IMG/VR virus record: IMGVR_UViG_3300035034_000851
Span: 1 to 64,000 of that record
Source of the DNA: a virus
Length of the DNA: 64,000 nucleotides
Strand: one strand, 5' to 3'
Below are positions 1 to 64,000 of the stretch, one piece after another. Every line of letters starts with the position of its first letter. Within the stretch, counting starts at the first letter, position 1. The notes under the pieces are model-generated. The model did no database searches, was not told where the DNA came from, and was given only the letters and a program-made list of their open reading frames with translations. Both the position numbers and the translations under genes were made by a program.

Positions 1-606
1 CCATCTTGTTGGAATTCTCATAATGAATATTATATACCAGAACAAAGATATTATGATGTAATAGCTTCATACAATACTGTATCAAATTACAATAATAATT
101 ATTACAATAATTTTCAACCTTTAAAACTAGACAAATCTAACTTTAGATCTGCTAAAAGTTCTCATTGTATGGATTCAATTAATTTATATTGTGATTCAGA
201 AGATTCTTATTCAATACATAAAGGTTATATAAATACAAGTTTTCAAACTGGAACATTAGCTTTAGCTTATTTACAACAACCTACAGATGAAAATGGGTAT
301 CCTATGGTTATAGATGAAATTTCTTTTAGGACAGCAATAGTAGCTTATTTAAAAATGAGGCTAGCTGATATAAAGTATTTTACAGACCCTACACCTTCTC
401 ATGAAAGATTATTACAAAGATATACAAATGACTGGCAATGGTACTGCAAACAAGCTAAGAATACCCAACTTATGCCTTCTAACTTAGATGAAAGAGAACA
501 ATTATACAGAAGCAATATGAGATTAGTTAAAAAAAGAAATGCTTATGGATCTTTCTTTGCTAATTCTAACAACTTAGATAATTTAAATTTTAACAATTAT
601 GGCTAG
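1..606 (+). CDS. Tail tubular/ring protein (crAss-like), 5'-truncated by window edge
   Basis: Frame is open from base 1 (no stop before the listed ATG at 169); 'INTSFQTG..LAY...PTDENGYPMVID...WQWYCKQA' resembles crAss ring proteins; lies just upstream of the muzzle-like gene. Confidence 0.6.
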   Translation, partial: PSCWNSHNEYYIPEQRYYDVIASYNTVSNYNNNYYNNFQPLKLDKSNFRSAKSSHCMDSINLYCDSEDSYSIHKGYINTSFQTGTLALAYLQQPTDENGYPMVIDEISFRTAIVAYLKMRLADIKYFTDPTPSHERLLQRYTNDWQWYCKQAKNTQLMPSNLDEREQLYRSNMRLVKKRNAYGSFFANSNNLDNLNFNNYG

Positions 607-3600
607 AAATAACAGAAGAAGAGACAGTAATGATAATGAAAGAAGTAGATATAGTCAGAACAGTAGAGATAGAAGAGACAGGAGAAATACAAAATTAAGG
701 AAAGAAACTATTGATAGTTTTGAATCTGGACTTCATACTGATTTTTCTCCTAACAGACAACCTGATGGCACATATAGATTTGCTTTAAATACTATTTCAG
801 AAACTACTGAAGGAGATTTAGGTTTTAGAAGTAATGAATTATCTAATGAATCTGTAGCAGCTTTACCTGAAGGTTTTCAGGTGTTAGGTCATACTTATAT
901 AAGTGGAGAAAAAGATGTTATATTTGCAGTTAATAGTTTAACAAACATTTCTTTAATTGGAACATTAGATAAAAATTACAATTTTGAAACTTTAATAGAA
1001 TCTGATTGTTTAGATTTTAATATATGTAATGAGATTGAAGCTACTTATAGAGTTAAAAATGGATGTGATACTATAATTTATTTTGTAGATCATTTGAATC
1101 CTGATAGATCAGTTAATTTAAATTACTTAGAACAATATATAAAATCAGATTATCAAGAAGGAACTGACAATCCTTTATCTAAATGGAACTGTGAAGAATT
1201 TCAAATTGAAAAAATTGATGATAATTTATCAGTTAGTTTTTTAAAATATTTAGAAACAGGTAACTTACCTATTGGTACTATTCAACTAGTTGTAAGACAT
1301 TTAGATTCAAATAAAAATGGAGCAGGTTATACTATAGCTACTGAAACTATACCAGTTATAGATGATAGATACTCTGAAACTTATTTAAATATAGATGGAA
1401 ACATTGCTATGAACAGTAATAAATCTATAGAATTTGAAATTAATGGTATAAATTTAAATTATGAATTTTTAGAAGTAACAGCTATTGTAACTACTGCTAG
1501 TGTAACTTCTTCTTATGTTGTTGCTGAATTACCTATAACGGAATCTTTAATTAGGTACACTGTTACTAGTATTGATGATTCTGTGCCTACTGATGTTAGA
1601 TCTATTAGTAGTGTAAAAGAAATTTATAGTTCTAAAAGTATTACTCAATTAGAGAACAGATTAATAAGAAGTAATATAAAATGCAACTCTAAAAATTATA
1701 CAGGATTACAACAATATGCTAATGACATTAAATCTCATTATGAAGTTTTTGAACAAGATTCTACTGATGTAAATGATTTAGCTGTAAAAACTGGAGATTA
1801 TTATTGGTATGGTAAATCTTATATGCGTGATGAAATTTATGCATTTGGTATAGTTTATAAATATAACAATAATACTTTTTCACCTGTTATGCATATTCCA
1901 GGCAGAGCTAAAGATTCTTTTACAGGAAGTACTCAAGGTGCTCACAGGCCAGATTCTATAACAGGTTGGGATTCAACTTCTTATGATTTAGTAAGTTCAA
2001 GTTGGGATAATGTAAGTAGTATTCCTGATACAGAAGCAGAACATTTATCTTTAATTGCGGGGGATACAGTTGAAAGGTGGAAAGTTTATAATACAGCTTA
2101 TAAAGATTCTTCTTTAAATTCTAACGTACATTCTGCGGGTCAAATGGCTTATCATGAATCTAATGCTAATTATCCTAATACTAAAGATTGTAATGATAAT
2201 TTTATATTTGGGGATTTAGTGGGAACTCCTATTAGACATCATAAATTTCCTGATAGTTCTTTAGAACCTCACTCTTCAAATAACAATATACATCCAATAG
2301 GTATTAAATTTAAAAATATAATTTTACCCCCTGATACTAAATCTTATAGGATTGTTAGGTGTGATAGAGATGAAAATAAAACTGTATTAGATAAAGGTAT
2401 TAGTTTTTATGGAAGAATATCTGAAGTTGGAGACTCTCCAATACATTTTCAACCTTTTTTAGGTAATTTATCTAAATTAGAACTTGCTATTGGACCAACT
2501 ACAGGACTTAGAGTAATTCCTGATGGTCTTGAATCAGGTGCTTTAATAGGTGCTGGAGATACAGTTCCTATTCAAAATACTATTAGTGACAGGATATGTT
2601 TTCATTCCCCTTTAACTAAGTTTGTAAAACCATTTATTAAAGCAAGTTATTTAAAAACTGAAAATGTTTTAAATGCAGCAGCAGAAACACCTTATTTGCA
2701 AAGTAATAGAAGAACAAGTATTGGATTATCTTTTAATACAGATGATGTTGAAATTAATGTAAATCCTTCTTTAAATACTAGTATTAATTCTGTAATAAAT
2801 AAACAAGCATATATTGGAAAAAATTCTATTTTACCTGCTGGCATTTTAACAGAAAAATTTATTAATAATTACTCTGATGATACTTTTGCTATAGAAACAA
2901 ATAGTAATGTACGAGCTTATGATGGTAATACTGAAGTATTTACTCATGCAAATGATACAATTACAGAAGGCTCTAATGGTAGCGGAGGAACTTTAAGATC
3001 AGGGTCACAAGCTATTTATCAATCATTAAAAGTTGTTAAAGATGTTTACAATAATCTTAACAGATTAATTTATTATACTGTATCTAAAGATTGGACTGAA
3101 GCAAATGAAACTTTAGTTTTAGGAGGAGATACTTTTATTACTAGATTTAATTTTATTAATTCAGGAAGAATGATAGCTGAATCTGAAGAATGGGTTAATG
3201 AAGATAATAAAATAGCAGATAGAAAACACAATTATAGTTCTTTAATAGGATTTTTTACAGAATCTACTATTAATTCAGAATTAAGACATGAGTTGCCTGG
3301 AGAACTTTACTATCCTAAAACTTTAAATGCAGGTTTATTTTTAAATTGTATAACTGATGATGGATCTGGTTATACCCCAAATTATTATAATTACAATTCT
3401 GATTTCCATAAACCAAATAATATAAATGCTTTTATTAGTTTACCTAATTCATATAGATATTGTTCAGATTGTGAGTGTTTATTTCCAAATAGAGTTCTTT
3501 ACTCTGAAAGATCTTTTCAAGAAGAATTAGCGGATAACTATTTAAATTCTAAAACTAATAATTATAGAGACATATTAGCTAACAAAGGTGATATAACTAA

Positions 3601-4942
3601 AATTTTTAATTATCAAAATAAATTATTTATAGATACAGAGGAATCTAGATTTTATTTACCTTCTACTAATCAAGCTATTCAATCTAATGAATCACAAGTG
3701 TTTATAGGAACTGGAGAATTCTTTTCTGCTTCTGTACAAGAGCTTGTAGATTCAGATGTAGGTTACATGGGTAATCAATCTCAAAGAGCTTTTAATATAA
3801 CAGAACATGGAGTTTTTTCTTTAGATGCTAGAGATGGTAAAGTATTTTTATTTAATGGTAAAACAAATGTTATATCTAATAAAGGTAAAAGAAATTTCTT
3901 TGAAAATAATTTAGAATTAAATTTAGAAACTGAATATGAAGATGTAACTGGTTTAGAATTTCCTTGCCCAGACAACCCTACTAATAATGTAGGATTTGTA
4001 GCAGGTTATGATACTAGATATGATAGATGGCTATTAACTAAACATGATTTTAAATTAACAGACAAAAGTAAAAGGATGTTAACTGAAGTACAAATATTTA
4101 ATCCAAATATACCTAGCACTGGTTCATTAAAATTTGAAAATGGTAATTGGTATATTGTAACTCCTGATTCATTTTCAACTGAAATAACTAAATTAATTTA
4201 TCCTAAAAATGAACCTACTTTATTTGAAAATTGTAGTTGGACAATTAGTTATTCAGTAAAAGATCAATCATGGACTAGTTTTCATAGTTACATTCCTAAT
4301 TATTATATAGATAGTAAAACTAAATTGTATAGTACTATTAACAATGACAATAACATATGGAAACATCATAAAAGATTTGAATACCAAACTTTTTATGGGG
4401 TACAATATCCTCATATAATTGAAGTAGTTGCTAATAAAAATCCTATAGAATCTAGTATACACAATGCTGTAAGATTTCATACTCAAGCTCAACAGTGGGA
4501 TCCAATTAATAAATATTTTATAGATAAAAGGTTAATAACTTTTGATAAAGCTAACCTATACAACAGTTATCAGTCTTCGGGTGACATAGACTTGTTAACT
4601 AAAAGGGTACAGAATCATTTAGGTAGAGACCAAGAGAGTTGGCATCAACAAGCTTTATTAGATATAAATGAAAAAGAATATAGCTTTAATGAATTTAGAG
4701 ATTTAGTTGAAAATAGGGACATACCTTTATTTACAAAAAATTGGGAAGAACCTTCTTTTCAGGACAAATACTATATTGATAAGGTGATAAATCCCACATC
4801 AATAAACTTAAACAAAAACTGGTGGGAACAAGAGGTATTCAGGGATAAGTACTTGTTAATACGACTTTTTTTCACTACCTTTGTAAATACTAAGTTAATA
4901 ACTAACTTTAATATTACAGATAAAAATTACACAGAGAGATAA
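599..4942 (+). CDS. Tail stabilization/muzzle protein (P22 gp10-like, crAss-like), 1447 aa
   Basis: N-terminal 'GLHTDFSPNRQPDGTYRFALN', 'KSYMRDEIYAFGIVY', C-terminal 'SWTISYS....WTSFHSYIP' typical of crAss stabilization proteins; size and synteny fit. Confidence 0.75.
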   Translation: MARNNRRRDSNDNERSRYSQNSRDRRDRRNTKLRKETIDSFESGLHTDFSPNRQPDGTYRFALNTISETTEGDLGFRSNELSNESVAALPEGFQVLGHTYISGEKDVIFAVNSLTNISLIGTLDKNYNFETLIESDCLDFNICNEIEATYRVKNGCDTIIYFVDHLNPDRSVNLNYLEQYIKSDYQEGTDNPLSKWNCEEFQIEKIDDNLSVSFLKYLETGNLPIGTIQLVVRHLDSNKNGAGYTIATETIPVIDDRYSETYLNIDGNIAMNSNKSIEFEINGINLNYEFLEVTAIVTTASVTSSYVVAELPITESLIRYTVTSIDDSVPTDVRSISSVKEIYSSKSITQLENRLIRSNIKCNSKNYTGLQQYANDIKSHYEVFEQDSTDVNDLAVKTGDYYWYGKSYMRDEIYAFGIVYKYNNNTFSPVMHIPGRAKDSFTGSTQGAHRPDSITGWDSTSYDLVSSSWDNVSSIPDTEAEHLSLIAGDTVERWKVYNTAYKDSSLNSNVHSAGQMAYHESNANYPNTKDCNDNFIFGDLVGTPIRHHKFPDSSLEPHSSNNNIHPIGIKFKNIILPPDTKSYRIVRCDRDENKTVLDKGISFYGRISEVGDSPIHFQPFLGNLSKLELAIGPTTGLRVIPDGLESGALIGAGDTVPIQNTISDRICFHSPLTKFVKPFIKASYLKTENVLNAAAETPYLQSNRRTSIGLSFNTDDVEINVNPSLNTSINSVINKQAYIGKNSILPAGILTEKFINNYSDDTFAIETNSNVRAYDGNTEVFTHANDTITEGSNGSGGTLRSGSQAIYQSLKVVKDVYNNLNRLIYYTVSKDWTEANETLVLGGDTFITRFNFINSGRMIAESEEWVNEDNKIADRKHNYSSLIGFFTESTINSELRHELPGELYYPKTLNAGLFLNCITDDGSGYTPNYYNYNSDFHKPNNINAFISLPNSYRYCSDCECLFPNRVLYSERSFQEELADNYLNSKTNNYRDILANKGDITKIFNYQNKLFIDTEESRFYLPSTNQAIQSNESQVFIGTGEFFSASVQELVDSDVGYMGNQSQRAFNITEHGVFSLDARDGKVFLFNGKTNVISNKGKRNFFENNLELNLETEYEDVTGLEFPCPDNPTNNVGFVAGYDTRYDRWLLTKHDFKLTDKSKRMLTEVQIFNPNIPSTGSLKFENGNWYIVTPDSFSTEITKLIYPKNEPTLFENCSWTISYSVKDQSWTSFHSYIPNYYIDSKTKLYSTINNDNNIWKHHKRFEYQTFYGVQYPHIIEVVANKNPIESSIHNAVRFHTQAQQWDPINKYFIDKRLITFDKANLYNSYQSSGDIDLLTKRVQNHLGRDQESWHQQALLDINEKEYSFNEFRDLVENRDIPLFTKNWEEPSFQDKYYIDKVINPTSINLNKNWWEQEVFRDKYLLIRLFFTTFVNTKLITNFNITDKNYTER
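4852..4883 (+). promoter_or_regulatory. Bacteroidota-type sigma70 promoter (-33 CTTG, -7 TACCTTTG) upstream of the cargo genes
   Basis: CTTG 4852-4855, 20-nt spacer, TAnnTTTG 4876-4883, about 60 nt before ATG 4945. Confidence 0.5.
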
Positions 4943-4944
4943 TT

Positions 4945-7788
4945 ATGAAATCTAAAAAGAAATATAGTAGAAATAAAAAAGCTTCACCTTACACCTTATC
5001 TAAGTATATGGCTGGAGGTGCAAGTATTTTTGATAGTTTTCCTGATGGAGGGTTAGGGGATCCTCCTCCAACTTATCAAGATAGTATGACTTTGTACAAT
5101 CAATACCAAGAAAATAGTGATTATATGAGTAATATGTTTGGGGGAGAAGGTGAATATAAACCTGGAAAAGGGACTCGTAATGATTTTAAAAATGGGTATT
5201 TTTACAAAGAAAATCATTCAAATAGTATGGTGCAATCTTTTGATGATCCTGTAAAACTAACTATGCCAAATCCTGATATAAATTTATTAGATAATTATCA
5301 AAAAGAAACAGATATTGCTCCAACAGGTACAGAAACATACTCTAATAATAGAGTATATCAACGTCCAGTTATTTCTGGTCAAAATTCATCAATGTCATAT
5401 ACCCCAGATTCAAATGACGGGAGACAAGGTTACCCATTTACTTATGAAAGTCCAGGTGTAGATAGAATAAATATTAACAGGTTTCAAAGACCTGTAGGAA
5501 GTTCTAATGTTTTACCAAGTGCTTCTGCATCTCAATCAAATGTAAATACTAATACTCCCCCAAAACCTAATATGAATACAGATTGGACTGCAGTATTACA
5601 ATCAGAAGGTAAAGATGGGTCTTATAGTTCTCGTAAACAAATGTATAATGATATGGGATTAGCTGCAGAATTTGGTGCTTACAATGGTAGTTCAGCTCAA
5701 AATATATCTGCATTAAAAAGATATAAAACACCAAAAACTAATACAAAAGAATCAACTGTTATTACTCCTACTGCTACTACTCAAAATGTAAAAAAAGATC
5801 CTGTAAATACTTCAAGTACTTCAGTTTCTAAAAATAAAAAAATTATTCAAAAAATAAATTTACATGGTAAGACTTTTGACGTGTATGATCAGGATGAGCT
5901 AGATAGAATAACTAAAATGTATCCTGAGTTAAAAAATCAATCTGGTTCTACTATAGGAGCTTCTAGACATAAAGAAACAACTAAAGGGTGGGATAATGAT
6001 CAATTATTAGATGCTGATGGTAATGTAATAGTAGATTTAAATAAAAATACAAAAGAAATGAAAAAAACTACTCCAAACAAAGAGTATAGTAAATATACAA
6101 ATATAAAAGGTAAACAATATGGTTTTAATACTATAGAAGAATTTAATGCTATTGCTAAAAACCAAAATATGCCTAAAGGTTGGGCTGAAGCTAATGCACC
6201 TCAATTTGCTAAAGGAGGTGCTATGCCTCCTAATGTACCAGGAAAATTAGATTTTTTAGAAAATCCTAATGGAATTAATGATATTCCTGGAGGAAATCCA
6301 ACTATGCCTTATGGACAAATGGGTCAAATAGCTGCACAAGGAATTGAACTTGGTGCTACTAATGAACAATTTTATGGGCAAGAAATAGATTCCCAGGGAG
6401 AAGCTGTAGGTAAAGGTGCTTTAAAAGGTGCTGGACAAGGTGCTACTCTTGGTACTATGATAATGCCAGGAGTTGGAACTGCTATAGGTGCAGGTGTAGG
6501 TGCTATTGCAGGAGGTTTATCAGGAAATGAAAAAAATCAAAACCAAAGAGAACAAATACAAAAACCTTTACAAAGTATGTCAGGTAATGTATCTCAAAAT
6601 CCTTATGGTATTCCTAGCATGGAAGAAGGTGGTATGATGAATAATCCTCTTATAAATATTCAAAGTGATGAACTTATGGTTGATTTAGATTCAGGTAATG
6701 TTATTGAAGATTATAAAAGCCCTAGATATAAGAGTCATTCTAAAGGTAAAAATAAAGAACATTTAGGTAACTTTGTAGAAGCTCAAGAAAATGGAGTAGT
6801 TATTCCTAGAAAATGGAGAGAAAGTTATTTAGATAATAAAACTTCTCGTAAAGGAATTATAAGAGATGTACTTAACAAACAAGTAGATAGAGAACTTTAT
6901 GGTAAAGATGTTGATGGTAATGCTAAATCTTTTGCTAAAATGAAAGATGGAGGTGTACAACAATATTTGTATGGGGGTGTAAAAAAATATAACTATGGTG
7001 GAGGAAATGATCCTCTAAAACAACATGAAAATGATTTAGCTAGTTTTAATCCATCAGGAGGTTTTCCTCCAGAAGGTGATTATCCTGAAATAGATTTATC
7101 AAGAATTCCAGATAAAACTGGAGAAACATTTAATGTAAATCAAATAGATCCTAGACCTAAAAATACTAATAAAGACAGTGTTTGGACTAGAGGTAATACT
7201 ATAGGTGCAGCAGGTAACATTGTAGGAGGTTTAGGGCCACTAGCAATGACTTTAGCAAATGGAATGGATAAAGATGAAGTTAATGAGTATGCTAATGTAG
7301 AAGGTGCTGCTATCAATGAGTTATCAGGAATACATAGAAGAGGTAAAGAAGATACTTTAAATAATATAAAAAGACAAGCTAATGTAGTTTCTAATATAAA
7401 TAGAAATAGATCAGGTTCTTTTGCTTCTATGTTATCAAATGAGCAAAACATAATAAATAACACTCAACAAAGTTTAGCTGAAGCTGGTTTAGGTTATGAT
7501 ACTAATGAAGCTAGTGCAACTTCTCAATTAAGAATGCAAGGAGATTTGCAAGATGCTAGAGGTAGAACTCAAAAGAATGTTAATGAAGATATGAATAAAG
7601 ATAATTACTACAGTAATCTTTCAGATAATGTAAGTAATCTTGGTGATATGACACAAGGTTTTGGTAAAAATATGAATCAAAATGAATCAAATAAAGTTAA
7701 ATTAAAAATGCTACAAGAAATATCTTCAGATTTTACTATGGATAGTAAAGGTAATTTTTTATTTAAAGGAAAAATAGTTAATGTGTAA
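4945..7788 (+). CDS. Putative virion cargo/ejection protein with glycine zipper and DUF3597-like cell-wall-binding segment
   Basis: 'GAGQGATLGTMIMPGVGTAIGAGVGAIAGG' glycine zipper; 'LQSEGKDGSYSSRKQMY..MG....YNGSSAQNISAL' resembles DUF3597; lies between muzzle and vRNAP. Confidence 0.55.
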   Translation: MKSKKKYSRNKKASPYTLSKYMAGGASIFDSFPDGGLGDPPPTYQDSMTLYNQYQENSDYMSNMFGGEGEYKPGKGTRNDFKNGYFYKENHSNSMVQSFDDPVKLTMPNPDINLLDNYQKETDIAPTGTETYSNNRVYQRPVISGQNSSMSYTPDSNDGRQGYPFTYESPGVDRININRFQRPVGSSNVLPSASASQSNVNTNTPPKPNMNTDWTAVLQSEGKDGSYSSRKQMYNDMGLAAEFGAYNGSSAQNISALKRYKTPKTNTKESTVITPTATTQNVKKDPVNTSSTSVSKNKKIIQKINLHGKTFDVYDQDELDRITKMYPELKNQSGSTIGASRHKETTKGWDNDQLLDADGNVIVDLNKNTKEMKKTTPNKEYSKYTNIKGKQYGFNTIEEFNAIAKNQNMPKGWAEANAPQFAKGGAMPPNVPGKLDFLENPNGINDIPGGNPTMPYGQMGQIAAQGIELGATNEQFYGQEIDSQGEAVGKGALKGAGQGATLGTMIMPGVGTAIGAGVGAIAGGLSGNEKNQNQREQIQKPLQSMSGNVSQNPYGIPSMEEGGMMNNPLINIQSDELMVDLDSGNVIEDYKSPRYKSHSKGKNKEHLGNFVEAQENGVVIPRKWRESYLDNKTSRKGIIRDVLNKQVDRELYGKDVDGNAKSFAKMKDGGVQQYLYGGVKKYNYGGGNDPLKQHENDLASFNPSGGFPPEGDYPEIDLSRIPDKTGETFNVNQIDPRPKNTNKDSVWTRGNTIGAAGNIVGGLGPLAMTLANGMDKDEVNEYANVEGAAINELSGIHRRGKEDTLNNIKRQANVVSNINRNRSGSFASMLSNEQNIINNTQQSLAEAGLGYDTNEASATSQLRMQGDLQDARGRTQKNVNEDMNKDNYYSNLSDNVSNLGDMTQGFGKNMNQNESNKVKLKMLQEISSDFTMDSKGNFLFKGKIVNV

Positions 7789-9842
7789 TGAGTAGATTTT
7801 ATAAAACTAGTAGGGGTACACCTGCAGATTGGGCATATGATATGCCTTACCAAGAAATGTTTCAAGGCTTGGGTGCAAAACAAATGCAACAAGATGCAGA
7901 AATTGCTAAAACAAAAAAATGGGAAGCTCAAAGCCAAAAATTAAGATCTTTAGAAAAAGATAATGATCAAGCTGAAGGAATTATGAAATGGATAGATAGC
8001 TCTGCAGATAAATTTTCTGGAATGGATCTAACAGACAGAGTTAATAAAAATCAAGTTCGTGATTTTTCCAGAGAAGTAGCTAAAACTTTTTCACAATATG
8101 GTGCTGCAGGAAATATTCAAGCTAATTATGATGCTAGAGCTGCTAGATATAAAGAATTAAAAGAAATACATAAAGATAATCCTATGATGGTTGAAAAAGC
8201 TATGAGAGGTTTTGATGATAAATATAAAGGTGTAGGTGGACAAGAAAAATATGGAGCTGAATATGAAAATTATGGTTCAAGAGGAATATCTAAATACCAA
8301 GATAACGTTTCTCAAGTAAGAACAGCTATGTTAGACGCTGAACAAGATATAGTAAAAGGAGAATTTACAACAGCTGTAATTCCTTATTTTGTCAATGAAA
8401 CTGAATTTACTAAAATGAAACCTGTAGAAAGAATGGAAAGAGTTATGGAAAGTGTTTTATCTCAAGGAGCTAATCAAGATTATATTAGAGATGCTGTAGA
8501 ATTTGGTTATGAGTCAGGTCTTACTAAAGAGTCTTATGAAGCAGACATGTATAAAGAAGTTCCTGTATTGCAAGAAGATGGTACTACTAAAATGCAAAAA
8601 CAATTAAATGATAAAAGTTATAAAGCAAAATTATTTAAAGATACTTATGGTAGTATTGGAAGTACTTATGAAAAATCTTCTAAAACTACTAATAATAGTT
8701 TATATAATCAAGACAGAGCTTGGTCTAGAAAAAAAGCAGCCATAGATGCTTTATTCCAAGTAACATTAACAGAAAATTTAGATGCTAAAACTAATAGAGA
8801 AACAATAGATTTAGTAGGTGAATTTAAAAATGAAGATGTAGAAATGAATCATAAAGTTGAAACTGTAAGTATGACAAGATCTTCAGGTGGATTTAGAGAT
8901 AGACAAAAACTTATGGAAGATACTGCTGAAAAGTATAATGTAGATATAGAAGATGTTTATGTAAATCCTATAAGAGATTTATCAACACCAGGTAAAGTTA
9001 CTTATGAAGTAGGTTATAAAAGACATAAAGAAGACATGACTTTTAATGATTTTACTGATAAACAAAAAAATCTAGTAACTCAATTAAATAATGGTAATCC
9101 TATAGATGATTTTGAAGAAGGTTTAACTCTTTTAACTAATTATCAAAACTTTAGAAACGCACATAATACTTATGATAATGCTAAAATAGATATACCTCAA
9201 TCTGAAAGACTTTCTCACACTAAAGAAGTTTTTGGAGATAAAAATTTAAATGGTTATTTAGAAGGTAGAGAATATTCTATAAGATCAGAAGATTCTAAAA
9301 TAGATGTACCTGATGATAAGTTATATGAACTTATGAATAGTGCTAAAGTTGGTGGTGGAGAAGGGTCTCCAAGAATATTAATAGATTCTTATAACACTGC
9401 AGGAGCAGCTGGTGGATCTTATATAGGAGGAGAAACTATAAGAATTACTGATGGAGACGATAATTACACTATAATAGCTGAAGCTAAACCAGAAGTTTCT
9501 AACACTTATGGAGTTCAAGGTAGAATTGGAATTAATGACGTTAAAAATAATGGAAGTGGAGAAATTAATTTTTATAAATTAAATGAAAAAGGCGAAACTG
9601 TTCCCACAACATATGATGTAAAAACTGTATGGAATGGAGAATCTTTTGAAAGTAAACTTTCTGAAAAAACTACTCAAAGATTACCAAGTGGAGAAGAAGT
9701 TACTGTATTAATGCCTTCAGCAATTAATTTTGATCAATTACAAAATGTTGTAAAAAATCAATTAGAAAATGATTTATCTAGAGAAGAAAGTAATCGCATG
9801 AAAAAAAATAATGCAACTACTTATATGAAAATGTTTCAATAA
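7788..9842 (+). CDS. Putative virion cargo protein, 684 aa
   Basis: Coupled to upstream gene (TAATG overlap); helical N-terminus; synteny before vRNAP. Confidence 0.5.
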   Translation: MSRFYKTSRGTPADWAYDMPYQEMFQGLGAKQMQQDAEIAKTKKWEAQSQKLRSLEKDNDQAEGIMKWIDSSADKFSGMDLTDRVNKNQVRDFSREVAKTFSQYGAAGNIQANYDARAARYKELKEIHKDNPMMVEKAMRGFDDKYKGVGGQEKYGAEYENYGSRGISKYQDNVSQVRTAMLDAEQDIVKGEFTTAVIPYFVNETEFTKMKPVERMERVMESVLSQGANQDYIRDAVEFGYESGLTKESYEADMYKEVPVLQEDGTTKMQKQLNDKSYKAKLFKDTYGSIGSTYEKSSKTTNNSLYNQDRAWSRKKAAIDALFQVTLTENLDAKTNRETIDLVGEFKNEDVEMNHKVETVSMTRSSGGFRDRQKLMEDTAEKYNVDIEDVYVNPIRDLSTPGKVTYEVGYKRHKEDMTFNDFTDKQKNLVTQLNNGNPIDDFEEGLTLLTNYQNFRNAHNTYDNAKIDIPQSERLSHTKEVFGDKNLNGYLEGREYSIRSEDSKIDVPDDKLYELMNSAKVGGGEGSPRILIDSYNTAGAAGGSYIGGETIRITDGDDNYTIIAEAKPEVSNTYGVQGRIGINDVKNNGSGEINFYKLNEKGETVPTTYDVKTVWNGESFESKLSEKTTQRLPSGEEVTVLMPSAINFDQLQNVVKNQLENDLSREESNRMKKNNATTYMKMFQ

Positions 9843-9853
9843 ATAAATAAAAT

Positions 9854-12800
9854 ATGCCAGAAAAAAAAGTATTAACAGTAGAAGATTTTGTACAACAAGG
9901 AGGTACAGTAGTACCTGAAGGAGTAACTCCAGAAATAACTACACCTGCAAATGTAGGTTCTGCACCATTATCAGGTAGCATAGCTGCAGGTGAGTATAAA
10001 GGAAGAGTTTCTTCAGCTTCATTTAGAGATTTAGGATATGATTTAGAACATTTTCAAGCTAGACAACAAACTACAGGAGAAAAATGGTCTAATGGTATTG
10101 CTAAATTTACTGAACAAGTAGGTACAGGAGTAGTAGGTAATGTAGCCAATTTATTTTATGGTACAGGTTCTGCTATTGTAAATGGAAGTTTTAATAAATT
10201 TTTTGATAATGATTTTACTCAAACATTAGATTCATGGGATGATGCTACTAGAGAAAAGTTTCAAAATTTTAGTACTAATCAAGAAAGAGATAGAGCTTGG
10301 TACAAAAATATGGGTACTGCTAATTTTTGGGCAGATGATTTTTTAGGAGGTATGGCATTTACAGTATCTGCAGTATTATCTGAAATAACTATGACAGCAG
10401 CTACAGCAGCTACATTTGGAGCTACAGGTGCTTTACAAGCAGGTATGACTGCAAGATTAATGGCTAAAGCTGCTAGAGGTATAAATTCTTTAAACAAAGC
10501 TAACAAAGCTAAAACAGGAGTAAGTGCTATTAGTTCTGCTAGATCAGCTATAAATGCTGCAAATAAAATAGATAAAACTGCTTTATTTACAAGAAGACTT
10601 ATCACTGGTGCAGGTTATGAAGCAGGTGTTGAAGCTAGAGGATTTAAAGATGAAGCTTGGGCTGAAAGATTAAAAGGTTTAGAAGGTGTTGATTCAAAAG
10701 AACAACTAAAAAAATCTAATCCTGAGTTATATAATACTTTAGAAAGTTCAATTAATAGTGCTGCTAATTTTGTATTTGCAGGTAATACTGCTTTAGTTGG
10801 TTTATCTAATTTTGTTACATTACCTAAAACATTTGGTAAGGGATTATTTAAATCAGGTTCAATAAATTCAAGCATATTATCTCCTACTAGAGTTTCTGGC
10901 AGAGAAGGAGCTTATAATTTAGCTTATAATAATTGGAATAAGTTACAAAAAACTTCACATTTTAGTAAAGAACTTATTAAAAGACCTTTAACTGAAGGTT
11001 TATTTGAGGAAGGTGGTCAAGGTTTTGTTAAAAGAACTGGTCTTGAATACATATCTAAATCATATAGTCCTGAAGGAGTAGCAACAAGTTATGATGTTGT
11101 TTCAGCTATGAATGATGCATTTGATAAAACTTATGGAAGTTCATTTGACAATGAATTTTGGAAAGAAGTTGGTATAGGTATGATAATAGGTTCTTTAGGT
11201 TCTCCTACCTTTAATTTTAAAAGTGGAGCTAAAGGAATGTGGCAAGGATCTTTAGTTGGAGCTGTAACTGACACAAATGATAAAATTGCTGAAGCTGAAA
11301 AATTAGTAGAATTAGCAAATGCAGATCCTGGTATGAGTAAATTAGCTCTTATGCAAAAACAAGCTAATTTAGTTCACGAAACTAATAAAGAAATGCATGA
11401 AGCTCATAATAAAAAAGATTTTTATAGAGGTAAAAATGCAGAATCTCAAGAGTTTTATAATATGGTTGCTAATAGATACAAACTTGGTGTATCAGATCAA
11501 ATGCTTGGAGACACTGTAGAAGAAGTTGAAAATATGCCTATTGAAGAGTTTGCAGAAACTTTTGGATATGAAGGTAATATGACTCAAGAGGAATTATATG
11601 CCCGTAAAAAAGAAGTTATAGAAACTGCTACAGATAATACTAATAGAGCTGTTGAAGCTATTAGACAAGCTGAAAAGACTATACAAGATTATTCTTTTGT
11701 AACAGATGCTGGAACTTTAAATAGTAGTGAACTTATTGAAGCTGTTGCTTATAATGATTACATGGTTAGTGATTTAGATAAAAGAGAAGTTGAGTTAGCT
11801 GATAGTATTTCTAAAGATTTAAATATAGATGCTAGAACACTTTTAGATATTCGTAATGAAAATAATAGTGTAAGATGGACTAAAAAAGCTATAGATAGGT
11901 TTAGAGGTCATAAAAAAGAACTTGAAGAATCTGAAGAAGAATTAAAAGATGCTGAAAGTATTGATGCTAGTCAGTCAGAAATTGAAGTATTAAGAAAAAA
12001 AGTTAACAAACAAAAAAGCAGATATTACAGAGCTCTTAAAAAAGAACACACTAAAAGAAAAAATACTACAAATAAAGGTAAAAAATATGATAGAGACTTT
12101 GAATCTTTTAAAGAATTAGTAGAAAGTACTACAGCTTTACAAGATCAAGTAAATAATTTATATGTAGATAAACCTACTAGAGCTAAATCTACTGAAAACA
12201 AATTAAATGATTTGACTAAAATGGCATCTCAAAGAGAAGCTTATGTAGAAGATATGTCAACTCTATTATCAATAGAAGGTTTTAAAGCTTTTACAGAAGA
12301 ATTAGATAAAGTAAGAGAAGCTTCTATAAAAGATTCTAGAATTAATTTATACAACAAATTAAAAGAAATTGTACAATCTAGTGAAACTTTAACTGAAGAG
12401 CAAATACAACAAATAACAGAAAAAATAGAAGAACAAGCTAATTTAGACAATAAAGATGTTAGTAAACCAAATACTCTTACAACAAAAAGTGAAAATAAAC
12501 TTATAAAAACAATTATAGATAATTTAAATACATACAACGAAACTTCTAAAACTTTAGCACAATTTAATAATTTTAAAGTATATTTAACTAATAGTAAAAA
12601 TAGTTTAAAAGATAAAATTAAAAATGAAGATGATGGTACAGTTGCTTTTGAAGAAATTAAAGCAGAATATGAAGAATTATTAGACACTATTTATAAATTA
12701 GAAAATTATGTACAAAGTTCAATAAGTTCTTTAATAAATAAATCTAAAGAAAAATCTTATAATGGTTTTACTAGTGTATTAAATTCTGTAAAATCTTTTG

Positions 12801-15800
12801 TTAGATTTTTTAATAAAGATGAAAATGGTAAAGATATAAATGTAGAAGAAGTTCTTCAAGGTAGAAGTTGGGATGAAATAAAAAAAGTTCTTCAATTTTC
12901 TGTAGAAGAATGGGAAGATGCTCCTGTAGAAGATTCTCCTTCTAAAAATAAAGATGGAAGTTTAATGGACACTGATGTTAAAGTGTCTTCAAGTTATTTA
13001 CATACAGATGGTAAAAGATATGCACTTAGAATAAAAATAGGAGGTGTTTTAATAGGTGCATTGTCTGTTCCTAATAAATTTACAATTGATGGTAGACCTT
13101 TAGATTTTAGTGATTTAAATGATATTAAAAAACTTAATAAAGATTTTACTCCAGAAGAATTAAAACAACTTAATTTTTATAAGCATAATTATGAAGCATT
13201 AGTAACTGAAGCTTTATCTGGTACTTATATAGGTTATGAAGCTTTGAAAGATGTTGTTGATTTTAAATTATATTTAAAACAATTAGAATACATACCTAAA
13301 GGAGAAGGAAGAACTTCTGTAAAAGATTCTGTTGATTCCCAAGTAAATTTAGGAAACAAAAAAGGACATTTACTTTATAATAGAAATGGATATTCTGTTA
13401 GTTCAGAAGATGAAGAAGGTAATGTTAGAAAGACTAAAGGTGCTTATTTATTTTTACATGAAGGTAATAAATATGTATTAAGTAGACAATCTAATCCTGC
13501 TATGTATCAAGAAGCTAAAAGAATTATGATGGAAGGTGGAGCAAAATTCACTTCTAAATTATATCATAGTGATTTTTTACTTGTACCTAGAGGTAACAAA
13601 AAAGATGGATCAAGTAATTATGGGTTAATAGGTTTAGATTATCCTGCAGAAAATGATGCTACCATAGATGATGAAACTTTAAATACTACTTTTGCAGAAA
13701 ATATTGAAAAATTTAGTAATTGGTCTGATAAACAAAATAACGAAAATACAGATAAAAATAGTAAAAAATCTATTTACAACATGCCTCTTACAATTACTTT
13801 AGTTAGAGAAAATTCTAATACTAAAGTTAATTTAGATATTTCAGTTCCTCTATTAAGAACTAAAAATGAAGATGGAACTTGGAGTAAAAAAGTAACTTTA
13901 TATGGTAATGCAAAAGGAACTGGATCAACTAGTTTACATCATAGTTTATTTTTAGGTTTAAGTTATAATGAAGATTTTTCAAATATACAAATAGTTACTG
14001 ACTCTAAAAAAGGAGAAAAAGTTGATCTTACAGTTGCTAATTTAAAAGAACAAATTAATACTAGACTTAAATGGTCTATAACTCAAAAAGACAAAAGAAC
14101 AGGTACTGTAAACGTTGCTAACATTATAACAGAAAATGGCACTGTACCTTCAGGTAACGTGTCTGTTGCTAATATATATCCTCAAGATGTAAATACTGCT
14201 AAAGAAAATTTAGAGCTAGCAGCACGTCCTACTGACGCAGCTATAGTTACAGAACCTTCTAGTAGAATGACAGAAGATATTCCTGAAAATTTTAATCCTA
14301 CTTCTAAAGATCCTGTAACTCCTGCTCCAGAAGAAAATTCTCCAGCTAATCCTGCTCCACAACCTACTAATTTAGAACCAGATTTAAATGAATACGGTAG
14401 TGATTTAAATAAAACTACTTGGGAACATGTTCCAAATAGCTTATCTGCAGGTTTAAAATTATTTATAAAACTTTTAGGAGGTACAGAACAACATGAAATG
14501 TTACTAGCAGGTGATATACAATCATTAGGTCCTAAATATTTAGAAGCATTAACTACTATTGCTAAAAGAGAATTTGGACATGACAGTTATAATATGTCAC
14601 AGTTTTTTAATGATTTACAGATTGTAGAAGATTCTATAAATAATAAAGAAAACGAAGATGATCCAGATTCAGATGATTTAGCTTTTTCTACTAAAAAATT
14701 AGAAGGAGAAGCTGTTAATATAGCTCAAGCTAAAAAAATATTAAGTAAAATTTTACCTTCTTCTATTAAAATAAAAAGTCTAGATACTGTATTAAAAAAT
14801 TTACAAGCTAATGGTGAAGTTTTTGGTGTATTTATGAATAATATAATATACTTAGATTCTAACAAAGCAACAAAAGGTACAGCGTATCATGAGGCTTTTC
14901 ACGCAGTATTTAGAACTATTTTTACTAAAGAAGAAAAAGAGCAAATGTTAATATTAGCTCAAAAAGAATTTGGAGATCCTACTTCTAAAGATTTAAATGA
15001 GTTAAAACAAGTTACTTCTAGATACGATAAATATAGTAAAAAAGAACTTACAGAATTATGGTTAGAAGAAAAATTAGCTGATAAATTTGCAGAATATAAA
15101 CCTACTAAATTATCTTGGTTACAAAAACTTATAAATAAAATTAAATCTTGGTTAGGGTTTGTAACAGATAGTTCTTTATCTAAAGTATTTGATGCTATTT
15201 ATGAAGGTAAATTAAAAGACAGAACTTCTACTAGCATTGTTAGTGGAGAACCTGTATTTAGTATGTTAAAAACTTCAGGTAATAATACTTTAACTCCTAG
15301 AAATAGTGAAATAATTTTTTCTAGAGTACATCAAAGATATTTAAATAATACTAGTGAAGAATCTTATAAAGTTAAAATAACTAAAGCTATAGAAGAAGTT
15401 AAAGAAGAACTTAATTGGATAAATAATCCACGTATAGCTACTGCAAAATCTAAAAAAATGTATAATTCATTGAGAGGCCAAGGTTTACAACTTAATGAAA
15501 AACTTATTAGAGATGAAATTAGTTCTAGAATAGGTAATTATAACTTTAATGTAAATACTAAAGAAGTTGAAGAAGAAAATACAGATAATGATGATGAAAC
15601 TCCAGAAAGAGATTTTAATCCAGATTTAGGTAAATATGCAGGGATAAGTTCTCTTTCTAAAAGAATTAGAACATATTTAACGACAGTTCATCAATCAGAA
15701 GATTACTTAGGTTTAAATTTAACTGAAGAGGAATTAAAAGATGATATGTGGAAAGTTAGTGTTAATCATGACAGAGTGTATGATGCACTTGTTAGAGGTT

Positions 15801-18800
15801 TAGCTGATGTTGCTGAAAAAGATATATTACCTAGAATTTATTTTATGGGACAATCTAATCCTTCTATTAAAACTTTTTTTGACAAAGTAATAATAGATAT
15901 TCATAAAGAAGCAGGAATAGAAGAAGATTTTGATATAAAAAATTCTTTAAATTATGACAGAAGTACTTTATACAGAGAATTAGTTTCTAATTTTGATAAA
16001 ACTAAAGTTAATTTTCAAAGTATGATATATGATCCTAAATCTAAAACATATAGAATATTTAATTCTAATAGAAAAAATATTGCAAGAGATCAAGTTTCTA
16101 AATGGAATGCTAATTTTAATATTGCTAGAAACTCTGTAGATCCTAATCAAGCTTCTGATTTTATAGAAAAAGAAGTAATGGAAGTTTATGGACCTAATGC
16201 AACTAAAAATGAAGGTATTGGTACTTGGGTTGCTAATTTAGATAATAACGCTAAATTTGTAAGAGATAGCTTAGAAGAAAAAATAGGTTTAAAACTACAC
16301 ATAGATTATGTTAAATGGTCTATGATTAAAGATTCACTTATTAGTGAAAATACTGTAGAAATAAATGGTGAAATGTTAGAAAATAGCATAACAGGACTAA
16401 TTGAACATTACAAAAATATTGGTAACACTAATTTAGCAGTATTAGAAGATTTAGTTCAATTTTATGAAACATTTGAAAGTGCAGGAAATTCATTAGATCA
16501 AGAAGTTGATGGAGTTAGGTTATTATCAGACAGACTTCTTAGTATATTAAGAGATGATAAAGCTAATCATAATCCTTTTGCATTGCAAAGTGATGATATT
16601 GATGAAGATGTAGCTAGACAAGGTGCAGGAGCTGTTACTAGATTTAAATTTATAGCATCAGCAAATTCAATATTTGATTCTACTCTATCAGAAACTACTT
16701 TTAGAAATAATGAAGGTAATAATATTTCAGATAAAGTAAGTAATTCTTTTTATACTGATATGTTTAGAATTTTAAAAACTCCTAAATTTAAGTTTTTATT
16801 AAAAGATATTAAAGAAGGAGTTGCTTCTTGGGAAGATTTAAAATCAGTATTAGAAGATAATCAAATTTTTTATACAGATGATTTTATTAAACTGTATATG
16901 GAAGCTATATCTAATAATCCTCTTTTAACTGAAAATTTAGATGATATATTTAATGCTAATAAAGAAACTGAAATACTTGGAGGTATTAGAGAAGCTACTT
17001 TTACTGAAGATGGTTCAGTAAATACTCAGTCTGATTTTAAAAATGGTAAAGATTTTAAAAACATGACTCCTATAGAAAGAATGTTATTCAATATGTATAA
17101 CTATGAAAACTCTTTCTTTACTAAAAATAAAAAAACTTATTCTAAATTTAGTTTAGAAGTTAATGAAGATAAAAATACAAGTTATATTTTTTCTTTACCT
17201 GTAAAAGAATATTTATTTAAAGGTAAACCAAATGCTGTTTTTTTAAAGGATTATTTTAAACTATTTCAAACTGAATTTAATATCATTAAAAATGATACTT
17301 TAGTTGATAAAATTAATAAATTTAATGTAGGAGAAGAAAGTGATAGAAAAAACAAATTTTTTAAATTTAATTTCTTATCTGATGATTTGAAAAAAGCTTT
17401 ATTAAATTCTGATACTATTACAGAAGAATTAGAAAAAGAAGTTAAAAAACAATTAGCTGCAGATGCTACTAAAAAAATAAATAATTATGTTAATGTTCTT
17501 AAAAAAGAGCAAGCAACTGACTCATTACCTGAATCTTTTGCAAGTCAATCTGGTGTTGATAGTAATAAACAACCTATTTACAATGTTAATAGAGAAGAAG
17601 TTGGAAAATTTGTTTTAAATACTTTTATAAATAGTCATTCTTTATCTGATTTAATGAATGGTTCAGACATGGTAGGTCATAATTCTATATTAGACATTAT
17701 AAAAAGAAATGGTGGTAAAGTAGCTTATGGACAATCTTTAGGATCTGGACATACTAATATAGCAACTATTAAAGATTACAGTATTCCTGGAATTAATTAT
17801 TCTAAAGATGAAAATGGTAAAGAAAAAGGTTTAATAGATGAAGCAGGAGATGGGCAAACTTGGAGTACTCCAGGGTGGCGTATAAACACATATTTAAGGG
17901 GTATAGGTAAGTTTAGAAATGAATTAGAAAGATCTTACACAAAAGATGGAATAGGTTTATTAGATAAAGCTAGATTAGGTATAGAACTTAATTTAAAAGA
18001 ATTAAATGTTATGAAAAAGCATAATGCTTTATTTAATTCATTAAAAATTGTTGGAAGAGATGCACAAAGTTATTTAAAAACATCTATAAGTACTATTAGT
18101 AGAGCAGATGTTTCTAAGCTTGCTTTTAAAGACAGACAAGAAGCTGTAAATTTATTAAGAGATATAAAAGAAATTGAAATATCAGGAGAAAATGAAGAAA
18201 TATTAGATTATTTATTTACTCAATTACATGCTTTATACAAGCCTTTACCTCATAGAATAGAAATGCATAATATGTTAAATGACATGGAACTTAACAATGT
18301 TCATTTAGTTACTTATGAATCTGCTATGAAAACTGCAATTATTAATTCTGCAGATTACGCAAAAGGTGAAAAATTATCACCTATTAAAATGTCTAATAGA
18401 ATTCTTAGAGAACAAGTTAATACTGATGGTTTTAAAGAAGAAATTGTTGATGGTACTCAATTATTAAATATTATATGGTCAGAGCAATCTGATGAAAAAC
18501 AAGCTTTAGTTTCTAAATATAAATCTTATTTAGCTGAAAGAAGTAAAGAAGGTTTTGATATATTAAAAGGTACTATTTTTGAAGATATGCCTAATAAAAA
18601 AGACATTGTTCCTAGATATAAAGAATTATATAAAGAATTTAAAGCAAATATAGCTTCTTCTTTAGAAGATCCTTATATGGCTCAATTATTTGAATTAGAT
18701 CCTAAAGGACAACCTTTATATGATAATAACTTTACAGCAGTAGTTTCTAAATTTGAATCTATGTTTTTATCTTATGTAAGTAAGCATTCATTTAAATTTA

Positions 18801-21800
18801 AATCTGCTGGTAGAAAATATACATTAACAGCAAATGCTGGTTACAGAGTAAAAGTTGATAAAAATGACAATGTAATACCTACAGATTCTAACAATACTCA
18901 TTCTTCAGTTAGAAGATTAAAGTATGATAAAAAAACAGGTATAGCTGAAGTAATAGTATCTAAATATGCTTTTAAAGACCATTTAGAAGAAATTAAAGAA
19001 AATAATGGATTTATTCCAGAATATTTAGCTATGCAACTTGGATTTAGAATACCTACTCAAGATAATTCTTCTATAGTTAAACTAAAAATAGTTGACATGA
19101 TAGATGGTGCTTATGGCAGTACTATTATAATACCTTCAGAAATTAATGAAATATCTGGATCGGATTTTGACGTTGATAGTTTGTTTGCTAAATTATTTAA
19201 TTTTACTAATAAAGGTAAATTTGGAGACTATAAAAATATAAAAAGTGAAGAGTTAGCTATGCAAGCTGCTATGACTGAAATTACTGAAAGTAAACTTGTT
19301 AAAAGTAAAGTTAGAGAAGCTGTTAGAAATATTAGTGAAGACTTTAGACATTTAATGAATATTCAATCAAATACTTTAGAAGTAGATGAATTTGATGAAT
19401 ACATAAAAGAAATGGCTTTAAAAAATGGTAAAATAGAAGCAGCTATAGATTCAGTTTATGCTGATTTAGGTATTTTAACTATACCAATGTTTAAAGAAAG
19501 TGATTATTTTGATAAATTTATTGCAGTAAGAAAAGGTGATAATTACGGAACTAGTTTAACTAGAGAAGAACTTGATAATAATATATTAGAAGCTCAAATG
19601 GAATTAGCCTTTAATGACCACGCTACAGAAACTTCAGAAAGAGAGCCTATACTAGAAACTTATAAATTTTTAGAAGAACAAGGTATAACACTAAAAGATA
19701 ATGTTAGTGGTGCTCATGACCCTGCTTCACAATATCAAGCTCATAAAGCTAATTATGCAGGAAGTGGAGGTATAGGGCCTATGGCTTTATTTAACATTGC
19801 TTTTCAATATATGAGAGCTAATGATTCTAAATTTACTACTAAAGTAAAAGAAATTGAAGATGTAGATGGTATTGATGTTATAAAAGTTGTAGAAAAACCT
19901 TTAGAAGTATATCCAGGTTTTTCATCTTTTAATACTGATATGGCAGGAAAGCATAGAGTAAATAAATTAATCTCTGCTTTTATAACTGCATTTACAGATA
20001 ATGCAAAACATCTTGATTCTGAAAAATTAGGTATTAATAAAAACTTAATTACACATATAGCTACTGTATTTTCTTCAGGAGTTCCTTTAAATGAAGCAGT
20101 ACCTTTCTTTTTGCAAGATTCTATACAAATTTGGAAAGATATAAAAGCTAATAAAAGTTATATTACTGATGAAGACATTAAAAAAGGTTTAATGGAAAAA
20201 GCAAAAGCTAATGGTTTTAGTAAATCTGATTTAGAAATTGCTTTTGGTTCTAAAATTAAATATAAAGTAAATAAAGAAAATATATTAGCTAATTTAAAAT
20301 TTCAAGAAGACAATTATGCTAGAGTAGAAGACTCAATAGAAATAAACAAAAGATTTATAAGCCCAGAATTAAAAAGATGGGTAGACATAAATTTACAATC
20401 TTATGAATACTTTAAAAATACTGATAAAATTGCAAATGAAATTTTCCATTTTACTAGAGTATTATCTTTAGTAAAAGGAGTTAAAAAATCTACTGCTAAT
20501 GTTCAAAGCATACTTGATAGTACTAAAAAATTAGGAGTTGGATTTAATTCTGGTTATAAGGTTGTTAGTAACTTAGATAAAGTTATGACAGCTACTAATT
20601 GGTTTTCAATTATAAATAAAAATAAAAATATAGAAAGAAGTTTACTTAACTTAAAAGAATTAGATAGAGATATATTAAAAGAATTTTTAATATCCCATTC
20701 TATAGGAGGTAAAGATTTATTAGAGTCTTTAATAATAAATAACAAATCAAATAGATTTACTAAAGAAGACGATTTTAAAACAGTATTGGGAGAGTTTAGT
20801 AGTTTTATACAATTAAAAGCTTACATGCATAAAGGTAAAAATAAAATTAAATATGATTTCAACGATGATATTTTTAATAGAGAATTTTATGATACTTTAA
20901 ATGACTTAAAAGCTGAAGCTAAAGCTGGTGATACAATTTTACAAGAAAATAAATTATTACAACAACTTAGACAAAGAAATTACAAATTTAAAGATAAATC
21001 TGATTTTGCAGGTCTTTTATTAACTTGGGGTGAAATGAACACTAATACAAAAAAAGATGCGGATGATACTACAGAGCTATTAGATGGTTTTTCTGAATTA
21101 CATGAATCATCTAATCCTAAAGCAAAAAAACTAGCTAAATTAATATTTAAGCAAGTTGCTATAAAAGATAATTTTAAATTTAAATCTAACAGTCTTATTA
21201 GACTAATATCTTTACGTTATTTAAAACCTAATTTAATAGATTTATTACCAGAAATAAAAGAAGCTTTAAATTCAGGAACACCTGCTAAATATGATGCTTT
21301 ATTTGGAATGGATTTAGGACAACTTAGAGATGATTTTATTAAATCTTATTCAAGAAATACTGTTAATTACAAAAATGTTAGAACTTTAAATAACAATCAA
21401 TTAAAATCATTATTAGGAGCTACTAATGAAGAAGGATATGTTAGATCAGGATTTGATGCAGACAATCTTCCTACATATCAAACAGTTAATGATCCTTTTA
21501 ATAATAATTTAGTTTCTTATTACAAAGGTAAAGACGGTATTGAAAGATTGTATTTTAACTCTGAAATAAATAAAAAAATTGGAAAAAATATGGAATCTTT
21601 AGCTAAGAGTAAATTATTTGATCTGGATATGAATTGGGAAACTGGTTATAATAGATTAACTTTTCCTAGAGTAATAAGAGTTGCACAAGAGTATTACCAA
21701 TTAGAAGGATTTACTAGAGAAAAAATAAACAAAGGTTCTAAAGCTTCTTATGTTAAAGTAAACAGAATAGGTAATTATCTTATGAGTCCTTATGCTTTCA

Positions 21801-22945
21801 CTATAGATCAGTGGGATGAATTAAAAGAAAGTCAAGCTGATAAATCTACTACAGTTGAAGTAGATGAAATTCCTGTACCTAAAGAAAAAGAAGTTAAAGT
21901 GTTACCAACACCAGTTGAAAAAGTACCTACTACTAAATCTGAAGATGAAGAGCAAAAAAGTTCTGTTCAAGATCAAAGATATACAGATCAAATTCTTTCT
22001 CCAAAAGGAGTTGAAGCTTATAAAAATCAAGGTTTAACAGGAGAAGAAATTGAAAAGCATATTAAAAAGTATTTAACAGATAATATGGAGACTTTTACTT
22101 TAGACGGAGCTCAAGATTATTTAGATACTATAGTAACTGAAAAAATATATGGAGGTAAAAGATTACCTTCTTATAAATTAAATTTAAATTATAAAGTAAC
22201 TTCAGAAAGAATTGAAGATATAAAATCTTTAAAAACTTTAACTGATAAACTTTTAACTAAATTTAATGGTTTAGTAAAAAATGTAGTATTTGATGATACT
22301 ATACAAGGTAAAGGAGAATATGACTCAAAAACTAAAACAGTATATATAAATACTAAACAAGTTACTAAAGATACTCCTTTTCATGAGTTTGCTCACCCTT
22401 TAATTATAGCTATTAGACAAGATAATCCTAAATTATATACAGCTCTTTATAAATCTTTAGAAAATTCTGAACAAGGACAAGATTTAATTAAAAAAATAAA
22501 TAGTGCTTATAAGAATTATAGTCAAGTGCAACTTAAAGATGAAGCTATTGTAACTGCTTTAGGTATTAATACTGCTACATTAGAAGATAAAACTTTAGTT
22601 TCTTATTTAGATAGATTTTGGCAAAAATTAAGACAATACATTATGAAACTATTAAACAATCCAAGTATGGAAATAGTAGTATCAGATTTAGATAATGAAA
22701 CAACTTTAAAAGATTTAGCTACATTAATGATTTCTGATAATAAAATATCAAAAAATTTAATAAAATCTGAATTAAACAACACTTATTCACAAAAAACTGC
22801 TGTTAATAAAGTTAAAAGTATAAATAATAAATTAGGTAGAACTGCAGTAGTAGTAGCTAGAACTTATGAAGGTGCTTATGAAATTAAACCTTTAGTAAGT
22901 GAAAATATTACAAAGATTATTAAAGAATTAGAAGAATGTCAATAA
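9854..22945 (+). CDS. Giant virion-associated RNA polymerase polyprotein (two-barrel RNAP) with zincin-like domains, 4363 aa
   Basis: 'GFRIPTQ...GSDFDVDSLF' (DxDxD at 19163-19177), 'GDGQTW', HEAFH (14888-14902), HEFAH (22382-22396), hydrophobic Ala/Gly-rich N-terminal segments; hallmark of crAss-like phages. Confidence 0.88.
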   Translation: MPEKKVLTVEDFVQQGGTVVPEGVTPEITTPANVGSAPLSGSIAAGEYKGRVSSASFRDLGYDLEHFQARQQTTGEKWSNGIAKFTEQVGTGVVGNVANLFYGTGSAIVNGSFNKFFDNDFTQTLDSWDDATREKFQNFSTNQERDRAWYKNMGTANFWADDFLGGMAFTVSAVLSEITMTAATAATFGATGALQAGMTARLMAKAARGINSLNKANKAKTGVSAISSARSAINAANKIDKTALFTRRLITGAGYEAGVEARGFKDEAWAERLKGLEGVDSKEQLKKSNPELYNTLESSINSAANFVFAGNTALVGLSNFVTLPKTFGKGLFKSGSINSSILSPTRVSGREGAYNLAYNNWNKLQKTSHFSKELIKRPLTEGLFEEGGQGFVKRTGLEYISKSYSPEGVATSYDVVSAMNDAFDKTYGSSFDNEFWKEVGIGMIIGSLGSPTFNFKSGAKGMWQGSLVGAVTDTNDKIAEAEKLVELANADPGMSKLALMQKQANLVHETNKEMHEAHNKKDFYRGKNAESQEFYNMVANRYKLGVSDQMLGDTVEEVENMPIEEFAETFGYEGNMTQEELYARKKEVIETATDNTNRAVEAIRQAEKTIQDYSFVTDAGTLNSSELIEAVAYNDYMVSDLDKREVELADSISKDLNIDARTLLDIRNENNSVRWTKKAIDRFRGHKKELEESEEELKDAESIDASQSEIEVLRKKVNKQKSRYYRALKKEHTKRKNTTNKGKKYDRDFESFKELVESTTALQDQVNNLYVDKPTRAKSTENKLNDLTKMASQREAYVEDMSTLLSIEGFKAFTEELDKVREASIKDSRINLYNKLKEIVQSSETLTEEQIQQITEKIEEQANLDNKDVSKPNTLTTKSENKLIKTIIDNLNTYNETSKTLAQFNNFKVYLTNSKNSLKDKIKNEDDGTVAFEEIKAEYEELLDTIYKLENYVQSSISSLINKSKEKSYNGFTSVLNSVKSFVRFFNKDENGKDINVEEVLQGRSWDEIKKVLQFSVEEWEDAPVEDSPSKNKDGSLMDTDVKVSSSYLHTDGKRYALRIKIGGVLIGALSVPNKFTIDGRPLDFSDLNDIKKLNKDFTPEELKQLNFYKHNYEALVTEALSGTYIGYEALKDVVDFKLYLKQLEYIPKGEGRTSVKDSVDSQVNLGNKKGHLLYNRNGYSVSSEDEEGNVRKTKGAYLFLHEGNKYVLSRQSNPAMYQEAKRIMMEGGAKFTSKLYHSDFLLVPRGNKKDGSSNYGLIGLDYPAENDATIDDETLNTTFAENIEKFSNWSDKQNNENTDKNSKKSIYNMPLTITLVRENSNTKVNLDISVPLLRTKNEDGTWSKKVTLYGNAKGTGSTSLHHSLFLGLSYNEDFSNIQIVTDSKKGEKVDLTVANLKEQINTRLKWSITQKDKRTGTVNVANIITENGTVPSGNVSVANIYPQDVNTAKENLELAARPTDAAIVTEPSSRMTEDIPENFNPTSKDPVTPAPEENSPANPAPQPTNLEPDLNEYGSDLNKTTWEHVPNSLSAGLKLFIKLLGGTEQHEMLLAGDIQSLGPKYLEALTTIAKREFGHDSYNMSQFFNDLQIVEDSINNKENEDDPDSDDLAFSTKKLEGEAVNIAQAKKILSKILPSSIKIKSLDTVLKNLQANGEVFGVFMNNIIYLDSNKATKGTAYHEAFHAVFRTIFTKEEKEQMLILAQKEFGDPTSKDLNELKQVTSRYDKYSKKELTELWLEEKLADKFAEYKPTKLSWLQKLINKIKSWLGFVTDSSLSKVFDAIYEGKLKDRTSTSIVSGEPVFSMLKTSGNNTLTPRNSEIIFSRVHQRYLNNTSEESYKVKITKAIEEVKEELNWINNPRIATAKSKKMYNSLRGQGLQLNEKLIRDEISSRIGNYNFNVNTKEVEEENTDNDDETPERDFNPDLGKYAGISSLSKRIRTYLTTVHQSEDYLGLNLTEEELKDDMWKVSVNHDRVYDALVRGLADVAEKDILPRIYFMGQSNPSIKTFFDKVIIDIHKEAGIEEDFDIKNSLNYDRSTLYRELVSNFDKTKVNFQSMIYDPKSKTYRIFNSNRKNIARDQVSKWNANFNIARNSVDPNQASDFIEKEVMEVYGPNATKNEGIGTWVANLDNNAKFVRDSLEEKIGLKLHIDYVKWSMIKDSLISENTVEINGEMLENSITGLIEHYKNIGNTNLAVLEDLVQFYETFESAGNSLDQEVDGVRLLSDRLLSILRDDKANHNPFALQSDDIDEDVARQGAGAVTRFKFIASANSIFDSTLSETTFRNNEGNNISDKVSNSFYTDMFRILKTPKFKFLLKDIKEGVASWEDLKSVLEDNQIFYTDDFIKLYMEAISNNPLLTENLDDIFNANKETEILGGIREATFTEDGSVNTQSDFKNGKDFKNMTPIERMLFNMYNYENSFFTKNKKTYSKFSLEVNEDKNTSYIFSLPVKEYLFKGKPNAVFLKDYFKLFQTEFNIIKNDTLVDKINKFNVGEESDRKNKFFKFNFLSDDLKKALLNSDTITEELEKEVKKQLAADATKKINNYVNVLKKEQATDSLPESFASQSGVDSNKQPIYNVNREEVGKFVLNTFINSHSLSDLMNGSDMVGHNSILDIIKRNGGKVAYGQSLGSGHTNIATIKDYSIPGINYSKDENGKEKGLIDEAGDGQTWSTPGWRINTYLRGIGKFRNELERSYTKDGIGLLDKARLGIELNLKELNVMKKHNALFNSLKIVGRDAQSYLKTSISTISRADVSKLAFKDRQEAVNLLRDIKEIEISGENEEILDYLFTQLHALYKPLPHRIEMHNMLNDMELNNVHLVTYESAMKTAIINSADYAKGEKLSPIKMSNRILREQVNTDGFKEEIVDGTQLLNIIWSEQSDEKQALVSKYKSYLAERSKEGFDILKGTIFEDMPNKKDIVPRYKELYKEFKANIASSLEDPYMAQLFELDPKGQPLYDNNFTAVVSKFESMFLSYVSKHSFKFKSAGRKYTLTANAGYRVKVDKNDNVIPTDSNNTHSSVRRLKYDKKTGIAEVIVSKYAFKDHLEEIKENNGFIPEYLAMQLGFRIPTQDNSSIVKLKIVDMIDGAYGSTIIIPSEINEISGSDFDVDSLFAKLFNFTNKGKFGDYKNIKSEELAMQAAMTEITESKLVKSKVREAVRNISEDFRHLMNIQSNTLEVDEFDEYIKEMALKNGKIEAAIDSVYADLGILTIPMFKESDYFDKFIAVRKGDNYGTSLTREELDNNILEAQMELAFNDHATETSEREPILETYKFLEEQGITLKDNVSGAHDPASQYQAHKANYAGSGGIGPMALFNIAFQYMRANDSKFTTKVKEIEDVDGIDVIKVVEKPLEVYPGFSSFNTDMAGKHRVNKLISAFITAFTDNAKHLDSEKLGINKNLITHIATVFSSGVPLNEAVPFFLQDSIQIWKDIKANKSYITDEDIKKGLMEKAKANGFSKSDLEIAFGSKIKYKVNKENILANLKFQEDNYARVEDSIEINKRFISPELKRWVDINLQSYEYFKNTDKIANEIFHFTRVLSLVKGVKKSTANVQSILDSTKKLGVGFNSGYKVVSNLDKVMTATNWFSIINKNKNIERSLLNLKELDRDILKEFLISHSIGGKDLLESLIINNKSNRFTKEDDFKTVLGEFSSFIQLKAYMHKGKNKIKYDFNDDIFNREFYDTLNDLKAEAKAGDTILQENKLLQQLRQRNYKFKDKSDFAGLLLTWGEMNTNTKKDADDTTELLDGFSELHESSNPKAKKLAKLIFKQVAIKDNFKFKSNSLIRLISLRYLKPNLIDLLPEIKEALNSGTPAKYDALFGMDLGQLRDDFIKSYSRNTVNYKNVRTLNNNQLKSLLGATNEEGYVRSGFDADNLPTYQTVNDPFNNNLVSYYKGKDGIERLYFNSEINKKIGKNMESLAKSKLFDLDMNWETGYNRLTFPRVIRVAQEYYQLEGFTREKINKGSKASYVKVNRIGNYLMSPYAFTIDQWDELKESQADKSTTVEVDEIPVPKEKEVKVLPTPVEKVPTTKSEDEEQKSSVQDQRYTDQILSPKGVEAYKNQGLTGEEIEKHIKKYLTDNMETFTLDGAQDYLDTIVTEKIYGGKRLPSYKLNLNYKVTSERIEDIKSLKTLTDKLLTKFNGLVKNVVFDDTIQGKGEYDSKTKTVYINTKQVTKDTPFHEFAHPLIIAIRQDNPKLYTALYKSLENSEQGQDLIKKINSAYKNYSQVQLKDEAIVTALGINTATLEDKTLVSYLDRFWQKLRQYIMKLLNNPSMEIVVSDLDNETTLKDLATLMISDNKISKNLIKSELNNTYSQKTAVNKVKSINNKLGRTAVVVARTYEGAYEIKPLVSENITKIIKELEECQ

Positions 22946-22966
22946 AAATATATTATATTTGTAACA

Positions 22967-25900
22967 ATGGGATGTAGAAAACAGATTATACGAGATGATA
23001 AAGGAGAAATTGTAAAAGTATTAGCTTATCCAGAAGAAGAAATTAGTATGGATAAAATAACTTATACAGATGAAGAAGGAAATCAAACAGAATCTAAATT
23101 ATTTAATTCTATATTAGAATTACCTAATATTAATACTAAAGAAGAAGCGTTAGCTATTTGGGCACAAACTAAAACTCCTGAATTTATAGAATGGTTTGGA
23201 GACAGTAAAGTTGTAGATGAAAATGGAGAACCTTTATTAGTTTATCATGGTTCAAATGATCAATTTAGTGAGTTTAAAACTAATTTTCAACAAGAAAATC
23301 CTAGTATAGAAATAGAAGACTCTGGATTCTTTTTTTCAGAAAGTAAATCTCATCCTTATGTTAAAGGTAAAGAGGGTACTTATCCTACATTTCTGTCTGC
23401 TAATAATATTAAAGAATTAGAAGGTGAATTACATCACATGACAGCTCAAAAAGCTAATCAAGAAAAATTTGATGGAGTTACTGGAAAAGAAACTTATGGA
23501 GATAAATCTTTTAAAACTTGGGCAGTATTTAAACCTAATCAAATAAAATCTGTTTTTAATGATGGTGAATTTTCAGAAGATAATAATATTTATCAATCTT
23601 TATCTGAAAAAGATTTAAACTTTTATGATTCACAAGTAAATCAAGAAGAAACTACTTTATTACAAAAACAAGTTGTAGAAAACATTTTATTAAAAGCTAA
23701 GAAAGTTTCATTAACTGATGATGAAACAGGTTATAATGTTAGAGGTGATGAAGTTAAATTTCAAAGAGTTTCTGCTGTTATTAAATCATTAAAAAAAGGA
23801 TATTTTGCATTTAATAAAAAAGAACAAGAAGAAGAAAATTATAATGCTAATAGGGATTGGGGTAATATTGTACACAAAATATTAGAGTTTACAGTAATAG
23901 AAAATCCTAATACTAAGCAAGATATAAAAGACATGATTTATCAGTTGAAAGCTGAAGGTAAAGATATTGATGTAAGTGATGAAGTTATTGATAATTTAAT
24001 TAAAAGTTTTAAAATTATAAAGAATAAATTTCCTAATAGTATAATGCTTTCAGAAATTCCTGTTTATAATGATAATATAAAAGTAGCAGGAACTATAGAT
24101 TTAATTGTTGTGCATCCTACTGGTTCTACAGATATAATAGATTTAAAAAGTTCTGTAGATCCTATTACAAAATCTTTTACAAAACTTTCTACAAAAGGTT
24201 TTCCTGTAACTAATTCATATGTAAAAGGTTTCACTCCTGACGGGGGGAAAAGAATGGCTAGTAAAAAAGAAAGACATGAAGCTCAATTAACTATCTATAA
24301 ATCTATGTTAGAAAATTGGGGCATACCTGTAGATAAAATAGGTGTACTTCCTTTACACATCACTAAAACAGATGGTAATAACATTATAGAAGCAGGTATT
24401 GAAACTAATAACAGTGTTTATAATCATTCAGTATCAGAAGATATTTATTCAGCATTTAAAGCTAAAGATCAAGCATCTTTTGATAAAAATGCAGATTCAG
24501 AATTTATTAATAGTTCTTTATTAGAAGGACTATTAGCTACTTTAGAAACTCAAATTAAAATATTCCGTAAAAATGATAACTTTAAAGAAGCTAGAAAAAT
24601 TCAAACTATAAAAGAAAAAATAGAAGTACTTAATACTGCTACACAATTAAATAAACTAATAGAAGAATTACATGAAATTTTTACAGCTGAAGATGGTCAT
24701 TATGCCCAATTTATGTCTTTAGTAGAAAATGTTAAAAATGGTTTATATAATGATCCTTATGAAGTTATAAATGAATTAAAAACATATCAACAAGAAGCTA
24801 ATATGTATAGTGATCTTATAGATGATTTGTCTCTTGAATTAAATAAAACTAAAGTGGTAGGTGAAGCAAATTCATCATTACGAAAATTAGCAGATTTATC
24901 TCTTCAATTAAAAGGTATAAATTCTCAATATAAAAAAGTTATTAATCCTCTTATAGCAGATCAATTAACTCAACATGTATCTGAAGATAATGAAGTAGTA
25001 AAAAATGCTAATATGATGATTGGAAAATTATCTAATAGAAATGAAATATTACAAGCAGAAATTGAAAATGAAGCAACTACAGATCGTAGAAAAAGAAGAA
25101 ATACTGCTACAATAGCTAGTAATAGTAATAAAATAGCTAAATACAAATTGGCTTCTTCAGATGGATATAGAGCTGCAGTATTAGATCAATTAGATAAAGG
25201 TAGTTACAAAGATATTTCTGTAATAGAAGCAAGTATTATTGCTCCAATAATGAATAGTAATTTACTTATTAAATCATTTATGAGAACTCTTAAAGATGGT
25301 TATGAATCTTTTAGAGCGGGTTTACATAAATTAGAAAAAGATTCTTTTAAAATATTTAAAGAATTTGAAAACCATAAAGGTAATCAAAATGATGTTGCTA
25401 AATTTAATGAAGATATAATTGAAAAAACTGTTAGCCAAGATGGTGAAGAAAATTATGGTTTTGTTCAAAAAATAGATAATCAAACTTATTCTAAAGATAG
25501 AAAAGAAATTCAAAATGAAATTGAAGAATATAATAAAACTAACAGTAAACGTAAAAATTTAAATAAAGAATTATATGAAAGAGGATTAAGAATACGAAGA
25601 CCTAATGCTGACACTACAGTTACTAATCCTGTTACAAGTAAGCAAATAGTTTTAATGAAAGGTCTTAATACTATTACACAAGACAAAAAAGAACAACTAA
25701 CTGAAAATGAATATAATAGATGGTACAGTAATAACGTAGCAACTATAAATGGCAAATTAACTTTAGTAGGTAAAGAAGTTACAATGATAAATGATGTAAG
25801 ATATTTAAATCCTAAATATACTAAACTTGAAGCTAATAAGCCTGCTAAAAAATACTATGATTATTTGCTAGCAGTACATTATGAAAGTCAAGAAGGTTTA

Positions 25901-27718
25901 CCTAGAAAACTATTTCATAAATTACCTCAAATAGAAAAAAATACAAAAGATAGAAGAAGAGAACAAGGAATAGTATCTACTGCTAAACGTAAAGTCTCAA
26001 CTACTCTTAGTACTTTAGAAGTAATTGATGAAGAAGATTTTGGAAATATTTCTAATAAAAAAAATGATGGGAAAAGTGTTGCACTACTTTATATCGGTGA
26101 TATAGGTGCAGAGAATGTCTCATTAGATGTCATGAGTTCTGTATTAGCTTTTAGAGAAGCTTCAGAAAGATATAAAATTAATTATAAACTACAAGGATTT
26201 TCAGAAGCAACACTTGGTGTTGTTCAAAATAATAATCCGTTATCTGATAATAATACTGGCTATAGTGAAGCTCGTAATAAAATACCAGGTTTTAATAAAT
26301 ATATGAAAGAATATAATGGCAACAATGTTGCTGCTGCTTTAAACAGTATTATAGATATGCATATATATGGAAAGAAAAAAGAATTATCAACTTTAGAAGT
26401 ATTTGGTCGTAAATTTAATATGAACAAATTAGCTGATACTTTAATGGGTGCTGCTAGTTTCACACAAATAGGTGGTGATCCAGTGCTAGCTGCAAGTAAT
26501 AGTTTAACTGCTAATACATCTGTAAGAATGGAAGCTTTTGGTGGTAAACATTTTGGCTTTAAACAATGGGCTAAAGCTGCTACTATTTATACTTCTAATG
26601 AAAGACAATTTTTAGTTGATTCCAGCCAAGGTGCAAAAACAGGTAAAATATCTCAATTATTAGAATTATATGATGCTTTACAAGGTGAGTATACAGATGA
26701 ATACGGTAGAAAAATGACTCATTCTAAAGTAAAAAAAGCTTTTAGTACAAGTACTTGGTTTAGTGGTATGCATAAAGGAGAGCATAGAGCTCAAACAAAA
26801 ACAATGTTAGCTACGCTATTAAACATAGATATATTAGATAACAATGGTAATAAAACTAACTTATATGAAGCATATGAAGTAGTTGATGGTGTATTAAGTA
26901 TTAAGAAAGGGTACACAGGTATAGATGGTAAATCATTAATGCTAATTAACACAAAAGTGAAGCATAAAGTACACGCAATAGCTAGAGAAGCTCAAGGTGT
27001 TTATAATGATTTTGATAAAACTTTACTACAACGTCACTGGTTAGGTGAAACGTTGTTAATTTATAAGAAATTTATCATTCCTGGTGTAACAAGGAGATTT
27101 AGAGGTCTCCATTTCAGTGTAGAAACTGAGGATTTTACTGAAGGATACTTTACAACTTTCTATTCTAGTTTAAGAAATGAAGGTTTAAGTATGTTTAAAC
27201 AGTTGTATGAAAAAGATAGTAATTTAACTTCTCTTGAAAAAGAAAATATAAAAAAGACTCTTGGTGAAATATTAACTATGATGGTTTTTTCATTTTTATC
27301 TTTTGCATTTTTTGCTATGAGAGCTAAAATGCCACCTGAAAAAAGAAAAATGATGACTTATCTTACTTATTTTACAACAAGATTAACTTCTGAATTAGCA
27401 TTCTTTAATATGGGACTAGGTGATGTTAGAAATGCAGGATTTCCTTTAAATATAAATCCTACTCTAAAGTCTTTTAGAACTCCATTTGCAACATATTCTT
27501 TTGTTACTAAAATGTTTAAAAGTTCTGCTGACGCATTTGCGTTAATTAGTGGTAATGGTAGGTATGAACGTGATATGAAATATACTTTACCTTTTTTAGG
27601 AAATATTGCTGATAAAGGTGATCCTAAAGTTTGGAAAGGTATTGCAAAACTAATTGGAATGGGTGACAAATTAGGTAATATGGATGAAGCTTTAAAAATT
27701 ATAAAAGGTTTTGAATAA
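22967..27718 (+). CDS. Large virion/ejected protein with ART-PolyVal-like and PD-(D/E)XK nuclease domains, 1583 aa
   Basis: 'WFGDSKVVDENGEPLLVYHGS...FKPNQIKS' (ART-PolyVal-like); 'SEIPVY.....AGTIDLIVV......IIDLKS...QLTIY' (PD-(D/E)XK); C-terminal hydrophobic helix. Confidence 0.7.
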   Translation: MGCRKQIIRDDKGEIVKVLAYPEEEISMDKITYTDEEGNQTESKLFNSILELPNINTKEEALAIWAQTKTPEFIEWFGDSKVVDENGEPLLVYHGSNDQFSEFKTNFQQENPSIEIEDSGFFFSESKSHPYVKGKEGTYPTFLSANNIKELEGELHHMTAQKANQEKFDGVTGKETYGDKSFKTWAVFKPNQIKSVFNDGEFSEDNNIYQSLSEKDLNFYDSQVNQEETTLLQKQVVENILLKAKKVSLTDDETGYNVRGDEVKFQRVSAVIKSLKKGYFAFNKKEQEEENYNANRDWGNIVHKILEFTVIENPNTKQDIKDMIYQLKAEGKDIDVSDEVIDNLIKSFKIIKNKFPNSIMLSEIPVYNDNIKVAGTIDLIVVHPTGSTDIIDLKSSVDPITKSFTKLSTKGFPVTNSYVKGFTPDGGKRMASKKERHEAQLTIYKSMLENWGIPVDKIGVLPLHITKTDGNNIIEAGIETNNSVYNHSVSEDIYSAFKAKDQASFDKNADSEFINSSLLEGLLATLETQIKIFRKNDNFKEARKIQTIKEKIEVLNTATQLNKLIEELHEIFTAEDGHYAQFMSLVENVKNGLYNDPYEVINELKTYQQEANMYSDLIDDLSLELNKTKVVGEANSSLRKLADLSLQLKGINSQYKKVINPLIADQLTQHVSEDNEVVKNANMMIGKLSNRNEILQAEIENEATTDRRKRRNTATIASNSNKIAKYKLASSDGYRAAVLDQLDKGSYKDISVIEASIIAPIMNSNLLIKSFMRTLKDGYESFRAGLHKLEKDSFKIFKEFENHKGNQNDVAKFNEDIIEKTVSQDGEENYGFVQKIDNQTYSKDRKEIQNEIEEYNKTNSKRKNLNKELYERGLRIRRPNADTTVTNPVTSKQIVLMKGLNTITQDKKEQLTENEYNRWYSNNVATINGKLTLVGKEVTMINDVRYLNPKYTKLEANKPAKKYYDYLLAVHYESQEGLPRKLFHKLPQIEKNTKDRRREQGIVSTAKRKVSTTLSTLEVIDEEDFGNISNKKNDGKSVALLYIGDIGAENVSLDVMSSVLAFREASERYKINYKLQGFSEATLGVVQNNNPLSDNNTGYSEARNKIPGFNKYMKEYNGNNVAAALNSIIDMHIYGKKKELSTLEVFGRKFNMNKLADTLMGAASFTQIGGDPVLAASNSLTANTSVRMEAFGGKHFGFKQWAKAATIYTSNERQFLVDSSQGAKTGKISQLLELYDALQGEYTDEYGRKMTHSKVKKAFSTSTWFSGMHKGEHRAQTKTMLATLLNIDILDNNGNKTNLYEAYEVVDGVLSIKKGYTGIDGKSLMLINTKVKHKVHAIAREAQGVYNDFDKTLLQRHWLGETLLIYKKFIIPGVTRRFRGLHFSVETEDFTEGYFTTFYSSLRNEGLSMFKQLYEKDSNLTSLEKENIKKTLGEILTMMVFSFLSFAFFAMRAKMPPEKRKMMTYLTYFTTRLTSELAFFNMGLGDVRNAGFPLNINPTLKSFRTPFATYSFVTKMFKSSADAFALISGNGRYERDMKYTLPFLGNIADKGDPKVWKGIAKLIGMGDKLGNMDEALKIIKGFE

Positions 27719-27723
27719 TATGT

Positions 27724-27748
27724 AATAAAGGGGAGATTTATTCTCCCC
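27724..27748 (-). terminator. Intrinsic terminator at the convergence of the two genome arms
   Basis: GGGGAGA-5nt-TCTCCCC stem (27730-27748) followed on - strand by TTTATTA. Confidence 0.7.
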
Positions 27749-27769
27749 AGTATTACTAACAGAATGTCA

Positions 27770-27955
27770 CTATTTTTCAAGTGCATAATCTTTAAGTTCA
27801 GGTTTAAAACTATTAGTATTATGTTCTTCTAATACTAATTCATTGTTGTCAAGAATTATTATTCTATCAATCCAACTTACTTCCTGAACTGCTTTAATTT
27901 TTTTAGTTTTATGTTTCCATACTTTAAATGGAATTTTTAAATCATGTAATCTCAT
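27770..27955 (-). CDS. Hypothetical protein (61 aa)
   Basis: Overlaps upstream gene in a tightly packed operon. Confidence 0.5.
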   Translation of the reverse strand: MRLHDLKIPFKVWKHKTKKIKAVQEVSWIDRIIILDNNELVLEEHNTNSFKPELKDYALEK

Positions 27956-28259
27956 ACAAGGTATAATTTACAGTTAATTCTTCTCCTATTTCAATATTTT
28001 TAATAGGAACTAAAGTATAATAACATACACAACAGATATTCATTCCATCATCAAAGTTGTGTTCAATTTTTTCACAATTAGGTTCATCAGAATGATTGTA
28101 GAACCCTCCAAGAGGTGTTCTAATCAATCCATTCCAAACAGTGTGTATATGTGATGTTCCAAGTGATTTGCCAGCTTCTAAAGGCTCTACAGCAAACAAT
28201 CCTAATCCCTCTATAAGGGAATTTTTTATGGTTAAATTTTTAGGTAATGGTCTATACAT
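27942..28259 (-). CDS. SET-domain protein (putative lysine methyltransferase)
   Basis: 'S.IEGLGLFA', 'GFYNHSDEPNC', 'KNIEIGEELTVNY' are the SET signature motifs. Confidence 0.88.
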   Translation of the reverse strand: MYRPLPKNLTIKNSLIEGLGLFAVEPLEAGKSLGTSHIHTVWNGLIRTPLGGFYNHSDEPNCEKIEHNFDDGMNICCVCYYTLVPIKNIEIGEELTVNYTLYEIT

Positions 28260-28596
28260 TTTTATTATACCATTTTATAAAATCAATAACATCATTGTAA
28301 GTATTTTTTATAAATTTAGTGTTTATGTATATACCCCCATCACTAATCATATTGCTAGTATTATTTAAATATTCAACATAACAATCTTTACTTTTTATTT
28401 TATCAATTACTGGTATAAGCCAATCCCAAGAAATATTATAAATAAAATCACTTAATGAACCATTATTATTTATATTTGTATAATAAGGAGGTAATATTCT
28501 ATTTTTATCATTATTTTGTAAATAATTTTTACCATATTTAGGATGTGTTTTCCAACCCATAAATTCGGCAATTAATTTATTATTAGTTTTAATCAT
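28252..28596 (-). CDS. Hypothetical phage protein (NNKLIA...SWDWL family); paralog of 43271-43624
   Basis: Likely start at ATG 28596 (MIKTNNKLIAEFMG); shares 'NNKLIA' and 'SWDWLxP' with 43271-43624. Confidence 0.6.
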   Translation of the reverse strand: MIKTNNKLIAEFMGWKTHPKYGKNYLQNNDKNRILPPYYTNINNNGSLSDFIYNISWDWLIPVIDKIKSKDCYVEYLNNTSNMISDGGIYINTKFIKNTYNDVIDFIKWYNKNV

Positions 28597-28855
28597 TGTA
28601 TTTATTTGTATAAAAATAATATTTGTGAGATTTACCCCAAACATTTATAGGTTTAAACATTGACAAAGTATTTCTAAGCATTAGATTAAAATCTATATGC
28701 TGGTATCTTGATCTGCCATGTACATCCATCTGAAACTTTACTTTATGTCCTTTATCTATAAATTTTTTAGCTTGAACTATCCTATAGGATAAATCATGAT
28801 CTGAAATTTGAATACTAAGCTTAATTGTTTTATCTTTTTTTAATTTTTCCGCCAC
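28589..28855 (-). CDS. Translation initiation factor IF-3, C-terminal domain only
   Basis: 'KTIKLSIQISDHDLSYRIVQAKKFIDKGHKVKFQMDVHGR' matches IF3-C; probable GTG start at 28855 overlapping the upstream ORF end. Confidence 0.75.
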   Translation of the reverse strand: MAEKLKKDKTIKLSIQISDHDLSYRIVQAKKFIDKGHKVKFQMDVHGRSRYQHIDFNLMLRNTLSMFKPINVWGKSHKYYFYTNKYND

Positions 28856-29019
28856 AATACTATATATTTTCTTAAAGTAAAACTTAAATCTGCAGTATCT
28901 GTATACCACAATCTAATGCATTTTTTTTCGTCTATGTCTATTCTAGGTTTTAAAACTTCTTCTATAGCCCATATTATTGTTATTGCTAAACATATCATTA
29001 TTATTATCGCTTGTACCAT
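28840..29019 (-). CDS. Small protein with hydrophobic N-terminus (59 aa, not in ORF track)
   Basis: Manual translation MVQAIIIMICLAITIIWAIEEVLKPRID...LWRKN*; fills the operon gap with overlaps. Confidence 0.55.
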   Translation of the reverse strand: MVQAIIIMICLAITIIWAIEEVLKPRIDIDEKKCIRLWYTDTADLSFTLRKYIVLWRKN

Positions 29020-29144
29020 GTGTCTAATTCTATTCTATTTGTTGTTAGAGTTTTATAATGCTCTAATATTTCTATTTGTCTGGGAGTTGGGTTGTTAAAA
29101 ATTACATGCCCATACTTAGGATGTTTTAATTTAATTTCACTCAT
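29004..29144 (-). CDS. Small hypothetical protein (46 aa, not in ORF track)
   Basis: Manual translation MSEIKLKHPKYGHVIFNNPT...WYKR*; overlaps both neighbours. Confidence 0.5.
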   Translation of the reverse strand: MSEIKLKHPKYGHVIFNNPTPRQIEILEHYKTLTTNRIELDTWYKR

Positions 29145-29508
29145 ACTTTATTATTCTAACTTTTAATTTTTTTTCTTTAGCTATATTAATCATATGTTCA
29201 GTACCTTTAGATTTACCATCCCAAAAAGCAATTAAAGAATCAGCATTTTCTGCCATTTTTACATTTCTAAGATAACCTGCACTTTTACCATGAGTATCCC
29301 AATCAGCTCTTATAATTTCTAATTGATGTAAATTCTCTACAGCATACTTTTCACCAAGATGGTCTGCACCATTGGCACCTCCACTAATTATAGTTACAAA
29401 TTTAAATTTTGATAATATTTTATCACATTTTTCTTTTAAAACTGTATAATTATTAAATTTTCTGCTTCCTGCTATTATTACTCTAATTTCCTGTAAGTTC
29501 ATCTTCAA
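29137..29508 (-). CDS. SLOG-family protein (DUF2493/YspA-like)
   Basis: 'RVIIAGSRKF', 'IISGGANGAD', 'AGYLRNVKMA', 'IAFWDGKSKGTEHMI'. Confidence 0.85.
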   Translation of the reverse strand: MKMNLQEIRVIIAGSRKFNNYTVLKEKCDKILSKFKFVTIISGGANGADHLGEKYAVENLHQLEIIRADWDTHGKSAGYLRNVKMAENADSLIAFWDGKSKGTEHMINIAKEKKLKVRIIKYE

Positions 29509-29752
29509 TAGCTAAATTTTTATATTTTTCATACATTTCATCAAAATTCTTTTTATCTTTATCTAAAGCTGATTTAATTAAATGTTTAGCTTGTTCTAAA
29601 TCAAATCCAGGACCTTCTTTTAAATATAAAGATAAAACATAATTTAAATAACTTCTAGAACTTGAATGTTCATGTATAGCTTCAAAAGCAGGTTTTAAAA
29701 ATCTATTATGATATATTTTTTTAATTTCCTGTTGAGCCATGTCCTTTATCAT
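29483..29752 (-). CDS. Hypothetical protein
   Basis: In-operon ORF with overlaps. Confidence 0.5.
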   Translation of the reverse strand: MIKDMAQQEIKKIYHNRFLKPAFEAIHEHSSSRSYLNYVLSLYLKEGPGFDLEQAKHLIKSALDKDKKNFDEMYEKYKNLAIEDELTGN

Positions 29753-30149
29753 CTCTAATAGTTTCAGTTAATTCCTCAACTTCATTAAATTCTATTTGTT
29801 CTATAGGTTCAATTATCATTTGAGCAATTCTTTCACCAGCTTTATAATCTCCCATACCTCTAATTACTGCAAAAGTTACTTTAATTTCACCTCTATAGTC
29901 TGAATCTATTATACCTACACTGTTTCTAAAGAACATTCCAGTGTTTCTAACAGAACTTCTGGGATAAATTTTACCAACATACCCTTTAGGTATTTCAATA
30001 GCTATACCAGTTCCATACTCAATATAACCATATTCTTTTTCTTCTATTGTTTTTTTACTTATAGCAACTAAATCAACTGCAGCAGCTCCTTCTGAAGCAT
30101 AAAAAGGTGTTCTAGCTTTTCTTTGTAATTTTTTATAATTTATTTTCAT
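29721..30149 (-). CDS. dut: Trimeric dUTPase
   Basis: 'AAVDL', 'PRSS', 'GIIDSDYRGEI', 'RIAQ', 'RDDKGHGSTG' motifs I-V. Confidence 0.95.
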   Translation of the reverse strand: MKINYKKLQRKARTPFYASEGAAAVDLVAISKKTIEEKEYGYIEYGTGIAIEIPKGYVGKIYPRSSVRNTGMFFRNSVGIIDSDYRGEIKVTFAVIRGMGDYKAGERIAQMIIEPIEQIEFNEVEELTETIRDDKGHGSTGN

Positions 30150-30368
30150 TTATGTTATATTTTTAAACATTAAATAATTATTCCAAGATTCTTTTTTAAG
30201 CTTTTTAAATGTATTATTACTTATTTCTACATATGCTTTAAAAAAAGAAGGCTTTATTTCACTTCTTATTCTAGCATCTTCTTGTGATTCAGCTTTCACA
30301 AAACCACAAAGAGTACCGCTATCATTAGGACCTCCATCCATCATTTGTAATATTTTATATATTTTCAT
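30150..30368 (-). CDS. Hypothetical protein
   Basis: Abuts neighbours in operon. Confidence 0.5.
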   Translation of the reverse strand: MKIYKILQMMDGGPNDSGTLCGFVKAESQEDARIRSEIKPSFFKAYVEISNNTFKKLKKESWNNYLMFKNIT

Positions 30369-30566
30369 TTAATTAATTAAAGTTTGTTCAATTTCTGCAA
30401 AATATTCATATTCATCATCTTTTTCTATATCTTCATTAAATTTAGCCATCTCTTGTTCAAGTAACTCTGCTTCTTTTAAAGTATATCTAGATGCTATATG
30501 ATAATTATATTTACCTTCTTTATTTCTTTTTTTTAATTTTTTAAAAATTACTATTGAATGTTCCAT
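30369..30566 (-). CDS. Hypothetical protein
   Basis: Abuts neighbours in operon. Confidence 0.5.
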   Translation of the reverse strand: MEHSIVIFKKLKKRNKEGKYNYHIASRYTLKEAELLEQEMAKFNEDIEKDDEYEYFAEIEQTLIN

Positions 30567-30792
30567 TATTTATTTGTGTGTTTTTTTTATTTTTAATTCT
30601 TACATCTTTATCTAATCGTTTTAAATAATTTCTAGCATTACCTTTATCATAAAATCCATAAATAGATTTCCATATATTTCTATTAAGATTAATCATTTTT
30701 TCAATAATATATTGATTTTCTTTAAAAAAAGTGTTAGGATTATCATTATAAATTAATCTCCAATTATTTTTTTGACATATTAAATATTTCAT
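30541..30792 (-). CDS. Hypothetical protein
   Basis: ATGA overlap with upstream gene. Confidence 0.5.
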   Translation of the reverse strand: MKYLICQKNNWRLIYNDNPNTFFKENQYIIEKMINLNRNIWKSIYGFYDKGNARNYLKRLDKDVRIKNKKNTQINNGTFNSNF

Positions 30793-31487
30793 TCATTTGT
30801 ATGTTTTTCGTGGTGATCTATATAAATATTTATTTTAGAATTCATTATAAGTAATAATTCTTCAAAACTAATAGGTCTATATTCACCAAATAATCTGTTA
30901 ATATTGTCAACTCCTACATCCATAGTTTTATGCATACTGTAAAAGTCATTAACTTGTTTTTCTATACCTTGAGATTTAGATTCAGTATCTAATGAAGCAT
31001 GTGAATGCCCATATAGCATCCAACTACCATGATGAGATTTATTCCAAACTCTCATAGCATAGTGATTCAATACAATCTTCTGTGAACCTTTCCAAGGGTC
31101 TCTGTTAGGATTTGTACCTTCTAACGGATACTTTTCAGTAAACTCTAAACCAGGGCTTATACCTTTGTTAAAAAGCTTTAAACTTTCTTCAAAGTTTTTA
31201 GTTATTAAATGATCATGATTACCCAAAATTAAGTGTATGTTATTACACTTAATTTTAGATATGTAGTATTTTAAATCATTAAAATCTCTACCAAAATATA
31301 CATCACCTAAGATATATAATTCATCCTTTATTTTTACATATTCATTAATTTTATCAATAATATGCCTAGACATTTCTAGTTCATCAGCAAAATCTCTTAA
31401 AGATTCTGGATCAGCATGAGACCAATTAGTTTGGTGCTTAACTATGTTTCTTTGATTTAAGTGTAAATCACTTGTGAACCATTTCAT
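30789..31487 (-). CDS. Calcineurin-like metallophosphoesterase (motifs intact)
   Basis: 'SDLH', 'LGDV', 'GNHD', 'HY', 'GHSH', 'DVGVD'. Confidence 0.9.
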   Translation of the reverse strand: MKWFTSDLHLNQRNIVKHQTNWSHADPESLRDFADELEMSRHIIDKINEYVKIKDELYILGDVYFGRDFNDLKYYISKIKCNNIHLILGNHDHLITKNFEESLKLFNKGISPGLEFTEKYPLEGTNPNRDPWKGSQKIVLNHYAMRVWNKSHHGSWMLYGHSHASLDTESKSQGIEKQVNDFYSMHKTMDVGVDNINRLFGEYRPISFEELLLIMNSKINIYIDHHEKHTNE

Positions 31488-31758
31488 CTTCTTTAAATAT
31501 TCTATCTATTTCTTTTTCCCAAATATGTATTTTATCACTATCAGCATACACTCTACTGGTAAAAAATTTCTGTTTTATTTGAGCATAAGTAAAATCTGGA
31601 TTTTCTTTAATCTCTTCTGTAAACTCTTTATCCAAATAATCTATTACTTTTTGATTGTTTAAATCTAATCCACGATGTCTGCCTTCTATATAATTTTTGT
31701 ATTTTTCGTTAAATTCTATTCTATTCATAATATTTTTTATTGAAAATTTTTTCTCCAA
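31468..31758 (-). CDS. Hypothetical phage protein (QIKxKF..LR/SRxY-like family)
   Basis: 'YAQIKQKFFTSRVY' resembles a recurrent small phage protein motif. Confidence 0.5.
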   Translation of the reverse strand: MEKKFSIKNIMNRIEFNEKYKNYIEGRHRGLDLNNQKVIDYLDKEFTEEIKENPDFTYAQIKQKFFTSRVYADSDKIHIWEKEIDRIFKEDEMVHK

Positions 31759-32180
31759 TTTTTATAATCAGGAACACTTAGTATTCCTAAGTTATGAACT
31801 AAATTATTATGTTGTTTTTTTAACATAATTTCTAAACGAATATTTTGTTTTAAACTAACTTCTAACAACACTAAATAATTAATCATGTCTCCTATTTTTT
31901 CATCAACAGTTTCTTCTTTTGGAAGTTTACCTGATTTTGTATCTTCTACAATATCCATTATAGATACTAAATGTTTAGTAGCCATACCCCATAAAGCTTT
32001 TTCTCTTGTTTCTTTATTGGTAATAGAAGCTACATTAAAATTATGTAATCTATCTCCATTCCTAACATACTCTTTAGCTTTTACACCTAAAATATTTTTT
32101 GTTTGTACCAATCTTTCTTCTAATACATTAGTAAAAAATTGTTCAGATACTTTGTGAATATTATTTATTTCTTTGTCCAT
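31737..32180 (-). CDS. DUF1599/Nmad1-like all-helical nucleotide-associated protein
   Basis: 'KAKEY...DRLHNF', 'KHLVSI', 'EKIGDMINYLVLL'. Confidence 0.6.
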   Translation of the reverse strand: MDKEINNIHKVSEQFFTNVLEERLVQTKNILGVKAKEYVRNGDRLHNFNVASITNKETREKALWGMATKHLVSIMDIVEDTKSGKLPKEETVDEKIGDMINYLVLLEVSLKQNIRLEIMLKKQHNNLVHNLGILSVPDYKNWRKNFQ

Positions 32181-32394
32181 ATTGTTTAATTTTAAATTTT
32201 AATTGATTTTTGTATATTTCTAAATCTTTTCCTTTTAAAGAATTGTAATTTAAAGTTAATTGTACTTGTAAATCAGCCATTTCTTTTATAAATTCTTTTT
32301 TTCTAGCTTTTTTATCTCTAGGTTTTGTTTTAAGTTGAATAGCTGCAGCTATTAATTCTGCAGCTTCTTCAACTAATTTATTTCTAATCTTCAT
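32161..32394 (-). CDS. MazG-like NTP pyrophosphohydrolase
   Basis: 'KLVEEAAEL...KEMADL' (EExxE...ExxD). Confidence 0.65.
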   Translation of the reverse strand: MKIRNKLVEEAAELIAAAIQLKTKPRDKKARKKEFIKEMADLQVQLTLNYNSLKGKDLEIYKNQLKFKIKQYGQRNK

Positions 32395-32575
32395 TGTCTC
32401 TAGTTATAACAGATTTGTGTCGAGGTAATGGCAAAGAACTTGGCTTAAAAACTGTTGTCATTAATACACCAAATTTCTTTAAGTCTCTTTCTCTAATATC
32501 TTGCAATATTAAACCTATTAATTTTCCAGATTGATCATAAAAATCATCTATTACTTTTTCTCTTTTATTACTCAT
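32384..32575 (-). CDS. Hypothetical protein
   Basis: In-operon ORF. Confidence 0.45.
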   Translation of the reverse strand: MSNKREKVIDDFYDQSGKLIGLILQDIRERDLKKFGVLMTTVFKPSSLPLPRHKSVITRDNED

Positions 32576-33100
32576 TTAAATTTTTAATATTTTTTCTATT
32601 TTTACAGAATTTTTATCTGTAGAATTTCCAACACTATAGAAATTTAATGTACCATTTTCTTTATTTTTCCAATCTAATAAAGGATAATGAGATAAAACTA
32701 CATTAGGTTTGTCATTAAATTCTATAAAATACATATCAAAAGTTTCATTAAATAAATCTTTAGCTTCTACAGAAAAATCAGTAACATGTTTAGTTAATCC
32801 AAGTCTTTTATCTTCAATAATAACTTTACTAAAAACACTACTTTTATATGTCCAATAATAGTTAAGTAAAATCATATTTTCTCTAATTACTATATCATTA
32901 TTTCCAAATAAAAAATATATATTATTACAATTAATATCTTCTCTAACTTTTCCTATTTTTCTTAATTCCATTTCCCAATTACCCATAAAAAATAAAACAT
33001 CATTTTCTTTATATAATTGATTTAATTCTTTAATAGTAAGTTCTATATTTTGTTTAAAATCAAAAAATCCTATGTTATAATTATTTTCATTAAACTTCAT
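32576..33100 (-). CDS. Degenerate metallophosphoesterase (pseudoenzyme paralog of 30789-31487)
   Basis: Aligns by eye: 'INCNNIYFLFGNND' vs 'IKCNNIHLILGNHD'; 'VVLSHYPLLDWKNKENG' vs 'IVLNHYAMRVWNKSHHG'; DxH, GD and GHxH lost. Confidence 0.7.
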   Translation of the reverse strand: MKFNENNYNIGFFDFKQNIELTIKELNQLYKENDVLFFMGNWEMELRKIGKVREDINCNNIYFLFGNNDIVIRENMILLNYYWTYKSSVFSKVIIEDKRLGLTKHVTDFSVEAKDLFNETFDMYFIEFNDKPNVVLSHYPLLDWKNKENGTLNFYSVGNSTDKNSVKIEKILKI

Positions 33101-34403
33101 CTTCTTTAAAATTTATAAAATATTTTTGTTTTTTTCTTATTGAAGATATTAAATTATAAGTGTTATTTAGATATTTATAAAATATAGGAGAATTATCACC
33201 ATTTTCTATTCTTAATACTAACCCTTTAGTTAAAGATTTTTTATCTAAATTTGACTTTTTTTCTGACAAATTTGACAATATTTTATCTAAAGTAAGAACT
33301 GTTCCATAATTAACTAATTTTATATCTTTATACACTTGTTCATTTTCAAAATTAGTTTTAAAATAAGACAAACCTATTTCAGGGACATGACTTACATTTA
33401 ATTTAGAACATCTTTTTTTAACTTGGCTCCATGATAAATCAATAACTTTTCCATTTTCTAAAGTATTTGTTATTCTATGTATAAATACATCATAAGTACC
33501 AGGTTTGTAACTATAAGTAAAAGGTATGTTATCTCCATAACAATTTTTTAAAGTAGATACAGCTCCTGAACCTAATATATGTTTAAACAAAGATACGTTA
33601 AAATTAGGTACAAAACTATTTTTTTCATTTTTAAAACCAACAGCAGTGTAATATATAGTTTCTCCTTTGTTTAATTTGTATTTAAATAATTTAGATGCAT
33701 CATAGGAAGTTCCAAATTTAGAACTAAACATTAAAAATTTATTACCATAAACAAATTTGTAATCTCGTATTTTATTAGAAAATAAAGTTTTAAGTTTATT
33801 TATAAAATTATCTTTTTGATCAACTTTTAAAAAACCACATCTTCCTGAATATCCTTCAAGCATTTCTGTTATTACAACAGGATTACTATTTGCCAATCCT
33901 TTAAAATCTGAAAACATTGGCTTAATTATAATATCTCTTTTAAATTGTTTATTTAATTTAGTTAAAGGATTATCAAGAGTTGTTTTAAAACTTTCATCTA
34001 TTCCTATTGTAATTGTTATATAATTAAAAGAAAAACCTTTAGTATTATTATTTAAACAACTAATATTTTTTAATAAAATGTAATTTTCTAAAACATTAAA
34101 AGGTAAAAACAAAGCTGAAGTTAATACACCTCGTATTAATTTAGGTTTTACTACGCCAGATTTAGACATAATACCATGTTTCATAATATTTTTATTTAAA
34201 GTATTATCTTTAAATAAGTTTAGTTCTTTTAAAAGCAATGGGTCTAATATAGTTCCTGTAGGAAATAATAACCCTCTAGTATATAATTGAATTTCATTTG
34301 AAACAACAACTACATCATTATTAATTCTAGATACTTTAATATATTTAGAATCAACAATTTCTTTTAAATTAGTTATTTGTACTACTGTAAATTGTCCTAC
34401 CAT
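33090..34403 (-). CDS. RNA ligase-like protein (Rnl2/DRB0094-type with N-terminal OB-like domain), catalytic residues substituted
   Basis: 'GLLFPTG', 'KLIRGVLTSALFLP', 'ITEMLEGYSGR' (motif I K->M), 'KGETIYYTAVG', 'HRIT', 'HVPE', 'KGLVLR', 'FYKYL'. Confidence 0.72.
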   Translation of the reverse strand: MVGQFTVVQITNLKEIVDSKYIKVSRINNDVVVVSNEIQLYTRGLLFPTGTILDPLLLKELNLFKDNTLNKNIMKHGIMSKSGVVKPKLIRGVLTSALFLPFNVLENYILLKNISCLNNNTKGFSFNYITITIGIDESFKTTLDNPLTKLNKQFKRDIIIKPMFSDFKGLANSNPVVITEMLEGYSGRCGFLKVDQKDNFINKLKTLFSNKIRDYKFVYGNKFLMFSSKFGTSYDASKLFKYKLNKGETIYYTAVGFKNEKNSFVPNFNVSLFKHILGSGAVSTLKNCYGDNIPFTYSYKPGTYDVFIHRITNTLENGKVIDLSWSQVKKRCSKLNVSHVPEIGLSYFKTNFENEQVYKDIKLVNYGTVLTLDKILSNLSEKKSNLDKKSLTKGLVLRIENGDNSPIFYKYLNNTYNLISSIRKKQKYFINFKEDEV

Positions 34404-34537
34404 AATTCTTCATCTTTTTCCATTAATCCAACAGCTAAATCTAAATCTTCAATACATTCATAACAACCTATTTCAGGATCTAAAATTTTTGTATTATGTA
34501 TTCCACATTTTCTTGTTATTTTCTCATTTTTTGACAT
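34397..34537 (-). CDS. Small putative Zn-binding protein (46 aa, not in ORF track)
   Basis: MSKNEKITRKCGIHNTKILDPEIGCYECIEDL...W*; CxxH...CxxC; overlaps the ligase-like gene start. Confidence 0.55.
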   Translation of the reverse strand: MSKNEKITRKCGIHNTKILDPEIGCYECIEDLDLAVGLMEKDEELW

Positions 34538-34546
34538 ATTTTTATT

Positions 34547-34573
34547 AAAAAAAGGGAGCTATTAACTCCCTTT
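34547..34573 (-). terminator. Intrinsic terminator after nrdJ
   Basis: AAAGGGAG-TTAATAG-CTCCC followed by T7 on - strand. Confidence 0.8.
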
Positions 34574-34584
34574 GTATTTTTAAA

Positions 34585-37119
34585 TTAACATTTACTTGAT
34601 AAACATTCTAAACATTTTTGACAACCTTCTTCAAATATTAAAGCTTCAGAGCCACAATTTGAACAAGATGCTCCATTTACTTTAGCACCATTCTCAGTAT
34701 ATTTTTTTAATATTCTACTAATAGCTTTACTAAAACCAGTTAAATCTTTTGAATTTCTATCTAATATTGTTTGAATAAACTTTGAAGACATACCATGTCT
34801 AAGAGCACCTGATATTAATCTAGATATAACTTCTTCTTCTTCAGAATTAAGTTCTACAGATGTAAATATACCATTGTCTCCAACAAAATTGTATTCTCCT
34901 CTTTTTATTTTCTTTATTTGTATTTTACTATCTTTAATATTTAAATTAGGAGAGCAAAATATTTCGTAAGGTTTATCTTTATATAAACCAATTATGACTG
35001 TATAAGGAACTCCTTTTACAGTAGTTTTATAAACTTCTCCTTTTAATATTTTAGGTCTTTTAGAAGCATCATGAATATCAAAATTATCTTCAGTTTCTTT
35101 ATTTATGTACTCTAAAACTCCATTTTTAGAAGTATCTCTATATATTGTTACACCTTTTAATTTAGTTTGATACGCAAGTAAATAAATATCTTTTATTTCT
35201 TCTTTAGTAGTATTTTTATGTAAATTTAAAGTTGATGATATAGAGTGTGTTGTATATTTTTGTATAATAGACTGTACAGTAATTCTGTCAGTATACGGAA
35301 TATTATTTGCACAAGAATTAAACCAAGGAGAAGCTTTAAATATTTCTTCTATATCTTGAGAAGAATTTATATCTAATTGATCATTAAATTTTTTACCTAT
35401 ATTTATTAGAGCCCATTCTTTTAATTGAGGGTGTATAACAGGATAATTAACCCATTTAACACCATGTTCATCTATACTATCAAATTTAAGAGATTTATCA
35501 TCTGGATTAATCTTTCTTTTTCTATTATAATAAGGTGAAAATAAAGGCTCTACTCCTGAAGTTATTTGTGCCATTAAAGAAATAGTACCTGTAGGTGCTA
35601 CTGTACTCCAAGACACATTTCTTCTACCATATTTACACATTTGATAAACTAATCTAGGATATTGCTCTAAAAGATTTTGATAAAAAGAATTTAAACCTTC
35701 TACTGGTTCACCATTTTTATCAAATTTATATTCTAAATTTTTATCCCAACCAACAAAAGGTCCTTTAATTTTAGCTAGTTCTATAGTAGCTTCTAATTCT
35801 CCTTGTAATTTTTGAGAAAAAACTTCATCAATTATTGAAAAAGATTCTTTACTTCCATAAGTTACTCCAACAGCAGCTAACATATCTCCTAATCCTGTGA
35901 TACCACTTCCAGTTCTTCTACCAGATTTAGTTACATTAAGTATATTTTTCCATAAATTTAATTCAGTAGCTTTAACTTCATCAGATTCTGGATCATTTTT
36001 TATTTTATTGAGTATTTTTTCAATAGATTTTATTTCTAAATCTACAATAGTATCATTTATTATTTGTACTCTTCTAGAAATATAATGTATTTTGTCATAA
36101 TCAATGTATGCACGATCTGTATAAGGATTTGTTACTGCTTTTAATAAATTTTGAGCTATTAATCTGCAAGCATCATAAGCTTGCATAAAAATTTCACCAC
36201 AAGGATTTGTAGTTACTCCTTTATATTGAGGATAAACACTATCTGGAGAATAATCATGATGTATATCTTCAAATAATTGTCCAGGATCTGCACATGTCCA
36301 AGCTGATTCAGCTACAGCATCATATATTTCATTAGCTTTTACTTTTTTAGTAAAAACACCATTTTCATGCTTTACAATTTCATTGTATTTAGCTTCATTA
36401 GCTTTTAAACCTTCAATAGATGCATCAAAAGGAAATCTTAAAATATGATCACCTCCATTTAAAACTGCATCCATAAATTCATTAGAAAATTTTACAGATA
36501 TATTAGCTCCAGACACAGAAACATTGTCTATTTTTTTATTTATAAACTCTAAAACATCAAGATGATTACAATGAATTGATAACATCAATGCACCTCTTCT
36601 ACCTTTTTGAGCTACTTCATTTGTAGAATTAGAAAATCTATTCATAAAACTTGTAGCTCCTGTTGAACTTTTAGCTGAATTACTAGTTAAAGATCCATCG
36701 AATCTTAGAGTTGATATATCTAAACCAACTCCACCTCTTCTTTTCATCAATTGAACTAATTGTTCATCTTTTTGCATAATACCTCCATAAGAATCTTCTG
36801 GTTGTCCTATTACAAAACAATTTGATAAAGATCCTATTTTGTCAGTACCTAAATTAGATAAAATAGAACCTTGAGGTAATATTTTTAAACTATTAAAATA
36901 CCCAAATAATTCATCAAACCAATCTCTTCTAGTAAAAACTCTACTTTTTCTAGCATCTGGAGCTAACATTATCATACTTTCTATGTATTCTGGAAGTATA
37001 GCATCTGTTATTCTTGTAAACATATCTTCTAATGAATCTTCACCTTTGTCTAAATACTTACTTCTAATAGCGTCTGCAGCTAAAGTGTCTCCATTAAATC
37101 TTTTTAATAATTTATCCAT
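34585..37119 (-). CDS. nrdJ: Class II (adenosylcobalamin-dependent) ribonucleotide reductase
   Basis: 'SLSNCFV', 'TNPCGEI', 'APTGTIS', C-terminal TSCPD-like region and CxxC...CxxC..SKC; no beta subunit gene in window. Confidence 0.9.
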   Translation of the reverse strand: MDKLLKRFNGDTLAADAIRSKYLDKGEDSLEDMFTRITDAILPEYIESMIMLAPDARKSRVFTRRDWFDELFGYFNSLKILPQGSILSNLGTDKIGSLSNCFVIGQPEDSYGGIMQKDEQLVQLMKRRGGVGLDISTLRFDGSLTSNSAKSSTGATSFMNRFSNSTNEVAQKGRRGALMLSIHCNHLDVLEFINKKIDNVSVSGANISVKFSNEFMDAVLNGGDHILRFPFDASIEGLKANEAKYNEIVKHENGVFTKKVKANEIYDAVAESAWTCADPGQLFEDIHHDYSPDSVYPQYKGVTTNPCGEIFMQAYDACRLIAQNLLKAVTNPYTDRAYIDYDKIHYISRRVQIINDTIVDLEIKSIEKILNKIKNDPESDEVKATELNLWKNILNVTKSGRRTGSGITGLGDMLAAVGVTYGSKESFSIIDEVFSQKLQGELEATIELAKIKGPFVGWDKNLEYKFDKNGEPVEGLNSFYQNLLEQYPRLVYQMCKYGRRNVSWSTVAPTGTISLMAQITSGVEPLFSPYYNRKRKINPDDKSLKFDSIDEHGVKWVNYPVIHPQLKEWALINIGKKFNDQLDINSSQDIEEIFKASPWFNSCANNIPYTDRITVQSIIQKYTTHSISSTLNLHKNTTKEEIKDIYLLAYQTKLKGVTIYRDTSKNGVLEYINKETEDNFDIHDASKRPKILKGEVYKTTVKGVPYTVIIGLYKDKPYEIFCSPNLNIKDSKIQIKKIKRGEYNFVGDNGIFTSVELNSEEEEVISRLISGALRHGMSSKFIQTILDRNSKDLTGFSKAISRILKKYTENGAKVNGASCSNCGSEALIFEEGCQKCLECLSSKC

Positions 37120-37229
37120 ATGTATATTCTGTTATTTTTTTTACTTTTTCGCCTAATACTGAATAATTAGGATTATTTTTTACTAAATATTTAATTATTG
37201 AGCTAAACCTTGATTTAGCTCTATTTTTA

Positions 37230-37859
37230 TTACTCTCTGTCATTATCGTTATAAAATCTTAATGTTTCTTTTTCAAAATCAATCTTACTTAGTAATTCTT
37301 TGTTTTTATATTCGTTTATAAAATCTAATTTATACTTTTCACCCATAGTTTTTTTAGCAAACATATTTTTTTCAACTATTCCAATTGTTAATTTGTTTAC
37401 ATATAACTCTTTTAATTTATCACTTATTTTACTATATTGACTATCTACAAAATTTCTATAGTCTTGTTTATATTCTTCACTAATTTTAAATACATGTACA
37501 ATTAAATTACCTCCTCCGTCTAAATCATAATAATCTATCCAAGATTTGATGTCTTTAAATACACCTTCTACTTCTAAAAAATTAAAATTATAATCTTTAG
37601 GTGCAAATAGCATATATAAATAATAATCTTTTTTATTGTACCATTTAAAATCTTGTCCTTCAATACCAAAATCATCTATATATGAATTAATAAATCCATA
37701 CTTTTTTAAAAAATCTAATTTTAAAGCTTTACCTGATGAACTATTTAATAACACAGTAGGTGTTAAAAAATGTGTAGTACTGTTAGTAATCTTACTTATT
37801 CCAAGCTTTTTACATAAGTTGGACAATATCTCCTCCTTCGATGTGTTCTTTTGTGTCAT
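37230..37859 (-). CDS. Hypothetical protein (replication region)
   Basis: 209-aa ORF coupled to the nuclease gene. Confidence 0.6.
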   Translation of the reverse strand: MTQKNTSKEEILSNLCKKLGISKITNSTTHFLTPTVLLNSSSGKALKLDFLKKYGFINSYIDDFGIEGQDFKWYNKKDYYLYMLFAPKDYNFNFLEVEGVFKDIKSWIDYYDLDGGGNLIVHVFKISEEYKQDYRNFVDSQYSKISDKLKELYVNKLTIGIVEKNMFAKKTMGEKYKLDFINEYKNKELLSKIDFEKETLRFYNDNDRE

Positions 37860-38748
37860 TCCATATTTCGTTTTTACTATAAAATTTTAATAATTCTAAA
37901 GCTTCTTTCCATCCTTTATAATTTTCATCTCCATTTTCTCCTACATCTAATATTCTTCCGCTACATTCAAAAATTCTAGGTCTATCATTAAATGCTGTAC
38001 TTACAACTATAAATCTAAAAGGTAATATAACATAATCAGGATATTTAAATCTTAAAGCTTCTGAATAAAAAGAAGCTTGAAAATCATATCTAAATTTCCA
38101 TAATGAATTTTTAAAAGAAGATACAGAAAATCCTGTAGTTTTTAAATCCCAAGGTTGAATTATTTTATTTTTTTTATCTATAGTAATAACATCTAATAAA
38201 CTTTTTAGATTTATACCATCTTTATCCCAATATATTTCTTCTTGAAATACATTAGTTTTATGTTTAGGTAAATTAAATAATAATTTATTAATTATAGGAT
38301 CTTCATTTAATTTGTTAGTTAATTCACAAGCTTTTTGATAATCTTTATTAGATACAATAATTTTACCTTCTGAATTTTTTAAAAAATGGAAATAATGACT
38401 AAAACTGTGAATGTATTTTAATTTAACAATGTCACTTTGTTTTGCTCTATATTTCATTTTTTTACAAATGTTTAAAATCTCTATATCAAAATCTAAAACA
38501 GGTACAGTTTTATAACTAATGTATATTTCATCCCAAATACTTTTAACAGTATCTGAAGGATTTTCCTTATCATTAATAAAATAAGTTGAATCAAAGTCTT
38601 CTGGAGTCAGAAGTAGACAATCTACCAATGACCCCATATTTAGACTTTTAGTTGACTTATTATCTCTATTTTTGTATAATAAAGGGTGAACTAATATTTG
38701 TTTTAAATTACTTTGAGATTCTGCGGGAAATTCTCTATAATTACTCAT
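37810..38748 (-). CDS. PD-(D/E)XK exonuclease (RecE/RecB-like)
   Basis: 'SQSNLK', 'GSLVDCLL', 'KSLLD....D....IQPWDLKTT', 'YDFQASFY'; probable start ATG 38748. Confidence 0.8.
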   Translation of the reverse strand: MSNYREFPAESQSNLKQILVHPLLYKNRDNKSTKSLNMGSLVDCLLLTPEDFDSTYFINDKENPSDTVKSIWDEIYISYKTVPVLDFDIEILNICKKMKYRAKQSDIVKLKYIHSFSHYFHFLKNSEGKIIVSNKDYQKACELTNKLNEDPIINKLLFNLPKHKTNVFQEEIYWDKDGINLKSLLDVITIDKKNKIIQPWDLKTTGFSVSSFKNSLWKFRYDFQASFYSEALRFKYPDYVILPFRFIVVSTAFNDRPRIFECSGRILDVGENGDENYKGWKEALELLKFYSKNEIWNDTKEHIEGGDIVQLM

Positions 38749-40345
38749 ATTGAAATTCAATAGGTAAAGAAACATTTTCCCTGTCTCTGTTTATTTCAGC
38801 ATACATATTTTCATATCTATCATTATTAAACACTGTTCTTCTATAATTTATATATGAAGATAACTTATCATATATTTCAGTATTTACATCTTTTATTGGA
38901 GAAATAACATCTAATAAAGTTATCTTTTCTCTTTGTTTAAGAATCTTATCTTGATTATTTTCAGCATAAGTTAAAAGACTAGAACATATTAACATCCAAT
39001 GAACCATTACTGAATAATGAATTGTAGATTGATGTAATCTAAATTCTACTGTTTTAGAGTTACTAAACATTAATGGTAATAAGTTTACGTGATAGTATCT
39101 AGAATTAAAATTCCATTTTCTAGCACCTTCTTTAGGATGTTTACGAGTTTCAAAGTTATAAGTATCATCTTCTGGAGTTCCATCTGCTAAAAATTGAAAA
39201 ACTTTTTTAAATTCTTCATTTATAACAGTATTTTTGTCTGCGTTTTCTTTAAACATTCTATTAGTGTTTAAAGCTAATCCAGATAAAGGTTGACAATGAT
39301 CTTTAACACGACCATTTTGTCCTCTTTTATTTGCAAAATATTGTACATCTCTTTTATAAGGAGGCACTATTTCAAACATTTCATTTTGAAGTCTGTAACA
39401 AAGAGTATATAAAGATAAAATTGATTTTTTAGTACAAGGATATTTACCAAAGTGAATATGTAAAGAACATTGTTCATCAGTTTCACATCTTTTATTCATC
39501 TCAGAAAAAACAGATCTTAGAGTAGCAACACCTTTTATACCTTCTAAAGGTACAGTGGTGTATTCTACTCCTCCTATAGATCCATCTCTTAAAGGTACTA
39601 AACCATTTTTATGCAAAATAGGTTCTGGTACATGACCTAAAGAAGTTTCTATTTCTAAACCAAAAGATTTGTTACCTATGATTTTTAATAAATCTTTATC
39701 AAGTTTATTACCTTCGTGTTTTGCAATTTTATATCCTTTTTTTATAGAATTACCTAAAGCATTATTATCTGCTATATTGTAAGGTAATAAATCAAAATCA
39801 TATCTAGCTCTTCCTTTTTTGGACATTGATTTTATTTCATAAGGTGATAAAGAACTTTTACAGTAATAATTACCATCTGATAAAGATTCTATAAAACCAA
39901 GTTCTAAACATAAAGCAACTGAAACACAATACAGTGGATTTTTATCACTGTCATCTAAAAATGTATTAGAAATTATTTTCTTCATAACAAATTTCTTTCT
40001 GTGCTCTTTTTCTCCTCGTTTATTTATAAAAACAGATTGACCGTAAGATAATTTTACAGTTTTTTCTGTAGGCTCATAATATCCTACAACAGCTATATTA
40101 TTAACATCTGTATTTAATATACCAAAAACTAATCCTCTCTTAGTTCTTTGCCATAATTTATTAGTATGATTATAATAGATTTTACCAGAATTAATTCTGT
40201 AATAGCTACCATTTGTCATTTTAAAACAAGATTCATCAATAATATAATGTTCTCCATTTATTAATCTTGTATTTTCTGCATTTGCGTCTATTAATTCCAT
40301 TTTGGAATCAAAAGCTTTTATTGTTTCTAGTTTGTTATTTGGCAT
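38741..40345 (-). CDS. Putative amidoligase (COOH-NH2 ligase, Amidoligase_2-like)
   Basis: 'FGLEIET', 'DGSI..VEY', 'CSLHIH', 'RYYHVN', 'TVEFR'. Confidence 0.85.
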   Translation of the reverse strand: MPNNKLETIKAFDSKMELIDANAENTRLINGEHYIIDESCFKMTNGSYYRINSGKIYYNHTNKLWQRTKRGLVFGILNTDVNNIAVVGYYEPTEKTVKLSYGQSVFINKRGEKEHRKKFVMKKIISNTFLDDSDKNPLYCVSVALCLELGFIESLSDGNYYCKSSLSPYEIKSMSKKGRARYDFDLLPYNIADNNALGNSIKKGYKIAKHEGNKLDKDLLKIIGNKSFGLEIETSLGHVPEPILHKNGLVPLRDGSIGGVEYTTVPLEGIKGVATLRSVFSEMNKRCETDEQCSLHIHFGKYPCTKKSILSLYTLCYRLQNEMFEIVPPYKRDVQYFANKRGQNGRVKDHCQPLSGLALNTNRMFKENADKNTVINEEFKKVFQFLADGTPEDDTYNFETRKHPKEGARKWNFNSRYYHVNLLPLMFSNSKTVEFRLHQSTIHYSVMVHWMLICSSLLTYAENNQDKILKQREKITLLDVISPIKDVNTEIYDKLSSYINYRRTVFNNDRYENMYAEINRDRENVSLPIEFQYE

Positions 40346-42098
40346 TTGTAGTTGTTAATTTGTAAAATTCTTCCAATTCTATTAAAAATTCTAAATCTTC
40401 GTTATCCATGCTAACTATGTTTTTTGAATACATATTAAACACAAATTCAAATATTACTTTGTATATAAATTTTACATCTTCATCTTCTTTTAAATTCATA
40501 AAATTACGCAATAAAAGTAAAGCATCTTCAAAATAATCACTTATTTTGTCTTCAAACTCTTCTAAATCTTTCATTACATCAAAATTATTACCTTTATCAA
40601 AAGAATCTAAGATATTAGGTTGATTTCTTTTTTCTAATTCTTCTCTTTTATTTAATAATTCTTTTAATACTCCATTTTTTACAACATAAATAAAAGGACT
40701 AAAATCATTATAATACTCAAAATCATGTCCACTATCTTTTTCAAAATATACATTATTTATAGCACTAAAATTCTTTTTATTATTTCCTTTTAATTTATTT
40801 AAAGTTAAAACAGGATGAGTTGGTGAAAATTCACTTATTTGGTAACCTAAACAAGTATTTCCAGCTTTTTTTAATACTTTACATCTAGCTTTAGCTTTTA
40901 TAAAATCTTCAAAATTTTTAAAAGCAACTCCATTTACAAACCATAATTTAACAGCATTGAATCTTTTATTTCCATCTACTTTATTCCAAGCATTTTCCAT
41001 ATCTTCTTCTGTGTTAATATTACTATGTAAATCTTTTCTAGTTACTTTACTTAAAACAAAACCTCCTTGTAATAATACTCCATTTCTAAAAAATCTAAAT
41101 TTTTGAAAATATATAGTACTTCCATTGTAAAATTTATCTTTACTTTCTGTTACAAATAAATTTATATTAACAGATTTATTACTTTTATTCTTTCTATTAG
41201 AATATTCTAATCTATCTTGATAATTAGTAACTGAGGTACTACGGCTAGAGTTATGAGAAACAGGACAAGGGGCTGAAGGATTTAAATCTGCAGTTCTAGA
41301 TATTATTTGACTACTTTCTATATGTCCTCCTACAAAAGAAATAAGTTCATTGTTTTTGAAACTTATAACTTCATCTTCTTCTGCACCTATCATTTGTAAA
41401 GATTTAGCTATTGAAGATATGTAAACTCCTGTAATTTTACCTCTACTGTTAAGTTTTTGGTAATAATACAAAGGTCTTTCTTCATAACCACCACCTCCGC
41501 CTTTGAAAGCGTATAAATGGTTGGACTTTGTAACATCTTTAAATAATAAAGCTGCACCTCCTTCATACTCACTTAAAACTTTAAAAGTTTTGTCTTTATA
41601 TAAACAAGCAAGTAATCCATGTGAATCTACATCAATATTAATAATACTAATGTTTCTGTCTTTACATAATTGTATCCAATTTCTTAAAGTACCATTATGA
41701 GCACCTACAAAACCAGCTTCACCTTCTTGATTTTTTAATAGAAAAGGATGAGCATTTGCAGAAGTTTTTTGCCAACCTACACTTGATTTTCTTGCGTGCA
41801 TTATACAAGTAAAATCTTCTTTACTTATAGTAGGAAAAGGTTTATCAACAAAAAAGTCTTTAAAATAAGAATTATTATAAACTCCATAAAATACTTCTTT
41901 ATTTGAATAAATACCACAAGAATCTCCTCCTCTAGTATCATTCATAATTCCTAATATTTTTAAAGCATTTTTATCAGGTGTAACTTCTCCACAATAACCA
42001 ATTAATCCACAATAAAGTGTATTAAAATTGATTTTATTATTTGCTATACCTATGGCATAACTTATTATTAATAGTAATAAATATATGAATATTATCAT
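40335..42098 (-). CDS. Class II (Ntn) glutamine amidotransferase with hydrophobic N-terminal leader
   Basis: 'CGLIGY', 'RGGDSCG', 'HARKSS', 'NAHPF', 'HNGTL', 'DVDS', 'ERPL'. Confidence 0.88.
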   Translation of the reverse strand: MIIFIYLLLLIISYAIGIANNKINFNTLYCGLIGYCGEVTPDKNALKILGIMNDTRGGDSCGIYSNKEVFYGVYNNSYFKDFFVDKPFPTISKEDFTCIMHARKSSVGWQKTSANAHPFLLKNQEGEAGFVGAHNGTLRNWIQLCKDRNISIINIDVDSHGLLACLYKDKTFKVLSEYEGGAALLFKDVTKSNHLYAFKGGGGGYEERPLYYYQKLNSRGKITGVYISSIAKSLQMIGAEEDEVISFKNNELISFVGGHIESSQIISRTADLNPSAPCPVSHNSSRSTSVTNYQDRLEYSNRKNKSNKSVNINLFVTESKDKFYNGSTIYFQKFRFFRNGVLLQGGFVLSKVTRKDLHSNINTEEDMENAWNKVDGNKRFNAVKLWFVNGVAFKNFEDFIKAKARCKVLKKAGNTCLGYQISEFSPTHPVLTLNKLKGNNKKNFSAINNVYFEKDSGHDFEYYNDFSPFIYVVKNGVLKELLNKREELEKRNQPNILDSFDKGNNFDVMKDLEEFEDKISDYFEDALLLLRNFMNLKEDEDVKFIYKVIFEFVFNMYSKNIVSMDNEDLEFLIELEEFYKLTTTNAK

Positions 42099-42919
42099 TT
42101 GTTTTCTTGTATTATTTTATTAAGTTCTTGAATATATTTTTCTGATGTAATCTCACCAAATGAAGGTGCAGAATTAACTTCAATAATTCTCCAATCTCCT
42201 TCTTTATTAGTTCTAACATCAAATGCTCCTAAATCTAATCCAACAGCATCTAAAGCATTTACACAATCTTCTACAATTGCATCCCAAGTATCTGGTTTTT
42301 TAAATAAAGGGTTAGTTTCCAACATCCATGCACAATTTAAATTGTTAAAAAACCATCTTTCTTCTGCATCTTGTTTTCTTAATTTTCTATTTGTATAAAA
42401 ACATCCATTTTTACTAACGTGTAATCTATACTCCCTAGCTCCATTAAAATATAATTCAAATAAATATCTAGATAAATCTTTACCATTTAACCAAGTATTG
42501 AATTCTTCTATGTTATCTATTTTTGTATTAGCATTACCTCTTGATCCAAAACGTCCTTTAGCTATGATAGGAAAAAACATATCATTTAATGTTTTTTTAT
42601 CATCATTTAATACTCCATTTTTTAAAAAAGTTTTAGAAGTTAAATCAAATCTATACCAAAAACAATGAGATACTTTAGCTAAATCAAAGCATTTCTTCAT
42701 TTTAAGCTTATCAGAGCTATTCTTAATACCATCTACTGAATTTATTTCTAAATTATAAGGTCTAATGCCATTTAATTGAGTTATACTTCCTAAACGTAAT
42801 AGAATCCTTTTACCAAATGTTCTTAATAATGGATTTCTTCTTAATATACCATGAGAAGGATGTCTTGTCCTAACATGTAATAAGGTTTTTTTCTTTATTT
42901 TTTTATCTGTAGTCCGCAT
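42095..42919 (-). CDS. ATP-grasp ligase (RimK-like)
   Basis: 'DKLKMK', 'GSRG', 'EYRLHV', 'LDLGAFDV', 'IEVNSAP'. Confidence 0.88.
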   Translation of the reverse strand: MRTTDKKIKKKTLLHVRTRHPSHGILRRNPLLRTFGKRILLRLGSITQLNGIRPYNLEINSVDGIKNSSDKLKMKKCFDLAKVSHCFWYRFDLTSKTFLKNGVLNDDKKTLNDMFFPIIAKGRFGSRGNANTKIDNIEEFNTWLNGKDLSRYLFELYFNGAREYRLHVSKNGCFYTNRKLRKQDAEERWFFNNLNCAWMLETNPLFKKPDTWDAIVEDCVNALDAVGLDLGAFDVRTNKEGDWRIIEVNSAPSFGEITSEKYIQELNKIIQENK

Positions 42920-43274
42920 AATTTCCTGTTTTGATAATTTCTACTCCTTCATCTTCATTAAAATATACAGAAGCTTCTATATCTTCTCCATCATCTAAAG
43001 TAATTTCTGTTGGAACTCTCTTATACCAAGAACCATCGTGATCTTGGGGATTATAACTTTCTAATCTATCTACCATAGGCATTTGTGCTGGTGTAACTTC
43101 ATACACTTCAACTCTAATAGGTGATAGTTCTATATTAGGATGTACAAACGGAATTCCATTTGCTGACATTTGATATTTATCTTTAGTCCAACCTAATCCT
43201 ATTTTAACTGACTCTCCTAAAACTCCGTTATTATTATAACCTTCTCTTAATGTTCCGTAAACTGCTACTTTCAT
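42903..43274 (-). CDS. Gamma-glutamylcyclotransferase (GGCT/AIG2-like)
   Basis: 'VAVYGTLREG', 'VEVYEV', 'VDRLE', 'WYKR'. Confidence 0.9.
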   Translation of the reverse strand: MKVAVYGTLREGYNNNGVLGESVKIGLGWTKDKYQMSANGIPFVHPNIELSPIRVEVYEVTPAQMPMVDRLESYNPQDHDGSWYKRVPTEITLDDGEDIEASVYFNEDEGVEIIKTGNYADYR

Positions 43275-43624
43275 ATTTTATTTTTCTTATTATATTTATT
43301 AATAAATTGTAACACTGATTTATAAGTGTTGTTAAGTTTGTCATCTCCTTTATGTTGAGCTTCAATTATTATTGTACTTTTATTAGAAATAGTAGTACAA
43401 TCTGAACTAATAGTAATTTTGTAATTTAAGCTTTCTATTTTACCTAACAATGGCATCAACCAATCCCAAGAAGTATTAAATTTTAATTTGTGTTCATTTC
43501 CTAAATTTACAAATCCATAACTAGTATGTCTTATAATACTAATAGGTAATCTATAATACACATTATCTAATGTTTTTAAAAAAAATATAGCAATTAATTT
43601 ATTATTTTGTTTAATTTTATCCAT
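43271..43624 (-). CDS. Hypothetical phage protein (NNKLIA...SWDWL family)
   Basis: Paralog of 28252-28596. Confidence 0.6.
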   Translation of the reverse strand: MDKIKQNNKLIAIFFLKTLDNVYYRLPISIIRHTSYGFVNLGNEHKLKFNTSWDWLMPLLGKIESLNYKITISSDCTTISNKSTIIIEAQHKGDDKLNNTYKSVLQFINKYNKKNKI

Positions 43625-44358
43625 TACACTTGTTCTTTTAATTCTATTGATTGTAAAACTTGCTCTGCAGAAATTATTATTCCATCATAAAACTGTTCTA
43701 TGCTTAATTCTACTTGGTCGTATGCCCAAGATATTAATTCGTCACTTGCTAACCAAAAATTAGACAAACTTCTATATTCAAATCCATAAGGTGTTATTCT
43801 AAAACAACCTGGAGTACCATAGTATTCTCTTCTTAATTCATCATCATCTAATTCAAAAGATGGTACAGCTAAATTGTAATCAAATATTTTAATTACTCTT
43901 TCTAAATCATCTTCTGTCATTTTAGTTGGCATTCCAACGTGAATATGTCCTCCTGCAAATCTTGTATTAGTTTTTTTAGGATTCTTAATTACTAGATCAT
44001 AAACATTAAAATATTCAGAACAACCAAATTCATAACCTCCTTCAAAATTCTTTAAATCTTCACTTGAAAATTCAGCAGAAGCTTGAAAAGAAAAATCTAT
44101 GTTTTCTGGTACACTTCTTCTTATTAAATCTAATCCTTGATAAATGTTTGCAATAAAATCTTCTTTGCAATCTGAAGGAGGAATATTAAATTCAACCATT
44201 ACATTATCTCTTAGTACTCCAAAGCCATTACCAAATTTCTTTGGATTATCCTTATTATGTTCTAAAAAGAATGCTGATGCTGGTACAAAATTGCCGTTGC
44301 TTGTGTTTTTAAGGAAAAATTCTGGATCTGTTCCTATAGTAAAATTGTGTTTTTTCAT
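43624..44358 (-). CDS. phiEco32-like COOH-NH2 ligase type 2
   Basis: 'IGTDPEFF', 'DNVMVEFN', 'FGC', 'RFAGGHIHVG', 'RREYYG..G.FR...YGFEYRSLSNFW'. Confidence 0.9.
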   Translation of the reverse strand: MKKHNFTIGTDPEFFLKNTSNGNFVPASAFFLEHNKDNPKKFGNGFGVLRDNVMVEFNIPPSDCKEDFIANIYQGLDLIRRSVPENIDFSFQASAEFSSEDLKNFEGGYEFGCSEYFNVYDLVIKNPKKTNTRFAGGHIHVGMPTKMTEDDLERVIKIFDYNLAVPSFELDDDELRREYYGTPGCFRITPYGFEYRSLSNFWLASDELISWAYDQVELSIEQFYDGIIISAEQVLQSIELKEQV

Positions 44359-44359
44359 A

Positions 44360-45250
44360 TTATTTCTTGTAAGTTTTAATTATTAAATTTTTAATATCTT
44401 GATTAACTCTGTTTAATGGTAATGTTTTTAAAAAATTTTCAATTTCTTCATTTGTAGCTATTTGTTGAGTTTCTTTTATAGTTAAAATTTGTTCGTCATA
44501 AGAACATCCTCCACAATTTTGTGGTGTGCAACTACGACAATATTTCTTTTTAAATGTTATTTCTGAATGATCTGCACTAAATATTCTATATGTAACCTTA
44601 AAACTTTTTACATTATCTATAGTAGAAAATTTAATGATATTTTCTGGTTTTACATCAAGTATTACATTAGGAGCAAAGTCCACAGATTCAAATAAATTTC
44701 TTCTAAACTTTTGATAAGGAGTATTTAATTTAGTTAAAAAAGCTTTATTTTTCTTTTTAACTGTACTTATATAATCTTTAAAATTAATATAATTTATAAA
44801 AGAAGTACTAAAAAGATCATAACCAGTTCTTCTAAAAAAAGAATTAGAAATAAAAAGTTTATCCCACAAATTAATAGAATCATCTAATTTAAGAAATTCT
44901 TTATAATGACAACTTCCAATGCAATAAAAAGGTATTCTAAAAATAGCCCAAATTATGTTTATTAAACAAAATGGTATAATTTCTAAATCTATTTCAACTC
45001 TTAATTTATGTTTAACTTTAAGTTTATCATTAAAATATTCTACTCCTTCTGGAAATAATTCTTTAATAATGTCTTCATAAAATTTAAGATACTTTTCTTT
45101 AAAAGTATAAGCACTTGATGTTATAATTATTTTTTTTAAATTTGGATGAATAAATTCTCTAGTTCTTCTTAATCCATCACAACACATATCATCATTTATT
45201 ATTCTAATTAATGCATTATCCTTGTCGTATATTTCTGCTAATGTTTTCAT
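44360..45250 (-). CDS. Hypothetical protein with C-terminal Cys cluster
   Basis: 'CRSC....CGGC'; distant similarity to 56659-57270. Confidence 0.55.
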   Translation of the reverse strand: MKTLAEIYDKDNALIRIINDDMCCDGLRRTREFIHPNLKKIIITSSAYTFKEKYLKFYEDIIKELFPEGVEYFNDKLKVKHKLRVEIDLEIIPFCLINIIWAIFRIPFYCIGSCHYKEFLKLDDSINLWDKLFISNSFFRRTGYDLFSTSFINYINFKDYISTVKKKNKAFLTKLNTPYQKFRRNLFESVDFAPNVILDVKPENIIKFSTIDNVKSFKVTYRIFSADHSEITFKKKYCRSCTPQNCGGCSYDEQILTIKETQQIATNEEIENFLKTLPLNRVNQDIKNLIIKTYKK

Positions 45251-46232
45251 GTAAAAATTTTATTAAACTTTTTTTTCCGTAAACTTGTATAAAATCTGAA
45301 GGGTCTTTTGGTAAATCTCCTGATTTATTTTGTGGTAATTCAATTGAAGTTAAATCATATTCTTCTTTTATTTTTGTAGAATAAATTTTACCAGCTTCAT
45401 CATTGTCATAAAATACTATAATATGTTTAAATCTCTTTTTTAACAAATTTATAGCATTATTAGATACTAAACTACTTTCTGATTTACAAGCTACTGAACT
45501 ATAACCACATTCATGTAATGTCATTACATCTTTTCTACTTTTAGTTAAAATAAGTATTTCACCTTTTTCTGGGAGTTGTTCCCAACATTCTAAAATACCT
45601 CCTACCATATTAGATCTCCATTTAAAAAACTTTGCAGCTCTAGGTCTATACAATTTAAAATCTTCTTGTTTTTCTGCATAAACATACATTGGATCATGTT
45701 GTTTATATTCATAATAAAAATCACCTCTTATCCAAGCTCTGTGACAAGCTCTTACTCTAAATTTAATTAAAGTAGGTAAAGTTATATGGTATTGAAACCA
45801 ATATCTTAAATCTATTTCATTGAATTTTTGAGTTACTATTGCTATTCTTGCTTTACCTATTTCATTTTTTTTAATTTCTTGTGTCATTCTTGGTTTTTTT
45901 GATACAAAACTGTGTTTTTTAATTGTACTATAATCATCTAAAGATTTAGGTCTGTGTAAGCCTAAATTAAAATCTTTTGCTATAGTATTGCAAACATCTT
46001 TAAATGAATCCAATTCTAATGCTTTTTGTGCTACATAAAAACAATCCATATGTGTTTTTTCAGACGCCCAATCAATAAATATTAAATTTCCATTGTTATA
46101 ATCAAAATAAGCTCTACCATTAGTGTCATTTCTCCAAGGATTTTTACAATTAGTGTTAAAAGAAATTTTACCTGGAAAATACCGTTCCATTATATCTTCC
46201 TGTGAGATTTTGTTCAGTATCAATGTTTTCAT
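45216..46232 (-). CDS. DNA primase (TOPRIM), crAss-type
   Basis: 'NPWRND', 'LILTKSRKDVM', 'SES', 'FYDNDEAG', 'KDPSD'. Confidence 0.85.
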   Translation of the reverse strand: MKTLILNKISQEDIMERYFPGKISFNTNCKNPWRNDTNGRAYFDYNNGNLIFIDWASEKTHMDCFYVAQKALELDSFKDVCNTIAKDFNLGLHRPKSLDDYSTIKKHSFVSKKPRMTQEIKKNEIGKARIAIVTQKFNEIDLRYWFQYHITLPTLIKFRVRACHRAWIRGDFYYEYKQHDPMYVYAEKQEDFKLYRPRAAKFFKWRSNMVGGILECWEQLPEKGEILILTKSRKDVMTLHECGYSSVACKSESSLVSNNAINLLKKRFKHIIVFYDNDEAGKIYSTKIKEEYDLTSIELPQNKSGDLPKDPSDFIQVYGKKSLIKFLHENISRNIRQG

Positions 46233-46476
46233 TTTTTATTTTTCTTTTTATAAGTTCTTTTTTATAAGCAAAATAATCTAAAAAAAGTAAACTATTTTCA
46301 TAAGATAATTCTTCTTCATCATAATACATAGAGTCATCATTTTCTCCTCCCCCATATTTTAAAGTTACACCCTTTTTAGCTCTTTTTTTTATTAAATTAA
46401 TTATATTATTTAAATGATTGTCACTTAAATCACATAATTTAATTAAATTTCCTTCTCTTGTTTTATGTAATTTCAT
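46168..46476 (-). CDS. Hypothetical phage protein
   Basis: 'T.EG..IKLCDLSDNHLNN' small phage family motif. Confidence 0.55.
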   Translation of the reverse strand: MKLHKTREGNLIKLCDLSDNHLNNIINLIKKRAKKGVTLKYGGGENDDSMYYDEEELSYENSLLFLDYFAYKKELIKRKIKNENIDTEQNLTGRYNGTVFSR

Positions 46477-46482
46477 ATTTAT

Positions 46483-46511
46483 AAAATAAAAAGGGGCCTA
46501 TTAGACCCCTT
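46483..46511 (-). terminator. Intrinsic terminator after SSB-like gene
   Basis: AAGGGGTCTA-A-TAGGCCCC hairpin followed by TTTTTATTTT on - strand. Confidence 0.8.
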
Positions 46512-46525
46512 ATATTATTGTTTAC

Positions 46526-47224
46526 TTAAAAAGGTAAATCATCAGATTCACCAGAATCTAACATACTAGGCTCTTTTGGAGCTTCATATTTACCATATTC
46601 TACAGTAGAATGTACATTTCTCCAATTTTCCACAAGTCTTTCAAATCGCTTCATATTGTCTAAATTAGCATGACCAAAGTTTCTAGGTGAAACTTCCATA
46701 TACTTACCATTCTTTACTCCTAGAACACCTTTTACTTCTCTGTCGCTAAAGTGCTCTATTGCACCTTTAAGAGAACTTACATCTCCATTACAAAGCTCTT
46801 CAAAAGGTAATACTAGTTCACCATCTCTTAGGTCAGGATTCAACCAACCAATCATAAAAGAATAAATATCTGCTTCACCCTTACGAGCAATTCTAACATC
46901 TTTTCTATCATACCAGTCTGGTAATGAATCCACATCTGGTCCCCATGTAGTTTGGCCTAAGCCATTAATATACATAAATTTGCCACCATCTTTATCAGTT
47001 TTAACTTCTTCATCTTTTAACCAAAATGAAGTTTTTGTATTAACATCGTCATTAGATAGTCTTATGTCTATTCTATTTTCATATGTTAATTCATTTTCTA
47101 AAGTCATACCTAATATTTCAGATAACTCCTCTTTTGTAGGATTAACTGCATCTATCTTAAAATTACTTACACCTGTGTATAAGCCTCCTTTTTCATTTTT
47201 TGTTTTTATATTTTCCCAATTCAT
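46526..47224 (-). CDS. Putative single-stranded DNA-binding protein (crAss-type)
   Basis: 'LYTG....I.AVNPT.EEL' N-terminus and acidic 'DDLPF' C-terminal tail. Confidence 0.65.
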   Translation of the reverse strand: MNWENIKTKNEKGGLYTGVSNFKIDAVNPTKEELSEILGMTLENELTYENRIDIRLSNDDVNTKTSFWLKDEEVKTDKDGGKFMYINGLGQTTWGPDVDSLPDWYDRKDVRIARKGEADIYSFMIGWLNPDLRDGELVLPFEELCNGDVSSLKGAIEHFSDREVKGVLGVKNGKYMEVSPRNFGHANLDNMKRFERLVENWRNVHSTVEYGKYEAPKEPSMLDSGESDDLPF

Positions 47225-47242
47225 AATTCTATCTCTTCTATA

Positions 47243-47416
47243 TTACTTTTTTTCTTCAACAATTTCAATAATTTCTCCTTCTTCATTACGGTTTACCTCA
47301 GTAGAACCTTCAACCATATGGTCAAATAATTCTTCTGTGGTATAAAGACCCAATAAAAGATCTGCACCAATTCTGTTAGCTCCTGCTGATAAGCAACGAG
47401 CCCATAACATAAATTT
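47243..47416 (-). CDS. Exon 2 of RecT-like recombinase/annealing protein
   Basis: KFMLWARCLSAGANRIGADLLLGLYTTEEL...KK*; joins exon 1 in frame to give 'NWKKMP|KFMLWAR...GLYTTEE'. Confidence 0.85.
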   Translation of the reverse strand, partial: KFMLWARCLSAGANRIGADLLLGLYTTEELFDHMVEGSTEVNRNEEGEIIEIVEEKK

Positions 47417-47482
47417 CACTTTTGTTAACGTAAAGGCTCTTTATCCTCTACTTCTATATGTTTCCATATAGGTCAGACTATA

Positions 47483-47998
47483 TCATAATAAATTTGTTTG
47501 ACGTTTTCCTTTAAGAATTTTTGATATGGTAGCTGGATTAACATCAAAGATTTTAGCAATCTCATAATTTTTAAATCCTTCTTTTTTCATATTAAAAACT
47601 TTACATAAATCTTCTACTTTAATTTTAATATTGTGATGATTATTACCTCTGCACATATTAGTTAAACCCATTTTATGAGCATGTAAAATATTTTCTTTAT
47701 GTGTACACCATTCTAAATTATCTAACACATTATTAATTTTATTACCATCTTTATGATTTACAACTGGTAAATCTAATGGATTTTTTAAAAATGTTTGAGC
47801 TACTAATCTATGTAGCTTTTTTGTAGACACTTTATTATTTAGTCTTAACTGTATGTCAATGTATCCATGATTAGGGTTTGTACATGTAGATTTAAATATA
47901 TCTTTTGGTACCCCTTTTCTTTTTAAACTTTTGACACGTCCTAAGTTGCTAATTTCATAGCAACCTTCATACCCCTTTAATTTTTTAAATTTTTCCAT
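47483..47998 (-). CDS. Intron-encoded NUMOD4-HNH homing endonuclease with C-terminal HTH
   Basis: 'GYEGCYEISNLGRVKS', 'LHRLVAQTF', 'VNHKDGNKINN..DNLEWCT..EN..HA'; likely start ATG 47998; stop overlaps the intron S element. Confidence 0.92.
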   Translation of the reverse strand: MEKFKKLKGYEGCYEISNLGRVKSLKRKGVPKDIFKSTCTNPNHGYIDIQLRLNNKVSTKKLHRLVAQTFLKNPLDLPVVNHKDGNKINNVLDNLEWCTHKENILHAHKMGLTNMCRGNNHHNIKIKVEDLCKVFNMKKEGFKNYEIAKIFDVNPATISKILKGKRQTNLL

Positions 47999-48002
47999 AC
48001 TA

Positions 48003-48034
48003 CAAAGGTACGGCAATTAAATGATATAAACAAA
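48003..48034 (-). promoter_or_regulatory. Bacteroidota-type promoter inside the intron driving the HNH gene
   Basis: TTTG (48034-48031), 20-nt spacer, TACCTTTG (48010-48003), 4 nt before ATG. Confidence 0.7.
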
Positions 48035-48293
48035 TTTATTTTGGATTTTCGTGGGTATATTATATTCTGCGGACTGCAGTTTCAATACCTAGTCGTTGAA
48101 CCTTGAAAGAACTTTTAGCTCTAACCTTGGCTGCTGATTGGCTTATAAAATATAAAAAGAAAGTGTACTCACACTACCATTTGATTAATTAGGTATTGAC
48201 CCTCTGCGGTGGAATCTAACACACCAATGCTTTCTTTTTAATATTTTACTTAGCTTTCCAGACAATTTATCCAATTTATCCTGCCCAAATTTT

Positions 48294-48737
48294 AGGCATT
48301 TTCTTCCAATTGTCTTTTCCAGTTAGTCCCATGCCTTCTGCATCTTTCCAACTGAATGTGGTAAATTCTTCCATATCTCCACGAACAAAACGAATTTTTG
48401 TTCTAATGTCAATAGGCTTTTTTGTAGAGTCTTTGTATTCAGATACAGTTCCGTCTTCATAAACGTATACTCCATCTTCTACAGTTTGAAATTGTATTCC
48501 TCCCTTTCGTAACAGTGCTCCTGTTGCTTTAGCTGATAAACTAAGTTTACCTTGTATTGGAATTATATAGTGAAAGCTTTGCATTGTTGCAAAACCTAAC
48601 TCTTCTCCCATTTGCTTAATTGCAAACGCATCTGATACTGTCTTAACGTGTGTTGGTAATTTTTTTGAATCAATAAGTTTCTGCAAAAAAACTTCAACTT
48701 CGCTATTCTCCTCTTTAGTAATTATTTCCTTCTTCAT
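48294..48737 (-). CDS. Exon 1 of RecT-like recombinase/annealing protein (spliced product 205 aa)
   Basis: 'MGEELGF..MQSF..I..IQGK', 'FSWKDAEGMGL.GKDNWKKMP'; the listed ORF tail KIWAG* is intron sequence. Confidence 0.8.
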
Positions 48738-49823
48738 CTAATCCTTCTCCTCTATATTACTGGGTGAGTCTAATTCTTTAAAAGTGTTTGTTTCACCATC
48801 AAAGTATAGACCCTTTTTTAAGTTTGGACGACCTAATCTGTTTTTTAATATTTTTAAACATCTATAGTTGTCCTTTAATTTTACTATGTCATGTCCTAAG
48901 TGTTTTCTTATTTCATAACGATCAGGGGCAAACAAACCTAACACTACTAAAGCGTCACGTTGTGTTAATTTGTTATCTGCTAGACCATCTAAACTTGGTT
49001 CTAACTTAGATTCAATACTTTGTCCTTGATTAGTAAACTGCATTTTTTCTTTATCTGCAGATTGCTGCTGTACATTTACTACAGCGTATTTAAAATGTTT
49101 AGTAATTTGTTTTCTAGAGTAATCTGCTGACCACTTAGTTATAGTTTGATGTTTATTCATCATTTGACCTGTTACTCCATCTTTTTCTTCTTGAAGAAGA
49201 CTAATATGATCTGTAATTACTATTACAAATTCATTTAAATCATTAGGTGTATAATGAGAATATATCTTTTCATCTTTTCCTTGTATATTTAAAGTTTTGT
49301 AATGATGAGTTCCATTCTTTTCAGAATAGTCTCTTACATATTTATAAATACCTGTTGGATTAGATATACTATCTTCCACTACTAAATATTTTTCTAGATC
49401 TTGAAAGTATTCTCTACATTCATATATTTTATTTAATACATCTTGACTAATAACTTTATTAGTATAGGTTTGTAAATCTAAAACACTGTATGAAAGATTA
49501 TGTTTTACTTTCAATCTATTTGATATTAAACCTAAAGTAAATTCTTCTTTAGATTCCTCTAAAGCAAAATAAAGTATTTTAAGTTTTAAATTTTTATCGC
49601 TATATTTTTTTATATATTTATAAGGTTCTAATACAAATAATGATTTGGTTAATTGTGTTTTACCAACACCACTACTTGCAGTAACTATATAATAAACTCC
49701 TTTAATTATTCCTGGTATATGTTTGTTTAAAGTTGGAAAATTCTCAAATGGAATAGTATTAACTAAACCTTTTTTAAAATTATCCCAATTACTTTTTATT
49801 TTTTCAAAAGTATTATCAAACAT
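48738..49823 (-). CDS. DnaB-like replicative helicase
   Basis: Walker A 'ASSGVGKT', 'FALEE', 'ITDHISL', 'QQ', 'KNRLG'. Confidence 0.85.
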   Translation of the reverse strand: MFDNTFEKIKSNWDNFKKGLVNTIPFENFPTLNKHIPGIIKGVYYIVTASSGVGKTQLTKSLFVLEPYKYIKKYSDKNLKLKILYFALEESKEEFTLGLISNRLKVKHNLSYSVLDLQTYTNKVISQDVLNKIYECREYFQDLEKYLVVEDSISNPTGIYKYVRDYSEKNGTHHYKTLNIQGKDEKIYSHYTPNDLNEFVIVITDHISLLQEEKDGVTGQMMNKHQTITKWSADYSRKQITKHFKYAVVNVQQQSADKEKMQFTNQGQSIESKLEPSLDGLADNKLTQRDALVVLGLFAPDRYEIRKHLGHDIVKLKDNYRCLKILKNRLGRPNLKKGLYFDGETNTFKELDSPSNIEEKD

Positions 49824-50293
49824 TACATTCCTACTTCAAAGTCGTCTAATGTATCTTCATTATTCTCTAAAATGTTTTCACATTCACTAGCTAATGTTGA
49901 CATATTATTCTTATAAATAAAATAATGTGCGGTTTGTATAAAAGCATACTGTGATCTTGCTTTATTTTCTACATAGTTTTTAGTTGCTTTTATTATTAAA
50001 TCAGTTTCATATTCTGGGTATTCTATTATAAATTTTCTCATCTTTTTAAGACAAGATTGCTTATCACCTCGAACTGGCATTCCACCAGATCTTATTCCTT
50101 TAGGGAATATCTCCCTATAATCATTTATCCACTCTAAAACGTTATCTTGTTTTTTCGGTGCTTGTTTTATTTTTTGTAATGCTTGGTTTGTAAAATTTAA
50201 TTCTGTTTCGTTGTGAATAAATCCTCTGTTTACTAATTGTTTCATAATCCCTATGGATTGTAACAATTTTATTGTATCATCAGTTTTATTCAA
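49823..50293 (-). CDS. Hypothetical replication-associated protein
   Basis: TTG start; coupled to the helicase gene. Confidence 0.55.
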   Translation of the reverse strand: MNKTDDTIKLLQSIGIMKQLVNRGFIHNETELNFTNQALQKIKQAPKKQDNVLEWINDYREIFPKGIRSGGMPVRGDKQSCLKKMRKFIIEYPEYETDLIIKATKNYVENKARSQYAFIQTAHYFIYKNNMSTLASECENILENNEDTLDDFEVGM

Positions 50294-50393
50294 TTTATTT
50301 TTATTTATTTATTTATTAAAATGGTATATTAGGATTCAATCCTTTTAAATCATCTATACTAATAATTGATGCTTTATTAGAAACTTTATTTAA

Positions 50394-51350
50394 TTATTCT
50401 TTTAAAGGTTCTACTGGAAAACTATTACTATGTGAATTTGGTTGCACTGCATAATCAGTACTATCCATTTTTCCATTAAAACTATTATTCATTGGCCTGT
50501 CTTCTGGTTTTGGCATATTGTTATAAAGATTAGCAGCTTGTTGTCGAAATTGTCTATTTAATTTTTCATGTTCATTAATATACCCAGCCCAATTTCTTGA
50601 ATGCTTTCTTCCTGCTCTTGCTGAACCAACAGCAGTTCTAGGCATTTCAGAAAAATCAGGTTCTTCATAAGGAAGTTTAACAAGATTTTCTTCTGATTCT
50701 ACTTCTTCATCTTCAATTGAAGGTATTGGTTTAGGAAAACATTCATCTATTGCTTCATTCGCTTGATCTTGTTTAATTGTGTCAAGTAAATGAGGTATTT
50801 TAACTTTTTCAGCTTCAGAAACTTTATCTTTAGAAGTAGATCTTTTATTTATAATATTATCTAATGAAAAATCATCTTTTATATTACTTACAGGTAATTC
50901 TTCTCTTCCATAATAATTTGGATTTTCAAAGTATACTCTTTTTAGTTTAATACCTGCTAATTTTTCTAATACTTCTAAATCATATCCTTTAAAATCTCCT
51001 AAGCTAGAACTTAAATTACTATCCTTATACATCATACTAACCCAACCATGTAATTTATATTTACAATGGAAAAAAGCTATTTGACTTATTTCTGGACAAG
51101 TTACAAATCTTAAACAATTAGGTTCATTACATAAAGTTAATAATGCTAAAGCTAATTCTGAATCTGTTACATTTTCAAAATAATTATTAACTAAAGATTT
51201 TATGTCATTAAAACTTCTATTTTTATTAGCTCCACACTGTAAACCATCATTTTCTACTTTATAAGTTTCTGGAGTTTGTTTAAAAAAATAATCTTCTAAA
51301 AATGCGTACACGTTACTTGTGTTTAATTCTTCGTTACAGTATAATTTCAT
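50394..51350 (-). CDS. Hypothetical protein; N-terminal domain paralogous to 52412-52828
   Basis: 'ETY......QC....RSF.D....V..YF' shared motif. Confidence 0.6.
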   Translation of the reverse strand: MKLYCNEELNTSNVYAFLEDYFFKQTPETYKVENDGLQCGANKNRSFNDIKSLVNNYFENVTDSELALALLTLCNEPNCLRFVTCPEISQIAFFHCKYKLHGWVSMMYKDSNLSSSLGDFKGYDLEVLEKLAGIKLKRVYFENPNYYGREELPVSNIKDDFSLDNIINKRSTSKDKVSEAEKVKIPHLLDTIKQDQANEAIDECFPKPIPSIEDEEVESEENLVKLPYEEPDFSEMPRTAVGSARAGRKHSRNWAGYINEHEKLNRQFRQQAANLYNNMPKPEDRPMNNSFNGKMDSTDYAVQPNSHSNSFPVEPLKE

Positions 51351-51946
51351 AATTGTTCAATATTAGATTCTCTTAATTTTGCATAATCAAGTACAAATAA
51401 CTTTATTGTATTTCCTGAATTTGGATTAATTGCTTCTGTTTGATTTAATGAAAAATTATTCATTAATTCAACGAAATAATCTGTATAAGAATAATTATTA
51501 ATATTCATACTTACTAATAATATGTTTTTTCGGTCAGAATCAGCCATTTCTTTAAAAATATAATGCAATATTTGCTTTTTATAATTAAAATGTGAATTAT
51601 CTATTTTTGCTATTATAAAATTTATTCCATTAGTTTCTGAAATACCACAACTCATAACAGATTCATAATAATTTAAAGTTCGTGTTTCACCATTTATGCT
51701 TACATAACATTCATCCTCATTCATACTTAAATCTACAGATATTTCTTCAAGTTCTTCTTCTAAAGTTAAAGGTGCTTCAACTACAGGTTCTTCTCTTTTT
51801 ACATTAAATAATTTTTTAGAATATTGTACTTTTGCTCCAGTATCATTTCTTAAAATATATTTAGTTTCATTTTCTTCAATTGATTCATATTCTTTATCAA
51901 TAGTCAATTTAAAGTTTTTTACTTCTTTACAGATAATTTTTATCAT
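51347..51946 (-). CDS. Hypothetical protein
   Basis: Coupled ORF; 'SCGI' and 'INPNSGN.I' motifs. Confidence 0.6.
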   Translation of the reverse strand: MIKIICKEVKNFKLTIDKEYESIEENETKYILRNDTGAKVQYSKKLFNVKREEPVVEAPLTLEEELEEISVDLSMNEDECYVSINGETRTLNYYESVMSCGISETNGINFIIAKIDNSHFNYKKQILHYIFKEMADSDRKNILLVSMNINNYSYTDYFVELMNNFSLNQTEAINPNSGNTIKLFVLDYAKLRESNIEQL

Positions 51947-52407
51947 TATTTTTTTGTTTTTAATTTTGTTAGCATTTCTATGCTAGTTTTTGAACTTTTT
52001 TCTAAAGATTTTTTTGTTAAAACCATCATACTTAAACAATTGTCTTTTTCAACTGAATCAAGAGCATCAGGACTGCTGTTTATATATTTTCCTGGAAGTC
52101 TACAATAATCTATAAAATCTAAACTTAATAATGTATTATAATTAGGTTTACTTGCATTTTGAAAAATTATAATCATACCATGCTGAAACATAGAAAAAAA
52201 TAATTCTTTTAATGTTACATTTGATATTAAATTTTTATTTGCATAAAGATTGTTAATTATTAAACTACTACAACTACTAAAAGGAGCTATACTAAAACTA
52301 AATAAAGGTTCTCCTTTATTATTATAAACAGCGTATTGGTTTTCATTTTGATTATAATAATAAATTTTTTCGTCAATTTCTCGTGTTATTCTATATGTTC
52401 CAAACAT
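51946..52407 (-). CDS. Hypothetical protein
   Basis: Coupled ORF. Confidence 0.55.
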   Translation of the reverse strand: MFGTYRITREIDEKIYYYNQNENQYAVYNNKGEPLFSFSIAPFSSCSSLIINNLYANKNLISNVTLKELFFSMFQHGMIIIFQNASKPNYNTLLSLDFIDYCRLPGKYINSSPDALDSVEKDNCLSMMVLTKKSLEKSSKTSIEMLTKLKTKK

Positions 52408-52411
52408 TTTT

Positions 52412-52828
52412 TTAAATCATTAAGTTGTTAATATTCTTCCAAGAATAATTACCATTACCTGTTGCTGTCCAACTTTCATTTTGAATGTAATGAGTTATTA
52501 ATAAATTTTCACCTCTAGGTTTTTGCTTTATAAAAACTATTTTATCTTGAGCATGACACCATATGGGAAATATATTATCACTTTTATGTAAAGTTTTTAA
52601 CATATTTGCAACATTTTTTTTAGTATATTTAGGGTAATAAGTTTTAATTATAGCATATAAATCTTGAAAGGTTCTTCTTGCTACTTTACACTGTGTCACA
52701 GAACATTCTTCATCGTGAAAAGTTTCTACAAATTTACCTGGAATACTATTTCTAGTAGCTGTGAATCCTAATCTAAGAAATTCAGTAGCATACATTTGTT
52801 TTTCTATTTTACAGTATATTTTATCCAT
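52412..52828 (-). CDS. Hypothetical protein; paralog of the 50394-51350 N-domain
   Basis: 'ETF......TQC...RRTFQDL....KTYY'. Confidence 0.6.
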   Translation of the reverse strand: MDKIYCKIEKQMYATEFLRLGFTATRNSIPGKFVETFHDEECSVTQCKVARRTFQDLYAIIKTYYPKYTKKNVANMLKTLHKSDNIFPIWCHAQDKIVFIKQKPRGENLLITHYIQNESWTATGNGNYSWKNINNLMI

Positions 52829-52831
52829 TAT

Positions 52832-53596
52832 TTATTTAAGTGTGCGTATTAATGTTTCTAAATTTTCAACAATATCTTCGTGACGTCTAAAAGTTATTAA
52901 ATCATATAATTGTTTAATACTTACTGTAGGTTTATTAATTTTAATCCAACAATTTAATGCTTCTACTTTTTTAAATTTAATATTTTCAGGATTAGGTATA
53001 TGATTTTTATTGGATCTTACATTTAATGTTTTAGTAAAATCAATAAGATTAGTGTAATGAAAAATATCTCCATCAAATATATCATAACCATCTTGTGTTA
53101 CTAATATTGGTTGTGTGATATTTTCTACTAAATTTAAACTTAAACTACCAAAAGAGTTACAAACTCTTATTTGTATTTCATTAGATTTATCTTCTATAAA
53201 AAAACCTTGAATAACATAATTTACATCATTACATGATTTTATATCATCACCTGTAGTAAATATTTGACCATCAGACAATCTTTTAACTGAATGAATTGTA
53301 TTATAATTTTCAGAAGGTATAAATACATGAGTTACAGAAGTTGTACACCCCCATTTTTTACCATCACTTTTAGAATCATATTTATGAAATACATTATTAT
53401 TATTTCTTGTTGGACAATAATAAGCTAATATTTCATAATCTTTTTCAATTATTTCTTCCCAAAATTCTGAATATTTATTAGGAGTTTGAATTAGTAATCT
53501 ATTATAAAAATACATATTAGTACCTTTATGATTTTCTATAATAGTATTAATTGGAGGACTTCCAGGATATTTTTTTATTAATTTATATTTTTTCAT
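52832..53596 (-). CDS. Hypothetical protein (KKYKLIK.YPGSP family)
   Basis: Tandem paralog of 53593-54033. Confidence 0.65.
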   Translation of the reverse strand: MKKYKLIKKYPGSPPINTIIENHKGTNMYFYNRLLIQTPNKYSEFWEEIIEKDYEILAYYCPTRNNNNVFHKYDSKSDGKKWGCTTSVTHVFIPSENYNTIHSVKRLSDGQIFTTGDDIKSCNDVNYVIQGFFIEDKSNEIQIRVCNSFGSLSLNLVENITQPILVTQDGYDIFDGDIFHYTNLIDFTKTLNVRSNKNHIPNPENIKFKKVEALNCWIKINKPTVSIKQLYDLITFRRHEDIVENLETLIRTLK

Positions 53597-54033
53597 AATT
53601 TACTTTTTACTATATCTTTAAGACCTTTTTTAAAAGCTATAGAATTATTTTTACCACCCATATTAAATACATCATTTAAAGATAAACAAGGTTTATTCAT
53701 TAATATATAATTTTCAGCTTTTTCTTTAGTTGAAAAATATTTTCTACTATTTTTACCAGTCATTGAAGTACATTTTAAAAACGTAATTCTAAAAATTTTT
53801 GTATTATTAATAAGTTCAAAAACTTCTTGTTTTTCAAATACATCAACACCATCTTCTGTTGTAAATAAAGGTTTTTCAATTATTTCTTCCCAAAATTCTT
53901 GATTATTTGAGCTATTAATTCTTACACCTCGATAATATGCTTGATTTTTAAACATACTATGATTACTAGCTTCAACAATGTATCCTAATTTAGGACTACC
54001 AGGGTATGCTTTTATTAATTTATATTTTTTCAT
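53593..54033 (-). CDS. Hypothetical protein (KKYKLIK.YPGSP family)
   Basis: Tandem paralog of 52832-53596. Confidence 0.65.
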   Translation of the reverse strand: MKKYKLIKAYPGSPKLGYIVEASNHSMFKNQAYYRGVRINSSNNQEFWEEIIEKPLFTTEDGVDVFEKQEVFELINNTKIFRITFLKCTSMTGKNSRKYFSTKEKAENYILMNKPCLSLNDVFNMGGKNNSIAFKKGLKDIVKSKL

Positions 54034-54041
54034 TTTCTTGT

Positions 54042-56054
54042 TTATTTAGCTAACCACCAATCATCTTTTACATTGGCATCAGCTTTCATAGTTAAATCTT
54101 TACTTTTTAAAAAATAATCTCCTCCTTTTTTCATACAATCTTCTAATATAGTTTTGTATTTATTGGATAAAGATTTTTCACACTCTAAAACAAATTCATC
54201 ATGAGGTATAATACATATTAATACTCTCCCTAAATGATTATTTTTCTTAATTTCGTTAAATAACATAGCTGCAGCAGTTTTTGTTTGATGAGCTGCAGTT
54301 GTTTGAGAAGGATTATTGAGACATAATCTCATATAATCTCCTTTTAACTTAGCAAATTCAGAAACTACAGGTTTCATGTCTCTATATTTTCTATAAGCTA
54401 ATACATTACCTATTTTATAATCATCTCCTTCTTCTATAGATCTAATATGTTCTTCTTTACCAGCATTATATTGTTCCCAATCTAAATCAGTATACATTTC
54501 ATTTTCAAATCTTAAAGCTTTAAATCTTTTATAAGAAGATAAATGAAGTCTAAAACCTCCTGCAGAAGTTATGTAACCAACTCTTATTGCTTCAGCATAT
54601 GTTTCATCACCTTTTTTGTATATACCTGCGTGAAGTTCTTTAAAAAGCTTTTCAAGTTTTTCAGCTTCTTCTAAAGGTATACCTTGATTTACATGTATAG
54701 TGTAAGCTGAACCTCCATAAGCAAATGCAAATCTAGGAGCTTTACTATATTTTCTTTCCTTACTAAATTTTTCCATGATAATATTGTCAGGTAAATCTTT
54801 TAATTCAGGAAAAATCATTCTAGCAAAAGCACAATGTAAATCTAAATCTTTCCATATAGATTCTAACATAGCATTATCTCTGGTAAGATCTGCTGTAACA
54901 ACATTTTCTTGACCAGCATAATCAGCACATATAATATCATAACCTTCTTTGGCTTTAATACATGCTCTCATTTCTTCAGTTGCAGGTAAAGTAAGACTAC
55001 TAAAAGTTTTACTTCTAGTTGATATTCTAGCAGTATCTAACATTTGATTATAAGAACTATAACCTCTTCCATCAATTAATTGATCTAATAAATTTTGACC
55101 ATAAGAATTAACTTGTTGTTTAGCATCTTGATAATCTTTCCAAATTGTTAGAAATTCATGTTTAGATTTATTAATAACATCTTTGTTAATAGATTTTTTA
55201 TTATCTTTATCTAATACATTAATTCCCATTTCTTCAAAAACTGGAACCATTTGTATTGGAGATGATAATGAAACTCCTAATTTAACAATATTAAAAATAT
55301 TATGTTGTTGAACATGAAATTTACTAGACAAATTATCTAAAATGTAATTCTTTACTATTTGTTCAGATTTTTTTAATTTTTTTAAATCTATTTTAATTTT
55401 AACTTTTAATCTATCTGCATCTATTGGTGCCCCACATTGTTCAACATAAGTTATAGCTAATACATAGTTTTTATGAACATTATAAGTTACACTCATACCT
55501 TTAGCATCAATTATTTTATTTTGAACAGTATGCAATTCAATTAACTTATCTACATCATTAAAACAATATTGTATTGATTCTTTAGTAGATAATTTAATTA
55601 CATTAATAGTTTTTTGGTCTTGCTTATCATATTTAATATGCAATACTCTTTCCATTACAGATCCAAAATCATTTCCTTGGATAAAAGAAGGAATTCCGTT
55701 AGTTAATAATTTACTTTGTAAAAAAGTATCACCAACTTTATCAGGATAATAACCATACTTATAACAAAAACCTAAATCAAAATTAGCATTATGATATATT
55801 TGTTCTCTATTTTTTAAATACGGTATAACATCAGAAAAAGTATAAGCATTTTCAGATGTATAAAAATCTATAATGTAATTATCTTCTCCTGTTCCTATTT
55901 GAATGCAAAACATATCTTCTGTTTTCCAATCTAATCCTGTAGTTTCACTATCTACAGCTATTGTAGATTTTAAATTTAAATCTTCTAATGCACAGTAATT
56001 ATAATCCCCAATCTTTTTAAAAAATTGAGGATTTTTAGTTACTATATAGTTCAT
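54042..56054 (-). CDS. polA: Family A DNA polymerase with 3'-5' exonuclease
   Basis: Exo 'DSETTG', 'HNANFD', 'YCFND'; polymerase motifs 'DYAGQE', 'RKYSKAPRFAFAYG', 'HDE'. Confidence 0.93.
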   Translation of the reverse strand: MNYIVTKNPQFFKKIGDYNYCALEDLNLKSTIAVDSETTGLDWKTEDMFCIQIGTGEDNYIIDFYTSENAYTFSDVIPYLKNREQIYHNANFDLGFCYKYGYYPDKVGDTFLQSKLLTNGIPSFIQGNDFGSVMERVLHIKYDKQDQKTINVIKLSTKESIQYCFNDVDKLIELHTVQNKIIDAKGMSVTYNVHKNYVLAITYVEQCGAPIDADRLKVKIKIDLKKLKKSEQIVKNYILDNLSSKFHVQQHNIFNIVKLGVSLSSPIQMVPVFEEMGINVLDKDNKKSINKDVINKSKHEFLTIWKDYQDAKQQVNSYGQNLLDQLIDGRGYSSYNQMLDTARISTRSKTFSSLTLPATEEMRACIKAKEGYDIICADYAGQENVVTADLTRDNAMLESIWKDLDLHCAFARMIFPELKDLPDNIIMEKFSKERKYSKAPRFAFAYGGSAYTIHVNQGIPLEEAEKLEKLFKELHAGIYKKGDETYAEAIRVGYITSAGGFRLHLSSYKRFKALRFENEMYTDLDWEQYNAGKEEHIRSIEEGDDYKIGNVLAYRKYRDMKPVVSEFAKLKGDYMRLCLNNPSQTTAAHQTKTAAAMLFNEIKKNNHLGRVLICIIPHDEFVLECEKSLSNKYKTILEDCMKKGGDYFLKSKDLTMKADANVKDDWWLAK

Positions 56055-56662
56055 TAAATAAGACTATTAACCAGATTATTTACTTCTAAAGCAAATTCAC
56101 TGTTAGGAACCATTTCAGGATGACCTTGTATTGCTAATATTTTAGTTTTATTATAAAATACTATTTCAGGATCTACAGGAGGTTTTTCCATACCTGCTGG
56201 AACTCCTTCTGCATAAGTACTACCTGTTATTTTACAATAAGCTTTAATTTCATAATCTTTTTCATTAAGATTAAAAGGATATTGCATTTGATGATGGGTA
56301 CTAGTTACTTCATAATCTTTACCTTCTGGTGTAGAAACTTTGTGCATATAAGGATGATTCATATGTTGTACAAGTTTTCCACCTGACAACACACATCCCA
56401 ATTGAGACCCTCTACATATACCCATAGTTAAAACATCAGGATTTTCTTGTTTTATTTTATTCCAAGAATTTATTTCACTAGCATCTCTTACAGGATTGTT
56501 TCCTGTATGTGGATGAGAATCTTCTTCATAAAGTTCAGGACTTACATCCTCTCCTCCTGTTAAAATTATAAGATCTGCTGATTTTGAATCATTAGTTAGT
56601 TCAAAATCTTTTAAAAATTCAGCATAATTTACTGCATTTCCTATTACATATACTTTTTTCAT
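56054..56662 (-). CDS. Class I glutamine amidotransferase-like / peptidase C26 (PuuD-like)
   Basis: 'TGGEDV.P.LY', 'GICRGSQ', 'STHHQ', 'QGHPE'. Confidence 0.88.
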   Translation of the reverse strand: MKKVYVIGNAVNYAEFLKDFELTNDSKSADLIILTGGEDVSPELYEEDSHPHTGNNPVRDASEINSWNKIKQENPDVLTMGICRGSQLGCVLSGGKLVQHMNHPYMHKVSTPEGKDYEVTSTHHQMQYPFNLNEKDYEIKAYCKITGSTYAEGVPAGMEKPPVDPEIVFYNKTKILAIQGHPEMVPNSEFALEVNNLVNSLI

Positions 56663-57270
56663 ATTGCTTTTGGTTTAAATTTAGATTCTTTTCTTGCAAA
56701 ATAACCTGTCACACTATCTTTATCTTTACTAAAAAATTCTTTAGAAGTTTGAATTACTATTCCTTTTGATTTATTATTGAGGCTATCTATACCATGTCCT
56801 GAAGAATAATAGATTTTATCTTTATTATTATTGAATGCTTCTGAAAATTTAATCATAGTTTCTATTCTACGATTATCATTTACAAATTCTTTAATAAAAG
56901 AAACAGAATAACAATCTCCATGGCTTTCCCATAAAAATCTAATTATTGTTAGAATTGCAAGAGTTTTTTTTTTAGAATTTAAAGTACCTTTAGGTAATAA
57001 AGAACTACCCATAATTAAATAATATTTCTTTTTTTCTTTTTTGTATTCTAAATCTTTAAAAATTAATTTCATTTTTCTTAAATATTCTAAGAATTCTTTT
57101 CTTGTAATATCAGAATGTTTGTGTAATTCAATTTTTAAATAGTTTGAGTTTAAATTTAAAAATGAAAAACAAGACTCTGCACCATATTTTGGTGCATTTT
57201 TATGAGTCTTGTAATATATTTTATTGTTAAAACTTCTATTAGAAAAAACTTTATTTTTAGTTATCTTCAT
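56659..57270 (-). CDS. Hypothetical protein
   Basis: Coupled to the GATase gene; 'SCF', 'LTIIRFLWE', 'GH'. Confidence 0.6.
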   Translation of the reverse strand: MKITKNKVFSNRSFNNKIYYKTHKNAPKYGAESCFSFLNLNSNYLKIELHKHSDITRKEFLEYLRKMKLIFKDLEYKKEKKKYYLIMGSSLLPKGTLNSKKKTLAILTIIRFLWESHGDCYSVSFIKEFVNDNRRIETMIKFSEAFNNNKDKIYYSSGHGIDSLNNKSKGIVIQTSKEFFSKDKDSVTGYFARKESKFKPKAI

Positions 57271-57275
57271 TTTTA

Positions 57276-57812
57276 TTAGTCATATTGTTTCCAGTTGTGT
57301 TTGTTCATAAATCTTTTTTCTATTGGTTTCCAAGTATTTTCTGGTCTCCAACTTCCTCTACCGTAAGCAAATCTAGCTTTATACCAACTGCCATATTTTA
57401 CATATTTTAAATGTAAATAATATATGCTAGCGTGCAAACAGTTTTCTCTAGTTGTATCACTTAAATTAAGTTTTTTAAACATACTTTTACGAGTTGGTTC
57501 CCATATTTGCATATCACCATAACTAAATGCACCACAATCCCATACTTTTTGAGTATATTCTAAGTTATTAGGGTTAGGCCATCCAGATTCGTTTAATCCT
57601 ATTTGATATACTACGGCATTACATACATTGTATTTTGCACAGTATTTGTCAATTAAATTAAATATGTTTTCTTTTTCTTCTATGTAAGTATCTTCTTCAC
57701 ATAGGATTTCTATAACTACAGGTTTTTCCACAACCTTTGTAGGTGTTATACAAAATCCACTAATTGTTATTAGTGTTAGTATAGCTATTACTTTAAAATT
57801 AATTATATTCAT
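57276..57812 (-). CDS. Lytic transglycosylase (SLT/lysozyme-like) with N-terminal signal/anchor
   Basis: Hydrophobic N-terminus; 'NESG', 'YGDMQI', 'YYL......YGSW..A..AY..G'. Confidence 0.7.
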   Translation of the reverse strand: MNIINFKVIAILTLITISGFCITPTKVVEKPVVIEILCEEDTYIEEKENIFNLIDKYCAKYNVCNAVVYQIGLNESGWPNPNNLEYTQKVWDCGAFSYGDMQIWEPTRKSMFKKLNLSDTTRENCLHASIYYLHLKYVKYGSWYKARFAYGRGSWRPENTWKPIEKRFMNKHNWKQYD

Positions 57813-57827
57813 AATATTAAATAATAG

Positions 57828-57917
57828 CAGTCAATATAAGAATCGAACTTATTACTCAGGATTTGGGTGAACTTAATCACTTAAAGTCTAGAACTCTACC
57901 AATGAGTTTAATTGACC
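57828..57917 (-). tRNA. tRNA-like gene with 18-nt anticodon-loop insertion (Trp-CCA or Sup-TTA); may be a pseudo-tRNA
   Basis: Acceptor GGTCAAT/ATTGACT, D-arm AACTC-ATTGGTA-GAGTT, T-arm ATAAG-TTCGATT-CTTAT, discriminator G, no encoded CCA; anticodon stem CTAGA/TCCTG has two mismatches. Confidence 0.65.
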
Positions 57918-57942
57918 AAAATAAAGGGGAAATTAATCCCCT
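57918..57942 (-). terminator. Terminator-like hairpin immediately 5' of the tRNA-like gene
   Basis: AGGGGA-TTAATT-TCCCC followed by TTTATTTT. Confidence 0.65.
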
Positions 57943-57964
57943 ATATTATAATTTATAAAAATGT

Positions 57965-58273
57965 TTAATCACAGTATGCTTGTGCAAATGCAGAAAACTC
58001 TCTTCCAGGATTTTTAGGGTTTATATTTATCTGCATAGATTCATTTTCTCTATTATCCCTATTTTCTAAATGAGTCACAGCTCTACCTGTTACAATCATT
58101 CTTGCTTTTTCTTTTTTAAAGACATCATTTTTATGACATTGTGCAAGACCAATAGTCATTTTAGTATTATCTTTAGGGTTAACTATTCCTCCTAAAGTTA
58201 TTTGATTTTTACCTCTTTTACCATAAAAGAAATACACTTTTTCTTGATTTACTACTTGTTCTTTTTTTCTCAT
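57965..58273 (-). CDS. Hypothetical phage protein
   Basis: 'IGLAQCH.ND.F.K..AR.I..GR' recurrent phage motif. Confidence 0.6.
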   Translation of the reverse strand: MRKKEQVVNQEKVYFFYGKRGKNQITLGGIVNPKDNTKMTIGLAQCHKNDVFKKEKARMIVTGRAVTHLENRDNRENESMQININPKNPGREFSAFAQAYCD

Positions 58274-58689
58274 TATCTAAATTTGTTATAAACGTGAATT
58301 AAACTTACTTGAACTTTTTTGTAAAAAATTTTAAATCCATTTTTAGTTATTTTTTTAACTTTTATGAATTTATTAACCATTAAATAGGTTTTTTTTCTAC
58401 CTCTAGTCATTTTTCTGTTTCCAGAATTAGGCATCTTAGCTTGACCCATCATTGATTTTCTTGTGGCTCTGTTAGGAATTCCAGTTGAAAATACTTTTAA
58501 ATTTCCATTTTCTTCAGAAGTTCTTGGACAATTTTCATCTAAAAAATAATTTTGAAGATATGTACTTTTTATAGGAGGGTTAAACTTAGCTGCATTAGGA
58601 TTTCCAGGCTTAGGAGCTTTTACTTTTCTAGCAATTTTTACTTTTTTAAACTTAGATTTGTTTTCAAAATATAATGATCTTTTTTTCAT
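58273..58689 (-). CDS. Highly basic hypothetical protein
   Basis: Lys/Arg-rich; coupled ORF. Confidence 0.55.
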   Translation of the reverse strand: MKKRSLYFENKSKFKKVKIARKVKAPKPGNPNAAKFNPPIKSTYLQNYFLDENCPRTSEENGNLKVFSTGIPNRATRKSMMGQAKMPNSGNRKMTRGRKKTYLMVNKFIKVKKITKNGFKIFYKKVQVSLIHVYNKFR

Positions 58690-58690
58690 A

Positions 58691-58933
58691 CTATCTTTTG
58701 TTTAAATTATTTATTGATTGCATTTGATAATTATTCTCCCAATTTCTGAGTCTTCTTTGAAAAGAATATATTGAGATGTGACTCCCTCTATATTCTCTTT
58801 CAACTCTACCATGTTCTAAATCTCCACCAGTAAAACACTGTTGAACTAAAGCATTAGGTAGCTTAGGATAATTACTAAATCTTTTTTTAAGATCTAAAGA
58901 CCATTTAATGTCTTCAATTGATATTACTCTCAT
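58691..58933 (-). CDS. Hypothetical protein
   Basis: Coupled ORF. Confidence 0.5.
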   Translation of the reverse strand: MRVISIEDIKWSLDLKKRFSNYPKLPNALVQQCFTGGDLEHGRVEREYRGSHISIYSFQRRLRNWENNYQMQSINNLNKR

Positions 58934-59151
58934 ATTGCTTCTACTGTTGCTTCTTTAGTTAAAATAACTTCTTCGCCTGTTATAGCATTAAAAAATAGAG
59001 TTCTATCTTCTTGGACTTCTTTTCTACACAAGATTCTTTTACCTTGCTGGCAATATTGATATTGACCAGGCTTCCAATAGAATCTTCTGTGATAGTTACC
59101 AAATTGTTTCCAAACTCTTTTAAGGTGATTTTCAAATATAATTAAATACAT
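58930..59151 (-). CDS. Hypothetical protein
   Basis: ATGA overlap with downstream gene. Confidence 0.5.
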   Translation of the reverse strand: MYLIIFENHLKRVWKQFGNYHRRFYWKPGQYQYCQQGKRILCRKEVQEDRTLFFNAITGEEVILTKEATVEAI

Positions 59152-59277
59152 GTTGTTTACCTACTATACTAGGATTTTAATTAACGTATAGAATAATTAC
59201 TCTTACAGTTTAAGGTACTGTAATAGAGTCATACCAACCTTCCCACTCACATACCTTGTATGGAGTATAGGGATATT

Positions 59278-59607
59278 TTAATAAATGTTATTATGATAGT
59301 AATCATTCATAATAACAGATTGAACATTTTTTAAACATTCTACAGCTGCAAAAGCTTTTACCAGTTTAAGAGGTAATTTTTTAGGAAAATCAAATTTAAT
59401 TGTAAATTCTCTTCCTTGCCTACTATGAAAAACAAAAGTAGATTCGCCATCATTTGCTTTTTTAAAACCTAATTCCATTTTAGGTATAATACAAGATTTT
59501 ACTTCAAAATGATTTTTTAAAAGTGTATCATAATGGCCTGCATAAAAGTTAACAATACCTTTATGACTTGTTATAACATTTTTTTTATTTTTTTCTATTT
59601 TGTTCAT
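59278..59607 (-). CDS. Hypothetical protein
   Basis: C-terminal 'AVECLKNV' resembles 'AVKCLKEV' of 59883-60212. Confidence 0.55.
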   Translation of the reverse strand: MNKIEKNKKNVITSHKGIVNFYAGHYDTLLKNHFEVKSCIIPKMELGFKKANDGESTFVFHSRQGREFTIKFDFPKKLPLKLVKAFAAVECLKNVQSVIMNDYYHNNIY

Positions 59608-59899
59608 TAAACATTTTGTTTATATAGAAATTATAACCTAAATGATAATCTTCATCTATTATTAATTTCTTTTTACTTTTATTTCTTTTACAATCCTCAA
59701 ATCCTAAATTAAATTGAGTAAGTTTACTACTTATTATTAATCCTTGATATATTAAGACAAAAATAATAATTATAAAAAACATTACTAAAAATTGTAAATT
59801 CTCGTAATTTTTAACAATAAAACTTATTGTTAATATAAATGTTAATATTGATAACAATACTAAAAATATTTTTGATCTTAATTTAAAACGGTAATACAT
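59585..59899 (-). CDS. Membrane protein (2 TM)
   Basis: Two long hydrophobic segments. Confidence 0.55.
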   Translation of the reverse strand: MYYRFKLRSKIFLVLLSILTFILTISFIVKNYENLQFLVMFFIIIIFVLIYQGLIISSKLTQFNLGFEDCKRNKSKKKLIIDEDYHLGYNFYINKMFNEQNRKK

Positions 59900-60212
59900 T
59901 TTCTACTTCTTTTAAACATTTTACTGCACACATTCCTTTAAAAACGTCCATTCTTAGAGTATTTATCTCTTCCAATTGAATATTAATTTCTCTATTATTT
60001 GTACAAAAATAAAAACCTCTTATAGGTTTCTGGTTTTTAACTGATTTTTCTACATAATCATCATGATCAATTATAAAATCATCTATCCCATTATTTTCAA
60101 ACAAATCATTTACTTCTTTTAAATATTCACCTTCTTTTCCTTCTATTTTACTATACATAGCGAACACACATGGAATCGAACCATAATCTTTTTTAAAAAA
60201 TGCTTTTACCAT
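59883..60212 (-). CDS. Hypothetical protein
   Basis: In-operon ORF. Confidence 0.55.
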   Translation of the reverse strand: MVKAFFKKDYGSIPCVFAMYSKIEGKEGEYLKEVNDLFENNGIDDFIIDHDDYVEKSVKNQKPIRGFYFCTNNREINIQLEEINTLRMDVFKGMCAVKCLKEVENVLPF

Positions 60213-60317
60213 TAAGCTATGTGTGTTCTTGAGAATTAGGTTCTCACGGCTTTGATCCTACCTTAAAAAGGTGCTCCAAATCTTGAGTAATACTCAAAAT
60301 TAATAATCTTTACTATT

Positions 60318-61046
60318 TTAATCTTTTTTTTCATATTCTAGTAGTAATTCAATTGATCTCATAGTATATGTATCAAACAAAATTTCAGGATGCCATTGTA
60401 CAGACACTATAGGATAACCTATATATTCCATTGCTTCTATTCTACCAGAATCAATTTTACCTAGAGCTGCTGTTACAACTGCTTTTTCAGTGTCACAAAC
60501 TTTAACACATTGATGATGTCTAGAATTAACATCCATAATGTGATTAACTCTTTCATCTTTTATTAATATGTATTCTCCTTTTTTAGCACCAGAAGCATGA
60601 GTATTAAAGAAATTCTTTAATTCCACTTTTTCTATAACTGCTCCAAATACATATTCAGACAAAGGTTCTATCTTATCTTGAATAAGCTTCATACCAAAAT
60701 GAGCAGCTAATTCTTGATGACCTCTACAAATGCCAAATATAGGCGTTTTACTCTCAACATATAATGGTAATACATTTCTAGTAAAAAAGTCTCTCTGTGG
60801 ATCTAAACGACCTACTAATGAAGATAATTCTTCATCATAAAGTGCAGGATCTACGTCAGCTCCACCAGGTAATATTAAAATGTCTAAGTCTTTAATAAAA
60901 TCATTAGTATGATGTATTAATACTAAATTTAATGTTTTTTCGGCTCTTCTTGCTATTTCTTCACAAAATCTTACATAAGCAATTCCCATGCCTACATGAC
61001 TTCTTACAGTCATATTTGTTACTAATCCAATTTTTAATTTGTTCAT
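60318..61046 (-). CDS. Second class I GATase-like / peptidase C26 (PuuD-like)
   Basis: 'PGGADVDP.LY', 'GICRGHQ', 'VNSRHHQ', 'VQWHPE'. Confidence 0.9.
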   Translation of the reverse strand: MNKLKIGLVTNMTVRSHVGMGIAYVRFCEEIARRAEKTLNLVLIHHTNDFIKDLDILILPGGADVDPALYDEELSSLVGRLDPQRDFFTRNVLPLYVESKTPIFGICRGHQELAAHFGMKLIQDKIEPLSEYVFGAVIEKVELKNFFNTHASGAKKGEYILIKDERVNHIMDVNSRHHQCVKVCDTEKAVVTAALGKIDSGRIEAMEYIGYPIVSVQWHPEILFDTYTMRSIELLLEYEKKD

Positions 61047-61171
61047 TTCTTGTTAATTTTTATTAGGTCTCTTTTGGATACTACTCCATTTTTTATTAAA
61101 TTCTTTGTAATTTTATTCAATCTGAATAAATAAAACAATTTTAATTTTAATCTCATTGATATTTTAAAAGT

Positions 61172-61201
61172 ATACTACTGCATATTTCTACACAGTAGTA
61201 T
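61172..61201 (-). terminator. Hairpin, possible terminator
   Basis: ATACTACTG...CAGTAGTAT 9-bp inverted repeat in an intergenic gap. Confidence 0.45.
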
Positions 61202-61209
61202 TTACTTAA

Positions 61210-61491
61210 TTACCTTGTTGTAGGGTATTTCTTTTTAAAAGGCTTTTTTGGTTCAAACTTATCTACTATTTGTTTAGTAAATTTGTTACCACAATGATTT
61301 GTTAAATAGTCTATTTTTCCAAGACTACTATTACCTAGATCATTTTTTCTACCTCTAGCACTATTAGATAGTACTCTTACAATTTGATTGCCATCTTTTG
61401 CAGATACAATTCTTACATCATTTTTAGTTGATAGTGATCTAATCACTTCATCTGGAGATGAATATCTCTTTTTACGTGTTACTTTGTTCAT
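61210..61491 (-). CDS. Hypothetical protein
   Basis: 'DLGN.SLGKIDYL..H' motif. Confidence 0.6.
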   Translation of the reverse strand: MNKVTRKKRYSSPDEVIRSLSTKNDVRIVSAKDGNQIVRVLSNSARGRKNDLGNSSLGKIDYLTNHCGNKFTKQIVDKFEPKKPFKKKYPTTR

Positions 61492-61505
61492 TGTTTTTTC
61501 TTGTT

Positions 61506-61772
61506 TTAATACCTTAAATTTGATTTATTTTTTTTAATTCTATCAGTTATAATATTGAACCATACTATGCAATTTACAAATTGAAAGAATGCCCATATAA
61601 ACAAAAATGTTGCTCTTTCTTCTAAATTTATATTAGGTAAATCCATAAATATTTGAAAAAAATGTTCTGATTCCCATACAATATATATTTTAATTAAATA
61701 AAATATACTATAACATATTATAGAAGTTATTAACATATTTAGACTTATTCTTTGATATTTAGCTAAAATCAT
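61506..61772 (-). CDS. Small membrane protein
   Basis: Two hydrophobic segments. Confidence 0.55.
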   Translation of the reverse strand: MILAKYQRISLNMLITSIICYSIFYLIKIYIVWESEHFFQIFMDLPNINLEERATFLFIWAFFQFVNCIVWFNIITDRIKKNKSNLRY

Positions 61773-62046
61773 CTTCTTTATGTGTGTTAATTATTCTTAT
61801 TACTGTAATTACAAATAATATAAATCCAGAAATACTATATACAAATCCTCTATAGTTCCAGTGATAATGGTGACCTTCTGATCCTCCAAAACCACCTTTT
61901 CCACATCTTTCACTTAAATCTAATAAATGTAAAGTATTAAAATTGTTATACCAAAATTCAGTGTCAGTAAAAAGTGACATTAACATCATACTTACAGATA
62001 ATAATATTACTTGTAATATTAATTTATTATATCCTTTTAATTTCAT
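61759..62046 (-). CDS. Small membrane protein with His-rich loop
   Basis: Two TM segments flanking 'C......GHHYHWNYRG'. Confidence 0.55.
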   Translation of the reverse strand: MKLKGYNKLILQVILLSVSMMLMSLFTDTEFWYNNFNTLHLLDLSERCGKGGFGGSEGHHYHWNYRGFVYSISGFILFVITVIRIINTHKEDDFS

Positions 62047-62048
62047 AA

Positions 62049-62252
62049 TTATTTCTTATAATGTTTAATTATTATGTAAAAAATGACTAACAACATTAAA
62101 GGCCACGCTATTAACGTGGAAAATAACATTTTATCAATGTCTTTACCATCATCTTTATTCCAAAATTCAATTCCATGCTTTTCAGTTAATGAAACTAATT
62201 TGAAATTAATCAATACTCCTATTAAAAAGTATATTATTAAATATAATATCAT
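62049..62252 (-). CDS. Small membrane protein
   Basis: Two hydrophobic segments, 'WP' motif. Confidence 0.55.
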   Translation of the reverse strand: MILYLIIYFLIGVLINFKLVSLTEKHGIEFWNKDDGKDIDKMLFSTLIAWPLMLLVIFYIIIKHYKK

Positions 62253-62253
62253 A

Positions 62254-62400
62254 TTAAAATCTTGTTACAGTTCCTGGATTCATTTTTCTTTGTGAACTAT
62301 TAAATCCATCTAAATTACCACTACAAATCAGTTCTACTCTATTAGTAGTTTTAACATTTGTAGGTTGTTTTACTTTAATTCTTGGTCTTTTATTTTTCAT
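62254..62400 (-). CDS. Small basic protein (48 aa, not in ORF track)
   Basis: MKNKRPRIKVKQPT...TRF*; fills the gap exactly. Confidence 0.45.
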   Translation of the reverse strand: MKNKRPRIKVKQPTNVKTTNRVELICSGNLDGFNSSQRKMNPGTVTRF

Positions 62401-62402
62401 AA

Positions 62403-62654
62403 TTACTTAAATTTTTTTTTTAAATCTGTTAGTATTTCTCTTGCTCCTATTAAATAAGATGTAGTGTCTAGGTAAGTAGGACAATTAGTATGTTTTAATT
62501 CTGTTTTTATATTTGATATTCTTTCATCAAATATAGCGTTAATTTCTTCTACAGTATAAGTTTTAACTGTTACTTTTGCTATAGGAGCTGGTGGTGGTTT
62601 TGATGTTTTACTTAATGGAGGTTTAGGTTTTATATGTATTTTTCTATAATTCAT
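62403..62654 (-). CDS. Hypothetical protein, Pro-rich N-terminus
   Basis: In-operon ORF. Confidence 0.5.
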   Translation of the reverse strand: MNYRKIHIKPKPPLSKTSKPPPAPIAKVTVKTYTVEEINAIFDERISNIKTELKHTNCPTYLDTTSYLIGAREILTDLKKKFK

Positions 62655-62657
62655 AAT

Positions 62658-63290
62658 TTATAAATTTTCTTTAATCCAATTGTTTATATTAGTAATTAAA
62701 AACTTTTTTTTAGTTCCATTTGTATTTGGATTTCCATTTCCAACAACATATTGAACACTTTTTGTTTTTAGTCTAAAATCATTAAATCCTTTTTTAAGAA
62801 AGATTTCAACTTCACTTTTACTATACATTTTTTCTTTAATCAAGTGTATTATTACTTCATTGTTAGGTGTTAATTTTAATCTCCAATCAGGTTTATCTAA
62901 TCCTGTAGGGTTATCATCATCGTAGTCACACCAATCAAGATATTCTAAGTTAACCTCATTAATACCGCCTTGTCTAGAATATTCTTCTACAAATGATTGT
63001 GGTATTTGGTTTACTCCAATAAGCTTCTTATCTGTTGTTGCTACAATTTTTCTACTACCATCAGAGTTTTTGGGTGTATTTGTGTCGCGAAGGTGAGCCT
63101 TAAATTTTTGTATAGAGTTTGTCACACTCCAATAGTACCAATCCTCATCTTTAATCTCTTCATCTGATGTGAAATAGAGATGACAAGCTTTACTGTCTCC
63201 ATAAGGATATAACAATAAACTAGGACCGTATCTATGAATAGCTCCGCTCTTTGCAGGTAACATTATTACCTGTACTGTTTCTAATTGCAT
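62658..63290 (-). CDS. Hypothetical phage protein
   Basis: 'HLYFTSDEEIK..DW', 'KIVATTD', 'IPQSFVEEY' recurrent phage motif. Confidence 0.65.
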   Translation of the reverse strand: MQLETVQVIMLPAKSGAIHRYGPSLLLYPYGDSKACHLYFTSDEEIKDEDWYYWSVTNSIQKFKAHLRDTNTPKNSDGSRKIVATTDKKLIGVNQIPQSFVEEYSRQGGINEVNLEYLDWCDYDDDNPTGLDKPDWRLKLTPNNEVIIHLIKEKMYSKSEVEIFLKKGFNDFRLKTKSVQYVVGNGNPNTNGTKKKFLITNINNWIKENL

Positions 63291-63302
63291 TTTGATTTTG
63301 TT

Positions 63303-63464
63303 TTAAGGTTTATTGAAAATTCCTACTACTACTCTATAAAGTAGCACAATAGGTGCAAAAATTATATGAGATGCAGAGTGTTCATTCCAATCATGTTGGT
63401 CACTTACACGACAACCATACGCTATCCATATTATTCCTGTTAATGTAATTTCTAATATTGTCAT
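63303..63464 (-). CDS. Small membrane protein (53 aa, not in ORF track)
   Basis: MTILEITLTGIIWIAYG...IIFAPIVLLYRVVVGIFNKP*. Confidence 0.5.
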   Translation of the reverse strand: MTILEITLTGIIWIAYGCRVSDQHDWNEHSASHIIFAPIVLLYRVVVGIFNKP

Positions 63465-63480
63465 AATTTTTAATTTTTTT

Positions 63481-64000
63481 AAAAGCAGGATTATACTCTC
63501 CTGCTAGGAGTTTTACTGTATTCTCAGTGATGTATTAGCACCATCTATATTTCTATAAATGGTCACAAGATAATTAGTACATGACTCGGATTACTTAATT
63601 CATCCTCCATTCTGTCTATCTCTTGTTGTAAACTCCTAAGTGTATTCTAACTACTTCTCAATGTTTTATTATAGTGTTAAATCTATTCAAACATACTATT
63701 GTTTCATCTAAGTAACGTCATTTAACAGATTAGTTACTATATCTCTATCCAACATATTACCATACAGTTGGTACACTTGATAAATTTGTATGTAATAACA
63801 CTAAGCTTAGACTGTAGTTTCTATTAAACCTGCTTACCTCCAGGTGCTTGTGTTATTACAATTTATATTCTATCTTTATTTAGTGACATTGACCACGGTT
63901 TTATCCATTTTCAGGACCGAGGTTAATCACAACGTCATAGGTTTAACGTATTTCTTTACCAATTTGGTTCATCATACATACACAAATTATAACCTATTTG
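63481..64000 (-). ncRNA. Candidate large structured non-coding RNA (may extend past the window edge)
   Basis: No ORF in the track over 520 nt; many nested inverted repeats, a GAAA-tetraloop hairpin and a 3' terminator-like hairpin. Confidence 0.6.

Follow-up and report, generated by a model that had tools for sequence, protein, structure and literature searches.

An RNA ligase-like protein and a phosphoesterase-like protein, both very probably without catalysis, are encoded side by side in a phage genome

The window analysed, which is the whole 64,000-nucleotide stretch taken from the lake-water phage of IMG/VR record IMGVR_UViG_3300035034_000851 (positions 1 to 64,000), contained a unit of three genes on its minus strand. 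The unit comprised a mini-ORF, a ligase-like ORF and a phosphoesterase-like ORF, with a terminator-like hairpin on one side and an intact metallophosphoesterase gene on the other, as follows:

34551-34573, minus strand: terminator-like hairpin, a 10-pair stem followed by a T run
34397-34537, minus strand: mini-ORF of 46 aa, with C-x2-H-x10-C-x2-C and an acidic C-terminal tail
33090-34403, minus strand: ligase-like ORF of 437 aa, an Rnl5/PHA02142-type homolog and putative pseudo-ligase
32576-33100, minus strand: phosphoesterase-like ORF of 174 aa, a truncated metallophosphoesterase fold predicted to lack the dinuclear metal site
30789-31487, minus strand: intact metallophosphoesterase of 232 aa with all motifs present (context)

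The mini-ORF overlapped the ligase-like ORF by 7 nt, the ligase-like ORF overlapped the phosphoesterase-like ORF by 11 nt, and the 232-aa Metallophos gene started 1089 nt downstream of the latter. The hairpin separated the RNR stop codon (34585) from the start of the mini-ORF, and the region 30500-35000 contained 3 terminator-like sites compared with 0.6 expected from shuffles. An initial annotation of this DNA had placed a CxxH/CxxC mini-ORF at the head of the unit after a terminator, and both the motif and the hairpin were found there. It had also described an operon of two genes; the pair was co-directional and overlapping, but three conserved genes were present, and they headed a long, tightly packed co-directional array. 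Overlapping gene starts were the rule in this array and gave no specific argument for a complex, so the overlaps were rejected as a specific sign of one. The predicted complex of the ligase-like and phosphoesterase-like proteins had a score of 0.02 (mark, 0.32), which weighs neither for nor against one. The unit was surrounded by nucleotide-metabolism genes, with no recognisable anti-defence island.

The 437-aa protein matched phrog_968, a phage "RNA ligase" family, at 1e-18 with residues 6-418 covered. Its AF2 model (pLDDT 86.7) was divided into an OB domain (about residues 1-105), a poorly conserved linker (about 106-170) and a nucleotidyltransferase domain (about 171-437). The 13 best Foldseek matches of the model were all to NgrRnl (E 2.5e-13 to 1.8e-11), with an alignment of about 450 columns across both domains. 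The family profile matched NgrRnl at E 2.3e-9 and placed the motif I lysine column on KLDG of NgrRnl, while phmmer with the 437-aa protein alone against PDB sequences gave no match, NgrRnl being reached by the family profile only. On the Pfam scan the protein was under detection for both the PF09414 and the PF21189 domain. AF2, Foldseek and phrog_968 together showed the two-domain Rnl5 architecture, an N-terminal OB domain followed by a C-terminal nucleotidyltransferase. The ligase fold was thus recovered by profile search and by Foldseek, and of the earlier DRB0094/Rnl2-type assignment the RNA-ligase fold and family stood, whereas the type was Rnl5 (DraRnl/NgrRnl type) and not Rnl2 proper. 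On tblastn, 216 GenBank phage records matched the ligase-like protein, with identities of at most about 25% among the matches listed, and its nearest live relatives were P0004, P0005, L082 and L001.

Four catalytic positions of this protein were replaced, at the following codons:

33861-33863, minus strand: Met181, replacing the motif I lysine nucleophile (NgrRnl Lys170)
33645-33647, minus strand: Thr253, replacing the motif III glutamate (presumed equivalent of NgrRnl Glu227, from the motif)
33225-33227, minus strand: Lys393, replacing the motif IV glutamate (NgrRnl Glu312)
33168-33170, minus strand: Leu412, replacing the second motif V lysine (presumed equivalent of NgrRnl Lys326, from the motif)

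Motif I read ITEMLEG against the canonical ITEKLHG, motif III YYT against YYE or YFE, motif IV KG against EG, and motif V KYL (K410-Y-L412) against KxK, with the first lysine kept and the second lost. These substitutions, with the methionine codon at its present position, had been listed in the initial annotation and were borne out by the alignment. Among 133 family ORFs, the canonical residue was present in 126 at motif I (K), in 128 at motif III (E), in 126 at motif IV (E) and in 125 at motif V (KxK). Gaps accounted for 5, 3, 5 and 6 ORFs, respectively, and the remaining 2 ORFs at each motif read M, T, K and KxL. At every motif these two were the gene of this phage and its ortholog in L081, a related metagenome contig. 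P0003, a partial third member of the clade, had M, T and K in common with them and I at motif V. A total of 16 columns were invariant in the 36 canonical rows, and 8 of these were changed in the ligase-like protein (T160I, K181M, H183E, R222K, E253T, Y309H, E393K and K412L), while the 8 unchanged ones were mostly glycines and structural residues. A proportion of the family-conserved columns (35 of 66) was retained, structural glycines among them. Seven of the changed invariant positions were covered by all three clade members, and five of the seven (M181, E183, T253, H309, K393) were identical in all three, compared with about 2.8 expected; this was not significant, and the replacement residues were not demonstrably more conserved in the alignment than average.

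In the NgrRnl study (PMC7261155), the mutants E227A, E312A and K326A are each inert in nick sealing, K170M is an isosteric change used to trap ATP without reaction, the ribose is held by Thr145 and Glu227, and Glu312 contacts the amino group of Lys170. Judged by its residues, the 437-aa protein has neither the nucleophilic lysine nor the two glutamates that bind metal, and the lysine that binds phosphate is gone as well.

The 174-aa protein belonged to the metallophosphoesterase superfamily by sequence and fold. It matched phrog_547 at 1.4e-5, and phmmer gave 135 relatives at E<=1e-3, of which the best distant one (3.8e-10) carried Pfam Metallophos_2; the Pfam scan of the 174-aa protein itself gave no match. 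Its AF2 model had a pLDDT of 86.9, and Foldseek placed 1xm7 at the top (E 8.6e-5), followed by 1s3l, LpxH, Mre11 and other metallophosphoesterases, with Vps29 at ranks 36 and 42. The DxH motif was absent, the first 26 or so residues of the relatives having no counterpart; GD was changed to GN, GNHD to GNND (GNKD in L081) and HGHxH to SVGNS, and the last 60 or so residues of the relatives were missing. The histidine of SHYP (motif IV) was kept, and it was N in the L081 ortholog. The alignment confirmed every loss that had been claimed for this gene (DxH, GD, the histidine of GNHD, and GHxH), and the aligned positions indicate that the protein is without most metal ligands. The 232-aa protein matched Pfam PF00149 at 4.2e-6 and phrog_547 at 7.8e-37. 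It had been taken for an intact downstream paralog, and it was intact, of the same PHROG family and only 1089 nt away, but it was not a recent duplicate: it scored 17.5 bits against the 174-aa protein, compared with 56 bits for unrelated phage phosphoesterases. Recent duplication of the active 232-aa gene was therefore rejected as the origin of the 174-aa protein.

The whole unit was found in L081 in the same order and with the same overlaps, at a protein identity of 48-50%, and the gene lengths differed by only 1 and 6 residues despite about 50% protein divergence. By NG86, which is rough at 22-26% GC with dS near 0.9, dN/dS against L081 was 0.52 (bootstrap 0.40-0.67) for the ligase-like gene and 0.55 (bootstrap 0.34-0.86) for the phosphoesterase-like gene. 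Neighbouring genes had values of 0.18-0.31, and the roughly twofold higher values of the pair indicate that constraint was relaxed. The linker region of the ligase-like gene had a dN/dS of about 1.2 and its C-terminal part 0.26. Under simulated neutral drift the ligase-like frame stayed open in 0 of 2000 simulations at all three divergences, and the phosphoesterase-like frame in 3 of 2000 at the lowest divergence, d=0.2, and in none of 2000 at either of the other two; 16-33 stops were predicted and none was present. Substitutions shared with the ortholog, dN/dS below 1 and the absence of stops point to selected pseudoenzymes and not to decaying genes. This agrees with the initial annotation, which had taken the loss of catalysis without frameshifts as a sign of exaptation rather than decay. 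The mini-ORF had a homolog at the same position in L081 (7847-7996), with 48% identity over 42 aligned residues and C-x2-H-x10-C-x2-C in both phages. Its open frame alone was not significant in the neutral-drift simulation, its dN/dS interval included 1, and it had no family match in Pfam, PHROG, PADLOC or NCBIfam.

In the family tree, the clade with the replaced residues had a support of 100/100, and its stem measured 2.3 changes per site compared with a median terminal branch of 0.49. The clade has three known members, two of them with DNA (this phage and L081) and the third being P0003, and the finding carries limited weight since it rests on three sequences. A protein search with the clade profile gave 5 proteins at E<=1e-10, of which 3 were already known, and no further members with the same losses. 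Relatives of the phage lineage were sought through the 232-aa phosphoesterase, which gave only matches of at most 35% identity, and through the orf209 alignment, which gave none; blastn of the unit against GenBank phages gave no match. In the searches made, the lineage was represented by the source record and L081 only.

The ligase-like proteins of the clade had a pI of 9.6-9.8 and a net charge of +23 to +26, whereas the 36 canonical rows had a median pI of 7.6 and reached a net charge of +14 at most; AT-rich codon bias could account for part of this basic charge. The partner proteins were acidic. A search of the 88,950-bp record for ligases and polynucleotide kinases (PF09414, PF09511, PF01139, PF13671 and PF01068) gave no match, and as the record has an estimated completeness of 88%, an active ligase could sit in the missing part. 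From the set needed for healing and sealing (an active sealer, a healing kinase and a phosphatase), only the 232-aa Metallophos was intact in the record. An active ligase and a phosphoesterase were side by side in 7 of 130 other loci, including L101 (12 bp apart) and L082. A 136-aa neighbour in L082 looked by eye like a P-loop kinase; this was unsupported, as jackhmmer found it only in L082 and Pfam gave no match. The three proteins of the unit had no match in PADLOC and NCBIfam. Three DNA sequencing runs (lake water 2017, salt lake 2020 and lake water 2017) contained the stretch or parts of it, with no RNA run listed beside them, and their contigs were near-identical copies with two differences, both nonsynonymous, which are too few for a population-level dN/dS.

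Both proteins are very probably catalytically disabled pseudoenzymes. Since the catalytic residues were lost and the genes were kept up under selection, the pair now probably works by binding rather than by chemistry. We favour, as fairly likely, the reading of the unit as a remnant of RNA repair that has lost its chemistry and whose folded proteins are kept under purifying selection. The parent would be a phage RNA-repair module of an Rnl5-type ligase and a metallophosphoesterase, and descent from such an active module is plausible given the adjacent active pairs in other loci. Both enzymes would have lost their chemistry, with the folds preserved by purifying selection. The ligase-like protein may bind a polyanion non-catalytically through its OB domain, the remodelled nucleotidyltransferase cleft and the newly basic C-terminus. 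Nicked duplexes or RNA ends, as recognised by the parent family, would be its likeliest ligands; that the protein works by binding nucleic acid is put forward tentatively, as one possibility. Its partners, accessory or regulatory, may be the phosphoesterase-fold protein, which is acidic, and the Cys/His mini-protein with its acidic tail.

A counter-defence role, in which the proteins act as a decoy or sponge and sequester broken tRNA or RNA ends made or sensed by a defence system, an adenine-containing signal nucleotide (bound by the AMP pocket in its remodelled form) or a nuclease of the host that usually encounters the repair enzymes, is unlikely. An arms race would fit the length of the stem branch and the raised dN/dS, both differences in the other public samples were nonsynonymous, and the phage encodes no active repair partner, but two SNPs are insufficient to show positive selection, neither protein had a PADLOC match, and the unit lies amid nucleotide-metabolism genes. 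NgrRnl still binds ATP with this very lysine-to-methionine change, but its ribose-holding residues (Thr145 and Glu227) are replaced by I160 and T253, which argues against an intact nucleotide pocket. It is decidedly improbable that the cassette became a three-protein "broken-end reader", in which a dead ligase of basic charge, a dead phosphoesterase of acidic charge and a zinc mini-protein shield or sequester the damaged ends of tRNA or ncRNA, or a signalling adenine nucleotide, and thereby blunt host RNA-targeting defence. If true, it would be a new counter-defence class made from pseudoenzymes.

Very unlikely is a rewired catalysis, with Lys393 as a relocated nucleophile, a kind of relocation known from WNK kinases, or with another reaction carried out by the remodelled site (E183, H309, K393, D157). 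Lys393 replaces the motif IV glutamate that salt-bridges the nucleophile, and since Glu312 contacts the Lys170 amino group in NgrRnl, a lysine there could extend into the same space. The methionine at position 181 is an isostere of lysine, the site has the same net charge with the five principal changes as without them, and all three members have the same M181, E183, T253, H309 and K393. Against this, both metal glutamates and the lysine for the alpha- and gamma-phosphates are gone, each essential for nick sealing in NgrRnl, and the ribose-contacting threonine is replaced too. No member of this superfamily is known to us to have a relocated nucleophile, and the literature searches made gave nothing on the subject. 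The least probable explanation is that the genes are relics without protein function, either decaying or with frames open only for read-through translation or transcription to the downstream genes. The clade is tiny, the genes head a tightly coupled array, their dN/dS is twice that of the neighbours and the linker evolves neutrally, but the bootstrap intervals exclude 1 for both genes, the C-terminal part is constrained, and drift would have left stops. Gene lengths were almost unchanged across the divergence from L081, more than half of the family-conserved columns were retained, and the AF2 models of both proteins were confident.

Wherever Rnl5-family ligases occur, their annotation is that of an enzyme, and here a natural lineage has every catalytic residue replaced, with the enzyme encoded next door having lost catalysis likewise. 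Within the literature collection searched, no description was found of an RNA ligase that is inactive in nature or of a ligase pseudoenzyme. Should binding be how the pair works, it would exemplify a polynucleotide-ligase pseudoenzyme from nature and give a handle on what Rnl5-type ligases recognise, their physiological substrates being described as uncharted (PMC5397189). Homology-based annotation would wrongly label both genes as active enzymes.

T4 Pnkp and Rnl1 are the phage paradigm of RNA repair, with PrrC in the background. The unit resembles such heal-and-seal systems, including Clostridium thermocellum Pnkp, in its pairing of a ligase with an end-healing phosphoesterase; the phosphatase domain of CthPnkp is a dinuclear metallophosphoesterase, according to PMC2190708. 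It differs from them in that neither phage partner is expected to be catalytic from its residues and in that the search of the genome gave no match to a polynucleotide kinase. The B subunits of eukaryotic replicative DNA polymerases are pseudoenzyme scaffolds with a metallophosphoesterase fold. Vps29 of retromer, described as a scaffold in paper abstracts, likewise has a metallophosphoesterase fold whose metal site no longer works and which is kept for protein binding, and the phage protein has no sequence relationship past superfamily to either. The order of OB domain and then nucleotidyltransferase is shared with the Rnl5 ligases of Deinococcus radiodurans (DraRnl/DR_B0094) and Naegleria gruberi (NgrRnl, PDB 5COT), but in the phage protein the nucleophile lysine, the glutamates of motifs III and IV and the second lysine of motif V are replaced, and the protein is about 100 residues longer and strongly basic. 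The NgrRnl K170M mutant (PDB 5COU, 6VTE) has the same lysine-to-methionine change and binds ATP and two metals but cannot react (PMC7261155); the phage protein is also without metal- and phosphate-binding residues and the ribose-contacting threonine, so ATP binding by it cannot be assumed. The parent family of the ligase-like protein is phrog_968 (PF09414 and the PF21189 PHA02142 OB-fold), which is found in Mycobacterium, Microbacterium and Bacillus phages and in which all other members examined have kept the catalytic residues.

Judged by its sequence, the 437-aa ligase-like protein belongs to a new, very small, putatively non-catalytic lineage within a known phage ligase family, and its partner, the 174-aa phosphoesterase-like protein, is an apparently inactive representative of a phosphoesterase family that is likewise known. 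The initial annotation had described such a pair, and its observation was confirmed in all particulars at the coordinates listed here. The virus record spans 88,950 bp at ~26% G+C; its first 64 kb make up the window, where the genes lie on the minus strand from ~28 kb onward.

34585-37119, minus strand, ribonucleotide reductase (RNR) gene (Pfam Ribonuc_red_lgC, 1.3e-81)
34551-34573, minus strand, terminator-like hairpin after the RNR gene
34397-34537, minus strand, 46-aa Cys/His mini-ORF
33090-34403, minus strand, 437-aa ligase-like ORF, overlapping the mini-ORF by 7 nt
32576-33100, minus strand, 174-aa phosphoesterase-like ORF, overlapping the 437-aa ORF by 11 nt
30789-31487, minus strand, intact 232-aa metallophosphoesterase

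The 174-aa ORF is followed by a gapless array of a 63-aa ORF, a MazG-like 77-aa ORF, a phrog_6802 protein, a 96-aa ORF, the 232-aa metallophosphoesterase, and a dUTPase that was assigned by eye. As the whole array has overlapping starts, the overlaps within the ligase/phosphoesterase pair are nothing special. The record (estimated 88% complete) was searched for another RNA ligase, RtcB, an ATP-dependent DNA ligase, and an AAA_33 kinase, and none was found. ARAGORN gave a 91-nt tRNA-Leu(taa) at 57827-57917 as the sole tRNA of the window; a second tRNA at 60161-60226 (minus strand), absent from the ARAGORN output, scored 42.4 bits with the Rfam tRNA model.

A Pfam search of the ligase-like protein produced no match, and residues 6-418 matched phrog_968 'RNA ligase' (1e-18), with PF09414 RNA_ligase and the PF21189 PHA02142 OB-fold present in distant relatives. 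The AlphaFold2 model (39-row alignment) had a mean pLDDT of 86.7, low only at 136-149 and in the last four residues. Foldseek against the PDB placed Naegleria gruberi RNA ligase (NgrRnl), which typifies the Rnl5 family structurally, in each of the 13 top ranks (E 2.5e-13 to 1.8e-11), followed by RNA editing ligase 1, T4 Rnl2, and archaeal Rnl3. The family profile also matched the NgrRnl sequence (E 2.3e-9), where family 'iteKlhG' falls on chain 'VKLDG' and a second stretch, not significant alone, places 'rEGvvvr' on 'REGLVFK'. In the published numbering the aligned residues are Lys170 and Glu312, provided that the deposited chain has a single additional residue at its N terminus, an offset deduced here. 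Of the earlier assignment to DR_B0094/Rnl2-type ligases, the DR_B0094-type fold and family stood, and Rnl2 was replaced by Rnl5 as the more exact family.

The alignment to the family HMM comprised 133 ORFs of the family, drawn from 132 loci (80 IMG/VR, 51 metagenome, and the window itself). The scan was unbiased toward live motifs, as the viral pattern accepted K/M and E/T and those used on metagenomes avoided the catalytic residues, though dead variants with different local sequence may have escaped it.

Residues at the catalytic motifs of the 133 family ORFs
Motif I: K 126, M 2, gap 5
Motif III: E 128, T 2, gap 3
Motif IV: E 126, K 2, gap 5
Motif V: KxK 125, KxL 2, gap 6

At all four motifs, both exceptions were the window and L081, a metagenome contig with orthologs of the three unit genes; the alignment thus bore out the substitutions previously read at motifs I, III, IV, and V. 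P0003, a partial (257 aa) third member, has M, T, and K in common with them and I at the motif V position. Sixteen columns were invariant in 36 canonical rows; the window protein altered 8 (T160I, K181M, H183E, R222K, E253T, Y309H, E393K, and K412L) and kept 8 (G184, S186, E248, G256, Y297, R331, G394, and K410).

The match to phrog_547 was weak for the 174-aa protein (1.4e-5) and reached 7.8e-37 for the intact 232-aa protein. When 1.84 billion representatives were searched exhaustively with phmmer, 135 matched at E<=1e-3, with a single close relative, the L081 ortholog P0008 (48% identity); the remainder were phage phosphoesterases of ~200-240 aa (E 3.8e-10 or weaker), to whose residues ~42-173 query residues 16-155 align. 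The DxH strand has no counterpart, and the C-terminal ~60 residues are missing. GD has become GN, GNHD is GNND in the window and GNKD in L081, and HGHxH is SVGNS and NTGEN, respectively. The reported loss of metal-ligand motifs was therefore upheld by the alignment; the motif IV histidine is retained in the window and replaced by Asn in L081. On Foldseek, the AF2 model (pLDDT 86.9) matched metallophosphoesterases, with 1xm7 at the top (E 8.6e-5), then 1s3l, LpxH, Mre11, and Vps29; since it was built from an alignment of such enzymes, independent support comes from the sequence evidence. The 174-aa protein is no recent duplicate of the active 232-aa gene, scoring 17.5 bits against it vs 56 bits against unrelated phage members.

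In the maximum-likelihood tree (39 rows), the three dead ligase members formed one clade (support 100/100), and searches of 5.8 billion protein clusters found no further dead members. The clade stem measured 2.3 changes per site, a value made approximate by the unusual composition of the two full-length dead rows, vs a median terminal branch of 0.49, and branches within the clade were ordinary (0.4-0.6), a pattern of rapid change after which constraint returned. The closest live relatives were P0004, P0005, L082, L001, L002, and L011. In 7 of 130 other loci, a live ligase directly adjoined a live phosphoesterase that belongs broadly to the family of the dead one, so the dead pair could plausibly descend from an active one. 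The phosphoesterase lies 12 bp downstream of the ligase in L101, L103, L104, L105, L119, and L122, probably one phage type, and 49 bp upstream in L082; it occurred anywhere in the fetched flanks in 27 of 130 loci.

Other arrangements were seen among live relatives. In L082 (7050-9600), the ligase is flanked by a 251-aa phosphoesterase-like ORF (family HMM 2.4e-23, no Pfam match) and a 136-aa ORF with a Walker-A-like GKT motif read by eye (no Pfam match), and the trio may be a full heal-and-seal cassette. In L119 (1411-2651), within an otherwise live clade, the ligase homolog occupies two ORFs (174 and 284 aa), owing to a frameshift or else to faulty assembly. The 795-aa ligase ORF of L112 (3337-5724) has motif I broken directly after KMHG by an insert that starts with Cys and ends His-Asn, followed by SSGR, and which looks like an intein inside the active-site motif. 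The ESM Atlas contained a 100-member cluster combining LAGLIDADG, PHA02142, and RNA_ligase domains.

L081 (44.6 kb) is syntenic with the window, in the order PDDEXK-like gene, orf217, RNR, 49-aa mini-ORF, 436-aa ligase-like, 180-aa phosphoesterase-like, MazG-like, phrog_6802, then more genes including the 232-aa phosphoesterase and dUTPase. Its mini-ORF keeps the C-x2-H-x10-C-x2-C spacing, and the unit overlaps by 8 nt and 11 nt, as in the window.

Identity and dN/dS (NG86; bootstrap 95% in brackets), window vs L081
Ligase-like: 50%, 0.52 (0.40-0.67)
Phosphoesterase-like: 48%, 0.55 (0.34-0.86)
Mini-ORF: 48%, 0.60 (0.18-1.54)
RNR: 72%, 0.23
232-aa phosphoesterase: 88%, 0.31
dUTPase: 77%, 0.26
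MazG-like: 74%, 0.18

The very AT-rich genome and near-saturated dS make these values rough; the contrast with neighbour genes, measured in the same way, is fair. Within the ligase-like gene, dN/dS was 0.68 in the OB domain, ~1.2 in the linker, 0.44 in the core nucleotidyltransferase, and 0.26 in the C-terminal part. Neutral drift was simulated on the window's genes with the arm's base composition (d = 0.2, 0.43, and 0.86; 2000 runs). The ligase-like frame acquired 16-33 stops and was open in 0/2000 runs at all three d, and the phosphoesterase-like frame acquired 6-13 stops and was open in 3/2000 at d = 0.2 and none at higher d. For the mini-ORF, 2.5-10% of runs ended with the frame open, and its open frame alone therefore proves nothing. 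From the dN/dS and the simulation, purifying selection acts on the protein sequence of the pair, at about half the strength seen in the housekeeping neighbours.

Two further features were observed in this comparison. The dS of the 232-aa phosphoesterase (0.24) and its preceding ORF (0.36) was much lower than in surrounding genes (0.55-1.24), which suggests recent exchange of the segment (window 30789-31758, L081 11594-12533). L081 also carries, at 10810-11601 between the phrog_6802 homolog and an 85-aa ORF, an extra 263-aa metallophosphoesterase of the lambda-phosphatase/ApaH/Pnkp-phosphatase kind (Pfam Metallophos 2.3e-16), with nothing at the matching window site.

Near-identical copies were found in three public runs, from lake water (2017, two studies) and a salt lake (2020). 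Their contigs differed from the window at two of 2127 bases (33218 and 33329), each an amino-acid change in the ligase-like protein: V396I, which falls in motif IV, and K359E, which P0001, the database representative of this protein, also has.

The dead ligase-like proteins (pI 9.6-9.8, net +23 to +26) are much more basic than all 36 live rows (median pI 7.6, maximum net +14), and they have RKKxKxF in place of the acidic family C-terminus KDxxxxVDxEE. Members of the parent family bind nicked duplexes whose 3'-OH strand is RNA. On the basic shift and the altered C-terminus, the best reading is that the ligase-like protein would be a non-catalytic binder of nucleic acid or RNA ends, to which the phosphoesterase-like protein (net -3 for the window, net -13 for L081) and the acidic-tailed mini-protein may serve as acidic accessory proteins. 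Matches of the family profile to tRNA-binding OB domains were at chance level (E 0.47-1) and were given no weight. A counter-defence decoy or sponge is a rival to the binder reading, although PADLOC gave no match in the unit. The pair could also be functionless relics; exaptation rather than decay, as previously proposed, is instead supported by dN/dS below 1 in both genes, by frames that stay open, and by the presence of M/T/K/KxL in L081 as well, the two phages thus sharing the substitutions under purifying selection.

The remaining rival is an active site rewired to use Lys393, the residue that replaces the motif IV glutamate. In the account of the NgrRnl active site in PMC7261155, Lys170 is the nucleophile, Glu227 and Glu312 are ligands of the catalytic metal, and Lys326 contacts the alpha and gamma phosphates; E227A, E312A, and K326A are inert in nick sealing. 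Because residues essential in NgrRnl are replaced, classic ligase chemistry is very unlikely in the window protein. The ribose-contacting Thr145 of NgrRnl corresponds to I160 and the Glu227 counterpart is also lost, and nucleotide binding is therefore not to be assumed. NgrRnl K170M is described in the same account as an isosteric replacement with which ATP is trapped unreacted, and the natural K-to-M replacement in the window protein is, by comparison with NgrRnl, the change that best preserves the pocket.

What the first reader, a model, noticed from the sequence alone, without database searches (positions are those of the whole stretch)
63481..64000. Candidate large ornate non-coding RNA (>500 nt) at the upstream end of the minus-strand gene arm
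Seen, reading the - strand: (a) an 11-bp helix TGTAATAACAC (63860-63850) / GTGTTATTACA (63801-63791) encloses AAGC/GCTT, ACCTG/CAGGT and TAG-AAA-CTA, forming a multiway junction. (b) A long irregular hairpin pairs GTGATTAACCTCGGT (63930-63916) with ACCGTGGTCAATGTCAC (63899-63883). (c) AAGTGTA (63778-63772) / TACACTT (63644-63638) closes a domain with CCAAC/GTTGG and AGTAAC/GTTACT, whose loop AATCTGTTAAA can pair with downstream TTTGAATAGATT as a pseudoknot. (d) TAGGAGTTTAC (63638-63628) / GTAAAACTCCTA (63516-63505) closes a domain with ACAAGA/TCTTGT and ACCATTTATA-GAAA-TATAGATGGT (63563-63540). (e) The region ends in AGCAGGA/TCCTGCT-TTT. G-U pairs and the GNRA loop favour RNA on the - strand. 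This is the longest stretch without an ORF in an otherwise gene-dense window. Known: phages encode large ornate RNAs of unclear function (ROOL, GOLLD). Inference: this is a member of such a class or a new one; I see no group I/II intron, tmRNA or RNase P signatures.
Basis: partly seen in the sequence, partly recalled or inferred. Interest (0 to 1): 0.85.

Follow-up and report, generated by a model that had tools for sequence, protein, structure and literature searches.

The report
Uncatalogued phage structured RNA gene
The gene-free stretch encodes a roughly 415-base, knotted non-coding RNA from a widespread phage RNA family that is missing from the RNA catalogue, often sits beside phage tRNA and tmRNA genes, and has no known job.

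Summary
The flagged stretch is real and more than chance. It is one RNA gene on the minus strand, window 63535-63949 (415 nt), between two small minus-strand ORFs of a distant crAss-like phage.

I collected 33 distinct full-length relatives (164-549 nt) from viral and marine contigs. They share conserved strands separated by variable stems. Core helices are 88% paired, against 29-45% when partners are slid, and 27 of 59 pairs show compensatory changes.

A pseudoknot between a hairpin loop and the central junction covaries in five forms.

A covariance model of the 3' domain matches 43 of 49 further viral loci. One is the g004-g005 junction of Cellulophaga phage phi14:2, which a preprint reports as an abundant, persistent transcript. 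Rfam has no match, including on 19 member loci.

tRNA or tmRNA genes abut some members within 2-7 nt. However, four near-complete phages carry the RNA with neither gene, so it does not depend on them.

Not confirmed:
- it is not at the end of the gene arm;
- the conserved RNA is under 500 nt;
- the outer closing helix and the terminator hairpin are specific to this window.

Earlier agents of this scan found the same family on other DNA. Function is unknown.

The parts
63535..63949 (-). Whole conserved RNA (415 nt), from the P1 hairpin to the 3' tail GCUAA
   Evidence: Boundaries come from the alignment of 33 distinct members. They are supported by tRNA genes that abut members: tRNA-Met ends 2 nt before the start as I drew it in L048, and tRNA-Lys starts 3 nt after GCUAA in L052. 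nhmmer profiles hit 63964-63770 and 63781-63535.
63932..63949 (-). P1 hairpin (6 bp) with the conserved AAAC-containing loop
   Evidence: 3 of 6 pairs show changes on both sides. The same hairpin heads the phi14:2-like members (by eye).
63883..63930 (-).
   Evidence: 4 of 5 base pairs show changes on both sides. The insert alone scores z -1.9.
63779..63874 (-).
   Evidence: P3 is 98% paired and the first 4 bp of the inner helix are 94% paired, with changes on both sides. In four minimal members the inner stem is absent.
63638..63778 (-). P4 (63778-63772/63644-63638) enclosing P5 and a window-specific variable insert (63645-63748)
   Evidence: P4 is 93.5% paired but invariant in the close subfamily. 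It reads differently yet stays complementary in the phi14:2-like members (by eye). The insert alone scores z -0.5.
63749..63771 (-). P5 hairpin (5 bp) with a conserved 13-nt loop; loop bases 63760-63757 form the pseudoknot
   Evidence: P5 is 100% paired, with A-U in 28 and C-G in 5 at one pair. Loop-junction covariation is shown.
63626..63637 (-). Central junction J4/7 (AGGAGUUUACAA); bases 63631-63628 pair with the P5 loop (pseudoknot, 4 bp in this window)
   Evidence: Alignment columns 313/449 read A-U 27, G-C 5, G-U 1. The junction's own complement lies upstream in 64 of 67 members, against 151 of 536 for other classes.
63564..63625 (-). P7 (63625-63617/63572-63564) with a conserved A-G mismatch and a variable insert
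   Evidence: RNAalifold predicts it independently. In the wide family 5 of 9 pairs show changes on both sides and 96.8% of cells are paired.
63540..63563 (-). P8 hairpin (10 bp, GAAA loop in this window; extended in most relatives)
   Evidence: RNAalifold predicts it. It contains a mostly conserved U-G wobble (18 of 24). In the wide family 11 of the 14 P8 pairs show changes on both sides (three never vary).
63535..63539 (-). Conserved 3' tail GCUAA
   Evidence: Four of the five tail letters are invariant and the G nearly so in 33 of 33 members. It is part of the pattern that retrieved the wide family.
63482..63534 (-). Window-specific 3' extension: a 9-nt complement of the central junction (63516-63505 region), then a 7-bp hairpin followed by UUU
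   Evidence: The complement is seen in 1 of 33 members, with 0 of 200 shuffles matching it. The hairpin scores z -2.7. The terminator scan did not call it.

Best explanation
Window 63535-63949 (minus strand) is the gene of a stable, trans-acting, pseudoknotted non-coding RNA of a crAss-like phage. It belongs to a wide, phage-restricted RNA family that includes the abundant g004-g005 junction transcript of Cellulophaga phage phi14:2.

Shown here:
- A conserved architecture: P1, P2, P3, then P4 stacked on P5, a pseudoknot between the P5 loop and the junction after P4, P7, P8 and the tail GCUAA. Invariant junction strands alternate with freely varying peripheral stems.
- Covariation in helices and in the pseudoknot.
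- Restriction to phage DNA.
- The same strand as neighbouring genes.
- tRNA or tmRNA genes abutting either end in some members.

Inferred:
- The RNA is made early as part of a longer transcript. Only 6 nt separate it from the stop codon of the upstream ORF.
- It is released by endonucleolytic processing, by RNase P or tRNA 3' processing where a tRNA or tmRNA abuts.
- It accumulates because its compact fold resists decay.

Most likely mode of action (my estimate about 0.3): the invariant knotted core is a binding surface for a conserved host factor of the translation or RNA-processing machinery, so the RNA acts as a scaffold or decoy during takeover. It does not act on the phage's own tRNA or tmRNA.

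The confidence given below is for identity as a member of this RNA family, not for the function.
For: Fold and non-coding nature:
- Fold z is -5.1. No frame is open under any single stop reassignment.
- Rfam gives nothing.

Close subfamily:
- 33 distinct full-length members of 164-549 nt share the conserved blocks.
- Core helices are 88.2% paired against 28.6-44.8% when slid. 27 of 59 pairs have changes on both sides, and 0 of 500 shuffles reach the observed values.
- RNAalifold finds P7 and P8 on its own.

Pseudoknot:
- One pair reads A-U 27, G-C 5, G-U 1.
- Five complementary variants occur across the family.
- The junction's own complement is present in 64 of 67 members, against 151 of 536 for other classes.

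Wide family:
- Model R1 hits phi14:2 at 45.4 bits, E 4.5e-9, on the strand that the preprint reports as transcribed, abundant and persistent.
- R1 confirms 43 of 49 further viral loci, where P7/P8 are 95.3% paired with 16 of 23 pairs compensated.
- Only 4 of 39 pattern matches in 185,579 species' genomes are confirmed, all on MAG contigs.

Context and expression:
- A tRNA lies 2 nt upstream (L048) or 3 nt downstream (L052); a tmRNA lies 7 nt downstream (L077/L105).
- A marine metatranscriptome holds 14 contigs that match the conserved blocks and carry other letters in the variable parts.
Against: - There is no transcript evidence for this phage itself. The one RNA library gives contigs only, may contain DNA, and shows relatives rather than this sequence.
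- The fold energy is equally good on the plus strand.
- G-U against A-C counts in the helices do not decide the strand: 82 against 49 in A2, and 11 against 13 in A4.
- Members were retrieved with patterns taken from the conserved blocks, so conservation of those blocks is partly by construction. Alignment A4 is fitted to the model.
- P4 does not vary within the close subfamily.
- The window has only a 4-bp pseudoknot, and it carries a 3' tail that could pair with the same junction instead.
- For the function: nothing here shows a binding partner.
- The tRNA/tmRNA link is not obligatory. Four records that are 91-98% complete have the RNA but no tRNA and no tmRNA.
Confidence: 0.85

Rival explanations
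1. The RNA is a ribozyme or RNA-protein enzyme that matures neighbouring tRNA and tmRNA precursors, for example by cutting at its own ends, a phage stand-in for RNase P-like processing.
For: - tRNA or tmRNA genes abut members within 2-7 nt on the same strand. A tmRNA lies within 100 nt downstream in six distinct loci.
- 14 of 26 RNA-bearing records hold a tmRNA supported by score or by ARAGORN, and 19 of 26 hold a tRNA.
- A compact pseudoknotted core with invariant junction bases is typical of ribozymes.
Against: - Four near-complete records have the RNA but neither tRNA nor tmRNA.
- In this window the RNA is followed by a 70-nt tail and an ORF, and the tmRNA lies 1.95 kb away.
- Spacing to the next RNA gene varies from 2 to more than 600 nt.
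- There is no match to any RNase P or self-cleaving ribozyme model of Rfam.
Confidence: 0.1
2. The stretch is a row of several independent small end-paired RNAs of 70-135 nt rather than one molecule, as another first-stage note on this genome read it.
For: - Several domains are closed by their own long stems.
- In L015 a P3-like module stands alone and is followed by a terminator-like hairpin.
Against: - The blocks occur in one fixed order and spacing in 33 of 33 full-length members.
- P4 and the pseudoknot join distant parts.
- Minimal members shrink every peripheral stem yet keep all junction strands within 164-205 nt.
- tRNA genes abut only the outer ends.
Confidence: 0.04
3. It is a cis-acting leader (5' UTR, riboswitch-like) controlling the gene that follows.
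For: In many members a start codon lies 15-45 nt after GCUAA. A gene of the phi14:2 g004 family lies near the RNA on the same strand in about 15 RNA-selected loci.
Against: - The next gene differs between members: unrelated ORFs, a tRNA, a tmRNA.
- The g004-like gene lies upstream in some members and downstream in others. Only 8 of 51 loci chosen by that protein hold the RNA within 4 kb.
- In phi14:2 the junction RNA stays abundant while other early transcripts fall.
Confidence: 0.04
4. It acts as DNA, as a replication origin, packaging site or protein-binding array.
For: It is an inverted-repeat-rich, ORF-free stretch in the replication-gene arm, and it folds equally well on both strands.
Against: - Helices keep pairing through changes on both sides while loops and junctions stay fixed.
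- A loop-to-junction pseudoknot covaries.
- A U-G wobble is kept in 18 of 24 members in P8.
- The ends abut tRNA genes.
- The phi14:2 relative is a highly abundant transcript.
- There are no iterons or tandem repeats among the conserved blocks.
Confidence: 0.02
5. It is a degenerate or HEG-less mobile intron (group I-like).
For: - HNH endonuclease ORFs sit inside or directly before members in several loci: L020/L047, L107, L093, L110, L084.
- The size and the variable peripheral stems resemble introns.
Against: - No Rfam intron match on the window, on the two interrupted loci or on 19 member loci.
- The flanks are unrelated ORFs, tRNAs or tmRNAs, not two halves of one gene.
- The element's ends are fixed by abutting tRNAs.
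Confidence: 0.02

Closest known systems
The 'long non-coding RNA' of the g004-g005 junction of Cellulophaga phage phi14:2 (Drobysheva et al., bioRxiv 10.1101/2020.03.07.982082; passages read)
   Same: - It belongs to the same family by my test. A covariance model built from the window's subfamily matches NC_021806 3186-3359 on the plus strand over its full length (45.4 bits, E 4.5e-9).
- By eye it has the same P1 hairpin, P4, P5 and loop-junction pseudoknot with compensated letters.
- A homolog of the neighbouring protein g004 lies next to both RNAs, and a tmRNA gene is nearby.
   Different: - Primary sequence is too far apart for nhmmer (E 1.1).
- The order of the RNA and the g004-like gene is reversed.
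- The tmRNA is 0.67 kb downstream in phi14:2 and 1.95 kb upstream here.
- The preprint reports only abundance, direction and timing. It gives no structure, family or function.
ROOL and GOLLD large ornate RNAs (Nature 2025, PMC12286853; search listing and abstract only)
   Same: They are large, intricately folded non-coding RNAs of unknown function. From my own recollection they are often phage-borne and near tRNA genes.
   Different: - There is no match to any Rfam 15 model. That ROOL and GOLLD are among those models is my recollection.
- This family is smaller (core about 165 nt, members 164-549 nt) and has a different set of conserved strands.
- Homo-oligomer formation, shown for ROOL and GOLLD, is untested here.
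tmRNA (Rfam RF00023)
   Same: It is a pseudoknot-rich stable RNA of phages, on the same strand and often the immediate neighbour.
   Different: Neither ARAGORN nor Rfam calls the element a tmRNA. It has no tRNA-like domain and no tag reading frame.
Candidate structured RNAs predicted in IMG/VR (Fremin et al. 2023, PMC10690425; passages read)
   Same: The source collection is the same and the approach is comparative. The family may be among their 8,495 unnamed IMG/VR candidates.
   Different: The text I read names no tmRNA-linked or crAss-like large RNA.

Membership tests
Unnamed phage RNA family typified by the phi14:2 g004-g005 junction RNA | 3' domain: junction, P7 with an A-G mismatch, P8, tail GGUGCUAA | tested here: met
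   Model R1 was built from 24 members including the window. It matches phi14:2 at 45.4 bits, E 4.5e-9 and 43 of 49 further viral loci. The window's own 98.6 bits is by construction.
Unnamed phage RNA family typified by the phi14:2 g004-g005 junction RNA | Pseudoknot between the P5 hairpin loop and the junction after P4 | tested here: met
   The window has 4 bp (63760-63757 with 63631-63628). Family covariation is shown. The exact 5-mer test missed the window (one of 3 misses in 67).
Unnamed phage RNA family typified by the phi14:2 g004-g005 junction RNA | 5' P1 hairpin with an AAAC loop, followed by P2/P3 and P4 stacked on P5 | tested here: met
   for the close subfamily. Equivalence in the phi14:2-like members was judged by eye only.
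Unnamed phage RNA family typified by the phi14:2 g004-g005 junction RNA | Abundant, persistent transcript during infection | not testable with these tools
   Known only for phi14:2. For relatives there are only metatranscriptome contigs over the conserved blocks.
ROOL / GOLLD (Rfam models) | Match to the family covariance model | tested here: not met
   cmscan against all 4,227 Rfam 15 families gave nothing at gathering score and nothing relevant at E up to 10. Nothing was found on 19 member loci.
Group I intron | Match to the intron model and interruption of a host gene | tested here: not met
   No Rfam match. The flanks are separate ORFs with their own stop and start codons.
tmRNA / tRNA-like | tRNA-like acceptor/T domain and a tag ORF | tested here: not met
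   ARAGORN and Rfam call the tmRNA at contig 65899-66271 and nothing at 63535-63949.
RNase P RNA | Match to any RNase P model of Rfam | tested here: not met
   No match at E up to 10. Catalytic activity is not testable here.

The most novel reading that the evidence does not exclude
The family is a new catalytic or machine-like RNA of phages. On this reading it is a compact pseudoknotted ribozyme or RNA-protein core that intervenes in host translation quality control or stable-RNA processing. That would explain why it travels with phage tRNA and tmRNA genes, is among the most abundant RNAs of infection, and is a repeated target of homing endonuclease genes. It would then be a widespread functional RNA class overlooked in phages.
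Probability: 0.15. Interest if true: 0.9.

Novelty: new variant of a known kind. Interest (0 to 1): 0.68.

Why it matters
Large RNAs with conserved, knotted folds are rare, and almost every known class turned out to be a machine or a key regulator. This class has several features that make it worth following up:
- It is spread over many uncultured phages, including crAss-like and much larger ones.
- It has a 165-nt core with invariant junctions.
- It is missing from Rfam.
- It has a cultured member, phi14:2 on Cellulophaga baltica, in which the RNA is already known to be one of the most abundant transcripts.

Its function is therefore directly testable by genetics and pull-downs. The structure model given here, with helices, a pseudoknot and variable sites, says which mutations to make.

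Tried and rejected
- **Direct DNA search.** blastn of the element against 50,697 phage records found nothing. An exact 25-mer found nothing in viral contigs. A first gapped pattern found only one contig because its 3' part is not conserved.
- **Single-sequence and profile nhmmer against phi14:2.** No significant hit; the link needed a covariance model.
- **Sigma-70 promoter scan.** Fewer sites than in shuffles, and it does not fit this host type. The preprint found no common motif upstream of early transcripts.
- **Column-pair mutual information over the alignment.** Dominated by subfamily signal. A possible tertiary pair between the P1 loop and the P2/P3 junction (A-U 16, U-A 5, G-G 4) stays a lead only.
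- **First alignment-free pseudoknot script.** It mislocated the junction in some rows, so I redid it.
- **The g004-like protein as a partner.** No Pfam family, only a PHROG of unknown function, and nothing useful in the protein atlas (best score 0.79, TM at most 0.32). The reciprocal linkage is weak, 8 of 51.
- **Strand test by G-U against A-C counts.** Not decisive.
- **Sequencing runs.** DNA runs from lake and salt-lake water hold parts of the stretch, and one lake run may be its source. No raw-read RNA run was available, so ends, strand and level could not be read.
- **Literature.** Five searches found no paper that describes this family beyond the phi14:2 preprint. Supplementary tables of PMC10690425 and of the preprint could bear on this and were not visible.
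- **Rows left out.**
  - From the full-length alignment: 14 members cut by contig ends or interrupted by insertions (L005, L008, L017, L020, L026, L031, L038, L040, L041, L046, L047, L052, L055, L063), plus exact duplicates.
  - From A3: 6 of 30 distinct 3' domains, namely two very long ones and four that lack P7.
  - L018, L021 and L023 were chance matches of the pattern inside coding-like sequence.
Full report
**Where it lies.**
The window is bases 1-64000 of an 88,950-bp IMG/VR virus record. GC is about 25-30% locally. The replication genes lie on the minus strand. The DNA polymerase finds its best relatives among crAss-like phages at about 28% identity.

Beyond the window's end the minus-strand genes continue. 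An 81-aa ORF with a lipoprotein-like signal ends at 63956. A tmRNA gene lies at contig 65899-66271 on the minus strand. The arm turns only near 68 kb. So the flagged stretch is an internal gap of 491 nt (63465-63955) between two small minus-strand ORFs, not the head of the arm. Within the window it is the longest ORF-free stretch. All six frames carry all three kinds of stop codon.

The 520 nt fold at -126 kcal/mol, against -96.6 +/- 5.7 for 100 shuffles (z -5.1). The plus strand scores the same z, so folding energy says nothing about strand. Rfam 15 gives no match at gathering score, and only three chance-level hits at E 2.6-7.8.

**Relatives.**
No phage record matches by blastn. A search with the neighbouring 210-aa protein brought in a contig that shares two long, almost identical blocks with the element. 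In that contig the 11-bp helix reads differently but still pairs.

Patterns built from those blocks found more relatives:
- 8 and then 17 stretches in viral contigs; 3 of the 17 were chance matches in coding-like sequence;
- 41 stretches in metagenomes, mostly marine.

After dropping duplicates and truncated or interrupted copies, 33 distinct full-length members remain, 164 to 549 nt long.

**Anatomy.**
All members show one order of conserved strands separated by stems of free length and sequence:
- a P1 hairpin with an AAAC loop;
- P2, with a conserved 5-bp base and a variable hairpin;
- a purine-rich junction;
- P3 with a conserved internal loop and a variable inner stem;
- P4 directly followed by the P5 hairpin, whose 13-nt loop is nearly invariant;
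- a variable insert and the 3' strand of P4;
- the most conserved junction;
- P7 with a conserved A-G mismatch;
- P8, and the tail GCUAA.

Four minimal members of 164-171 nt and one of 205 nt keep all junction strands while almost every peripheral stem is shrunk or gone. This is one molecule with a core and decorations. It is not a row of separate small RNAs, which is how another first-stage note on this genome read it.

In window coordinates the RNA is 63535-63949.

**Covariation.**
On the 33-row alignment:
- the eight core helices are 88.2% paired, against 28.6-44.8% when the 3' partners are slid by 1-3 columns;
- 27 of 59 pairs have changes on both sides;
- none of 500 column shuffles reaches any of the five observed measures.

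P4 is invariant in this subfamily, so it is uninformative there. The extension of the inner P3 stem aligns poorly (51% paired). RNAalifold, run without my structure, predicts P7 and P8.

**A pseudoknot, but not the one proposed.**
The P5 loop pairs with the junction that follows P4. At one pair 27 members have A-U, 5 have G-C, and one has G-U with a shifted C. In the wider family the same two places read UGAGA/UCUCA, UGCCA/UGGCA and UGGAA/UUCCA.

An alignment-free count gives:
- the junction's own 5-mer complement within 200 nt upstream in 64 of 67 members, against 151 of 536 for the complements of other classes;
- inside a hairpin loop in 62 of 67, against 112 of 536.

The window is one of the three misses of the exact 5-mer test, because it keeps only 4 of the pairs.

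That insert folds no better than shuffles (z -0.5).

**The wide family and phi14:2.**
Notes of earlier agents of this scan pointed to an abundant intergenic RNA of Cellulophaga phage phi14:2. I tested this myself.

A covariance model of the 3' domain was built from 24 of 30 distinct sequences. It matches NC_021806 3186-3359 on the plus strand over its full length at 45.4 bits, E 4.5e-9. This lies in the gap between g004 and the next genes. [quoted passage not shown]

A loose pattern of three invariant words found 50 stretches in viral contigs. The model confirms 43 of the 49 new loci at E up to 0.001. On that alignment (35 distinct rows, fitted to the model) P7/P8 are 95.3% paired, against 27-49% when slid, and 16 of 23 pairs are compensated. 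By eye these distant members also have P1, P4 (other letters, still complementary), P5 and the pseudoknot.

The same pattern in one genome of each of 185,579 prokaryote species gave 39 stretches, about what chance predicts by my estimate. Only 4 were confirmed, all on MAG contigs that may be phage DNA. The family is therefore essentially phage-borne.

**Context.**
Neighbouring genes and the RNA always share a strand. tRNA or tmRNA genes abut members closely:

| Neighbour | Locus | Distance |
|---|---|---|
| tRNA-Met upstream | L048 | ends 2 nt before the start as I drew it (4 nt before P1) |
| tRNA-Met upstream | L028 | 17 nt |
| tRNA-Lys downstream | L052 | starts 3 nt after GCUAA |
| tRNA downstream | L072/L095 | 28 nt |
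| tmRNA downstream | L077/L105 | starts 7 nt after the model match |
| tmRNA downstream | L111, L085, L074, L110, L108 | 55-97 nt |

These abutments fix the ends of the RNA and its strand. They imply co-transcription and release by tRNA-processing enzymes, which is an inference.

Of 26 RNA-bearing records:
- 18 have a tmRNA match at E up to 0.001;
- 12 score above Rfam's cut-off, and two more are called by ARAGORN;
- 19 have a tRNA.

However, four records that are 91-98% complete have neither. The RNA therefore does not exist to serve the phage's own tRNA or tmRNA.

In this window only 6 nt separate the upstream stop codon from P1. A dedicated promoter directly in front is therefore unlikely.

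**Window-specific tail.**
After GCUAA the window has 53 more bases. They include a 9-nt exact complement of the central junction (0 of 200 shuffles; found in 1 of 33 members) and a 7-bp hairpin followed by UUU (z -2.7; not called by the terminator scan). Pairing of the tail with the junction would compete with the pseudoknot. Whether that is a switch or an accident cannot be told from one sequence.

**Expression.**
One marine metatranscriptome holds 14 short contigs that match the conserved blocks. At the joints they carry other letters in place of the window's variable parts. One contig matches 63617-63744 with four differences. This fits transcription of several relatives. But these are contigs in an RNA library, without strand or ends, and DNA carry-over is not excluded.

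**What it does.**
Nothing here shows the function. The properties are those of RNAs that bind or act on conserved cellular machinery:
- an invariant, knotted core tolerant of any peripheral decoration;
- high and lasting abundance in phi14:2;
- repeated company of tRNA and tmRNA genes;
- repeated invasion or flanking by HNH endonuclease genes.

I commit, at about 0.3, to a trans-acting scaffold or decoy for a host factor of translation or RNA processing. A processing ribozyme gets about 0.1. Cis-leader, DNA element, intron and separate small RNAs get a few percent each, for the reasons listed under the rivals.

**Novelty.**
My five literature searches found only the phi14:2 preprint. A catalogue of IMG/VR candidates might include the family, but its lists are in supplements I could not open. 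Earlier agents of this scan filed the same family from other genomes. My tests agree with them and add the pseudoknot covariation, the tRNA-defined ends, and the finding that tRNA and tmRNA are dispensable companions.

Noticed in passing
contig 65899-66271 (minus), 1.9 kb beyond the window's end (L006:3400-3772): Phage tmRNA gene. ARAGORN gives the tag VDAQGVLQMFPTVKLEIAA; Rfam scores it 55.5 bits. It is on the same strand as the RNA studied here.
   Followed up: partly
window 57827-57917 (-) and 60161-60226 (-): ARAGORN calls a tRNA-Leu(UAA) of 91 nt at the first place. Rfam calls a second tRNA at 60161-60226 (42.4 bits) that ARAGORN does not, and it overlaps the 5' end of a 109-aa ORF (59883-60212).
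   Followed up: no
L007 (NC_021806) 4031-4500: The second 'long non-coding RNA' of the phi14:2 preprint, the g005-g006 junction, coincides with a tmRNA gene called by ARAGORN (Rfam 46 bits, just under the cut-off).
   Followed up: partly
L020:5062-6102 (-), also L047, L107, L093, L110, L084: HNH endonuclease ORFs sit inside or directly before family members. In L020 a 5' part of one RNA gene ends in a terminator-like hairpin. An HNH ORF follows, then a short-form RNA with its own P1, P5 and pseudoknot loop. This looks like a mobile HEG-plus-RNA cassette.
   Followed up: partly
L010:241-830 (-); L017:209-783 (+): Tandem copies. In L010 one copy's GCUAA tail is followed after a few bases by the next copy's P1. 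L017 has a second, weaker model match (33.7 bits) 225 nt after the first.
   Followed up: no
window 62658-63290 (-) and L007:2194-2904: The 210-aa protein next to the RNA is a homolog of phi14:2 g004 (PHROG 15656, no Pfam). It lies on the same strand near the RNA in about 15 RNA-selected loci, upstream in some and downstream in others. Only 8 of 51 loci chosen by the protein hold the RNA within 4 kb.
   Followed up: partly
L015 (minus strand, about 430 nt upstream of its full RNA copy): A stand-alone copy of the P3 module only (both conserved flanks and a variable stem), followed by a hairpin and a T run.
   Followed up: no
L070, L071, L074, L108: the 45-50 nt just before P1: A conserved small hairpin-rich unit with a 4-bp stem and an 8-nt loop directly precedes the RNA in several phi14:2-like members. 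It looks like a truncated tRNA. ARAGORN does not call it.
   Followed up: no
contig 64202-64510 and 65223-65573 (beyond the window): Further ORF-free gaps of 309 and 351 nt in the same early region. Neither my sequence profiles of this family nor the RNA model match there. I did not examine them further.
   Followed up: no
window 33090-34403 (-): A 437-aa ORF matching the phage RNA ligase family (PHROG 968, E 1e-18), in the same genome as the tmRNA and the structured RNA.
   Followed up: no
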